Shown here: piece by piece, positions 1-64,000 of the stretch
Position numbering within the stretch: the stretch's first letter is position 1
Layout: each line of letters begins with the position of its first letter
Source: Camelus dromedarius
Lineage: Eukaryota
Length of the DNA stretch: 64,000 nucleotides
Assembly (NCBI RefSeq): GCF_036321535.1
Contig: NC_087436.1
Location: 80,354,001-80,418,000, forward strand
Reading direction: 5' to 3'
Program-made: the position numbers and the translations under genes
The notes under the pieces: generated by a model
The model's input: only the letters and a program-made list of their open reading frames with translations
Database searches by the model: none
Told to the model about the DNA's origin: nothing

Positions 1-196
1 AAATTTTTGTTGACTGATAAGTTAGAAATTAAATTTGAAATGGGGAAAAAAACACTTTGGTGGAATATATGCTGAACTAGTCTTCTAAACTTGGTTTTGA
101 TCTTTGTGGCATCATCAAAATGTAGAAAATAGTTTTACTGAGTTTCAGGGGGAAAAGTTCCAAATATAAAAAAAGCTAATTGTTTTTAAATTATAG

Positions 197-336
197 GTAC
201 TTTCTACTGTGTGTAAATTACTTTTTCTATGGAGAGACTGTAGCTGATTATTTTGCTACATTTGTTCAAAGAGAAGAGCAGCTTCAGTTCCTCATTCGCT
301 ACCACAGATTTATATCATTTGCCCTCTATCTGGCAG
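197..336 (+). CDS. CDS1: CDS1 coding exon (9th from last; probably exon 5)
   Basis: ttatag|G acceptor and G|gtaagt donor; 140 nt; translates (W)[46 protein letters not shown](G), matching CDS1 as recalled. Confidence 0.96.
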
Positions 337-729
337 GTAAGTTAAGGAAAATATTCTGTATTCATATGTAGCCAATATGTGTTACATGCTTATTTTTTAT
401 GTTATTTAAATTCACAGCATCCTTTATTTGTACATTTTATCCAGCTTTTCTTTTATATATCATGTATAAAAAGATATTTCTTTCACCATGGTGTTAAATA
501 GCAATTACTCCCTATTGTTAAAACAAATTTGCTTAATAGACACCTCATACATTTGAACATTTTCTTTGCAAATTGTAGTAAACAAACCTATAAATATATG
601 GACTGATCATTAACCAAGTATAATTTACAAAGAAACTTTCACATACACGATTTCACGTTGCTTTCTTTGTCCCTCAGAAATAGAGTTTCCATATAGAATT
701 AATCAGGGTACTTGGTTTTATTGAGATGG

Positions 730-739
730 TGTGTATGTA

Positions 740-781
<42 letters not shown>

Positions 782-800
782 ATATATTATATATATAATA
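730..800. repeat. Compound (TG)n(TA)n microsatellite
   Basis: Direct reading of the sequence. Confidence 0.95.
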
Positions 801-859
801 TGCATATTTCTTTATAGTATGCTGTGTCATGTTTTTATGATTTTACATTAGGAATCAGA

Positions 860-1044
860 ACTATGTAAGTTTAAAAAACTAAAGTTCTAAATGTTTTTAG
901 AAACAATGAATAGTACATATATGTGAATTAAAAAATATGTGCAGTATATTGTGTAGATGTATTTACATGCAATATATTGTATATGTGCTGTCAAATTGTA
1001 ACAATTCTACCTAATAAAACTGAAAAATAAAAAACAAATAATTA
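860..1044 (+). mobile_element. 5'-truncated retroposed tail of the HAL1-like family
   Basis: TSD attaggaatcaga (847-859) / attaagaatcaga (1045-1057); AATAAA at 1013 then an A-rich tail; 860-945 matches the reverse complement of 25208-25295. Confidence 0.8.
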
Positions 1045-1159
1045 ATTAAGAATCAGATACTTAGGATAACATTAGAATTAACAGGTTTATTTTGCATAAA
1101 AGTTTATGAATCATAAAATAATTTATAAGGAATTGATTTAGATACGTACTTTTTAAAAC

Positions 1160-1305
1160 TTAGATTGCCAATATGAATCCTGGTTCCACCACTTGGTCGC
1201 TGAATAAACTTTAGGAAATTTAATTAATCTATCTGTGCCTCAGTTTCTTTGTAAGGCACTTAGAACAGTACCTGGCACCATTTTAATATTTATTATTATT
1301 ATTAT
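1160..1305 (+). mobile_element. MIR SINE fragment
   Basis: ctgtgcctcagtttc and gcacttagaacagtacctggcac resemble the MIR core and tail. Confidence 0.75.
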
Positions 1306-3469
1306 TTTCACTTTTAAAGGAGAAAATGAAATTTGTTAGTTTCTCTTTAGCTCTTAATAGTTACTGTTTTAGCTCTGAGGAGTTTCTCAGTAAATTAATT
1401 TTTACCCAGTTGGTATAATTTTGGAAAATGAATACAATATGGATGACTTTCCATTTCTCATTAAACAAAAAAGTATAGAGTGTACGGGGATGAAAGTCCA
1501 GTCCTTTAAAAGCATGTCACTTTATTCGGTAATTATGATGCTGTTCTTCATGGTGCTCCTACTTTAATAAACACCCCTTCAGATCTTGCTCTCTTTTATT
1601 TATAATTCTAGAAGGCCAGAGAATGAAATATAATCTGAAATGATAATGGTAATTTTCAGAGAATCATTTTTGGGGCAGGAGGACCTACGTTTTCCAAAGA
1701 AATTTCCCATTTTAATTCAGGTTTTTGTTAAGTCCAAGTATCTCAGTCCATTACTTTTTTTTTTTTTTTGAATTATAAATGGTGTATGTAAAATAGGTTC
1801 TTGGAGATATTGAATGTAACTGTTGAATATAGTTATCTTAATTCTTAGAAATAGATATTGAAAAGTATTTCTGTCATTTCTGGGGCAAAAGAAGTTATTC
1901 ATTCTAAGATAGTCATTCCATTTGAAATTCTAATCAGTTTAGAAGAATCATGATTATAGAGAGATTAATAATAACTGCTAACAGCTAAAATTTGGGGAAT
2001 AAAACACTTGACTCTGATTTTATGTTTATTAAAGCATGTTTGTGACTTTTTTTCTTGGTAGAAACTTTGAGTAGTTTCTCTCACTTATCAAACAGAGAAG
2101 CTTGATTTATTTTGTTAAATGTAAGGTAAATTCTGGGATGAATTCTTTATTATTAAAGGGGAGAAGAATACAGTAACTTCTCAGTTTATATTTAGACTGA
2201 CAAGACTTCTTTTCTGGCATTTTGAGTTTAAAAAATAATTTTAGCAAGATAAGTATCTATGGTGACTTTTGTTATTGAACACAACAACTATTTCATATAT
2301 AATTATTTTTATAATTTCTTAATAGTAAAATTATAATTAATTAAAACATTAATCATTTATATCATTAATATGTCTTTTAGTTTAAAAAGCAGATATTGTC
2401 AAAAGACTTGTAATATAAACGATAACCCTGCACCCCACACTTACAGGTTTTTTTTTTTCACTTTTCTAAGTAATATGCCTGTGTCTTAACTTATTTTAGG
2501 CATTGTCTATTGACTTCCTGTAATAACCTCATTTCTCTATACTTAGTTTTTTATTGTCATTTTTATATTTTTAAACAGATACATAAAATACCACTTTCTA
2601 TGGAGCCAAGTAGTATCTTTCATTACGTTTCTGTTTTTTTTTTTTTAACAAGTTTGAATTTTTCCTGAACTTAATAGTTGCTCTTTGAGCTTTTCTTTTC
2701 CACCTTCATAATTTGTGCATAGGAATCCTTAATTTTCCTTTTGAGTCTATCCCATATCTATTTGTCATTTTTTCCAAATGTTCACACAAATCAGAGTTGT
2801 CAGATCCCTTTTTCCCAGGAGACCTCTGTCCCAGGGACCGCGGGGTCCTGTTCTTATTTGCCCTGCCCACCTGTAAGCCTGCTGCCCAGCTGTCCCCTTG
2901 CAGTTTGGCTCTTCCGTTTCTTCCATCCTGTGTCTTCCAGTTTCTGGGATAACACCCTCATTCTGCCGAGGCATAGCCTCTAATCGTTTGCTTTGACATG
3001 TGCTTAGAAGGTCAGCGTTTTATGTTCATACATTTCTAATTGACGTCTTTATTCTGTCTCACAACTGACTGCTTTGGCCCCACTTGTTAGCAGCCGACGT
3101 TTGCTTAACACTCAAGCTTGGAAGTCCAGGCCTCAGCCCTGCCTTCCGCTGCTCAGCCTCTGCCGCTCAGTTTTCTCTGGAGGATACTTCTAGTTGCCCT
3201 GATTTCTCAAGTCTGCTGAAAGTCATCCAGTCTGTTTTCCAGCTTCCAAATTTTATAGCCATTTCTCTTCTGTTTTCCTTGACATTTCTTTAGTTCTCTT
3301 TGCCCTGTAGGTTTTTGCCTCAATTTCTTTAACGTGATTTATTGGGCTACCAAGATGGAATAGAAATAAATGTCCATGATCAAGCTGCCATTTTAAAACA
3401 AAAGTCTTTGACTAGTATTTTATTTTCCCTTTGCTAAAATCAACAATTTGTTCTTTTTTCTCCTTGTCC

Positions 3470-3715
3470 TGGATTGACTGGGCTTCACTGAGCAGTTCTA
3501 ACTGAGGGCCTCCCCTCTGGTTGTGGTCAGATGGAGACAGTGCTGGTCACTTAAGTCCCGAGTGGGCTAGGTGCCCGAGGTGGCTCTCTCATGGCCACAG
3601 TTAGTGCTGGCTCCTGCCCTGAGCCCCCACGGGTGGCCTCTCTCTGGGGCTTGGCACTGGGAGCACCACGGCTGGCTTCTGAGTAGGGAGTGTGCCAAAA
3701 GCCAGGTGGCTTGGG
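3470..3715. mobile_element. Probable decayed MaLR (MLT1-type) LTR fragment
   Basis: Resemblance to MLT1 LTR sequence recognised by eye only. Confidence 0.4.
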
Positions 3716-4424
3716 AATCCTCACCTAGGTTGGTTTTTCAAAACTAGTTGTTAAAAATGAAAACATAATATATTCCCACAGGAAAAATTCAGACTGAAAA
3801 GGAGTATTGCATGATATCTCCCTCCTACCTCAGAGCCTCACTTACTGTCTCTGGGGTCTTACTGCCACTATTCCAGACACTTTTCGAGCGTTCAGGCTGA
3901 TAGGGTCATATCCACCTTCCCTCATTTTCTCACACAAATGAGACCAGACTATTCTGTACCTGTTTTTTTCCCCCACTTAATATAGTGTATGAGTGGTTTT
4001 ATGTCAGCATATCTAAACCTATCTCACTTTTCCCATAGCTGCAGTTACATCTCTGTTGATGTGCGTATAGCAAAATCTGATGGGGAGAACGTCAGAAAAT
4101 AAGGCAACGACTATTTCCTTGGCTTATATTCCCTTTGTGTTTGCTATAACTTAAACACTTGAGAGTAACTTCTCAATTGAGAGGGTAAAGACAATGTAAC
4201 TTATTTTCTTTCTTGTTTCTTTTTATAACATTGTATACATGATAGCGTCCCAACCAACCCTTTTTAGTAATTATTTGTTCATCCCCTAAACTTTCTGACT
4301 CTACTTTTATAAAATAAGATCAATATTTCTTCTTTTTCTAACTGATTTCTGCCATGGATATCGCTTACCACTTGCTCTTTTATAGAGAATCGCAGAAGCT
4401 CATTGAAAGTCATCAGTGTTGTTT

Positions 4425-5010
4425 TTTCAACAAATACTTGAGTGCTTTCCAAGTGCTGGTACAGTTTGTGGTGTTGAGGATACAAGGGGAAATAACGCTG
4501 GTAGCATACCTTCCAGGGTCTTGTAACTGCTGAGACACGTGTTCCCTGGTTTATTGCTGAAATGTGAACAAGGATCTCTAAGAGCGAGGAGGAGGGGAAG
4601 GAGGGCCTTGCTATGTTGGGGTGGGAAGGCCATAGAAGGCCTTTGAGAAGAGATGACAAATGCTGTGAAAAGCAAAGAAGAAGCAGGTGTTTGCCAGGGG
4701 GATAGTGGGAAAGGGCATTCCAGGCAGAGGGAGCAGCTGTGCAGGCTTTTGGGAATGAGAGGATGGCATGTTCGGGACCAGTGGCAGCCCTGAGATTTGC
4801 AAAGGTAGGCAGGAGCCACATCTTGAGAAGCTTTGTGTATCGTGGGAAGGATTTGGGCTTTATCCCTCGGAAACCACTGAAGGATTTTAAGCTAAGAGTA
4901 TAATATGACCAAATTTGTAATTAAATGCAGGATGTGTTGGGAGACATTAATAGTGATAAGATAGGAAGCCACTACTCTAATTTGCCCTAAATATAATGAG
5001 GGCCTGAACC
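4425..5010 (-). mobile_element. L2 LINE 3' fragment
   Basis: ttcaacaaatacttgagtgc is the reverse complement of the L2 3' end; gggcattccaggcagaggg and ccactgaaggattttaagc are typical L2 blocks. Confidence 0.75.
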
Positions 5011-5319
5011 ATTTAGGCTTATATTTAATACTATGAAGGCTATAAATTAAAAAAAAAAATTAAAATACTATTGGCTGATCTTAAAAACCAGTTATTGTTT
5101 ATCTATGAAAAATTGCTTTTGTATCCCGAATTCTTGGCCTACAACATTGTTGTTGTTGTTGTTGTTGTTGAGATAATTGTATATTTGCATGTAGCTGTAG
5201 GAAATAATAGAGATATCCCTTATATACTTTGCTTAGTTTCCACCAGTGGTAATATTCTGGAAAACTACAGTGTAAGATCATACCAGAATGTTGACATTAT
5301 CAGTCTTACGAATGTACTT

Positions 5320-5417
5320 ATATTTAATTAATTAATTAAGTGGTGGTACTGGGGATTGAAGCCAGGACCTTGGGCATGCCAAACATGCGCTCTACCACTG
5401 AGCTATTATCCTCCCCC
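5320..5417 (-). mobile_element. tRNA-derived SINE (camelid vic-1-like)
   Basis: Minus strand has A box tagctcagtggtagagc and B-box-like gcttcaatcccc, plus an AT-rich tail; TSD acgaatgtactt / acaaatgtactt. Confidence 0.85.
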
Positions 5418-5694
5418 GAAACAAATGTACTTTTAAAATGCAACTTTGTAGTAAACATGGAGCTACTCGAATGAAATTTTCGATATAAATCATGCCTCGT
5501 ATTCTATATCTGTTATCATTTTATGTGTGTCCTAAATATGGTCCTGTTAAACCATAATTACCCACTTTGTGTCTCTCTTATTTTTTTTAATTCCCAGTGC
5601 TTAGCACAGGGTCTGGTATGCAGGTTCCCAGCACACATTTATTGGATGAATGATCAAGAGGCTGAGAACATGCACATTGACACAGAGTGCTTCT

Positions 5695-5932
5695 TTTTTT
5701 TATGGCTTATTGTTATTATTATTTTAATTGAAGTCTAGTCAGTGTACAATGTTGCATCAATTTCTGGTGTACAGCATAATGTTTCAGTCATCCATATACA
5801 CACATATAATCCTTTTCATATTCTTTTTCATTATAGGCTACTGTAAGATATTGACTATAGTTACCTCTGCTATACAGTAGAAACTTGTTGTTTATCTATT
5901 TTATGTGTAGTAGTTAGTACCTGCAAATCTTG
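5695..5932 (-). mobile_element. L1 3' UTR fragment (same type as 20386-21037)
   Basis: Reverse complement resembles the 3' end of the L1 at 20820-21030; T-rich tail on the left. Confidence 0.8.
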
Positions 5933-6462
5933 ATCAGTGTGTTGGTTGCTGGTTCTTGAGGCCTTACTGGTGATTCTTGAAGTGATTGGCAACACTCATG
6001 AGCTTAGTCTAGAAAATGGAATTAGACTTTAAAACAGGAGTAAGGAAGTAGAAAGTGTGCTCTCTTGAGATATTGGTACCTTTCTCTCATTATGCTGTGA
6101 AAAATCTTTGGAATTCTTCTCATTAAACAACATTCCAAAGGTCCTGTCCAAATTTTAGTTCTGCGGTGGGCAAATGACTTTGTATAGGTCTTAGCAGATT
6201 TAAAAAGCAGAGACAACACAAGCTCTCTCACTGACATTGAATTTTAGTAAAATAAAATGTAGATCTATCCAGGTCTGATCCTTTCACCAAGGCACACAGA
6301 TTAAATGACTTGTTTAATATCATACCAAATGACTAGGACCTGGAAGTCATTATGACACTTAGATAATTTTATCGTAAAACGAATTTGATAGCAAAGAGAA
6401 AATCATAGGAACAACATTTTCTCTAGAATCTAGATATATTGTAAAAAGATCTTGGTGGCTTA

Positions 6463-6600
6463 TCTTTTATCTATCTATTTATTTATTTATTTAAGGGAAG
6501 TTATTAGGTTTATTTATTTTTAATGGAGGTACTGGGGATTGAACCCAGAACCTAGTGCATGCTAGGCACGCACTCTACCACTGAGCTATACCCTCCCCCT
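6463..6600 (-). mobile_element. tRNA-derived SINE (camelid vic-1-like)
   Basis: Minus strand gggggagggtatagctcagtggtagagtgc...gggttcaatccccagtacc with a (TAAA)n tail; 16-bp TSD agatcttggtggctta / agatcttggcggttta. Confidence 0.88.
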
Positions 6601-9549
6601 AGATCTTGGCGGTTTAGATTGGAGGCCCTTTAGAAATGAGACCAGACATGTGACCACATGTCTCATAATGATGGATGAATAAGCTTAAGATGTTGGACCC
6701 TTAATAATATCACCTGAAGATCTCTTTAGCCAACCTGTGATAGGCATATTACAGGCCTATTATGTTTAGTATTTATTTTGCTTATATTTATGCATTACTA
6801 ACTATTTCATTTTTAAAAACTTTAAGGAGAAGTTATGACTTGAATATAATACTTTGAATTCAAGAAAATCAATGGACATGTAAGATTAAATTATAGCTAA
6901 AATTAATGCATGATTAGGAATTTTTTCCCAGACATCCTGAATATCTTTTATCTCAAAGGATGTTGATAAACTCTTTAGAAAGATACCACACATAACTATT
7001 CATAAGGGACTGTATCTCCAAAACCACTTACAGTTTTTGAATTAAAGCTGAATAGAATCTGTACACCTGCTAGTCTTGTTCTGCACCATATACTCACCAG
7101 GCAGATTAAGAGAAAACTTTTTTGTCTTAGCCTAATATGGTTGGTTTATGTGAATTTCTACAATGCGTGGTTGCTTAAAAACTTTTTTAAAAAACAACTC
7201 AGTTGTATTCTGAATATGGGCACACATAATACAGTGTGCTTCTGAATTTTTTAAATGTGATATTTCAAATGTTTTGGAGTTCTGATTAGTTAGGTGAGTG
7301 TATTGAAAAACAGAGCCTCATGAAAGGGTGAGGGATGAGTCAGTAAGCTCTAGGATTTAATCCTGGGTCCATCTGTCTCCTTTTTGATTTAAGGACTATA
7401 TGTGTTTATTGAATTGGTTAATCACCAATAAGAAATTTTAAAAACAACTGTATTATTTCTTTATATGTTCTGTCTCTTCAGCTAGACTGTGAGCTCTCTG
7501 GAACAACTGTCTTATCCGTTTTTTGTATCTTGTGCCTGGTGCATCTTAAGTGCTCAATACACAACTTTTGATTGTCCATTTTTCTGAAATTCCCTCTATC
7601 CCATCTTTTGGACTTTTCAATATCTTTTTCCCCCCATTTGCTTCTCCTGACTCCTTTAGAAATCACATTCTTTTTTTGTTCTTGTTGAATACACCACTGT
7701 TTAGTCTGTTGGGTAGCTGGGTCTCCCTAACCACCTGGGACCTCTTGGGTACTGGGCAATACACATCTTCGCATGGACAGCACCAGGCACAGTGTTGTGT
7801 ATAAACTGGTGATCAGTAAGTGTAACTAAACATAATTACCTATCAACAACCATGTGTTAGGAAGCTTTTTCAATGAATAGTTTTATTTACAATACTGTAA
7901 CAAGTCCTGTAATTTTAATTGGAAATATAACCATACAAATATTCTTTATTAATTAAAAAGTAAAAGTGGGGATCCAAATGTACAAAGTTATCCTTTCCAT
8001 AGACTTGTTGCAATATAGCACATATGTATTTTTACATATGTAAATTTAAAATACACACATAAGTAGATGGTTGTGAATGAAAAAGTAAATTTATATGTTC
8101 CTGTTTCAGATTCTTTTTGTTTGAAAATAATACTTAACCTTAGACATGCTAGGAAAACCCTTTACACCATTCTCCCCCAAATTCAAAGAACTGTCTTAAT
8201 GTATCTCGGAGTCGGATAATTGTACCCTCTATTAGAACACCCTAAAACGCTGCATGTTAACTTGATGTAACAGTGAAATTGGATCAGGTAAAAGTGAGTT
8301 GCCAAGCTCTCCTGGATAAAATGATCATTAGGAAAGCGTTAAATGAGTCTGCTGGTAATTTTGTTTGAAGAAAGACTTAAGGGTGAACAATATTACACAA
8401 TTTCAAGAAAGAGGAAACCAGACATGTTGGAGTATGTGGGAGATAATTCATCGTCAGTGATGTTGAGAAGTCCCCGAGACCGTGCTGGCAGAGCCGGCGA
8501 GGTCCATTTGGACAGAAGGGGAGATTCCAGAGGCATCTGCCGTGTGTCTGCTTTGCTCTTATCCCATTAGCTTCCGAACCAAGTCCAGTCTCCATTCGCC
8601 TTCAACCATAGGCTAATGGCATAAAACAGCATAGAACTTTCATTATTCCTTGAGCCGCAGGTCTACCTGCTAGGGAAGAAAAAATTAAAAGCAGTGATTT
8701 TTAAAGAGGTCTTTTAAGCTACTGGTGATTTCAGTGCCATGAATTCCATGTCTTAACACCCCCCCCCTTTCTTTCTCTGAAGAAAGTGACATATGGCTGT
8801 CACTTGTGCCTCTACTCAGAAAATGTTTCCATATTTCTTTTGCAGTTCAACCAGTCAGATTCTGTAGATGACAAATAGGAGGTGAGGTAGGATCTGGGAG
8901 CCAGTATGCATTTTCTTCCTTTATCATCATCCTTTCCACTGACATTCCAAGTCACTCATCAAAAAACAGCTGAAGACAGCTATTGTTTGATTCTTTGCTC
9001 TGGTCAGAGTAGTAGTAACCTCGCTTACCCTAGTGGGTAGACTTGCTTTGGGGAGTATAACTTGGATATACAAAGTCTAGTGTTTATTTCACATGGGCTA
9101 GACTGACAGTTCATTTTCTATCTCAGAGAATTCACTCTCTGAAGATATTGCAGAATAGGATGCATGAGTGGCTGCTGATCTAAAATTAAACTTCACTTAT
9201 GCATTTCCCAATCTATGTCTGTAAAAAAAAAATACTTAGGATCTTTAGAACTTTATTGATACATTGGGCAAAAAGTGCTTCATATTGCCTCCTATTATTT
9301 AGTATATATAATTATTAGATTTCAATTAGGTAGAATTTTTATTTAGTAAAATTTCATTGTAATAAATTTGTAGGATATAAACAGAAACAAAGAAAGAAAA
9401 AAATAACAGAAACAAAATACTGTTTGTGATTCTTGAAATTATTAAGAGTATTATATTTTACTATAGTTATTATAACAAGGCTCTGAGAAACTTCAAATTA
9501 TTCTTAACCCGAGTCTTGCTGATAACAGTTTATAGAACCGCATGACTCT

Positions 9550-9588
9550 CCTATACGTCAATAAAAATATATATATGCAAAAAAAAAT
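9550..9588 (+). mobile_element. Ultra-short L1 3'-terminal insertion
   Basis: ctatacgtcAATAAAaatatatatatgc(A)9 between perfect direct repeats gcatgactct (9540-9549, 9589-9598). Confidence 0.7.
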
Positions 9589-9706
9589 GCATGACTCTTG
9601 AGGATCAGTTGGATCTAAAGGTTTGACTCTTTTGTAGTTCCATGATCCCCATTAAATTAGTAAAGCCGTTTGTGCATTTTTATTCATCTGTAAAATGGAG
9701 ATAAAA

Positions 9707-9886
9707 ATGGAGATAATAATAGGTACCTACATCATAGGAACATTGGAAGGATTAAATGAGTTCATATTTATAAAATGCTTAGACAAGAACCTGAAACATA
9801 GTAAGTATTCAATAGCTGTTAGCTGCCATAATAATTATTATTAAATTTTATATTATGTAGAGATTGAAACATTCTATACATACATT
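9707..9886 (+). repeat. 180-bp direct repeat, copy 1 (MIR 3' part plus flank)
   Basis: Matches 11248-11426 with 8 substitutions and 1 indel by manual alignment. Confidence 0.95.
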
Positions 9887-10230
9887 TGATGGATGGATAT
9901 AGCAAATAAATTTTAGTTAACTGAAATTCAGGATAGGTTTTTCCATGTGCACACATTAGCAAAGGACTAATTAGCTTAATTAATGCTGGGATGTTTATTG
10001 AATCTATGCTATGGAATATATTAGGCATTTTGGAGAACACAGGATCATTTCCTTCAAGAAACTTTTACTTAAAATGCTTAATATGAGAGTAGGAGAGATG
10101 GTGTATGAGTGAGTGGCTAGATGTGGTATAGAAATTTGGCTTACATGAACCCAGTGAGTCTTACACTTTGTAACAGATTACACAACAAATACATGTCTTG
10201 TTTTGTTTTGTTTTGTTTTTTCTTGAACAG

Positions 10231-10289
10231 GTTTCTGCATGTTTGTACTGAGCTTGGTGAAGAAACATTATCGTCTGCAGTTTTATATG
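10231..10289 (+). CDS. CDS1: CDS1 coding exon (probably exon 6)
   Basis: T-rich tract then aacag|; 59 nt; (G)FCMFVLSLVKKHYRLQFYM; donor |gtgtgt; phase continues from the previous exon. Confidence 0.96.
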
Positions 10290-11247
10290 GTGTGTATTAA
10301 TCATTATTCTGTAGTCACTATATGTAATAAAAACCCTTACCTTTAAGTTTTTTCTGTAGTGAGAGGATATAATCTAATCTAGTTGTCTAAATGTGTGGGA
10401 TATTTGAATCTTGGATGATTATTACATACAAAAGGTTGAAGTTGAAAGTTTTTTGAGGATTTAAAAATTTTAACTGTTTCCAAAGTTTCCTAAAACCTTT
10501 TTCTTTGAATATTCTCAAAGGCTATAAAATTAAAATCAAGTATTTGAATTCCCTAAATCTAGAGATTGCAAGTGTTTCCATAATCTCCAGAACAGTTAGT
10601 AAGTCATAGGGAAGCATCTGCCATATTTTTCTATGGAAAGTGTGCCTACCTGCTCTTAGCCTGGGCTTAGGGGGACAGAGCTGATATTTTCTTAGCAGCT
10701 ATGGTTAGTCATCTGGTTGCTGAATTCTTTTTAGTCAAAGGTATTTCATTCAGTGTATAATTGAACATTGTTCAGTGTTTTATGACATTTATCACTGTAC
10801 ACGATGAACTTTTCTTCCTTAAAAGGAAGAAATGCAAAATGCAAAAATGCAAAAATGCCTTTAAAATGCAAAATGTAGTATTTAGATCTGGGAATTCATG
10901 GATTAGTTAGGCTTGTTTTGAATTTGGGGTACATTTCCTATCCTTTGTGCTTTGCTTTTCTCCATTAAGACATTCTGCTGAGCACCCTTACTGGGAAATT
11001 GTAGTATTCTTTACATCTCTAATTTCTGGGGATCTTGAGAGGAAAGAGTAAAATTACCAGTGAAAATCTAGAAACCGTCTCAGAAATAATAGACTCTGCT
11101 ATGAAAATATAAATGGTTCCTATTGGAAAAAAAGTCATTTATGCATTTTGAAGCAACCAGGGTAAAAGAGAATTGGATCTTTTAAGCAGATGAAAATAAA
11201 ACAACCAGTTTAATATATTTTTTGCTGAAATGGAAAATAGGTTTATT

Positions 11248-11426
11248 ATGGAGATAATAATAGGTACCTACATCATAGGAATGTTGGGAAAATTAAATGA
11301 GTTCATACTTACAAAATGCTTAGACAAGAGCCTGAAACATAGTAAGTATTCAATAGCTGTTAGCTGCCATAATAATTATTATTAAATTTTATATTATGTA
11401 GAGATGAAACATTCTATACATACATT
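11248..11426 (+). repeat. 180-bp direct repeat, copy 2
   Basis: Matches 9707-9886. Confidence 0.95.
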
Positions 11427-12181
11427 AAATAAATCAAAATCCAAAGAATATTGAAAGATCGTTTTATAAATTCCAATAAAAATTATGAGACTAGTACACA
11501 GAAACATTAGCTTTTTTAATTCACATTCTACTCTTACTGATGATGCTGAAATTCCCTGAAGTGGCCATCCCTCAGGCTAGATGGAATTGATGAAATACAG
11601 AGCCTTTGAAAATTTGAAATTGAATACTGTCATTGAACAGAGCTGTGAAGATCAACTTTCAAGTACGAAAAGATTGAGTTTAAGGGCAATTGATCCCTGC
11701 AGGTTTGAATCATTTGAAGTTAGAAGTCACTCTTTATGGGAAAATGTTACCATAGTGAACTCAGAGAAGAATCGTTTTTAGCATTTCCAATAACTGGAGA
11801 ATACAGCCAGAGTAAAATTTTAGTTCCTATCTAAATGCCACAGCAACACCAAAAACTTCTCATTATAATTTAAATTTCATTATTCAAGATTATGGTTTAG
11901 TTTTTAATATGTGTTTTTAAGCTTCGTAGTGTATCTCAGTATTATTAGCATTCCATTTGTGTATAAACTAAGATTATTTTATTAAATGTTTTCATGTTTT
12001 TAAGGTTTTAGTAGGCACCAAAATAAATATGATTTACTAACGGCATTTATTTTGTATGACTTTATCGTATGAAATATGACCAGTAGTCATGCTAGAAATT
12101 CGGTTTTCAAAATTGCTGTTGCTTCCTGAGCTGCACTGACCGTCATGTTCACTAATTGTTGTGTTGTTGGGCTGTTAACAG

Positions 12182-12264
12182 TTCGCATGGACTCATGTCA
12201 CTTTACTGATAACAGTTACTCAGTCACATCTTGTCATCCAAAATCTGTTTGAAGGCATGATATG
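12182..12264 (+). CDS. CDS1: CDS1 coding exon (probably exon 7)
   Basis: taacag| acceptor; 83 nt; FAWTHVTLLITVTQSHLVIQNLFEGMI(W); donor |gtaagg. Confidence 0.96.
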
Positions 12265-13274
12265 GTAAGGGGACAGTATTATGCTGCTTTATCTTTATGT
12301 CGTAGCATGTTTAAAGCTCTTTTACATTGCATAGTGTCTTACAGAAGTTCTACTAAAATGTATTATTTGTTGTTGCTCAATTCCATGAAAATAGCTTACT
12401 AAGTTTTGCTTACTATTTGACAGTGGAAGACACTTTGTTAACAACCGGAAAACTTCCTTATTCAGGTTTCAAATAAGGTGCAGGAAGTCTTTATAAAAGC
12501 TTCAAACAATTAATTACATTTTCTGGTTTTACTACACCTTAATGTGACTTAAAAAAAACCCCAAAAAACAAAAGACTTGACTTTAAAAAAAAGCGTACTA
12601 TTTACGTGGAATACAAAAAGAGCAGGAAAGTGTCCTTATCAGCAGACCGTGTGCTGGCAATGCATTTTCTCTAGGTAAAAGTTGGGGAAGTTCTGCTCTG
12701 CCTTTGTATAGGACTAGGTGTCCAGATTTCAGATATTTGGAGTTACTTGCTATATAAGCAGTGGGTTGCAGATTCAGAAAGCATTTTTATTAGTTCAAAA
12801 TCAGCTAAAGTTATAAACATTGTTATTAGTTAAAAATAAGAGTGGAGAAAAATCTTAGGATTTTAAGAAATCTGACTGTATTTCCCCTACATTCTTTTAA
12901 AATCCATTAATTAAAATCTTTTACAGTTGATGGATTTAGTCAAAATAAATTTATTCCCTTGATAGGTTCATGTTTTTTTAACCAAGATATATATGGGTAT
13001 GTAAACAATTAGAATCATTTTAAGACTGTCTTCCATATCCAAACTTTTAATTGATGGGTGGCAGTTACTGAAATTAGTAGCTTCTGTACAATTAGTAGGG
13101 TTGAATGCAACTATAGGCTCACATAGAATTAAAACTGATAATTTTACCTCATAAAGAATTTGTATTATGAGCTTGGTATAAGTTTATCAGCTTATACTCT
13201 GCCTAATCAAATGACCCATTTCCATTTTGAAAGGCTGCTTTTTAAAAATTCTTTATACTATTGTAACTTGTTCC

Positions 13275-13742
13275 TGTCCACTGGAAAAAAAAAAAGGACA
13301 ACTTAAGAGCAGTGAGTTAAGTTTTATTTGAGGCCAAATGAGGACTATAGCCTGGGAGACAGGCTCTCAGACAGCTCTAAGGAGCTGCTCAGAAGAGGTA
13401 GAGTGGAAGGTCAGTATATATATGTGTGATTTTAGTGAAGGGGGTATGTGCAGTCATGCACATATTTTGGCAGAAGGTTGCTGCTATTCATGAGCAGCAT
13501 GAGGAGCAGATGTCTTTGTTAGTGATTTTCGGAGACGATGCAAGAAATTGGGCTCATAAAAATCTTCCCCTGAAAAATACCTATCTGAAGGCCTGTTCTG
13601 CCATATTTTCCCAGAGCACCGAGTGCCTCATTCCTTTTGCCTGGAACTCCTTTCACGGTGTGTTGAAGTTCAGAGACTGCAGTGGCCAGTGACTTCATTC
13701 TTGTAGCCTTCACAGATGGCAAATGACAATTTCTAGTTGGCA
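13275..13742 (-). mobile_element. ERV1-class solo LTR (MER41-like)
   Basis: TG...CA ends, perfect 4-bp TSD TTCC (13271-13274, 13743-13746), AATAAA on the minus strand near 13323; subfamily assigned from memory. Confidence 0.8.
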
Positions 13743-14072
13743 TTCCTCATAAAACTGAAATTTGAAAGTCCATAGCTATGGAAATGGATTTTTATTTAAA
13801 TACTAAAATTAAGTTGATTATTTAATATTTTTATTAACAACATTCTTCTAGTACATTAGTTTATAGATTTTTGCTCTGCTTACTTGCTAAATGGGCAGAT
13901 TTGGTTGATATTTATCATTTCTGTCAATGTTCTAGCACGTGTTATGTTCTGGAATAGGCTGCAGGGTGATCCAAAGGGTTATTGCATTGGTTCATCATGA
14001 GTCATAGCCTGTATAAATATTTGCCACTTAATCACATGGACTCTTTTCTGCTGCCTTTTTTTTCTTTTAAAG

Positions 14073-14160
14073 GTTCCTTGTTCCAATATCAAGTGTTATC
14101 TGCAATGACATAACTGCTTACCTTTTTGGATTTTTTTTTGGGAGAACTCCGTTAATTAAG
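14073..14160 (+). CDS. CDS1: CDS1 coding exon (probably exon 8)
   Basis: polypyrimidine tract then aaag|; 88 nt; (W)[29 protein letters not shown]; donor |gtaatg. Confidence 0.96.
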
Positions 14161-16501
14161 GTAATGGAAAAATAATCTCGCGCAAGCCCCTACCGTAACC
14201 TGAAAGAGTCAGCCCTGGAGAAAATCCCTAACAGTTTGGTGCTGTAGCACGGTTTTGACTCTGAGGTGCTTGGATTTTCCTTAGCAGCCAGTGTACGGGG
14301 CAGGGAGCCGTATTTCCCAGTGACACTGTCTGGGTTCTTCATCAGATATTCTCTTGGCTCCTCCATCAGTCATCCTCTCCCATGAAGGCTCCTGTCATCT
14401 TTTTGCTGGTCTCTTTCCCAGGGCTGTCGTGTGTGCTTTACTCTGCTCCCCATCCACCCTCTCAAAAGACCCTTCCTCGGCTCTGCTGTCCTCTCATTTA
14501 TCTCCTCCTTCACCAAACTGTCGGTGAGCATGTATTATGCCGTCTTCACATACTCATGTCCGCTTGTGAGACTTTTACACCCAAATTTTTTTCAAAAAAA
14601 AAAAAAATTGACACCCTGCAATAAAACACTAACGATGCAAGTGATAAGGAAAGGTTAAGGTGTGGAACAGGAAAATACACATGAGCAGACTGTGTTGTTT
14701 TCCCGTCGGTTTGGTTGTTTACAGTCAGTAGAGGCCAAGAAGGAAATTAAGTCATTTACCTCGCTCCCATCTTGGGAAAGAGAGAAACAAAGCAAGTCCT
14801 CGTGGAAAAACACTTTTTTTTTTCTAGAACTGATTTTCTTTAAAAAGAAAAGCTTTTCATGTTGGGGCTTTAGATAGGATTCCCTCAGTTCATCTACTGG
14901 GCAAAGTCTTTTGTAACATTCCCACAAATACAGTAATTGGCTATTTTGGTGTTATTATATGAAGGCATTTTTGGAGGGACTGAGACAGTTGTTCAGATAG
15001 GAAACCTGTTTGTTCAGAGTGATGGAAGGGTAGTTTATCCTCCCAGGGGAATGTGTGGACTGCTCGTCCTTCAAAAACACCTTTCTTAAATTCTTCCCCA
15101 CATAGGAGTGCAGCACATGGCATCAGGCTGAGCTGTAGGGATACCGGCCTGAAAGCCAGACATTTTTTAAAAGTTTCTAAAGCTGCTTCAGCACAAGAGC
15201 AAGTTCATGATGAAGTAGTCAGGGCTTCCATGACAGCTGAGAAGTTATTGGCTGAGGAAGCCCTCAGAGCCCAGAGGAGAATCTCTCTGTCTGATTTTGA
15301 ACATTAGGTTCTAGGGCATTACCAGGTTGGATTAGTTGTGTGACATACCCAGTTGTAATCAAGTGAGTTAACCCCTAAATCAGTATGATACGTGTCAATT
15401 TAATTTGATAAGCTATCTTTAAAATCATCAGCAGGCACTTCTGAATTCGAGTCAACTCCTACTTCATGATAAACATACTGAATCATCCTAGGAGATGGTG
15501 TATATCAGCCCCTTTTCTCTATGGCAGAATTGTCAGGAAAGGCTTTGCACTTTGCAAGCTTCAAGACAAGAGCTTGTGTGCTTTAGCATGTCACCCATTT
15601 CTAGCTGCAGAAACCTCCCTCTGACATTTCTTTGACTTCTGTCCCCCTGGATCCACTGGAAGGATTATCACAGAGGCTGTCCGTGATCTCCTGGTAACCA
15701 AAGCCCCATACAGAGCCTTTATCTTACAGAGCATCTCAGGCAGTTAGCACTGTGTCTACTTCTATATCTTTGCCTCCTGCCCCTGCTTCACCAAGTTCTA
15801 GACTTTCCTCCAGATTTCTCTCCCTGAATGAGCCATTGACGAATAAACAATAGCTGGAATCTGAAACAAACCCTGTCTATTCTTAGAAGCACAACATGTT
15901 TCTTTCTTCATGGAGACAGATGTACATTGTGACCAAAGGGAGGAGGATATATGCATACCCATGGGGCAAATACTGTGCCTGGGGCTGTGGGGGATGTTGT
16001 TACTTCAGAATGAGGTCTGCTGTAAGCATGGCATCTGGGAGTATATGGGAACCTGGGGCGCTGCAGTGTTCATGTTTTGTGATTTTATTTTTGATCAGTA
16101 GCAGATCATCACAGACTATGTATACTTAGAATGAGCATATCTCATCCTTATTTCAATAACTGCACTATTGTGGGGCTTTATATAATCATGAAGACTATGG
16201 GACAATTATTTCAGCATAAATAGTCCTTTGAGTGAAAAAAATAAATTGAGGCTATTTACAGGAACAAATATTCACAGTGTGTCAAACGTCTGAGGGTCTA
16301 ATATGTGCTAGACACTCCTAGAGATCTGCGCAAATAAATCAGGCTCGTGGACTGAAGGAAAAAGGGCTGCAGAGCCTATCTAATAAGAACAGTAAGGAGA
16401 GATGTACGAGGTATGGTGGGAATTCACTGAGCAGAGCCTGCATATGTATCTGTGTATTTTGTGAGTGGTAACACATTCTAATTTTATTTGTCCTTTTTCA
16501 G

Positions 16502-16570
16502 TTGTCTCCTAAAAAGACTTGGGAAGGATTCATTGGCGGTTTCTTTTCCACTGTCGTGTTTGGATTCATC
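16502..16570 (+). CDS. CDS1: CDS1 coding exon (probably exon 9)
   Basis: tttttcag| acceptor; 69 nt; [23 protein letters not shown] with the conserved SPKKTWEG motif of CDP-DAG synthases; donor |gtgagt. Confidence 0.97.
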
Positions 16571-16704
16571 GTGAGTTTTACTAGGATTTTTATTTTATTT
16601 ATACTTTGAAAAACAGAAGCGAGTTTATTAGTCTATTCTAAACCTAAAAGAAATAAACCCCAAAATGCAAATAACTTTAACTGAAACTCACTAAACAGAA
16701 GCTA

Positions 16705-18447
16705 CGTGCACACCTCGGAGATATTGCGGTTTTGGATCCAGGTCACCTCTCTGTAGCGAGTGTTGCCATAAAGCAGGTCACACGAATGTTCTGGTTTCCC
16801 AGTGTGTATGAAAGTTTTGTTTATGTTATACTGTAGTCTGTTAACTGTGCAATGGCATTACATCTGAAAAAAAAATGTACAGACCTTAATTTAAAAATAC
16901 TTTACAGCTAAAAAGTGCTGATCGTCATCTGAGCCTTCAGCAAGTCATAATCTTTTTACTGGTGGAGGCTCTTGCCTCCGTGTTGATGCTGCTGACTGGT
17001 CAGGGTTGTGGTTACTGAAGGTGGGGGTGGCTGTGGCAATTTCTTAAAATAGGACAGTGAAGTTTGCCACATGGATTGACTCTTCTGTAGCATGTAGTGT
17101 TGTTTGATAGCATTTTACCCACAGTAAAACTTCCTTCAGAACTGGAGTCAGTCTTCTCAAACCCTGCCACTGCTTTATCAGCTAATGTATGTCAGGTTCT
17201 AAATCCATTGTTGTCATTTCAGTAATCTTCACAGCATCTTCACCAGAGTGGAGTCCATCTCAAGAAGCCACTTCCTTTGCTCATCTATAGGTAGCAACTC
17301 CTTATCTGTGGAAGTTTTATCATGAGATTACAGAAATTCAGTCCCATCTTCAGACTCCACTTCTGATTCTAGTTCTCCTTCTGTTTCCACCACATCCGCA
17401 GTCACTTCCTGCACTGAAGTCTTGAATCCCTCAGAGTCATCCATGAGGGCTGGGATCAGCTTCTTCCAAACTCCTGCTAATGTTGTTATTTTGACCTCTT
17501 CCTGTGAATCACTAATGTTCTTAATGACATCTAGAACGGTGAATCCTTTCCAGATTTTCAATTGACTTCGCCCAGACCCATCAGAGAAGTCACTGTCTAG
17601 GGCAGCTGTAGCCTTATGAAATGTATCTCTTAAATAATAAGACTTGAAAGTGGAACTTTCTCCTTCATCTGTGGGCTGCAGAGTAGACGTGTTAGCAGGC
17701 ACGGAAACATTCCTCTCGTTGCACATCTCCATCAGGGCTCATGTTTAGAGCTCTAGATTAGGCTTTGGCATAGGGAAATGTTGTGGCTGGTCTGAGCTTC
17801 TGCCCCGACCACTAAAACCTTCTCCGTATCAGCACTAAGACTGTTGGGCTTCCTTATCATTCGTGTGTTCACTGGAGCAGCACTTGTGATTTCCTTCAAG
17901 AACTTGCCTTTGCAGTCATAACTTCACTAACTGGTCCAGGAGGCCTAGCTTTCAGCCTGTCTCAGCTTTTAACATCTTAATCATTAAGCTTAGTTATTTC
18001 CACCTTTGGATTTAAAATGAGAGACATGTGACTCTTCCCTTCATTTGAACACTTTAGAAGCCAGTGTAGGATTATTCACTGGCCTGATCCTGCGGTGTGT
18101 CAGGGAACAGGGAGACCTGAGGAGAGGGTGAGGGACGGGAGGACGTGGCTGGTCAGTGGAGCAGTCAGAGTACGCACAACACGTACCGATTAAGTTTGTT
18201 ATCTTACATGGGTGTGACAAATAGAGTAATAATGAAAATGTTTAAAATACTGTGCAAATTACCGAAATGTGGCACAGAGACACGAAGTGAACAAATGCTG
18301 TTGGAAAAATGGCCCTGATAGACTTATCTAAGGCAGAGTTGCCACAAACCTTCAATTTGTTAAAAAACAAACAAACAAAAAACAAAAAACACCCACAATA
18401 TCTGTGAAATGCAATAAAGCAAAGTGCAATAAAATGAGGTCCGCTTG
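16705..18447 (-). mobile_element. Tigger1-like (TcMar/pogo) DNA transposon, internally deleted
   Basis: Both termini resemble Tigger1 TIRs and are flanked by TA (16703-16704, 18448-18449); ORF 17328-17732 is a DDE transposase remnant (PANTSTLQPTDEG...FKSYYLR). Confidence 0.9.
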
Positions 18448-20166
18448 TATTCTATACCCCACCCAGCAGCGCTCATCCTGGCCCTGCACCAGAAACCCCC
18501 GGGGACCTTATACACCACCTACATCCCAGCCCTCTCCAGGCCAATTACCTTTCTCAGTTGATTCTAATGTACAACGAGTCTTGAGGCCTGCGGTTGTGCT
18601 ATTGTTTGAGTAGTTTTTAACAGCTGTTCTGCCTTGTGGGGGACACAGGTGCTGGGACGGGTGGTGGCTTTGAGTAAAAGGAGAGAATGCAAATGATGTG
18701 CTGCTTGCCTTGGTGGGCGCTTACTGCTATGAGCCCAGCTTACAGAGAAAGCTGGTTAAAAATAATTGACGTTTACTTTTAGCTATGAATAATGGATATT
18801 GTTAATGTTTTAAAAATTAGTGTACAGTTAATGGAATTTAGGTTTTCATTCAAAGGTGTCTTGTGAGAATCAAAAAAAAGTACAGAAAAATGGCTTAATA
18901 TAAGATAAATATACCCCCAAAAATTACTGTCAGGAAGTTTAATTTTTTAAGGATCTAGTCCCTGACAGTTCTAGAATATATTCTGTAGCCAAATATAGAG
19001 CAACATGGAGCTTTGAGAGGGAGCAAATATACAAATAAATGGAAATGAGCCAGATTCCTAAATGGGAAAACCACCGTAATTCGTCTATTTATCAGTTTAG
19101 TTCATTCTCATTGAAAATTCCAATAGAATTTTAAATATTATTTGTATTTATTTCATAGAGTATTGATGAGATAATAATTGATAAATAGAAAAATGAAAAA
19201 GTATCTGGGACCCGTCTAATGTTTTACATTATGTAGCAGGCATAATTAGAATATTATTAAGTTAAACAGTACCACCTGAATTTGGTATTATTAAAGACTA
19301 ATTTAGAAATACTACAAGGACTGCAATATCATTGGAAGAAAATAAAGAGCTATAAGAATGTAATGCATGAAAAAATAATGAAGAGGGAAATTATATATAT
19401 TTATAATAAGTGATTTTGAGGAAACTGGTTGTTTGGAAGCAAAATCAATTTACATCCATTTCTAGTGTCATAGTTGTACTTCCATTAATCATTCTTGAGC
19501 AGAATAATGGTGTGAACACCTGCAGAAGAAAGGGAATAAACTATTGTCTAGCAATTTAAATTTATTATAAGATATTTTGTTTTATATATGTTCTTCCATG
19601 GCTGAGAACAGCTAGTTTTTAAAACTGCAGTGATGCATCCAGGGAAAGATTAATTTAGTCAACATTTTCTGGGTTGGTTAAGAATAACAGTGTTTTTCAC
19701 TGTGCTATTTTCTTAGTAATTTTAAATCACTGGTTATTTTTTAATTCATGAAATTATTATAACCTTTATGCAAGAAACTAAAGTCCTGCACTTTCTCATA
19801 GGTCTATAATTGTTACCTTCTGCTGACACTAAATATGTGTACTTAAAAAAAGTAACACTTTGCCATAATACTTGGCTAAATGTTCAAGTCAGCTTCTTTT
19901 TCTCTTTCCCCTTCCCTCTTTTTATTGTGGTCATACAGAGATTATAATCACACTGATTTCTGAGAACATTTTGTTTTCTAATGGCTTTTCAGAGTCTTTT
20001 ATTGTGTCAGTTATGATCATTTAACTTTGAAAATACTTAACAGAATGTGAATGCAAGGAAAGTTTGGCATTCTTTCTCTGGCCTTCCTGACATATATATA
20101 TTTTAAATGTGTGTATATATATATATTTTCATTCAGTGTTTCATGAATGCTTGCTTGGTCATCTAG

Positions 20167-20319
20167 GCTGCATACGTATTATCCAAATACCAGTACTTTG
20201 TCTGCCCGGTGGAGTACCGCAGTGATGTCAACTCCTTCGTTACAGAATGTGAACCCTCAGAACTTTTCCAGCTTCAGAGTTACTCACTTCCTCCCTTTCT
20301 GAAGGCAGTGTTGAGACGG
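20167..20319 (+). CDS. CDS1: CDS1 coding exon (probably exon 10)
   Basis: atctag| acceptor; 153 nt; AAYVLSKYQYFVCPVEYRSDVNSFVTECEPSELFQLQSYSLPPFLKAVLRR; donor |gtaaga. Confidence 0.96.
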
Positions 20320-20385
20320 GTAAGATAACACTGTAGGGATCCTCTATCCCAGAGATTAAGCTTCATTTAAAAGCTTCATTTAAAA

Positions 20386-21037
20386 AGCAATCCCACTCCT
20401 GGGCATATATCCAGAGGGAACCCTAATTCAAAAAGACACACGCACTCCAGTAATCATAGCGGTGCTATATGCAATAGCCAAGACATGGAAACAACCTAAA
20501 TGTCCATTGAAAGATGACTGGATAAAAAAGTTGTGGTATATTTATACATATAATGGAATACTACTCTGCCACAAAAAGAATAAAATAATGCCATTTGCAG
20601 CAACATGGATGGACCTGGAGATTGTCATTCTAAGTGAAGTAAGCCAGAAAGAGAAAGAAAAATACCATATGATATCACTTAACATGTGGCATCTAAAAGA
20701 AAAAAGAAGACACTAATGAACTCATCTACAAAACAGAAACAGACTCACAGACATAGTAAACAAACTTATGGTTACTGGGGGGAGAGGAGGGTGGGAAGAG
20801 ATAAATTGGGAGTTTGAGATTTGCAGATATTAACTACTGTACCTATATAAAAACTAGATAAAAAAACAAATTTCTTCTGTATAGCACAGGGAACTATATT
20901 CAATATCTTGTAATAACCTTCATTGAAAAAGAATATGAAAACAAATATATATATGTATATATATGACTGTGACATTATGCTGTACACTAGAAATTGATAC
21001 ATTGTAACTGACTATACTTCAATTTTTAAAAAAGAAA
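20386..21037 (+). mobile_element. 5'-truncated L1 (ORF2 C-terminus plus 3' UTR)
   Basis: ORF 20462-20716 AIAKTWKQPKCP...FAATWMDLEIVILSEVSQKEKEKY is the L1 ORF2p C-terminus; G-rich 3' UTR tract and A-rich tail. Confidence 0.92.
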
Positions 21038-21287
21038 GTAGCCTGGCAGATTTTAGTGCAACAGGTGCTTACAGAGGGAATGGGGAGTGCTGGCTAAGCA
21101 GAGGATGGTAATAGGAGCTTACAACAAATATTTTTTTCCTATGATCCTGAAAGTTTGTGAAATTAACAAAAATATGGCATGTACTTTGAGTTATTGTTTT
21201 ACATCATGGTTCTTAGTTTAGGTGGCATGCTCAAATTCAGTTTTGATGCTGTTAGCCCGAACCTTTCTCTTCTTTTTTCTTCTTTAG

Positions 21288-21407
21288 GAAACAGTGAGCT
21301 TGTATCCTTTCCAGATACACAGCATTGCTCTTTCCACGTTTGCGTCTTTGATTGGACCATTCGGAGGTTTCTTTGCCAGTGGATTCAAAAGAGCTTTCAA
21401 AATCAAG
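21288..21407 (+). CDS. CDS1: CDS1 coding exon (probably exon 11)
   Basis: tctttag| acceptor; 120 nt; [40 protein letters not shown]; donor |gtatgt. Confidence 0.97.
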
Positions 21408-21772
21408 GTATGTGTTTAGATTCTTTGTTACATTACTTGAGAATGTAATATAGTTTGAATTTAGTTGTCTATTGGTCTCACACTTCAAGCCACTGGGCAA
21501 AAAACTTTTCCATCCTATTTGTCTCAGCCTCACAAAAATGATTCCTGGCTGATTTGAGTGTATTCTTCCTTGCTGGGTTTTGGTCATGCCATGTTAATAC
21601 ATTTGAACTGACATGTGTCACATAATGTTGGGACAAACACAAAATCTTGGTTCTTCAAGTGTTCATCCAAGAATCCAGCCATGCATTGTCTGAAGTCTAG
21701 TGTCCTGTCACAATCTCACTTGAAGGGACATGCAGGAGAGCTCTGGATATGTAACTCCCCATTCTGCTAGAT

Positions 21773-21986
21773 CAGGGTTTGGAAACTCTTTCTGTAAAGG
21801 GCCAAATCATTAAGTAATAATGGCAGTATTGCAAACTACTCAACTCTGAACTCTGCCATTGTAGTTGGAGAGCCCCTCAGACAGTATGTCAGTGAGTGGG
21901 TATGGCTGGGTTTTAATAAAAGTTTATTTACAAAAAGCAGACAGCCAGCTGGGTTTGGTCTTTGGGACATAGTTTGTTGATCCTTG
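21773..21986. mobile_element. MER58A-like hAT/Charlie MITE
   Basis: cagggtttggaaact...tctgtaaagggcc...aataaaagtttatttacaaaaagcag...tagtttgttgatccttg; ~215 bp. Confidence 0.75.
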
Positions 21987-23280
21987 TTTCAGAAGCTTAA
22001 AATTTTCCCTGTGTTTTGTTGAAGTTAGGTTCTCACAAAGCAACATACATTTATCCAGTCATCTCAGCTCTCCTCACGTGGCTTCACTAATACCAAACGG
22101 TGCTCTGCTAGGAGTTAGAGCGTGGCCACTGCAGGTGGGGAGGTCAGGACAGGCCTCTCTGAGGAGGTAGAGTTTGAGCAGGGATCTGACAAAAGGAGAA
22201 TGGGTCCTGCAGAGAAATTGAAGGAAGAGGGTTCCAGTGCGTGCAAAGGAGTAGGGGAGCTTAACTGCTGGAAGGGGAACAGGAGCAGTGTGGCTGCAGA
22301 GAGAGTGGGAGATCAGATACAGAGGGTTCGAGGCCAGATCACGCAGGGCCCGGAGGCCAGGGAAATAAAGACGTGAACTCAGTGAGCACTTGCAGTGGGG
22401 AAGACACTACGTTAGGTGGAATGCAGTACACACAACTGCACAAGATGTCCCTGTCCTCACGGCACTCACCCCCTCACATCCACAGAGAACCACACAAAGC
22501 TGCGATGACTAGAGTCCTGTAACGGCTCCAAATAACAGTGGGATTGAGTTACCATGGCTCTCTTGGGCTTGGGTTAGTAGAGAAGAGAAGGAAGGAAATG
22601 TGTTGGCAAAAATTAGCCAAAGAATTTTTGAATAATTTTTTTTAGACAGAGAAATGTTATGTTTAGAATGGTATTTTCTTTTAATGGCCTTCAGTGTAAG
22701 GTTTCTGGTTGAATGGTGAGACTTCTCTGTATGTTTGAAATGAAGGGGTAATTGCTGTTCCATTTTAGAGGTTTTTAGGTTGCCCGAGTAAACTAGAGGG
22801 CAATTAGTCACTTCCATTTCCTGAGCCCTGGACATGTGTCCATACAGGGTCAGTCTGCAGATGCTTCCTAACCGTCCCCTAACTATTTGGCCGTTTAATG
22901 GACTAACATGTCCCAAATGAACTATTTTAATTTTCTTTTTTACCCCAACACTTAAATATTTAACTACCGTAATAAATATTTTTTTATTTCAGAGTAAGAA
23001 TTGTTAGGATAAACATGAGGTACAACCAGTAGTCCATCTGTCAACAACAAGAAAATAGCTCCCCACATAATTTCTGATTAAACAGAAGAGCAGGCTGTAG
23101 ATTAGATTGGTAATAGCCAATAGCTTTTTTGATTTAGATAGTTTTCTTAACTAAAAAAAAAGTGCCTGATTTAATTAATATTTACTTAGTGTTATTTAAA
23201 AGCTGTGTGTCAGCTCAGTAATCATTCTAACAATGGGCACATATTCCAAAGATGGGGTTTTAATCTGTTGGACATGTTCA

Positions 23281-23338
23281 AATAAGTTTGTAGTCAGTGG
23301 GAAAATCCCTAATAAGTTTGTAGTTAGTGGGAAAATCC
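23281..23338. repeat. 30-bp tandem duplication
   Basis: aataagtttgtagt(c/t)agtgggaaaatcc twice, 1 mismatch. Confidence 0.95.
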
Positions 23339-23455
23339 AGTAGTAAAGTATTTTTCTTCGAGTCCATGATGCCAAGGAGACATTTACAAATAGGAATCTT
23401 ATAGCAGATTTTTTTTTGAAAGCTTACTAATGTGTGTGTGTGTTTTTTCCTGAAG

Positions 23456-23559
23456 GACTTTGCAAATACCATTCCTGGACATGGTGGGATAATGGACAGA
23501 TTTGATTGTCAGTATTTGATGGCAACTTTTGTGCATGTGTACATCACAAGTTTTATAAG
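23456..23559 (+). CDS. CDS1: CDS1 penultimate exon, catalytic signature
   Basis: TACTAAT branch-like site and tgaag| acceptor; 104 nt; [34 protein letters not shown](R), completing the cytidylyltransferase signature KRxxxxKD..PGHGGxxDRxD; donor |gtactt. Confidence 0.97.
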
Positions 23560-24419
23560 GTACTTTTCGATTTTTAAGAAATGATTTCTTTGAATTCTTG
23601 TTTCCATTGGCATTAGTTTGAATTAGTTACTTTTTCTGTCATGGGTAATCGGTAATATCAAAGGGAATGGCAGCTTCTGGAATTGTGTCACAACTGTAGT
23701 TAGATTATAATTATTTTCCAACTTAAAAACAGTACTAGTGTATGTCATAGTTCTTAATAGGGCTGAGTTAAAATTCAGTTAATGTGGATGAATGGTACTG
23801 GCTTTGGAACATCAGGAGATTTGATGCCTCAACAGTGGACATTGCAGTGATAGTGAATACTAAGAGTTAAAAAAGAGGAGGACATAATGACTCCTCCAGT
23901 CCACCAGTTACTGCCTGAGTGCCTGTTACGAGTTGGGGAGTGTTCTGAGCATGGATATAGCAGAGACCATAACAAACCAAGTCCCTGTCCTCAAAGCTTA
24001 TTTTCTTGTTGGGAATTTGGAGGGAGAAGCAGCAGGAGTGGACAGTAAACAGACAAATATAGCTTGTTCGGTGGTTATAAGAGCCATGGACAAAAATAAA
24101 GCAGGCCAGGGATGGGTGTGTGTGTGTGTGTATGTTGGGGGCGGGGGATGGAGAGGTGGGGAGGGGTGAGTGGAGGGTGTCGCTGTTTTATGCCAGGTGT
24201 TTTATTCCCATTATTAAACTTTAATGGTTTGGATCTGCTCTATAACGCCCGTTTGAGGGGTGAAAGCTAACCACATCAACCACGTGACGACTTTATTTGC
24301 CGTGGTCTCTACAGTGCCTGAGCCTGGAAAACAGGGACTTCCTTCAGGGTTACTTGGAGAGAAACTCGTATCTAAATGTCCCTAAATACGCATTTTAAAT
24401 ATATACCCATAGTAGTGTG

Positions 24420-27400
24420 AGCATTTTTGTATTAACTTTCATTTTTCTTGAGCAGTCTTGTTGGGAGTTTATTTCATAATCTTTTCAAAAGATCAAATTC
24501 TGACTTGTTAACTTTCTCTGTGTTGTTTTCTGTCTGATTGATGTCCATTCTCATCTCCCATTCCTTTCTTTCTCTAGGTTCAATTTGCTGTTTCTTCTCC
24601 AGCTTCTTAAGATAAAGCTTAGATGATTGGTTTTCAGCCTTTTTTCTAATATATTCACCTAACACTATACATTTACTCTTAATTAGTGCTTTTTTTAAAA
24701 AATAATAGACTTTATTTTTTTAGAGCAGTTTTGGGTTCACAACAGAATTGAGCAGAAAATACAGAGTTCCCACATAGCCCTCCCCACCCACACATATATA
24801 CTCCCTTACCCTCATCAGTGTGGCATATTTGGTACAATCAATGAACCAGCATGGACACATTATTATCAACCAAAGTTCACAGTTTACATTAGGGTTCACT
24901 ATTGATGTTGTACATTCTAGGACTTTGACAAATGCATAATGACATGTAGCCACCACTATAATACCACACAGAATAATTTCATTGCCCTAAAAATCCCCTG
25001 TGCTCCATCTGTTCATCCCTCCCTCCCTCCCTCTCCCCAAATCTCTGGAAACCATGATCTTTTTATTGTTTCTGTAGCTGTGCCTTTTCCAGAATGTCAT
25101 TTGGTTGGAAGTGTATTGTGTAGCCTTTTCAGACTGGCTTCTTTCATTTAGTAATATCTTCTACATTTTTTCCATGTCTTTCATGGCTTGATAGTTTTTT
25201 TTTTTAAACTGCACATATATTTTTTCATTTATATATATGTACTGTTCATTGTTTCTAAGAATGTTTAGAGCTTTAGCTTTTTAAACTTACATAGTTATCA
25301 AAGGAATAAAGCCAACCACAAAATAAGAATTAACTTAAAAAGATATATACATCCTGCTATTAACAGCAACATTATTTATAATGGCCAAGATATGGAAGCA
25401 TCCTAAGTGCACGTCAACAGCTGAATAGATAATGAAGATGTATGTGTATATATGCACTAACACACACTTGCACATAAGAAAGAAGGATACTTTGCCATCT
25501 GCGGCCCTTCATTCACTTTTTTTTTTCCACTTCAAAACCCAGAGTTTTACAACTGGCATAAACATTTCCATTATATCAAAAACAACAAAATACCTAGAAA
25601 TAAACCTAACCAAGGAGGTTACCTATACTCCGAAAGCCGAAATGACACAAAGAAATGGAAAGATTTCTTGTACTCTTGAACACTATCAAAATGGCTGTAC
25701 TGCCCAAAGCAATCCACAGATCCAACACAACCCCCATCAAAATACTCGCGACATTCTTCACAGAACTAGAACAAACAATTCCAAAATTTATAAGGAGCCA
25801 CAAAATACCCCGAACAGCCAAAGCAATCTTTTGTAGGTCTTTTTTTTTTTTTTCCTCTTTCTTCTTTTTGTTCTCTTTTCTTACGGTTTGATGACTAGAG
25901 AAGTTCCTTTAACATTTGTTGTAAAGCTGGTTTGGTGGTGCTGAAATCTTTTAGTTTTTGTTTATCTGTGCAGCTTTTGATTTCTCCATCAAGTCTGGAC
26001 GAGAGCCTTGCTGGATAGAGTATTCTTGGTTGTAAATTTTCCCTTTTCATCACTTGAAGCATGTCATGCCATTCCCTTCTGGCCTGTAGAGTTTCTGCTG
26101 AAAAATCAGCTGATAACCTATGGGAGTTCCCTTGTATGTTATTTGTTGCTTGTCTCTTGCTAATTTTCATATTTTCTCCTTATCCTTAATTGCTGTCAAT
26201 TTGATGACTGTACCTTGGTGTGTTCCTCTTTGGGTTGACCCTGTGTGGTACTCTCTGCGCTTCCTGGACTTGGGGGACTGTTTCCTTTCCCAAGTTGGGG
26301 ACGTTTTTGGTGATTATCCCTCCAAAAATGTTCTCAGGTCCTCTCTCTCTCTTCTCTTTCTGGGACCTCTATAATGCAAATGTTAGAGTGCTTCATGTTG
26401 TCCCAGAGTTCTCTTAAATTATCTTCATTTCTTTTCAATCTTTTTTCTTTTTTCTGTTTTGAAGTAGTGATTTCCCTAATCTGTCTTCTAGCTCATTGAT
26501 CTGTTCTTCGGCCTTATTTAGTCTATTCTTGGTTCCTTCTAGTGTATTTGTTATTCATTTCAGTAATTTTGTTCTTCAACTCTGTTTGGGTATTCTTTAT
26601 AATTTCCAACTCTTTGCTAAAAACTTTGCTCTGTGCATCTATACTCCTCTTGAGTTCTCTGAACATCTTCACCATCATTACTTTAAACTCTTTCTCAGAA
26701 ATTGCTTATCTCCTCTTCATTTATTTCTTTTTCTGGGATTTTATCTTGTGCCTTGGCCTGGGAGATATTCCTTTGCTGCCTCATGTTGTCTATCTTTCTA
26801 TGTGTTTGTGGGTTCCTTCCACAGGCTTTGGGATTGTTGTTTTCTTATTTCTAGTATCTGTCCCTGGTGGATGAGGCTGGAGTAGAGGCTTTGTGCAGGG
26901 TTCCTGGCAGGAGGAGCTGGTGCCTGCCCACTGCTGGGTGAGGCTAGGTCTTGGTGCTAATGATCCAATCAAGATGTCAGCCTCCAGGAAAGCTCATGTA
27001 GATGAACACTCCCAGAATGTCCACCACCAGCTTTTATGCCCCCTGAGTGAGCTGCAGCCATCCCCCATGTCCCCAGAAGACCCTCCAAATCCAGCAGGCA
27101 GGCCTGGCCCAGGTTCCTATGAGATCACTGTCTCTGCCCTTGGACCTAGTGCACATGAGTTTCCACGTACGCTTCTCAAGCGAATGGAGTCTCCCGTGGG
27201 GCTCCTGGTGCCAAGCCCCGCTGGCCAGATGTTCTAGGGTCTCCTCTTCCGAATGCTGGAACCTGAGCTCAGGAGCCTGAGGTGGGGCTTAGAGTTCTCA
27301 CTCCTGTGGGAGGGCCTCTGTGACTTAAATCTTCAGCTCGTGGGTCGCCCACCCAGGGGTTATGGGGCCAATTATATCACGATCATGCCCCTCCTCCCGT

Positions 27401-28380
27401 CCTGCTGTGGTTCCCTCTTTGTTTCCAGTTGCAGGAGATTTTTTTGCTAGTTTCCAGTCTTTTTTTTTTTTTTTTCAGTGGTTGTTTAGTATTCAGTTGT
27501 GGATTTGTTGTAGTCATGAGGAGAGGAGAGCTCATGGTCCCACCACTCCGCCCTCTTGACAGGAAATAAGTAGCACTTTTTAAGTACTCTTAAGTACTTT
27601 CATCCCACGGGTTGTATTTGTATTTTCACTATCCAGTTACAAATATTTTCTGATTTCCAGTATTCTGTCTTCTTTCTTTGACGTGGGATTATTTAGAAGT
27701 GTATTGATTAGTTTCCAAACAAATGGAGATTTTGTCATTCTCCTTCCTTTCCTGATTTTTGCTTTAATCCTACTATGGTCAGAAAACATACTATTTCAGT
27801 ATTTAATATTTGTTGAGATTTGCTTTGTGCCCCAAGCATATTGTCTGCTCAGATAAACGTTCCAGGTGCACAGGAAACAAGTATGCGTTGTGAAGTTCCA
27901 GGATTAGTGTTGCATGTCAACTGGGTGAAGTTGAGCTGAATTTTCTGTACTGATTTTTTTGACGTGTTTTTCCCCTTTGCTTGTTCTATCAGTTATGAAG
28001 AGAGCTTCATCAGAATTTCCCAGTTTTTGCTTTATTTATGTTGAGGTTGTGTTAGGTGTACACACATTTAGGACTCTCGTGTCTCCCCGTTGAATCACTT
28101 CTAATGTCATTATGTAATGTCCATCTTTATATACTACTTGTAAAGCCTACTTTGTTGAATAGAAGACTAGCTGCATCTGCCTTCTTTTGGTTAGTGTTTG
28201 CAGAGTATTTCTTTGTCCTTTTACTTTTTTGCATTCCTTTTTCCTTCTATTTAAAGTGTGTTTCTCTTTTCTAACAAGCATATAGCTGGATTGTTTTTGT
28301 AACCCAGTTGACAATCTTTGTCTTTTTAATTGGGGTATTTAATTCACTTGCATGTGATTTATTAACTGATACATTTCAGT
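24420..28380 (-). mobile_element. Old antisense L1 interrupted by an L1MC/MD-type 3' fragment (~24700-25194) and the HAL1-like element
   Basis: ORF 24474-24665 (LKKLEKKQQIEPR...INQTENN) is L1 ORF2-like; the old L1 resumes after ~27585. Confidence 0.7.
25195..27565 (-). mobile_element. ORF1-only L1 derivative (HAL1-like), ~2.4 kb
   Basis: L1-type 5' end (ttcctgtcaagagggcggag); decayed ORF1 from ATG 26784 (MRQQRNISQAKAQDKIPEKE) to TAG 25895 (RLSADFSAETLQARREW...LYPARLS...KELL); no sense-strand ORF2; inverted ORF2 fragments; distinctive tail; A11. Confidence 0.75.
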
Positions 28381-30158
28381 CTTAGTAATTAGTGGTTAAA
28401 TCCTTAGGACTCTTTATTTTCAGAAGATGGCAGCTTTCAGAGCACTAACTCAAACTTTTTTTTTTTTTTTAGATCTGCTGTTCTCTCAGTAGGGAAAAGT
28501 CATGTTGAGCCATGTTGTCCTTCATCCAAAAGTTAACATTTAGACTATTAGAAATACCGTGCTTGAGCCAGTGGGCAACTCACTGGGAGCACCTGCTGAC
28601 ACAATTTTGCATTTAGCTGAACTTGCTAGAATAGTCTTCCTTTTCTCTGTGAGCCTCTGCTCTGGGTTTATGCTATGAAGTTGCTGAATCTTTTCAAGAA
28701 ATGGAAGACAGGCTGTGTCCTGAGTTGGGTAGACTGTGGCTGTCAGAGACATATTGCCACAGTTTTTTTGGCAGATGAGTTGAGCCACGTGCATGAAGGT
28801 GACCCGTGGGACGGCTAATCCACGTTGTTGTGCAGTTTTTTAAATCAGAGATTTTCATTGTGATATCACTGCATAGCAGACATTTCTTTGTTGCTGGGTT
28901 TTCAATTTCTTATAATTCCATTTGAACTGAAGAGTTCATGTCATACATTTAATGACCCTGTAAATGTCTTAGAATTCTGGGCCATTTTCCATATATTACT
29001 TGTCTTGCTTTTTCCTATTGGGTTTTCCTACTCACTCTCCACCGAAAGTGAACCTACCCCGCTTTTCCTATTCAAATGGGTTGTAGAAATTGCAAAGAAC
29101 AATACATATGTTAAAATCTGAACTAGGCTCATTCTGAATTTGACAAAAGAGCACTTAGTGGTGTAAGTACAGAAAGGTGATCTCCAGCTCATAAACGGTT
29201 GAGTTCCAGAGTCCAGAGGGTGGGAAACTGCAATCCCCCGACTGTAGTGGTGTCTCGGGAGGGAAAGATGTGCGGGGAGTCCTTCTCGGGACCTTTTCGA
29301 CCTAGAGTGCACCATCGGAGGGTGCAGGCAGAAGGGCTGGGGAGGGATGTTGGAGGAGCTCACTGTGACGGAGCCGCGTGGGGAGAGGTCCCCGCCCGGG
29401 CTGGGCTGACTCCTGCTGGAGAGCCGTGTCACTGCCCGGTGGCTGCTTAGAGGCCAGCTGGGCTCATTTCATCCCCAGTGGGGCTTCTGGGGCAGGCCCT
29501 CCACTTCCCCTTCCTCCTTTCCGCTAGAGCAGATCCACTTTTGTTTTGTTTCCTTGTTGGGGTTTACCTGTGACCTGCTTTGAACAAAGGCTGTTGTTCC
29601 CATTGGAGATCCTAGGTGGGGGCTTCAGTGCTGGTCTCAGGAACTTCGTGTCCTGCCTATTGAACATTTGTAGTTCCCAATGGTATTTTCCCAACAAAAT
29701 AGTTTCAAAGAAATATAATTTTAAATTTTAGCTTCCATTGTCTAGTATTTTCATGTTCTCTTTTGGTCCGTCTCGTCCACCAGGAACTTTGCTCTTCTTC
29801 TTACAGAATGGATTTTGTTTCTTGTCTGATCTCAGGATTTGTTTACGATCCTCACCTCTTCTGAGAATTGTTGTGGAACTTAGATCTGCATTCAGTACTT
29901 TGCTTCATGTCGGTCCTGTTTTCTGTTTGTGGACTCTTCCCACATCCAGACTGTACGCCCCTCAATGCAGAGAGTTTTGGCTTGTTTTCTCCCTTTGACA
30001 CTAAATTGGGCATTAAAATGAGCTCTGATGAACAGCTGTTTCAATTCCGTAAAGACTACTCTGCGTTTAAATGTGTGGTTTATTTTAAGTGACAAGTATA
30101 TGCTTTCTTTAGCTCTCTTAAAATATCATGAACCTTGTCTTTTCTGCTCTGTTATCAG

Positions 30159-30288
30159 GGGTCCAAATCCTAGCAAACTGCTACAACAGTTGTTGGTGCT
30201 TCAACCAGAACAGCAGCTAAATATATATAAAACGCTGAAGACGCATCTCATTGAGAAAGGAATCCTGCAGCCCAGTTTGAAGGTATAA
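30159..30288 (+). CDS. CDS1: CDS1 terminal coding exon
   Basis: gttatcag| acceptor; (R)GPNPSKLLQQLLVLQPEQQLNIYKTLKTHLIEKGILQPSLKV, stop TAA at 30286-30288. Confidence 0.97.
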
Positions 30289-32920
30289 CTGGCTCCAGAG
30301 AGGAAAGGACTGGCAATAAACAATTCTACAGAAAAGCACTGACAGATGAAATTTTGTAACTGTACAGAAAATGGTTGTAAAGTGCAATAGATTGGCATCT
30401 TACAGACATGAATGTTTCTTCTTTGAAATTACTGTGAATATTTAACACTTCCTTGATCTAAGTTATGAAATAAGTAGCAAATTGCCAGCAGAGTATCCTG
30501 TACTTTTTCTAAAGTCTATTTTCTGATGTTAACTTCCTTCCCCTTACTTGCTAGCTTTCATCACTTGAAAGACTTGTGTTTTAAAGAGTCGAACACTATG
30601 AGTAAAGTGAGGGTGTCTTAAGGTTGCACCTGGCATTTGGGCACCCTTTGCACAAATATTTACTTTTGTAGTTGGAGCTGCTCTTAATTTCAGCAGAATG
30701 TTTTAGGTAAGGCACAATAGGAAGTTAGTTTTCCTGCACTTCCTCCTCCTTCAGTCTGAAGTATTTTCTGAGGGGCTGAGCTGGATCCAAAAAAAAAAGA
30801 TTGTCCACTTTTCAAAGATGTAAGTAATCATTTGTCAGGAAAAAACATTCCACTTTTAGGGAGGTTTGGAATTCAGGAGAGAGAGGCTGCAATTTCTCTT
30901 GTTTTTGGTTTGCTGGAAAGAGCAGACATCAAGACTCTACTTTGATAAAATTGTTTGGAAAAACACAAGCTTGTTAGAAACTTCTCAAGAGAAACAAAGG
31001 CGAATTCTGCGACAAGGAGCTTCACGGTGCTCCTTCTCCACCGATGGTCTCAGCAGAGGACAGTCGTCAGGAGACAGCATGGGACCGTGGCACGGGAGCA
31101 GCCTACCTCTTGGTCGAGATCTCTGTTTGTTTCCCTGTGAACGGGTTTCCGTAAGTTCTGTAGCCACAAGCATTGAAGACGTGTATGTAGGGTAGTGAGC
31201 AGGGGTGGGGGCCCGTCCCTGGATGGGGCTCTGCCTGCTGTGTCCCTCCCTCCCGGTCCCATGATGCCCACTGGACACTCACCTGGGAGGCAGCAAGATC
31301 TGCCTGGAGACTCTCACTCCCAGACTAACTCCAAGCTAGCAGCACATTTTTATCGCATTCCTCTTTCACATCATGTCACAGAATCAGAGGACATCGACTG
31401 ATTAATTTTTCTTCCAACAATGAAAACCAAGCAGATGTGATTCTCACCAGGAACAAAAAGCACACGAATGCCATACCTTCCCTTTGGTGACCAGGACACT
31501 GTCACCAGATGAGAAGACACTTCCTCTCAGTGGATGTAAATAAGCTGCCGCCACCGAGTGCTCCCTGCAGCCGCGTTTATTGTGTTGCACAGGTGGCACT
31601 AGAACCTTCAAAAACGGCCTACTGCTCCTTGGCTAAATGTTCAGAGACAAGACAGAGATATATTTTAAAGAATGTTTTGCTAATGAAAAGAGTAAATATT
31701 TTTGTTTGAATCAGAAACAGATTTCAATTATTTTCTATTTCTGTTCTACTGCTCTACCTAAAATAAAAAAAAAGTTGCAGCTGTGCCTGAGTTCACAGGT
31801 GCAGTCTCTGAGTAGCCGCCTCAGCAGGTGCACTGCGTGAGTCTGGCAGGCACAGGGGCACTCAGTCCGCGTATCGCCGCTGGGTGTGTTCCGTCAGCGT
31901 GGTTTCACACTAGTCCCTGAAGCCTAGAATTGGCATTGGAGATGCTATTACAGGAGGGAGGGAGTGCTTTGAAGATCATGCTAACTACAAGTCAGTTTTC
32001 AACACCTCTTTTTTCCCCCTCTTTTTGCCTCATTAAAAGCTCCAAAGGTTGATCATAAAAGAATTTACTTACCAAAGTTTTAAAAAATGAATAATAGGAA
32101 CTTACCTTGAAAACTTGGTGATTGGCACCTAAGAACTTCTTGGAAATACACAGTCCCTCTGCATTTTTCTTTACAGTGATTAGTAAGGCGCTGCAGAACA
32201 GAATTGAGAGCATTACTGAATACATGTACTATTATACAATTGATACTGTTATAAAGAAAATACAAAGCTAGAAATATTTGGGGTCACTGGAATAGCTATC
32301 CTCAAATATACTTTTAGAGTTGGGTGTACATTATTCTATATGTAAAAAAGTAAATTCTTAATCTTAACAGAGCTCTAAGGATTGACCTTTTTAGTATCCT
32401 TTTATAGCATGTATACTAAAATAGAATATATTTTAGCCAGAATACACTTTAGCAAAGATTGCCATAAAACTCGGACTTTGATCATTTTTATATTTGCACT
32501 GTGAAGAGAGTTTACACTCCAGTGTAGCAATGAGGTGGCAGAGGGATGAAGGACTTGGAACTTCCTTTACAGTCATGCAAAGTGTTCCCAGTTTGCTGTC
32601 AGGGGAGGCGCTCTAATGGTACCAACTGCTTAGTTCACGTTTCCTCAGTGCTTTTCCCCTTCGTGGTGCACATACATTTACTGTCTGAGAATAAAAAGAC
32701 AACACCCACACTTTTTTCCCCCCACTCATAGTATCTTTTCATTTGTAATTTGGTGTGAACAGATAGTATCACCCTGTTCAGTGGAAAAGAAAAAGAAACA
32801 GTGTATATATACCACATATGCGTGGGAGATAGCTTATGATACGTGTCAATCAGTTCTCTGAATCTTTTACTGAAACTGCAATAGGAAAATAAACGGAAAT
32901 AAATCACATTTTGACTTTGT
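30289..32920 (+). other. CDS1: CDS1 3' UTR (3' end inferred)
   Basis: Repeat-poor sequence after the stop codon, ending at tandem AATAAA (32888, 32898) followed by a T/GT-rich tract. Confidence 0.65.
32888..32903 (+). terminator. Probable distal CDS1 poly(A) signals (two AATAAA)
   Basis: aataaacggaaataaa followed by tcacattttgactttgttgtgccattttc. Confidence 0.6.
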
Positions 32921-34329
32921 TGTGCCATTTTCTCATTAGAGAAGAAACAGTCATTCATGCAACTAGTGTTTACAAAATGATGACAGATAAAGAAATAGTG
33001 TGTGCTGTGTGCATTCCATCACCTACAGTGGCATCTTTGGGGCTGGGAATAAATAAGTTCTGGTGATCACTGTGCATGTGTGTTTTGTCAAGAGGTGATG
33101 TCCTTTGAAGAGAAGGAATACTGAATTTCTGTGGTACTTTTCAGCTTATAATTACATATTTATTTTTGTGACTTTGATCCAGTCACCACTAGAGCTGTAA
33201 GCTGCATGGATGCTGAGTGGCATTTGTTTTGATTAGCTGTTGTGTTCCCAGTGTCTGGCTCAGTGCCAGCACTCCCTACGCCCTCAAGCTTCTCAACAAA
33301 TAAATGGTTTGGAGTCTGAAGACCCAACTGGGCATATTCCCATTTGTGTCTCTTGGCTACCCGCCCCACCCACCACCAATACACATCACTTTTCATTTTG
33401 TGTTGCTCTAAGAGGGGCTTCATTATTCTTAGTTCCTAAGGTTGTTTTAAGGATTAAGTGAAAACTCACGAACGTGTCTTGATTTGTGTTCAGCGTAGAA
33501 GAGCTGATTAGTTATCCTTAGTCTCCTTCCTTCCTACCTGCTCCTCGCCTGTTACCCATCTCCAGTGGGAAGTGATAGTTTGGTAGGACTGAACAGGAAG
33601 GTGCCCACCTCTTCAGCTCCTGAAACTTATAAAATTCAAAACCCACTCTTTGAGGAGGGGCTTTATCTAGGAATCTACATGTAATGCCTACAAATAAAAA
33701 GCAGATCTAGAAAATTTAACCAAAATCAAAAGCCTGTCCTACCTTAATCTCGTCTTCCTTTTCCTGCGCAGAAGGGGAGAACGTTCTTGAATCATCAGAT
33801 ATCACGGAGTCACTTAATAAGGGTGGGTGGATGAATGAAATGTTGTCTGACGATGGCAAAGTGAGCTTCTAAAAGGAGATGAGAGAATACAGTCTGGTCC
33901 TCTAACATGTACAAAGGACATGGGTGGGGAAAGCAGCAGCCTTGTTGCCCAGAGAGAGAAAAATCACTGAGGACCAAGCCCGCCCGGAGGTGTCCTCTGA
34001 GGGAGAGAATGGAATCTCAGAGTGTCAAACTTACAGGACACCAGGGCATGGATCTGGAGTTTATGCTCTCACACCCTCCTTTTCCTCTCTGTAGCCACCT
34101 TGAGTATAATGGATCTCGATGGTTTTCTGTTCAAGAATGCGCAAGGCCAAACTTCAGACAGGACCTGGAAGAGTGATAAGTTTGGAGAACATTATTGAGT
34201 AACTGTTAAGTGTATTTTTGATAAGATTTAATAAATTTCAAAAACCTGTGAAGATAGGAACCAGAGGTTTCAGCTAGCACAGGTAAGACAGACACATTTG
34301 AATTGTCAGCAATTATATATTTTTTCCAA

Positions 34330-37300
34330 TAGTTTTGAGAGTTTCTGAACCATAATCTCGTGCCACCATTATTACCCCCAGTTAGAGAACATTTCCCTCA
34401 CTCCAAAAGTTCCCTGGTACCCATGTGCAGTTAATCCCCACTCCAACCCCCAGCCTTAGGCAGCCACTGACCTGCTGTCGCTGTAAATTTGCCTTTTCTG
34501 GACATCTCCTATGAATGGAATCGTGCAATGCATAGTGTTTTGTGTCTGGTATAATATGTTTGCTTGTATCAGCTTTGTTCCTTTTTATGAAGAACACACT
34601 TTGCTGACCCATTTACCAGTTGATTGGCATCGGAGTTATTTCCAATTTATGATTCTTAAGAAAAATGTTGCTGTGAGTATTTGTGGACATGTGTTTGTGT
34701 GGCATGTCTCCATCTCTCTCAGATTTCTAGGGTGGAATTGCTGGGTCGTATGGTAAGTTTATGTTTAACTTTTAAAGGAATGGCTAAACTGTCCAAAGTG
34801 GCTGTACATCCTTATCTTCCTACCCGCAGTGTATGAGGGTTCCCTACATCCTCACCAAAACCCAGTACTATCTTTTTAAAGAGAACCATTCTAGCTGGTG
34901 TGTGTCGGTATTTCAAGGTGGTTTTAGTTTGCATTTCCCTAGTGGCTAATGGCACTGAGCATCTTTACATGTGCTTATTTGCCATTTGTATATCTTCTTT
35001 GATGAAATGTCTATTCATTTATTTCCCCATTTTTACATGTGATGTTTCTTCTTATTCAGCTGTAAGAGATTGTTACAGATCCTAGATACAAATCCCTTAT
35101 CAGATATGTGACTTACAAATATTTTCTCCAAGGCTGTTCCTTTTTCCCTTCATTCTTAAGACAATTTTTTAGAGCACTTTAAGGTTCATAGGAAAATTGA
35201 GGGGATGGTACAGAGATTCCCAATATACCCTCTGCTCTGCCCCCAAACACAGCCTCCTTGGCTGTCAATATCCCCAGTGAGAGTGGTATGTTTGTTACAA
35301 CTGAAGAACTTACATTGACAACATGTCGTAATCACCCAAGGTATATAGTTTACATTATGGCTCATTCTTGGTGATGTATTCTTTGGATTTGGACAAATGT
35401 ATGACATGTATCCTTCATTACGGTGTCATATAGAGTATTTTCACTGCCCTAAAAGTCCCCTGTGCTTCCCCTATTCATTCTTCCCTGACACCCCCAAACT
35501 CTGATCATTTTACTGTCTCCATAGTTTTGCCTTTTCCAGAATGTCATATAGTTAGAGTCATATGATAGGCAGCATTTCCACATTGGCTTCTTTCACTTAG
35601 TGATATGCATTTAAGATTCTTCCATGTCTTTTCATGGCTTCATAGCTCATTTCTTCTTAATGCCGAATGATATTCCATTGGCTGTACCATAGTTATTTAC
35701 CCATTCACCTACTGAAGGAATCTTGCTTGCTTTCAAGTTTTGGCAAATATGAATAAAGCTGCTGTAAACATCAGTGTGAAGTTTTTTTTTTTTTTCCCCA
35801 GATGGACCTAATTTTTCAACTCCGTTGGGTAAATAGCGAGAATTGTGGTTGCTGGATCACATGGTAAAAGAAGCCACCAACCTGCCTTCCAAAGTTGCTG
35901 TTTCATTCTGTAGTCTTACTAGTAGTGAATGAGGCTTCCTGTTGTTCCATATTCTTGCCAGCACTTGGGTTTTGTTGATGTTCTGGATTTTGGTCATTTT
36001 ATAAGTATGTAACGTTTCACCTTGAATTTCCCTGATGGCAAGATGTGGAGCACCTCTTCATATGCTTCTTTGTTATCTGTGTATCTTCTTTGGTGAGGTG
36101 TCTGTCAATGTCTTTGGCCCATTTTAAAATCAGGTTGTTCATTTTCATACTGTTGAGTTTAAAGAGTTCTTTGTGTATTTTGGATAACAGTCCTTTATCA
36201 CGTCTCTTTTGCAAATATTTTCTACCAGTCTGTGGCTTGTCTTATTCTCTTGACATTATCTTTTGCAGGACAAAAGTTTTTAATTTTAATGAAGTTCATC
36301 TTACCAGTTCTTGCTTTCATGGATTGTGCTTTTTGATGTTGTAACCATGATGTAGCTACTATGATACAGTAACTATAATATAACGACTTGGCTATTGTAA
36401 ATCACTGCCATACCCAAGGTCATTTAGTTTTCCTATGTTAAATTCTACTTTTATACTTTGCATTTTACATTTAGCTGATTTTAGTGGTAAAGCTTTGAGT
36501 TTCTCACCATTGAGTTTGGTGTTAGCTGTAAGTTCTTTGTACAGTCTTTAACAAGTTGAAGTAGTTTCCCTCTATTCCTAGTTTATATCGAGTTTTTATC
36601 ATGAATGGGTGTTGGATTTTGTCAAATGCTTTTTTTTCTTTGCATTTGATATGATCATGTGATTTTTCTTTTTTAGTCCAATTGATGTGATGGATTACAT
36701 TAACTGATTTTCAAATGTTGAACCAGCCTTGAACACTTGGGATAAATCCCAACTGTTATGGTGTATAATCCTTTTCATATATAAATTTGATTTGCTAACA
36801 TGTTGTTCAGGATTTGGCCCCTATGTTCATAAGATATTGGTCTGTAGTTTTTTCATAATGTCTTTGTCTGGTGTTGGTATTAGGGTAATGCTGGCCTCAT
36901 AAAATGAGTTAGGAAGTATCACCTTTGCATCTATCCTCTGAAAGAGATTGTAGAGAATTGGTACAATTTCTTCCTGTTTGGGAGAATTCAGTAGTGAACC
37001 ATCTGGGCCTGGTGTCTTCTTTTTTGGAAGGTTATTAATTATTGATTCAATTTCTTTGATGTAGGCCTTTTCAGACAATTTATTTCTTCTTGTGTGAGAT
37101 TTGGCAAATACGACTTTGAAGGAATTGTCCATTTCATCTAGGTTATCACATTTGTGGGCATAGAATTGTTCAAGGTGTTCCTTTATTATTCTTTTCATTT
37201 GCATAATATCTGCAGTGATGGCCTCTATTTCTTCTTTGATATCAGTAATCTGTGCCCTCTCTCTCACTTTCTCCCTTTCCCTCTTTCTTCTTCTTTTTTA

Positions 37301-38110
37301 GGGTAGCTTGGCTGTTGACATTTTCAAAGGGCCAGCTTTTGGTTTTACTGATTTTTTTTTTTTTTGGTATTTATTTCTTGTTTTCAATTTCACTGATATC
37401 TGCTCCAATTCTTATTATTTCTTTTCTTCTGCTTACTTTAGATTTAATTTGCTCTTCTTTTTTCTGGTTTCCTGAAGTGAAAACTTGGGTTATTGATTTT
37501 TGATCTTTGTTCTCTTCTAATATATGCATTCAGCAGTATAAATCTCCCTCTAAGTGGTACTTTCACTTACAAATTTTGATATGTTTCATTTACATTTAGC
37601 TCAAGACATGCTAAAATTTCTCTTGAGATTTCTTCTTTGGCTGATGTGTTATTTAGAAGTGTGGTGTTTAACTTCCACATGTTTGGGGATTTTCCTGTTA
37701 CTGATTTCTAGTTTAATTCCCTTAATGTGGTCTGAGAGCATTCATATGATTTATATTCTTTTAAATTTATTAAGATGTGTTCTATGGCCCAGAATGTGGT
37801 CTACGTTGAATTCCAAGGGAGCTTGAGAAGAATTTGTCTTTTGCTGTTGTTAGGTGTCTACAGATGTCAATTTTATCCAGTTGACTCGTGGTGCTGTTGA
37901 GTTCAGCTACATCTTACTGAATTTCTGCCTGCTGCATCTGTCCATTTCTGGTAGTGGGGTGTTGAGGTCTCGAACTATGATAGTGTATCATCTTCTTCTC
38001 CTTAAAGTTCTATCAGTTGTGACTCACATAGTTTGACTCTCTGTTGTTAGGTGCATCACTTGATCATTTATTTTCTTAAATTTTCTTTTGAAGTTTGACA
38101 CCTTTTAATT
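34330..38110 (-). mobile_element. Intergenic block of nested antisense L1 fragments (L1M-type 3' UTRs and ORF2)
   Basis: ORF 36827-37267 (NLDEMD...NNLPKKKTPGPDG...LPNSFYEASITLIP) and ORF 36017-36214 are ORF2p remnants. Confidence 0.9.
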
Positions 38111-39139
38111 TTGATGTTCAGGTGATGAGTTTTGTCTCTTGAGGGCCCTGCGGGCAGGCTCAGAGTCGGCCAGGAGTGTGTGGTTCACCCAGACATTCTC
38201 CAGGTCTCCACTGTGCATGTGCATGGCCTCACTCAGGAATATGCTTGGTCCAGCCACACAATGCCAGGCTCATGGGGCCATTTGCCTGCCCCACTCACCC
38301 TCTGCTGCAATTGTCACTTTCACTGACAACTTCACTGGGTACAAGCATCATTCACTGTTTCAAATTAAGTAATGGCTTTGACGGCTGGGGTCCTCACGGT
38401 TCTGTCCCGCCCTGCCAGATCTCCATGTCAGCTAAGCTGACCGAGGAACAGGAGCAGCCCAGGGAAAGAACTCCTGATGCCCACTGGACAGCACTTTCCC
38501 CAAGATAAGTGGTTTTCATATTGCTGCATTTTTTTTCTTTGCTCTCTAGAGCGCTGAAATAATTTTGTCCAGCTTTATAGATCCTTTTTGGGGAGAGGCT
38601 ATGTCAACCTCTTTCCTTAGATACAGCTGAGGATCTCACCCAGTCAATTTGATTTTAGAGTAGAAAAAGAAGGGATAGATCTTAATCCAAATATGACACT
38701 CCCAGCTGCAGAGCAGTGGCCATATATACATACTTATATTAAAATAAAAATAAAACGAAGGCCAGAAGAACTTAACAGAAGGTCTAAGTGAGACCCTTCA
38801 AACATACCTTCAATAGAATTTCCAGGTCCCCTGGGGGGAACACTGCAGAAGGTGCTGTGATTGTGGTCTATACAGGCAGGGTTCCTCGCCTGGGCTGGAG
38901 CCAGGGAGGGAGGAGAGGTGGCGGGAAAACTTCAGCAGGACCAGAGAGCCGGGCGCTTCCCCAGGTGCAGTGCAGGCTGTCACCCTCACCTACTTTCTTA
39001 CCAGATCCCTTCTTGAAAGAATATTGGGAAGTGGCCCGTCTCTAAATCAAAAAGACATTTTAATGAGGATCTGTAGGTGACACAGAGGAGGAGTGCAGTA
39101 TGGTTGGTTTTGTTCCCTGAGAATAAAAATCAACGGCTG

Positions 39140-39740
39140 GAGGGAATGTAAAATGTTACAACTGTTTTGGGAAATAGTTGGGCAGTTCCTCAATATGTCA
39201 AACAAAGAGTTACATATGGCCCAGCCATTCTACTCTTAGGTATATACTGGAGAGAAATGAAAATGCCCATTTACACAAACAACTGTATGTGGATTTTTTT
39301 TTTTTACAATAGTAAAAAAATGGGAACAAATAATGTCCATCAAGTGGTGAATGGATAAATGAAATCTGCTATATCCACATACTGAACTAAAATATTGGCA
39401 ACAAAAAGGAAGAAAGTTCTGATACATGCTAAAGTATGAATGACTCTCTAACATATCTGTTCCCCAAAATAAGACAGTGCCTAAAGGCCACATATCACAC
39501 GGTTCCATTACACAACATGTCCAGAATAGGCATGTATAGACACACAGTAGATTAGTGGTCACCAGAGGCTGGGGACAGGGAGAAGAATGGGGGTGACTGC
39601 TAATGGTGTGAGGTTTCTTTTGGGGTGATGAAAACATTCTAAAATTAGACTATGTGACAGCTGCACAACTCTGTGAACATGCTAACATTGATACATACTT
39701 GAATTTTATAGTATGGTAATTACAGCTCAATAAGATTGTT
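39140..39740 (+). mobile_element. Old L1 3' fragment
   Basis: ccagccattctactcttaggtatatac...atgtccatcaagtggtgaatggataaa...ggggtgatgaaaacattctaaaattaga. Confidence 0.85.
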
Positions 39741-40199
39741 TAAATATCTGACTATGGAATCTTTAATAACAGGATCGACAGGGGAGGGTGTCCTGAGCCT
39801 GGAGAGGGGCAGGGAAGGGCTGCCAGTTGACTCCACAACCGGGGACCCCGCAATGGTTCAGCCACCCATCCTCAAATTGTCCAATGGGCAGGACGGAGGG
39901 ATGGAGTATTTAAGACTCTCAGCTAGACTGGACTGGGAGAAGGTGGGCAGGCTCTCTTCTCTGGCATGGCTGCAAAGGCCCTATGGCTCCTGCCCTGGGC
40001 TTGTAGCTGGGTGGGTCCCCCTGTGGGAAGAGGTGACTTGCTCAAGTGTACCCTCAAGGACTAAGCGACTTTGAATGTTTAAGATCAAACCCCAGTGACA
40101 GTTTGATACGAAGTGTTCAGGTATGTGGTTTGTGAAAGCTCAAATTCAACACAAGATGATTTAAGCTTCCACATAAAGCAGATTGCATTAAAGTTGAAG

Positions 40200-40500
40200 A
40201 CCCATATATAACACACGAAGTGAAATAAACCAGTCACCAAAGGACAAACGCCATGTGATTCCACTTACGTGCGGGGTCTCAGTCCATCTCACAGAAGCAG
40301 AGAACAGGGTGGTGGTGGCCAGGGTCCCCGTGGAGGGGCCTGAGGGGAGACGCTGTTCACCGGGCATAAAGCTGCGGCTAGGTGGCGTGAGCAGCTTGGA
40401 GATCTGCTGTGCAGCACTGTGCCTACAGGTAACAACACTGTGCACTCAAAAATCTAAGTGGGCAAATCGCATGTTAAATGTTCTTACTACAGTTAAAAAG
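40200..40500 (+). mobile_element. L1MA-type 3' UTR fragment
   Basis: aagtgaaataaaccagtcaccaaaggacaaac...gttaaatgttcttactac. Confidence 0.75.
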
Positions 40501-42874
40501 AGAAGTTGAAGTGGGGTAAGTCAAGGACCGCCTCTAATTCCTTCACTCAACAAATTCATCAAGCAGCTGCTCTGCCAGGCGCAGTTGTGACCAAAACGGA
40601 TGCCAATCTCAGTCTCCATCTCAGTGGCTTTCACCCTGCAAGGGAGACATCACAAATGATAGCAGAGCAGACAGTGGGAGATGGTGGAGCGGAGGACAAG
40701 GCAGAGAAGGGTGACTGTGGAAGTCGGGGGCAGACGACATGCCACTGTAAATCCTGCAGGGTGGTCAGGGCAGGCCTCTCTTGGAAGGTGACGTTTGAGA
40801 CATGACTGAAGCAGGTGAGGGAGGAGGCAGAGGTTACAGTTGGGGTGAAGGCCCTGCCCTGGGGCGGGGAGCAGAGCAGAGTGAATGAGGCCAATCACTG
40901 CAGCTGAGTTGAGACTGGACCATGGCAGGTGAAGGCAGAAGTACAAAATCCTGCAGCCAGTCCCCAACCTATGGGTGGACCAGTGCTCAGGAGGGTCCAC
41001 TCACACTGGATGTCAGCAGATACAAAGTCTGGACAGAAGTATCCACACTTAGGAGGAGGAAGATGCAAACCAACGCTGTGAAACCTTTAATAAACACAGA
41101 AAGGCAGCCAAGAAGGCAGGGAAGTATTCACGCAAGACCAAGAACCCAGTCCCGGGGGAAAACAACCCTAAAAGAAGAGAATTTTCTAGGAAGGCCTTGT
41201 AATATATAAATCTGGTGAAAAATATCAATTCAATACAGAATCAAAGATGAGATGATGAAACAATAGAATATGAAAATGAAGACTGCAGAGCTAACAAAAC
41301 CAATGGTGACAAGAGTGTCTTTCTCACTGAGCTACAAACAGTAAGAAATGAGATAGACTTGCTGAAAATTCAATGACAGATTCCATACCTACACGAAGGC
41401 AAGCCTCTCATATAAAGTTCTTGAAAAGGGTAGTTATGACATTTTTATATTATCCTCAAGGCCCAGTGGAGTATGTATCAGCATGGACATAGGAATTGCT
41501 ACCTCAGAAGGAAAAATAAACCTACGTGGGTGGATCCACACCTGAACCACAAGCATACTTGGTAACACTGCCCAAGTAGATCTTGCTTCTTCCTCTTGGC
41601 AGAATCAGCCTACAGGGTTGGACTGTGATGACCCTTAAGTTTACAGCCAAAGGTTCTTTAGGTTGACCTTTGTTCCACAGTTTCTTTCTTTCTAATCAGG
41701 TTGCAAGGGGGTGGCTTGCTTTTATGAACCAAAATAGTGTTTTTCAGGGATAGCTTTTGTTTGAAATGTACAGTAGTGCTTGAGGACAAGATCATGAAGG
41801 AATTATTTTTCTTTAAATAACTGTCCTCTGCCTGGAATACAGCTTGCAAATTTCCTTTGTCTTTGTTGAACAGGAAGTGTGACATTTGAAAGCCAAGGTT
41901 GAGTTCCAACCCTTTATCTTCTTGATAAAGCAGGGCATGATGGGAGGGAAGTGATACCCTAAGTACATTTTCATTGTAGTCATTCCCCTGCCAAACCCAA
42001 CACCTCCCTCTACCAAAAAAAAAAAAAAAAAAGGAAAATGGAAAATGGGACCTGAGAGCTGTTTGTAATAATCACTGGCCTGGGAGCTGGGAAGAGAAGA
42101 GGCAGAACTGCCAGCAGCAGGGCTTGGGGACGCCCAGCATCCCTCCGCATTCCTTTGCTCTTGTGTAAAGTGAGGGTCTGGGAGGCATGCTTTCCCAGGG
42201 CTCTTCCCACACCGACGCCCTGCCTGCTGTGTGTCTGAGTGAAGATGCACTCCTCCCATCAGGGCTTTAAATATCTAGGCTTTAGAAAACGTTTTAGCGC
42301 CCCATTCCTTTCGTTTTCCTGTTTCCACATTAATGCTTCAATATATTGAGAACATACTGGTCAAGCACCACATGTCCTGTGTATGTTTCCTGATTTAACC
42401 CCTATGACTGTTCTCCAGGGGCAGGTATCATAAATCACAAGATTTACTTACGAGGAAGCTCAGATGTGGAGAAGTGGCCTCACATCACACAGTAACTGGC
42501 TGAATGACAACTTCAACCCCAGACTGACTCTCAGTTGCCAGGCTCCTGACCAGTACATCATATTAGGTAGAAATGTACCTAATATGAAAGGATTACAGGT
42601 TTTTTTTTTTTTTTTTACAATATCAAAATTTTGGAGTCTTGATCTAGAAGAACGTGACTTAACAAAGACCTTATTGGAAACCCCAATGCTTCAGAGATGC
42701 AGGTGGCCCCAGCAGGGAGCCCAGTGTGGCCAGGACTGGTCTTGCACTTGGGAAGTTTCAACAGGAGCCCCGCTGAAAACCCCAGGGCTGCGATTAAGAA
42801 TACTGCTCCCCAAGGAGAGTGCGGACCTGCTACTTTACAGTTTAGGTAGCATCTCATGTATCTTCCCCTTGGAC

Positions 42875-44294
42875 CAGAGCTTCTCAAAGTCTGACTCCCA
42901 GAGCCCCAGGAGTCCTGAAGACCCTTTCATGGGGTCTGCAAGGTGAAGCCCATTTTCATAAAAATACTGAAACGTGATTTGCCTTTTCCCACTACCTTGA
43001 TACTTGTACAGAACCGAGGTGCAAAAGCAGCGGTAGGACTGCTGGAACCTGAGCACGGAATCAGGCAGTGCCACCACACTGCTACTAGTCAGGATATGTT
43101 CTTTGTCACCAAGCACTTGCAGTAAGAAGGCAAATGTCTGCTTCACTTAAGAATGTCCTTGGAGAAGCAGTAAAGTTACTACTTTCATGAAGCCTTGAAC
43201 CTTAGGTTGTGTGACACAAAATGAGAGGCACCTGTAAGGTACCTGCATCCTGAAGTGCAGTTTGTCTCGAAGAAAAGCACGTGTGCAACTGAGTGTGGCC
43301 GGCCTGCTGCTCCTTTCACCGCACACCCACCGTGCGCCGTCTCTCCCCGAAAGGACGGCTGACAACTACGGTGCTTTGGCAGAAATGGTCTTGAAGTTAA
43401 CAGGGTGAGCCTATTGCCTCAAAAACAAAAACAAAAACGAAAACAAAAACAAAAACAAAAACCCAGCAAACAGTACTTACTGCCATTGATAAAATTTTAG
43501 AGTTTAAGCAAAAATCCTAATTTTGGAAAACTTGTGATATCCACCGCTGTGAGTTTGACTTAGAATTTCCTGAGACTGCTGGGAATATTTTTTATTACGT
43601 ATGATGTGACTTTTTGATATATTACAGAATGAAATATATCAACACTTGGAAGACATACACACACCATGGTAGCAGTGATGTAGTTCCCAATGGCCAGCGG
43701 GTGCTGTAAAGTTATGCATGGGTAAAAGACAGATTCAAAGTGCAGATAAACTAATGGATTTTAAGGGAATAGAGTATAAAATGTTCATTAATGTAGTTTC
43801 AAATGCCATATAGTAATCAATCTTTAAGAAACTTAAAACTACCAAGAAACAATGACCCGAACGGGCTATTAAAATACTCCCCCACTTTCCAACCACATAC
43901 CTGTGTGAGGCAGGATTTTCCTCATATGTGTCAGCCAAAACAAAGTCTCACCAAAGACTGAATGTAGAAGCAGATATGAGAATCCACCTGTGTTCAATTA
44001 AGGCAGACATTAAAGAGATTTGCAGAATCATAAAACCATGCCACTCTTTTCACTAATTTTTTTTTAAGGGGGCAGTTTGGAAAAGTTTATTTTTTTTATA
44101 GAAATACGTAACTGATGTTAATACATAATAGTTTCATCATTGCTATTTCTAAATAAATATACATCTTTTAAAAATCTGTTTTGCTAATACAAGGACTACT
44201 AATAGATGCAACCCATATAAACAATAGCAGTTAAGGTCCTTGATAGTGTTTAAGGATCAAAAGGTCTTAAGACCAACAAGGTGAAGCAGCGTTA
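42875..44294 (+). mobile_element. Charlie1a-like hAT DNA transposon, near full length
   Basis: Starts cagagcttctcaaagt; internal hAT transposase remnants; degenerate 8-bp TSD ccttggac / tcttagac; contains an (AAAAAC)n tract at ~43420-43462. Confidence 0.8.
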
Positions 44295-44536
44295 TCTTAG
44301 ACTCCTCCCATCCTCACAGTCAGTACTCACACGGGGGACCTGGTGCACTGACAGGGCCTTCAGAAGTTCACAAGCTGAGGAGAGCTGCCCTCTTCTCTGC
44401 ATTTCGGTGCCATGGCTCTCCCAACACCATGCTATCTCTAAGCATGGGAGCTTGGTGTGGTGCCATTTCTAGCAGAAGTCAAAAGGAACAACAAATAAAA
44501 AGGAGCTTTGCAGGGGGTGGGGGAAAATACTGGTAA

Positions 44537-44539
<3 letters not shown>

Positions 44540-44571
<32 letters not shown>
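44540..44571. repeat. A32 homopolymer
   Basis: Direct count. Confidence 0.95.
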
Positions 44572-44572
<1 letters not shown>

Positions 44573-45480
44573 AGGACTAAGCTAGTGCTAAACCAGTTCC
44601 ACTGGACTGCTTCTTCTGTGATGCTCCAAAAGGGCCAAAATGAGTGAAGAGGAAATTTTATTGAAGATGTTTTTTGCATGTTTGTCCTTGAAACCCTGAC
44701 AGAATTTTTGCAGGCTCATCCTTGACAGCAACTCTTCCAAGGTCATTAGCATTTTGAGTAGTACTGCATCAAAACAATGGGAACTGCCCTAGGTTTTCTC
44801 TTACCACTGACTTATTTTTGGAGAAGTATCTGTTGTCCTAGCAGTTCTTGGCATTCCTGTATTTTCTGCCACAAAACTGGAGTTGCATTGGCATAGGATC
44901 TGTAATAAGCACAATAATCTTTAAATTTGACACTCTGCTGTTCACACTTAAAATGAACTGGCAACTCTGTGAGTATCTTTAGAAAGAAGGAAAGTCACTA
45001 AAGCAGCCTAAATAAACTTAAAATGTGTTTTCTATACTCTCTTTTACTGGGAAGTCAGTTTTACAACCAAGTAAGCTAGTAACTATAAAAGTATATGTGA
45101 GTTGCTACCATTCTCAGATCAGGACTGCAAAGACAAGACTGGCCAATGACAGTGGGTGCTGTGCTTCCAGAAGGGGCTGCCCCTGGAATCCAGCACAACT
45201 GGGAAGCTCAGGATGCAGAAAGCCTGGTTTTCAAAGATGGATCAAACTAGAAATTGAACCAGACCCTAATAGCCAACATCTCTGAAAGCAGAGATTTTAA
45301 GCAGGTATTTTTGAAGGATATATTCACAACTTAAAAAGAACTACACAAAGTTCCATTAGACCTCATTTTTGTTTTTCTATCCCTGAAGAATTGGCTTAGA
45401 AACAACTTTCTTTTCCTTTTTTGGGGGGATGTTGGGGGATGGTGGTAAATAGTAGGTATTTATTTGAAATAAAAAAAAAA

Positions 45481-48400
45481 GTATCTGGACTATTGCATTT
45501 AATCATGTATTGTAATTGTGTTACTCTACCTTTTTGCATCAGAGACAGATATACAATGAACATTCAGTTATCACAGATTGCACACTAGATAGTAATTCTC
45601 CAGGCCTTTTACATAACCACCAAAGAACAGATAATCGGATTCTGCAATATAGTACAAAAGTCCACAATCAATCCAGTCTTAGCCAGTATCTTCAATTTAC
45701 TTCTGTTGCTGTACAAATAATTGGCCATTACTAGGGCTTACAAGTTAATAACAGGACAAAAAAAATATACATTGCACTGACACAAAAAGTCAGCTGTGTT
45801 AATTGTCATGCAACAAGTAACCAAACTTGCTGAAATTAAAAATACTCTCTAAAAACAGTTTTAACGGCATAAATATTTTATACACAGTTCATTTACCAAA
45901 ACAAAATGTATTTAAATGATACAAAGCAAAAATAAGTTTCTACCAACTTTATACATAAGAAAGTGCAAAATAACTTATCTAGAGTGTTTTGCTATTATCC
46001 AGATGGATGGCTGCTAGGGGCAGCGATTCTCCTCCTCAAAAGCATGACGTGACAGGTGCATACCAGACACGAATGTTAGAACACATGAATGAATAAATGG
46101 ACAAATGGATGGAAGGAAGGACAAACGAACTGCAAAGATCAGGCAGAAGCCCTGTGAGGTACTCTCAGAGAAAGAACACGGACCACACAAAGGTGGATGT
46201 ACATGCTGAGAATATATGTTGGTAAACAAGTTTACATGGAACACAGAAAGACAGCCGGAGAAACAATCAGTTTATGTATGTGAGTGTACTTGTATGTGTG
46301 AGTGATTTGTGATTTCTGCATTAGAAGCAAAAAGAAAATAAACCCCACTGAACAAAACAGTTGCCCACAGCACCAGCTGCCAGAGGAAATGCTATCACGA
46401 GGGTTTTGGTTTCCACCTTCTAGTTATGGAAGTTGTGTTGGAAAGTTTAAAAGTGTTCATCTCATATAACTTCATATTACACAGAGGAATAACCTTTAAG
46501 TAACTACATACAGACATTCATATATTCAAGTCTTTAAAGAACACCTCTGCCGTTGGGTTTGGGGTAGACATGGGTCATGGACACAAGGAGGACACGTCTT
46601 TTAAAAAGTGTAGAATAACACTGCTACCGCTCACCTACACGGCCGGACAGGGGCAGAGCCTGCGGCGACGCCAGGGCACGACTCCTGCAACTGCTGAACA
46701 TCCAGCATCATTTACGAGAATTGAAGTAAGGAGGTGGGGGGCGGGGAGGGGTAAGACACAAAGGAAAACAGAACACAACTTCTCTTCAAGTTAAAGTATT
46801 AATGCCAATAATCCTTTTATTAACAAGTATATTTGAACTTTTAGAAATGGAAGTGTTGTAATCAATTTTGATATGTAATCATAAATAGACTGTAGGCTCA
46901 AACCTAGGTAAATAAAGGTTTAAATTTAGTAAGCGTAAGGCACTAAAGCAGCCTTTATATTTTCTCTTGGAGACCTAGTTATCAGGAAGAACAAATTTGT
47001 TCTTAAGCTGGTTTCAGCCCATTAGGTACAAGATTACTGTTGTACCAATGCCTGTTTTGAATGCATGTGCATATAGTGCATTTTAGTGCATAAGTGTGCC
47101 TGTCACCAGGGCCTAAAGATGAAACGTCGGGAAAGCCAAAGCCGCTGTCCTTCGTATGAAACCCCATGAGGTGTGAAGGCCTGTGACCGTCCTTCCTTTC
47201 TTGGGCCATGACTGCGTCTACATTTTTCAGATCACAGGGCTTTTTAGAATTGTTCATAATACTATCACTAAATATCTGAAAATTTTAAAATCTAGATTAA
47301 TTGTTTCATTTGTTTTTTATATATATGTGTATATATATATATATATGTACATAACACACATTTAAAAAAATCCCACCACCAAAGCCTTTTTCTGTAAACT
47401 AATCTCTTAGCCCCTACCAGCTTTAGTCTCCCTGGATTTGTGTGTTCTGTATCCAACTAGTAGAACAAATTAAATAACTAAATATTAAAATACTGTAACT
47501 ATATTCATAGCAAAAAAACAAAAAAATAGACGTTGATACAGTATAAATCTCACTGTTTTCAGGTAGATGGCATTAAATGGTAAAGGTTAATTATAAGCAG
47601 TTCTGACATGATCCAGTTTTACAACAAGGTTTATATGTTAATTCTGTACAGTACACTTTTTTCTTTTTTTTTTAACCCTTTTTTGAAAATAAGCTATAGC
47701 AGAACATGAGTGTCACCAGACACGTACTTCTGTTCTACGCAAGAGCAGCTACTTTGGGCTACATGCAAATACACGTCCACTAGTTGAAGCAGGGCTGTCC
47801 TGCACTGCGTTGGGACCCCCGCCACGCAGTGCTAAGAAGGTATGTGACGACCAAAGAGCAGTCCAAAGAGACGTTTACGTGGGGTCTTACAACACGAGAA
47901 CAACACTGAGGTGGTACACAGCCACGTGTGAGACACCCACATATGTCCAGGGTATCTCGCACCCAGACTCCTATTCTCCCACACTGTTTCCTCAAGAAGG
48001 TCCCCATTACATTGTTTTGGTTATTAGCCTAAGTTAAGTGGAGATACTGTGGGCAACTTGAAAGAAAGGACATCGGGCACATGGGCTGGGATAGAAAGGG
48101 GGTGGGAAAAAAAAGACCACAGATAATGTCTTTGAGGATTTAAAAAAACATATTTATAATTAATTGGTGAGCGATGTCAGACAAACCGTAAGTAGTTCAT
48201 TGAGTCAGTGGTTTAGTTTGAAGTCTCATGTTACAGGCAGTTAAGTCCTTATTTAGAAAAAAGGCCTTTGTACCTATTTACAATATACACAGTTACTTGC
48301 AAAGAAGTCAGATTTACAACCATTTTCTAAAAGCCTTTTTTTTTTTGTAGTCGTTGGTTTTTCCAAATAAGGATGAGTAGCTCTACAAAAATGAGACGCA

Positions 48401-48707
48401 AGAAAAAGACAGTTAGTGAGGATTTCTCTTGGAGACAGCTATTGTCAAGGGAGAATCGGATACGGACACTGCTGCTCGTAGGAACCACCTCGTACTCTTC
48501 CTGTGCTGTTCACCTGAAGTGCCTGCCCCGACTGCTCTCCACACCCGTTTGTTCAGTGATCCCTCTGAGTTCCATACTTCAAACAGGTGGTATGGAGATG
48601 TGTCAACGGAGACTGTCCGCGCCTTCCGAGCTGCGAGCTGTGACGGGGGGCGGGGGGCATCGGGGAGGGGTCTACAGACCATGGTCTCCAATCAGCTTGT
48701 GGAATCT
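45481..48707 (-). other. WDFY3: WDFY3 3' UTR (~3.2 kb, end inferred)
   Basis: Repeat-poor, AU-rich sequence between the TGA stop and the poly(A) signals. Confidence 0.65.
45498..45503 (-). terminator. Probable WDFY3 poly(A) signal (ATTAAA); alternative AATAAA at 45459-45464
   Basis: Minus strand reads ATTAAA-tgcaatagtccagatac then a T10 tract (U-rich downstream element). Confidence 0.55.
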
Positions 48708-48831
48708 TCAACAAATTCGAGGGCCATCTTCTGAACCCCTCTCATGCTGTAAGTTGTAATAACAGTTCTGACAAACACGTACCGGGGATGAAATTTTCAA
48801 GCGTTTGATTTCTGACTGAAATCGGCTGCAC
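48708..48831 (-). CDS. WDFY3: WDFY3 terminal coding exon (FYVE C-terminal half)
   Basis: ttcctttag| acceptor; (K)CSRFQSEIKRLKISSPVRVCQNCYYNLQHERGSEDGPRIC, stop TGA; RVC motif of FYVE. Confidence 0.97.
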
Positions 48832-50094
48832 CTAAAGGAAAAGCAAAATCAAGCAGTTACGGGACTTCTCCATCTTTGATCACTGGGCTCAGAAACGCTG
48901 GTCTGAAAACTAAATGGGAAGCTTGTGGTAAGGATAGTGCCAAGGAGCATCCGGGGCCAGAGGGATGCCAAGGGCACACGGTTTGCCTCACGCGGTCTGA
49001 CCAAGGACTCAAATGAACGCTGTCTCAGTCTACGGAGAAAGGCAGTACTAAACCTAGGCAAGCCATTTATTTGACTGTAGAGAATTTGGAAAAAAAAAAA
49101 ATTTTCCTTCAGGATGAAGCCAAGGGGTCCAAACAGGTATAAGGCCTGTGCAGGACGGGTCCTCACGGCCTGTACACTTGGGAGGTGTCTTTACTTAGAG
49201 CCTGACTTTTTTCTTTTGGCAAAAGAGGACTTACTACCCATTTTAAAAGGCACTTTGGTCACCATCAAGTTCCTTTGGGCTTTTAAACACTTGGATTCAC
49301 TCCTCAGTCATTTCTTAAACAGGTAGTTTGGCTTTTCTGTCTGGTCCAAATGTTCTCATTTTCTGTTTATCTTGATAGAATTCCTTGAAGTAGACTATAC
49401 TTAGAGATGTTCAAGTTCTTTTTTATAGGAAGTATCCCCATTCCTAGCACAGGGCAGCGCATGACCTTGGACGTGGCACTTCATCATTTTAAGCCTGTAC
49501 TTCACAAGACTGAAGTAGAGAACTCTATCCCCTCCGTTAATCTGCCAGTAAAAGTGTGCAGAGAGTAAATGAAGTGCTACCAGCCCAAGGGGGTTCAAGC
49601 ACTGTTACTAGACTTTGACAAGACCCTCAGGAATGCTGACCAGCTCTCTCAGCAACTGAGGGCACAGAGACCACCGGCAGGGCCGCGCCCTGTGAGACAG
49701 CTCTTCCTTGCTGGGCCTCCTCTGTCATCATCAACCACTGTTGGGCTGGGTTTTTCAAATAAAGCCTCCATCCAACATTTGATAGCAATGGGTAATTTAA
49801 AGAATTACCTACATTTAAGCAATACTTGGAAAACTAAACATTACGAAGAACAGATGTGTGCCCGGTACGTACAGAGATGCTGACTGCCAGAAATTACTAG
49901 ATCACCACTTTAGAGAGCGGGCTTCTCAAGCACAGACCCGCAAGACAGAATCCTCTGCCAGCCTCACAGAACTTCCCATAAGAGACGGCTGGCAACAACA
50001 TTCTGGCCACCTCATCTGGAATCAGACCTCCCAGGAGGAAAGTTTAAGACATTAGTCTGAGAAAAAAATGAATGATTATAATAACGTTTCTTAC

Positions 50095-50330
50095 TGAACA
50101 CTTATATTGCCAGACTTTACACCTGGTGCTTTACAAACCTCATACATGATTTCATTTAATTCTCTCAACACCTTCGACAGTGGGGGGTGTGTGTGTGTGT
50201 GTGTAATTACCTGCATCTTACAGATGATGAAGAAACTGAAGCTCAGAGAGGGTGAGAAACATACCTGAGATAATAAAATGGACACAGCCCAGGGAGCATT
50301 TGGTCAGAGGAAGTCCAAGGCCACGTCCTT
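50095..50330 (-). mobile_element. MIR with internal (GT)n
   Basis: atttcatttaattctctcaacacc...cagatgatgaagaaactgaagctcagagaggg. Confidence 0.75.
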
Positions 50331-50559
50331 TCTAATAAGCTAACGCCCCTCAGTGACTGGCTCAGAAACGATGACACACAAACACACTCTGTTTTCTGTG
50401 AAGGCCTCTCCCTAGTGAGGCCATGTGAGCATTAGAGAGTACTGCCCACGGGAACTCTCCTGCCGTCTGCCGTGGAAAGTGAGCACCGCACGTGCACGGT
50501 GGGACCCCAGGGCACGACAGAGACGGCATCCGAGTCAGTGATGGTGGGACAGCGGGCTT

Positions 50560-51750
50560 TTCACACAGGGGAGCATAAGAGATTCCTGCCCCACGTCACA
50601 CCCCCAAATAAATTCCAAATGCATTTGGACCTAAAGACCTAAACGTGAAAAACAAAACTTTGAAACTTCCGAAAGAAAGTAAACAAGGCCATCTTCATGA
50701 CCTCAGCACAGGGAAAGATTTTAAGACAGAAAAAAGCAAAAATCATTCACTTGAGTACAACAAAATTTAAAACTTGTGTGACACAAAAAACATGCATAAA
50801 GTTAAAACACAAGCCACAGACTGGCAGAAGATATCTGTAAGACATCTAACAGACAAAGGCTGAGAGTCCACGATACGCAAATAACACCTCGAGTAGGTGG
50901 AGAAAAACAGAAGGGCAGACTCAGAGGAAAACAGGCCAAGTCACCCAAGAGGAAACTCAAATTGGCAATAAGCATATGAAAAGATGTTCAGACTCAGGAG
51001 CACTGGAGTTCAAACAACAACCTCGTGGCCTGCCTTCAGCCCGGTGCAGGTGGAGAAGGTTGGCAAATACCACGCAGGAGGAAGAACTGGGAGAACCACA
51101 CACCCTGCTGGAGGCAGAGTAAATCAGCACGGATGTTTTGGGGAGTCATTTGGCAACATCTAGCTAAGCTCAACAGTGTGTCTACGATCTGTCGATTCCC
51201 TTCCAGGGTATCTCCTCTAAGGAAGCTCCAGCTTGTGTATTAAGAGGGCACTTACAAGGGTGTGCACTGCAGCACTGTTTACAGTACTGACAGAATGAAA
51301 AAATCCCTTAAGAGCCCATGAAAAGAAAGGAGATAAATTTTGATGTATTTGTATAAAAGATATATGACAGCAGTCAAAATAAAACTTAGAATGATAGTTA
51401 TTTACGTGAATGGATTTCAAAAAGAACATTGAGTAAAAAAAGCAAGTTACAAAGGGTACAGATGGTATGCTGTATTTATGTAAACTGAAAACACAACAAA
51501 CAATAATATAGTGTTGTCTATGAATAAGATGTATGCAGTCAAAGCACAAAAATATGGAGAAGAGGGTGTGACTGGTGTGCGTGAAGAGAGGACTTAAAGT
51601 GAATCTGTAATGTTTTACATGCAAATATGGGAAAACATGAGCACCTTCCCACTGTGAGTCAGGGTGTCCAGGTGTCTGTGATGGCTGCCTCTGTCTTTTC
51701 TGGTATGACAGAGATACTTTGCAATGGTAATAAAAGAAAAATGAGAAAGT
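50560..51750 (+). mobile_element. Old L1 (L1ME-type) ORF2 end and 3' UTR in the last WDFY3 intron
   Basis: aagccacagactggcagaagatat; ggcaataagcatatgaaaagatgttca; ttgagtaaaaaaagcaagttacaaa. Confidence 0.75.
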
Positions 51751-51874
51751 GAAGCTGGTTTAAGTGACACAGCCCACTGGAGTGGGGTCCAAACAGCAAC
51801 TCAGACTCTGTGTGCCGGGCAAAGGGAACATTTGAGCGCTTAGCCCAAGACAGACAGACTGTGCCTCATCTTAC

Positions 51875-52072
51875 TTCTGGCAGAAGAGCTGACCGCAGTT
51901 CCTGCAATGGTGCCGCCTTTCTGTGAGGGAAAACCGCACCGAGCAGCCCGAACAGCTGTCCCCTCCTTCATCCTTCACCCAGTGGTCGGCAGCGGAGCGG
52001 CCGGGCTGGTCACTCACGGACCAGCTGAAGACTCGGCCTCGGCTGTCGCCCACGAGGATCCTGCTGTGATCC
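51875..52072 (-). CDS. WDFY3: WDFY3 exon (last WD repeat plus FYVE N-terminal half)
   Basis: cctgcag| acceptor; 198 nt; DHSRILVGDSRGRVFSWSV...WVKD...CSGC...RRHHCRNCG; FYVE WxxD and R(R/K)HHCR motifs; donor |gtaaga. Confidence 0.97.
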
Positions 52073-52464
52073 CTGCAGGAGACAGGACGCAGAGTCACCG
52101 CGGGGAAGGCCTCGGCACCGCCTCGGCTGGAGAGCCTGCTGTGACGCAGGCTGCCCGCAGGCCAGGGCGCTGCGGTGGGGGCAAAGGGGCAAGAGCAGAA
52201 CTGAGCCCGGTTTACTCTTCCGTCTCCCCTCTCCTTGGATCAAACCTTGCTGGACCTTCGAAGAACACAGAAGGCAGAGCTTTTTGTTTTTTAAATTCGG
52301 AACTGGAATCCACACACTGCCAGGCTGCTGCTTCTGATCGTCTGTTGGAGCCACGTGTGACGATGCGGGTGAAACCTGTGCTCCCCAGAGATTGCCTGGA
52401 GGGTGGGGCCCGGGCTGGGCAAGGAGCCAGTGGGAAGAGTGGTGGGAAGAGGTCTGACACTTAC

Positions 52465-52576
52465 TTGGAGACGCCCAGGGCGGTGATTTCCGCTGGGTGC
52501 GCGTTGTCCTTCCGGTCAAAGGCAGTGTGCATCGTCAGCTTACTCCTGAACACCAGCTGCCGTTCCCACCGGTACC
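52465..52576 (-). CDS. WDFY3: WDFY3 exon
   Basis: ctccag| acceptor; 112 nt; (G)YRWERQLVFRSKLTMHTAFDRKDNAHPAEITALGVS(K); donor |gtaagt. Confidence 0.96.
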
Positions 52577-53139
52577 CTGGAGAGGAAGAGTGCGGGGAGT
52601 GACCTACTAGAGCGAAGGGAAACAACATTTGTGGGTGCAGCCCAACCTGGTGCCCTCAATGGCTGCGGTGCCCCCAACGCACAGTCTGGCAGCCTTTCTG
52701 GTGCCTCAGTTGAAGGCACAGTCTAGCCTGACGCTGGCCACGGGCCAGGTCAGAGATCGTCCCCTTCAAAGAGACACACACAGAGAAGGGGAACTCCTCA
52801 GGACAAGATACAACTTCTCCACCTGCTAGTTACCTGTGACTACATTTACTTATCTGTGATCTATAACTTGTCTATTTTCAGAGGTTTTCATGATTTGTGA
52901 ACGAATGAAGTCTTTGGTTTGAGGTGTTTTTCTTTAAAAAAACAAAAAAACCCAAAAAAACACTCAACATATTGCAAACACCATTGCAGGGCAGAATCTC
53001 TTAAGGGCCTCCAGGTCCACTGCGCACAAGCAGCAGCTTGAGGCCCTCTCTGTGGGTGGCCCCCACAGCCCCTGCCTCAGTCCACCAACCCTCACGCCGC
53101 CCACAAGGAGCGAGAAGCAGACCCCGGACTTCAAGTTAC

Positions 53140-53463
53140 CGGGCTTCAATCTGCTGTAGTTCCGCACTTCAATGGGGCTGGGGTGGGGGTGGGTAAGGGG
53201 GGCCTGCAGGTGGGCTCTGGTCTGGCCCTCGGAATAGTTCACAAAGATGAAGCCGTCCTTCTCATCGAGGCTGAGCTGGTCGGACCAGCGCCGGGAGTCG
53301 TCGGAGCCACTGTCGTTGTACAAGGTGGCCGTGGCTCGGCAGGAGGCCGCCCGGGGCCTGTGGCTGGTGCTGCTGGGCTGGCTGGGCGTGTCCCTGGGGT
53401 CCTGGCTGATGCTCTGCTCCTCGCCTTCAGAGTCGCTGCTGTCCTCGTCCTGGGCTTCCTGCC
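53140..53463 (-). CDS. WDFY3: WDFY3 exon (acidic linker with LIR motif)
   Basis: cccag| acceptor; 324 nt; (G)QEAQDEDSSDSEGEEQS...DEKDGFIFVNYSEG...NYSRLKP(G); donor |gtaact. Confidence 0.96.
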
Positions 53464-54129
53464 CTGGGTAGTATTGGGAGAATTAGGAAACACACACACA
53501 TTACAGTTAGAGCCAGCTTTGTCCCATTGGTATTTTTCCTCTACTAGTTAAGACACAACAGACTTAGTATTTTAAGCTTAGTATAGTAAGAGAAAATAAA
53601 TTGTCAGAATTTTCAGCTAGGTACTTTTAGCTAAACGGTAGAATTTCTGAGTTCAGAAAATGCGTTGGCCAAAATGCTCAGCTTGGCATTCATTCTTTCA
53701 TAGTCTGGCCAAAACCTGCCTCTGTGAATTTTTCACTACCTACCTGCCTCCCATTCCCACCGCGGTTCAGCTGGATGCCGCGGACTCTGCTCTCCCCGCA
53801 GCCCTGCTCCTCCTTACAGCTGACTCTGCACACGCGGGCTGGCCCTGCCTAGACCTGTCTTCCCAGTCTCTGTGTCTTCCAATGTTGCCTGTCTTCCAAG
53901 GTATAGCATAAATGCTTCTGTCTCTAAAATCTTACCTCATTCCTGCAAAAGGAAGTAACCATCCCTCTGGACTCCCTCACATATTTGAAATTCTCACCCC
54001 AAACTATTACTTTTGGACATTCTTTCTATAAGGCAGTGAACAGCTGGAAAGGAGTCCCAAGCACGGTGTCTTCCATAGAGCAGTCAACAGAAATGACAAC
54101 AACATAGATGAATGAACTATTGTTGAAAG

Positions 54130-54535
54130 TTTTAATTTTGTTTTTTGAGGGGGGAATAAAAGTTTATTATACTCAGAGGTCTCAAGACAGTCACTGCGGG
54201 CCACAGGGCATGGGGGTCACCTGGGAGAGAGTGCCAAGGGAGGGGACTCAAGCATGCAGGGGAGAAACAGAAGGACCCCTGGGCAAGTGCTTTTACTGGG
54301 AGTCAGGGTGGAGCACAACAAGAAAAGGTGCGAGGGGGTTTCACCGGCGCATCTGAATGGCACCGGGTCCCAGTCAGGAGGGCAGGAAGGAGAGCCAGTG
54401 GCAGGGGCCCACCTTCTCGCACCTGGTCGCACGGTTCAAGCCTGTCTACAGCCTGGCTACTGGTGAGTCATTCCTCCCTGCCCCAATCTGTGAGCTCGCC
54501 AGGCCCTGCCCTGCAAAGGGACTTATTACCAGGTG
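54130..54535 (-). mobile_element. Poly(A)-tailed LTR-like (U3-R) retrocopy with TSD
   Basis: Minus strand ends gagtatAATAAActtttattcccccctc-aaaaaacaaaattaaaa; flanked by tgttgaaag (54121-54129, 54536-54544). Confidence 0.6.
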
Positions 54536-56153
54536 TGTTGAAAGCTGTGATTTAGAATTTTGTTTTTCTTCCTCATTCTATTGTTATTGTGCATTTCTTC
54601 ATCTCAAAGCCCTGCAATAAAGTCTACTAGAGGGAATATTTATGAGAAATAAATATATGTAATTGGAAAAAAGAGCATGCACATGCATTTAAGTACCAGC
54701 CCACTACACCTTTTTTTTTTAGCAAGACTGATACATAATTTGCCTCCTTGCTACTCGCTAACATTAGTAGACTAGTTGACTAATTTCAGTGAATTTTTTT
54801 CACCTAATGGTTTATGATCATTAATTTTATAGTCTTCAAATAAGCTTCAAATAAAACGGCTTTGATTTCCAGTGAACCACCCGCTTGTCCCTGTCCCTTT
54901 CAGCAGGCCACTGCCCGCAAGTCCCACCACCTTGTCACCGTCCCAGGTCAACCCTCCCGTGGGCTGCTCTCTCCCTCTGCCACTTCTGCCAAACTCTGAC
55001 CACAGTATGAATACGGGAGGAGGAAGAGGACATACATGTCCCTCCTCCCTGGACCTGACTTCGGTCTCTCTTATTCATCCCTGTCCCCTGTAGTTCACTC
55101 GAAAGCTCTGTTAAAGGAGGTACAAGTGGCCCACCTCTCGCTGGACTGCGTAACTCAGCATCCGACACACGTGGCTACTAGCTCCCAAATACCTACTGAA
55201 CAGAACTGAATTTTTAGGTCCCCCAACACCCAGACGACTTTCTCAGCAGGGCTGCATTTGACTAGGTAGACATTTACGTGCATTAAGGTAGTACAAGCAT
55301 TAAAATGCCCAGTCCGTCGGTTCTGGCAAAGACAGTAAAAACCACTTTTGGCTTCCTAGGACAGGTGGTTTATGCCTTTCTGATAATACACCTTTTCCCT
55401 TAGTAACTCCCTCACATCATCAAGCTTACGCTGAATCCTCAGGGCACAAACATTAACCACGAAGAGACAACCGAAAGGTTAAACTTAAAACCCTGGTCCT
55501 TTCTGTGAAGTGTCTTGTACCAAGTGTTCTAAATCGATGGAGGATGACTTCTTTCAGTAACTCAAAGCGGATCTTAGCCTGACTTTATGGCATTGCTTCC
55601 AATCATTCTGCACAAAAATAATCTATCTCCATATTTCACTGGAAAATTTTAAAGTGCTTCACATACAGCTGATAACAGATCACTTCTGTTTGAATGAATG
55701 CCCTTCCTGAGCAGGCCCAGGGCGTGGACTCTGGTTTGCCTCTGTGAAGAGTTTACCAGCCTAATGCCCCTGTGTCCCTCACACTGAGCTGTCTAAGTCA
55801 CGGGTGGGACAGACGTGGGTCTGAGGTGTGGCCGTCTATCTAACACGGTGCCCTCCAGATCTACTTTTATTTTTCTGAACGGAAAGCCCAAGCGTCTGGT
55901 ACTCCAGGGAGCTCATAACCATATTTATCATGGGATGCGGAAGCTGACCACAGGACACCACCACGCTGGGCGTTGCCTGGTGAACCAGAGGACTTGGCGT
56001 GCCTGCCCGGCTCCTTCAACACCAGGCAGGGCTCCTGCTTCTAACAGCAACGCCTAGCCTCAGCCTCTTGCTTGTGTTGTTTGATGTAAGTGTGTTCGTA
56101 ATGACTTAAAAAAAAGAAAATTATGGAATTACTTTTTAGAAAGTATTAAATAC

Positions 56154-56250
56154 CTATTTGGGCTTCTGGACAGTCTTCTTGCATTTCCAGGACTTCAACA
56201 GGCTCAGGAGCTGGTGTTTCAGGAACTTGCAAAAATTCCATTCTCCAAAA
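56154..56250 (-). CDS. WDFY3: WDFY3 exon
   Basis: aattcag| acceptor; 97 nt; FWRMEFLQVPETPAPEPVEVLEMQEDCPEAQI(G); donor |gtattt. Confidence 0.95.
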
Positions 56251-56730
56251 CTGAATTCAAGTGAGTATGGAAATAAAAACCAGTTAAACAGATTACAAGA
56301 ACAATTTATATGTTACTGGATGAAAATGGGATCTCAGGATTAAACAGATAATTTAATTTCTGTTATTTGTATATAGTTAGATTTCTCTCTATCTTGAAAA
56401 CTGGCAGGGACTGCCTCCAAATAAACAGTTCCTCCCAAGCTGTGTTCCATGAGATGTTACTGGGTGTTTCACGGTGGAGGGGAAAGGACTGGGGCCAAAT
56501 GCACTCGAAAATCATGGTTCAACTAAGCACACTTCTTTGTTTCCTACAAAAACCCCTGGGAGCCTCACACGTGCTGATATAGACTCCAGATCCCCAAGAA
56601 GGCACGCAGGGAGCAGGGCCCCGGGGGTATCTTGGCTGAGGGGCGCTTCGCCATGCCTGGCTGGTGGAGTAATCTGGGATGCTGCTCTGCAGGCAGCCGG
56701 CTCCGGGGTGGGCCTGTCCTCTGAGATGCA

Positions 56731-56783
56731 GGGTGTGGCATGGGTGTGGCATGGGTGTGGCATGGGTGTGGCACGGGTGTGGC
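56731..56783. repeat. 11-bp minisatellite (GGGTGTGGCAT), about 5 copies
   Basis: Direct reading; units start at 56731, 56742, 56753, 56764, 56775. Confidence 0.97.
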
Positions 56784-56973
56784 CGATGGCCTCATTTTGC
56801 TCAGCAAGTGACTGATTACAAGGCAGAAACCAGCTGCTCTCTGCTTTTATAGAGTGCATTTAAAGAAGAAAGACACACAGAAAAGTCTCCCAAATGCCAG
56901 AACAGACTATAGAGGTAAACACTTTATGGATTCCATCTTAGGTAGAGGCCCAATGCATACAAAACTAAGAAAG

Positions 56974-57007
56974 GATAAACTGTTCAGATGATAAACTGTT
57001 CAGATGA
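56974..57007. repeat. 16-bp perfect tandem duplication
   Basis: gataaactgttcagat twice. Confidence 0.95.
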
Positions 57008-57423
57008 AATCACCCAGGATTCTAGGCAGGGAATGAACGGATGACCTGAGGCCCTGGGAGCATCTTCTAGCTCTGGGATTCTCTGCAGAGAAGAGACAGC
57101 CCCTGTTTCCCCTAAGAAGCCACTTGACAGGATGAAAAGCCAGTACTTAAGCAGACGACATTTTTAACAATCCCAGTGTGACGTGGGAATCATGGTTAAG
57201 TGATTCTGTGTCAAGCTGTCAAGTGGTTAGTAGCACTAACAGGTACACTTAATGGGAAGAGAAGAGGCCAGTCACTGATGACCCCCATGTCTGGTAACAC
57301 AATGCCCAAGCTTGGTCTGAATCAGAGTGAGAGTTCGCTAAACAGCACCTCGCTCTCCAGGTGCCCTCCAGGTGCCCCCCACCGTGGACAGCTTCACAAG
57401 TCCCAGGTGAGCAGCCGACTTAC

Positions 57424-57606
57424 CCGGACCACGCCGTCCGAGTGTCCTGTGACTATGACGTTCTGCGTGTCCCACTCGTTCATCTCCGACACGCAGCAGC
57501 ACACGATCTGCTGGCTCCTACCTGTGAATGTGTTCACACTCACGACAGGGTTCCCGTTGATGCTCCACACGTGGATGTACGTGCCAGCGCAGGACACAAT
57601 GTCCCC
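57424..57606 (-). CDS. WDFY3: WDFY3 exon (WD40)
   Basis: ctctcag| acceptor; 183 nt; GDIVSCAGTYIHVWSINGNP...VTGHSDGVVR; donor |gtaagt. Confidence 0.97.
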
Positions 57607-60500
57607 CTGAGAGGAGAAAAGAAGAACTTCACTCACGCCAGGTTACACTCTAGTTTCAGAAGCAAACTGAACCCTTGGCCTAGCTCTCAGAAACCCTCTT
57701 GGTCCTTTGACCGGTGACTGGGTGATTTCTGACGCAGCATGGAATTCAGTGCTGGTTGACTTAATGAATACCCTGAACAGAGGCCTCTTTAGGAATTCGA
57801 GGTCGCGTGGATACTGCAGCCAAGGTGCCAGCAAATGGAGAGAGGCAGGAGCTCCTTGGCGCTCCCAGCTCACGCCCATGCACACTGCAGAGTCCGCTTT
57901 ATTCCAGATCAAAGCGGTCTGTAACCCGAGGAGGTGATGAACTACTTCTTTTTCCTCCCACTGTTTACAAAACCTATTTATACCTTTTATTTAGAGGTAC
58001 TTAATTTTATAAAATTTTATAAAATGAGCCCGATCATCAAAACCACAGGGTAGAAATCTTTCAGTCCATATACAGCTGTAACTCTCTTCAATAAATGAAG
58101 AGATGAAATCTTGATAACACTGCAATATCCTATTTAAAAATTTGTATTCACAGTAAGGGTCGGGGAATGAGGGGAAAAAAAAAAGAAAACTGGTATGTAG
58201 GTCATTTCTTGGCAAAATGAACACACTCTAAGCCTCCCTGAACTGATAATACAGGTTTTCATGAGTTCCGAAGATGGAAGAAAAACCAAGCTTTTCCTTC
58301 AAATTCTGCCCGGCTGGGCTCTACCCAGCCTGGTGAGAATACAATCCACTAGCACTAAAGGAATTAAGGTGCTTCCTGAAGCATGTACTGCGTGTTACTG
58401 TGGTGGACGCCCGGCACATTCCATCCAACCTTACAGCAATCTTGTGAGCTTAGCTGCTCTGAGCCTCTAAAGAGAGCATGAAAGTGAGATGCAAAAAGCT
58501 TAAATAACTTGCCTGATGTCACCGAGTAAAGACCTGAACCCAGCTCTCTCTGGCCCCAAAGCTTATACAACATCCCAAGCTGCCTGTCTCATCCCTGAGA
58601 CAGCCCGGCTGTCACGATGCAAGGTGCTGACTTCAGAAATGACCTGGTGAATTCCAGTACAGCCAGGAGGCACATGAGAACCTACAGAAACTGGAATGCG
58701 GTCACCAAAAGCAGAGGGAAGCCAGACACTGAACAGCAGCGCCAACACAAGAGAGAAGGGAACGGGGAGGCCGGGGTGGCTGCCAAGACGGCCTGGGGCT
58801 TTTCCAGACCACTGTCCGTGCCGGTCTTGCTATCTGTTCTCTCCCTCGGCTCTTATTCTACCAAGGAGGCAAGAACCAAACCAAATCCCAAACAAAAATA
58901 ATGCTTAGCAAACCACTGCCGTGCCTACCTCTGTACCAGCCGCTGCACCGCCTCTGATGGCAAGTGTCAGCAGCTGAGTTTTAATGAACGGCCCCAGTCT
59001 CTGCAGGAGACAGGAGGCAGCGCCACACGAGGCTTTCTTCACTTACCCCAGGGCACCTCAGCTAGAGGGCGCTGGAGCAAACCCCGTGGTTATGAGGGCT
59101 GAGAGTAAGACGGAGAATTAAAGGGCAGCTGAAAGGTAGCTGAGGCCCAAAATGCAAAGTGAAGTAAAGCAGCCTTGACAGTGGTGGCAGAAACATAGCA
59201 GGAATGGAAATCTTTCCACAAGTCACTAAGAGATTACAAAAGCATCTTAAAAGGGAAGAATCAAGTACGTCTGTAGTGTCTGCAGCAACAACTGCAATCC
59301 AATGGGTGTGTACTGGCTCAAATAACAGCTAACTATAAATAAAATTCTCAGGGTTTAAGTTAACAACAAACCCAAAACAAAGTGCTTGAAATAGCGCGAC
59401 TAAGCCTTGGACTCATAGCCACGCAGCGGGGATCACAGCGCTTCTGTTGCACGGATATTTCCACACACCTCTTAGGTGTGTTGGCACGCCCAACCCAAGG
59501 TGCTGTTCGAAACACATTTTAAGCCTTTCAAATACAACAAAAGAAGAATCTGACTCTTTTAGCCCTCACGCACCCCACTCATTCCCAACTCTGATGACTC
59601 TTACTATGACGAGAGGATCAAAGTGCCGTTAACTAGAACTGAGTAACTTCCCTTTTCCTTTTTCTCTGAGTGACCACAAGGTATCTGACTAAAAGCGTAA
59701 TAGTCAGCATCCCTCAAGGGGACAGCTGCCCATGGGTGACGGTGTGACGCGGTTAGAACTACCCTGTGTCATGCAGGACGATCCCGGCAGGGCTGAGGGT
59801 GACGGTGGGATCGGGTGTACAGAGCTAAGAAATGAGGAGGAGCAGGGTTATGGCGGATTTTGGTTTGCGTATGTGGGCTTCACCTACATATGAATCTGAT
59901 CATTTGTCCCTTGGACACCGAGACCTCAGTCTTTCCACGTCTACCCTTAGCTCCCCATTTGCCAACACACCTTAGCAGTGACTGCCCTCCCCTCCGCCAC
60001 CACAGGGGGGCCTGGTCTGCATGGGGGGGGGGCTCCTATTCTGATTCATTGTATTTATTTGTATTTTTGAGAAGAGATACTGTTCTCTGATAACTTTAGG
60101 GTCTGTTTTGAAAAGTTTTACAATAAGTATTGTCTTGTTTGGGTATCCAAATGTTACTCTTTTCACTTCATATAATAAATACTTTGAATATATTTCATAA
60201 AAACGTCAACACAATTTTAACAAGTCCCACAAATCTGCTTTTTAAAAAGCATATTCTAGAATGTTCTATTTTGACCCAAATACTTTTAAGTATGCTGCCA
60301 TGATTGGATTCTAAGACAAAACTGCTCTCTGGGTTACAAAGTTTAATATTCATTTCCTTTTGCAAACAACATATAAGTCAAGTGGCTTTTAAAAATGAGC
60401 GCCCATCAACTTAGAAAACACATAGAGCCATTTTTTGTTTCTACTGGCCAGAGCTACTTTTTTTCTGACACATAAACCAAGTAGGCAATTTACTACTTAC

Positions 60501-60680
60501 TGTTAATTCATTGATACAAAGAGCAGAAACGGGAGCCCGGTGGCCTCGGAGCTGGGTTAGGAACGACAGTTTGTTCAGGTCCCAAATGATGCAGGTTCGG
60601 TCACGGGACCCACTGACAATTATGTGATAGGCTAGTGATGCTGTGGCACAGGTGACAGTGTCCGTGTGGCCAAGTAAGGC
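60501..60680 (-). CDS. WDFY3: WDFY3 exon (WD40)
   Basis: ctcctag| acceptor; 180 nt; ALLGHTDTVTCATASLAYHIIVSGSRDRTCIIWDLNK...LCINELT, a GH...WD repeat; donor |gtaagt. Confidence 0.97.
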
Positions 60681-61739
60681 CTAGGAGGAGAAGAGAAAAA
60701 CCAGGCTGGTCACAGCGGAGCGGTCCTGGAGGGGCTCCGGGAGACGCGGACCCTAAGGGAAGGGCAGCGCCCGTGCTGGGAGCGAGGGCCCTGCGCAGTA
60801 TATCTGCAGAGTCCTCACCCTCCTCCTGTGTCCCCGCCTCCTCCCATGGGGGGAGGAGGGGAGCCTGGAAGACCCGGGAGGCTCTAATCTCACTCTCTAC
60901 CACCTCTTTCCTGGACTCGGGCCAGGATCTTAGAAGGAAGGGGGAGCGGCAACTGAAACCCGGCTTGGGTTTCTTCAGACTATTTCTATGTGGAGATGTA
61001 TCAATCAGGGCCCCCAAAATACAGGATTTAAACCCGGAATCTATTTTTTTATGCCATCAACTCCTGTTAAGTCCATTCTGAGGAACAATTGGACAGATTT
61101 TTAAAAAATGTACAAAGTGTGAGAAATGCACTGTTGCAGTACGTGGTCCAAGAAAGATGAAGGGAGATGTGGGCCTGATGTGTGTGATGAGTCCGTTACT
61201 GAATCGGACACACCTGGACATGTGTCTGACAGGGACCCCTGCTTCAAACTAGCATGAGAACTTTTCTCTTTTGCTGGAATACAAAGAGAAACAGGATCCA
61301 GGGAAATGGCAATGTGGGAAAACAAGTATTTTTGAAGAAAAAGGTTCAGATTACTGTTAGGAATTCCTGAGTATTTACTATTTAATTAATGGGTTGTCAG
61401 CCTAAAATTCTGGTCATGCAGACATCCTTACTATAGATTTAGCAAACCCCAGAAGGCTCTTTTACGTAAGGAGTACTTTCTACCGAGGGGCACCTGTAGG
61501 CACACTAGCTTCAAAGCCCACTTTCTAAGGTGAAAAGACTGTCCGGACCAGCAAACTGCGCTGCCAACCTCGTGTCTGTTCACGTCGAGACCGTCTCTTA
61601 TGGGGCTCCCTTTCAGACCCAGCAACCCAAGAAGTTTCTAGACTACACAGGTGGACACTGGTGTAAGTATGAGGCGTTCAGTTCTTCCCACAGATATTTA
61701 AAACACCACTGTTTGCTTGAGCCGGGCTTTAAACACAGA

Positions 61740-61925
61740 ACTGAATTTATATCGTGGCTTTATCACTGTGACATGGGGATGTGTCTTAACCTCTAAGCCA
61801 TGATTTTTTCAGGTGTAAATAGGGATGATGAGTACCCTGTAGAATTAACAGGACTGGAGTTTTACATTTTTTAACCCTCTAGCACTGTGACCTGAACATG
61901 CCAGGTGCTCAATAAGTAATAATGA
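61740..61925 (+). mobile_element. MIR fragment followed by an AT-rich (TA)n tract
   Basis: ctgtgacatgggg...cttaacctctaagcc...tgtaaatagggatgatg...gtgctcaataagt. Confidence 0.7.
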
Positions 61926-62665
61926 TAAAGAAATAATTTTATATATATATATAAATATTTTATATATATATATATATAAAAAAATGATAAATAATAAACG
62001 GCAGATATCATTGTTACACTACTTTTCAAATATGCATCATAAAAAAAAAACTAGATGTATACTCCATTAAACCTCTATGGTAAATCCACTTACAAATCAA
62101 ATATTAAAAGATGATGGCTTAATTATAAAAGGATTCTTACTTTGATTAAAAATTTGTAATAGCAGATAACAAGTGATCAGAAATACTTGTTAATAAAATC
62201 ACCAGTGGTTCTACTGAATACATTCATGAGTTTGTCATGTTCTTAAGAATACGATAAAGGAAACAGAAAAACTAAAGAACTTTTGATTTAATGCTCTAGA
62301 TGAATGAAAGTAACTCAGAAAGGAAATGGGTATGAACCAAAACCAAACATAATTTGGTTTGCAAAAATTTAACCTACATATAACTTCTGAAAAATGTTTA
62401 ATTACTTGGAGCTATTATAAAAAATATGACCTAAAGACAGCTTGCTTCAGATTTAAAAAAAGGACCAGTTTAGATCATTTTCAGAAATAGTATCTTCTGA
62501 TTTCATTCCTTTATTTTAGACCCATTTCCAGCAAAAGAACATACATTTATTTGGTTTTGTCTATTATGTCTGAAACACCTTGGAATTATGGGCGTTTCCT
62601 GGTTTCTCTGGAATGCGGGCAACTGAGGTGCGTATGTTATGTCCATCTTCTGCACGTTCTGTTAC

Positions 62666-62824
62666 CTGTTTGAGAGTGAGCGTCTTAGCCTTTTCCTTCG
62701 AGGTGCCCATCTCCCACACACACACAACTGTGCTTGTTCCGCCCGTGATGACCAGCTTGGGGTTGGGGCAGATTGCACAGAGAATCTGGCCCCACTCAGA
62801 CAAACATTCATAAACAGTCACTGC
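62666..62824 (-). CDS. WDFY3: WDFY3 exon (WD40)
   Basis: cttacag| acceptor; 159 nt; AVTVYECLSEWGQILCAICPNPKLVITGGTSTVVCVWEMGTSKEKAKTLTLKQ; donor |gtaaca. Confidence 0.96.
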
Positions 62825-63754
62825 CTGTAAGACAGAACAGATGTGAGACACACATGCCATCACCAAGCACTACAAGCTTCTGAAACACAGCGAGCATACT
62901 GAGTGGAGGAGAACCTCTATGTAGGTCCCTCACAGGCACATGTATGTGCTGGGCTGGCTTCAACTTAGCTACAGGCCCACCGAAGCTCTACTCTGAACTA
63001 TTTATTCCCTACAGCCTCCTAACTACAGTTTCTGTTAAAAATATAAAAAAAAGGATTTTGCTCATAATGGGGGTCTCCAGTTTCTCCGGTCCTGGAAAAT
63101 GATGTTCAGAGTGTGTGATGCTATGTCAGATGCAGGGGGTAATCTGGTAACAGGGTGTGTTTGTCGTAGCCAGTCAGAATGTGACAGGAAAGCACGAGGG
63201 CAGCTGATCAGTGAGAACGTGACTGAATAGAAGTGTGTTACACACTCGCACAGACCAGGCCCCTGGTGCGCTCAGGAGGGGACGTCAGAGGGCAAGCCCT
63301 GGGCACCAGAGGATCACTACATACTGCCTCTGCAAGAGATACTGATGGGGCTCAGAAAGGTAGCTGCTGCTTCTTGGGGGAAGGGGTGACAGGTTTGCTG
63401 ACAGCCACTTGAGAGCACTGAAATGGCAAGCGGGCCAGATGATGACTCAAACGGAGGCTCCTCCCGTTGGCAGAAATGCTGACTACCTGGCTGGTAGCCC
63501 TCTTGGAGGGCTTCTCTGAACAGGAGGGAAACTGCTAGCCCCTCACACACAACTTTTCAAGAGAGGCTTTTCTGCAGGAAACATGACTTGTCCACTACCT
63601 TATCCTGACGCGACGCAGTGAAGCTCTCCCTCCCTCTGGGCTGTGGAGGAACAGCTGAGAAGCCCTTTGCTTAAGCTCTCCCCATCCCCATTAAGCAGGA
63701 AATCCAGACCAAGGAGGGGCAAGATTAAATGAGTGAGCAAGAAAGAATGCAAAC

Positions 63755-63909
63755 CTTGTCTGACTCATAGGTTCCCAGCCTGCAGCTGAGGTCTGCGTAG
63801 CCCCAAGCGAAAGTTTTGTTCCAGGTTGGTGGGATAAGGACCTTATTCTGTTCTACTGCAAGGATGCCTTTATCTGTACACACTATTTGTCCCACAGGCT
63901 CTTTGAGTT
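63755..63909 (-). CDS. WDFY3: WDFY3 exon (region after the BEACH domain)
   Basis: cttttatag| acceptor; 155 nt; (E)LKEPVGQIVCTDKGILAVEQNKVLIPPTWNKTFAWGYADLSCRLGTYESDK; donor |gtttgc. Confidence 0.96.
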
Positions 63910-64000
63910 CTATAAAAGACAAATCAACACATTAGAACAGTAACAGGGAAAACTAACTTCATCATCCCATAGGGGATGGTAAAGGGATCCCAAATATACA

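Follow-up and report, generated by a model that had tools for sequence, protein, structure and literature searches.

The window, a 64,000-nt stretch of the Camelus dromedarius genome, carries on its plus strand a cytidylyltransferase gene, which we take to be CDS1: all three scanned exons match the Pfam family CTP_transf_1, and motif matches presumably mark further CDS1-like exons at ~300, 12221, 14101, 16505, 21354, 23477 and 30163. A gene with a FYVE domain, presumably WDFY3, reaches into the window with its 3′ end on the minus strand, and SINE copies at 5323–5417 and 6509–6599 are, we assume, of camelid type. In the last intron of the CDS1-like gene, between its final two exons and antisense to it, lies a HAL1-like element. 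HAL1s encode ORF1p alone and have several origins, according to the available text of PMC5753468, PMC13756887 and PMC8535693.

Anatomy of the insertion

The element interrupts an older L1. Both of its flanks belong to one ORF2, and alignment to L1 locus L003 shows that ORF2 to be cut at a single point by the whole 2.87 kb. Sense ORF2 has been lost from the element itself, and an assortment of shorter, mostly L1-related sequences follows its ORF1 (Table 1).

Table 1. Features of the element, its flanks and a related insertion (positions in the window)
Feature	Positions	Strand	Remarks
Older L1 ORF2, upstream half	27601–28374	−	L003 nt 1274–2122, E 2e-32; ORF2 aa 22–302
Left TSD	27567–27581	−	abuts L1 5′ start
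L1 5′ UTR, internal promoter type, CpG-depleted	26785–27566	−	~782 nt; match to L001
Dead L1 ORF1	25895–26784	−	PF17489, PF02994, PF17490; 6 frameshifts and 1 stop
Shortened inter-ORF spacer	25830–25894	−	ORF1 stop joined to far end of long L1 spacer
ORF2 piece 1, ~aa 765–862	25555–25830	+ (antisense to element)	internally deleted; start residue estimated
Linker without assignment, ~50 nt	25506–25554	.	between ORF2 pieces 1 and 2
ORF2 piece 2, ~aa 1187–1245	25331–25505	+ (antisense to element)	alignment to 20424–20601
AT-rich segment common to the 860 insertion	25208–25296	−	compared with 859–946
Old L1M 3′ end, probably the element's own tail	24695–25207	−	A11 at start; AATAAA 24716–24711 and short T/A run at end
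Right TSD	24680–24694	−	pairs with 27567–27581
Older L1 ORF2, downstream half	24442–24608	−	L003 nt 2231–2407, E 3e-6; colinear with upstream half
Separate 5′-truncated insertion with TSD	848–1057 (insert 860–1045)	+	own AATAAA

The first-pass annotation, made from the sequence of the window, had described an L1-type 5′ UTR of ~780 bp and a decayed ORF1 on the minus strand, and both descriptions hold. The corresponding region of L1 locus L001 aligns to the 5′ UTR with 67% identity across 397 columns, and L004 gives shorter matches. Its CpG observed/expected ratio is 0.20, and by eye it is of the pig L1A type. Pfam trimer, RBD and dsRBD domains were matched in three of the six ORF1 pieces scanned (best E 1.3e-24), and the six frameshifts, read from an alignment to five of the eight L1 loci fetched, come in addition to one in-frame stop. 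At the DNA level ORF1 is 74–76% identical to all five aligned loci, among them the pig-type loci L001 and L002. In the ORF1 tree the copy forms a long separate branch (0.21), apart from the pig-type and the other loci. Three of the features by which a HAL1 is recognised are seen here: an L1-derived 5′ UTR, an ORF1 with L1 ORF1p domains, and no coding ORF2.

Downstream of ORF1, the A-rich spacer that had been put at ~60 nt measures ~65 nt. Positions 25897–25848 match L002 at 1122–1171 (78%), which lies ~300 nt beyond the ORF1 stop of that locus; those ~300 nt are absent from the element. At ~25830 the sequence switches to antisense ORF2. The first piece corresponds at 25676–25834 to residues 810–862 of human ORF2p (E 4e-11) and reaches, with gaps, to ~25555 against the ORF2-derived proteins P0019, P0091 and P0120. 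The direct PDB match of the second piece is weak (aa 1193–1215, E 1.1); against an L1 in the window at 20424–20601 it scores 85, where the shuffled maximum is 38, and since the frame of that L1 spans ORF2p aa 1173–1271, the piece falls at ~aa 1187–1245. The linker between the two has no match in the window, in the eight L1 loci, or in the best 150 of 362 proteins. Along the minus strand the order runs from aa 862 down to ~765 and then from 1245 down to 1187, so that two antisense, non-colinear and internally deleted pieces are present, as first described, but the second ends before the C-terminus that had been ascribed to it. Together they amount to only ~450 nt between ORF1 and the 3′ end. 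A union of piece 2 and the L1M tail as a single twin-primed element was considered and rejected, as piece 2 scores 60 against the L1M copy at 35 kb and the younger L1 in the window fits it better and further (85 vs 60).

What these pieces do, if anything, had been the subject of a speculation that they pair with the helper L1 mRNA. The element has no match in Rfam, and the antisense region folds no better than shuffled sequences (z −1.1). A 135-aa plus-strand frame has no PDB match; the best 150 of its 362 protein matches are L1 ORF2-region frames, of which 149 matched the element, and seven extend outside piece 1, by weak extension only. Because the pieces are deleted, are 71–73% identical to other L1s, match nothing in Rfam and show no unusual fold, they are most simply explained as passengers, debris taken into a 3′ UTR, and the pairing proposal finds no support. 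An elaborate form of it holds that the pieces were selected: the HAL1 RNA would pair with helper L1 mRNA near the regions coding for the RT thumb and the C-terminus, sit beside nascent ORF2p and so defeat cis-preference, or else would feed antisense piRNAs directed against its own helper. We consider this very unlikely; nothing speaks for a function of the pieces. Were they found conserved and matched to a contemporary helper L1, they would represent a new way of hijacking ORF2p; the present evidence gives no sign of this.

The 3′ end and the target-site duplication

The first-pass annotation had placed the element at 25195–27565 (2.37 kb) and taken A11 for its poly(A) end. The sequence beyond A11 is an old L1M 3′ end, which we take to be L1MC-like. 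It aligns to a copy in the window at 35165–35660 with 69% identity over 516 columns, and the alignments at the 25207 junction and at the 3′ end both score above shuffles. Upstream of that second copy is ordinary L1, and an A-rich stretch at the homologous place aligns with A11. A11 is accordingly better read as an internal A-rich stretch of L1M than as a poly(A) end: no convincing TSD is found there, no AATAAA lies ahead of it, and the L1M 3′ end runs on for ~500 nt to an AATAAA.

At the outer end the AATAAA is present and the poly(A) is down to a short run. Here the flanking repeats AAAAAGTGCTACTTA / AAAAAGCACTAATTA (27581–27567 / 24694–24680) are identical at 12 of 15 positions, and two of the three mismatches form a TG/CA pair, the trace that decay of a single CpG would leave. 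Among the window's 419 A-run sites, 8 reach their score of 7.5, the true site included (~p 0.02); the score at the A11 end, 2.5, is equalled by 153 of 419. The left repeat abuts the L1 start and therefore leaves no room for a second TSD. Beside the outer TSD are ~20 nt of duplicated target sequence, without explanation. That the copy is near full length stands from the earlier description, but it is probably 2.87 kb long, with a captured 3′ end of an old L1M as its terminus. The whole composite was probably mobilised as a single RNA that relied on ORF2p supplied in trans.

The outer repeats can also be set in another register (27585–27596 / 24674–24685, 11 of 12 identical), which leaves ~17 nt between the TSD and the L1 start. 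This is where a shorter element would gain its footing, one of 2.37 kb that ends at A11 and was inserted at the extreme 5′ margin of an L1M 3′ fragment of separate and earlier origin. The ~17 nt left over open on a TT/AAAA-type endonuclease site and are similar to L1M sequence at A11, and an inner pair matches at 8 of 11 positions. We find it decidedly unlikely: the inner pair is equalled at the 153 of 419 control sites given above, the insertion would have to fall within 17 nt of the fragment edge, and the poly(A) signal is missing before A11.

The AT-rich segment between the antisense pieces and the L1M end occurs a second time in the window. Against 859–946, 78 of 87 aligned positions are identical, with a 2-nt gap (BLAST E 3e-25). 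The insertion at 860 is flanked by a TSD of its own (848–859 / 1046–1057, 11/12), and its homology to the main copy sets in with its first base, which is what 5′ truncation would produce, and breaks off after 88 nt. Past the common segment it continues for ~100 nt more, with an AATAAA at 1013–1018, and this part is absent from the main copy. The same tail had been reported 24 kb away from the element; what is there is a separate TSD-flanked insertion, but one with only 88–89 nt in common and a different 3′ end. From it we learn that the AT-rich segment was inserted at another place as well; on any recurrence of the ORF1/antisense junctions it is silent. The end of the 860 insertion presumably resembles an L1M terminus, judging from the pig consensus by eye; one L1M terminal motif has no match in the window.

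The AT-rich sequence was mobile and probably abundant. A second copy within 64 kb would imply a source of at least ~1,600 copies in 2 Gb (5% level, even scatter), a post hoc figure, as the window was picked for the tail. Such abundance would suit an autonomous L1 subfamily with this sequence as its normal 3′ UTR, in which case the element would be a multiply inverted and deleted copy of that L1, produced by twin priming and template switching or by later inversions; a sense 5′ part, an inverted middle and a sense 3′ part would be the outcome of two adjacent inversions. Yet the 860-type tail does not rise above shuffles when compared with the two lineage-type L1 3′ ends in the window (5726–5930 and 20817–21024: scores 64 and 77, shuffled maxima 74 and 87), and the pig L1 consensus file lacks two 13-nt motifs of the tail. 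The L1M tail within the TSDs would also be left unexplained, and known switching variants, in the available text of bioRxiv 10.1101/2024.08.27.596794, retain a 5′ inversion. We therefore give this origin very little credence.

Twin-primed and switching L1s, as far as the available text of PMC2912911 and bioRxiv 10.1101/2024.08.27.596794 describes them, resemble the element in holding both orientations within one TSD-flanked insertion. A twin-primed L1 has its 5′ part in the orientation opposite to that of its poly(A) end, whereas here the minus strand carries 5′ UTR, ORF1 and 3′ end alike, and the pieces, unlike those of a twin-primed L1 in these descriptions, derive from L1s of different type. 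The earlier remark that classic twin priming does not fit was thus well founded.

A non-autonomous family or a single build

With a probability of roughly 0.6, we interpret 27566–24695 as a single copy, decayed and near full length, of a non-autonomous retrotransposon of the HAL1-like, ORF1-only kind. The source element would have lost ORF2 through deletion or rearrangement and gained a 3′ UTR from L1 debris next to it: two scraps of antisense ORF2, an AT-rich end and, as the source of the poly(A) signal, the 3′ end of an old L1M. The RNA, transcribed from the L1 5′ UTR promoter and coated with the element's own ORF1p, would have entered the genome through target-primed reverse transcription, for which full L1s provided ORF2p in trans. 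In cell assays, ORF1-only RNAs with an L1 5′ UTR are mobilised in trans by ORF2p (available text of bioRxiv 10.1101/2024.05.03.592410), and by analogy the element at 27566–24695 is likely to have used this route. The 860 insertion could then derive, by truncation, from a sister or ancestral form whose end came earlier. Against this interpretation stand the lack of a second copy of the junctions, the TSD at ~p 0.02 with its two registers, and the lack of a long poly(A) at the outer end; a further point is that the 860 copy ends differently and stops before the antisense pieces.

The earlier note had proposed a non-autonomous family in place of a one-off rearrangement. An ORF1-only, HAL1-like nature is the best reading here too, but no second copy of the junctions was found to bear out the family. 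A search with ORF1 returned eight L1 loci from metagenome contigs and none from viral or prokaryote contigs. None of the eight has the junctions: six run into sense ORF2 and two end inside the spacer. The junctions are likewise missing from the best 150 of 362 protein matches to the plus-strand frame, ORF1 does not run into antisense ORF2 in any of 120 listed of 1067 ORF1 relatives, and none of nine candidates carries the minus-strand junction frame. Scans for the tail motif found nothing in metagenome or viral contigs. Two candidates were rejected: P0183, as a junction carrier, is a sense ORF2–ORF1 fusion, and a single tail motif match in prokaryote genomes is ascribed to chance, its flanks not aligning. 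These blanks weigh little, because the collections are mostly microbial with little or no camelid DNA; the named L1 matches in them come from pig, peccary, whales and a bat.

An account without a family has one L1 rearranged once in L1-rich DNA, or built from nested insertions and deletions, and then copied once or a few times. The empty junction searches agree with it, as does the 860 copy, which has only the AT-rich segment in common and another end, and complex L1 inversions can arise singly (available text of bioRxiv 10.1101/2024.08.27.596794). We nevertheless hold it to be unlikely. One TSD pair, with no inner TSD, encloses at least five joints, so the joints were most likely already present in the RNA and at least one source copy existed elsewhere. 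Moreover, piece 1 has several deletions of 5–25 nt and ORF1 has indels of 1–4 nt, which suggests that the 3′ part decayed while ORF1 was kept open. We infer that the copy is most likely a member of a lineage-specific HAL1-like family.

The best reading of how the element works is that it does so like HAL1, a kind already known in mammals. The resemblance to HAL1 (Bao and Jurka 2010, as cited in the available text of PMC5753468 and PMC13756887) lies in the L1 5′ UTR and ORF1, the missing ORF2 and the dependence on ORF2p, and according to the same two sources HAL1s arose independently in several mammalian lineages. Unlike in that description, the 3′ part here consists of two scraps of antisense ORF2, then the AT-rich segment and lastly the 3′ end of an old L1M. 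In the pig element HAL1_SSc / L1A6 (3016 bp, 944 copies), ORF1 gives way to unrelated sequence and then to a short L1 end, as given in the available text of PMC6501411. It is similar in its length of ~3 kb, in its type of 5′ UTR and in the non-coding patchwork after ORF1, the consensus having been compared by eye. The pig element retains the near end of the long spacer, the copy here the far end; after the spacer the pig consensus continues into AT-rich sequence that is unrelated and closes with a short L1 end of lineage type. By eye, the available pig consensus has different sequence after ORF1, with no antisense ORF2 and no matching tail, and an origin independent of HAL1_SSc is likely. No camelid HAL1 and no HAL1 with antisense ORF2 appears in the portions of the literature available to us, apart from one 73-bp alpaca match to a bat HAL1 (PMC6726744, available text); the supplements of PMC8605555 may contain such a consensus. 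The element may already be catalogued in Repbase or Dfam.

If a family exists, it would represent one more independent origin of a half-L1, with a chimeric 3′ end. Annotation would split that end into four or five L1 fragments, which would be miscounted and misdated. Its insertions would be usable as phylogenetic markers.

Age of the copy

Among sites invariant in its relatives, the copy has private ORF1 changes at 24 of 189, 22 of 205 and 25 of 145 first, second and third codon positions. Third positions are changed at 17%, compared with 12% at first and second positions, a difference that is not significant in this one copy (Fisher p 0.11). At ~11–13% across codon positions, the private changes mostly reflect neutral decay. 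Sequencing runs are only compatible with a locus older than the lineages sampled and are silent on junctions and copy number: 20 of 23 listed rows, under four organism labels and from ten studies, contain 0.44–0.52 of the sampled words. Two substitution rates were applied to the private changes. The slower, a mammalian rate, gives an age of ~50–55 million years. The other, 2.5e-8 per generation with a 5-year generation (available text of PMC8605555), gives ~22–25 million years. The copy has thus been dead for roughly 20–55 million years.

Joints and target sequence of the main copy

In the main copy, a decayed and probably HAL1-like retrotransposon on the minus strand, a long L1 inter-ORF spacer has lost about 300 nt, and its distal part is attached directly to the ORF1 stop codon (window 25895-25848, compared with 1122-1171 of L002, an L1 locus fetched from metagenome contigs); the joint has 3 nt of microhomology. 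This fusion of stop codon and spacer may be a marker of the element's parent L1 lineage. Ahead of the L1 start, at window 27567-27600, the target sequence occurs in three imperfect repeats of 10-14 nt each; the duplicated sequence exceeds what a single TSD accounts for by about 20 nt.

The insertion at 860 and rearranged L1s elsewhere

Within the separate insertion at 860, the stretch absent from the main copy (945-1000) appears by eye to be built of short tandem duplications, and is closed by what we take, likewise by eye, to be an L1-like terminal motif. Outside the window, the post-ORF1 sequence of the fetched locus L001 (1934-2204) and of the protein P0201 resembles, by eye, the spacer of the pig half-L1 consensus HAL1_SSc. 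L001, whose contig stops within the spacer, may itself be a HAL1 copy. In P0183, a predicted protein, a sense ORF2 stretch is joined to the ORF1 C-terminus, making another rearranged L1.

Host genes and other repeats

The window also holds two tail-to-tail genes, presumably CDS1-like (+) and WDFY3-like (-), and the element's ORF2 scraps lie in sense orientation within host pre-mRNA.

Other features of the window
Feature	Position	Strand	Basis or detail
Direct repeat, 180 nt	9707-9886 and 11248-11426		95% identity; copies 1541 nt apart
DDE_1 transposase remnant	17331-17738	minus	
Old L1, several pieces	34700-38000	minus	
Gene	300-30300	plus	Pfam matches
Gene	52000-63000	minus	Pfam matches

The intronic direct repeat, which presumably starts with a MIR-like piece, reflects local duplication or conversion. 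We assume the transposase remnant to be Tigger-like. In the old L1, a complete L1M 3' end (35165-35660) is followed immediately by another ORF2 C-terminal piece.
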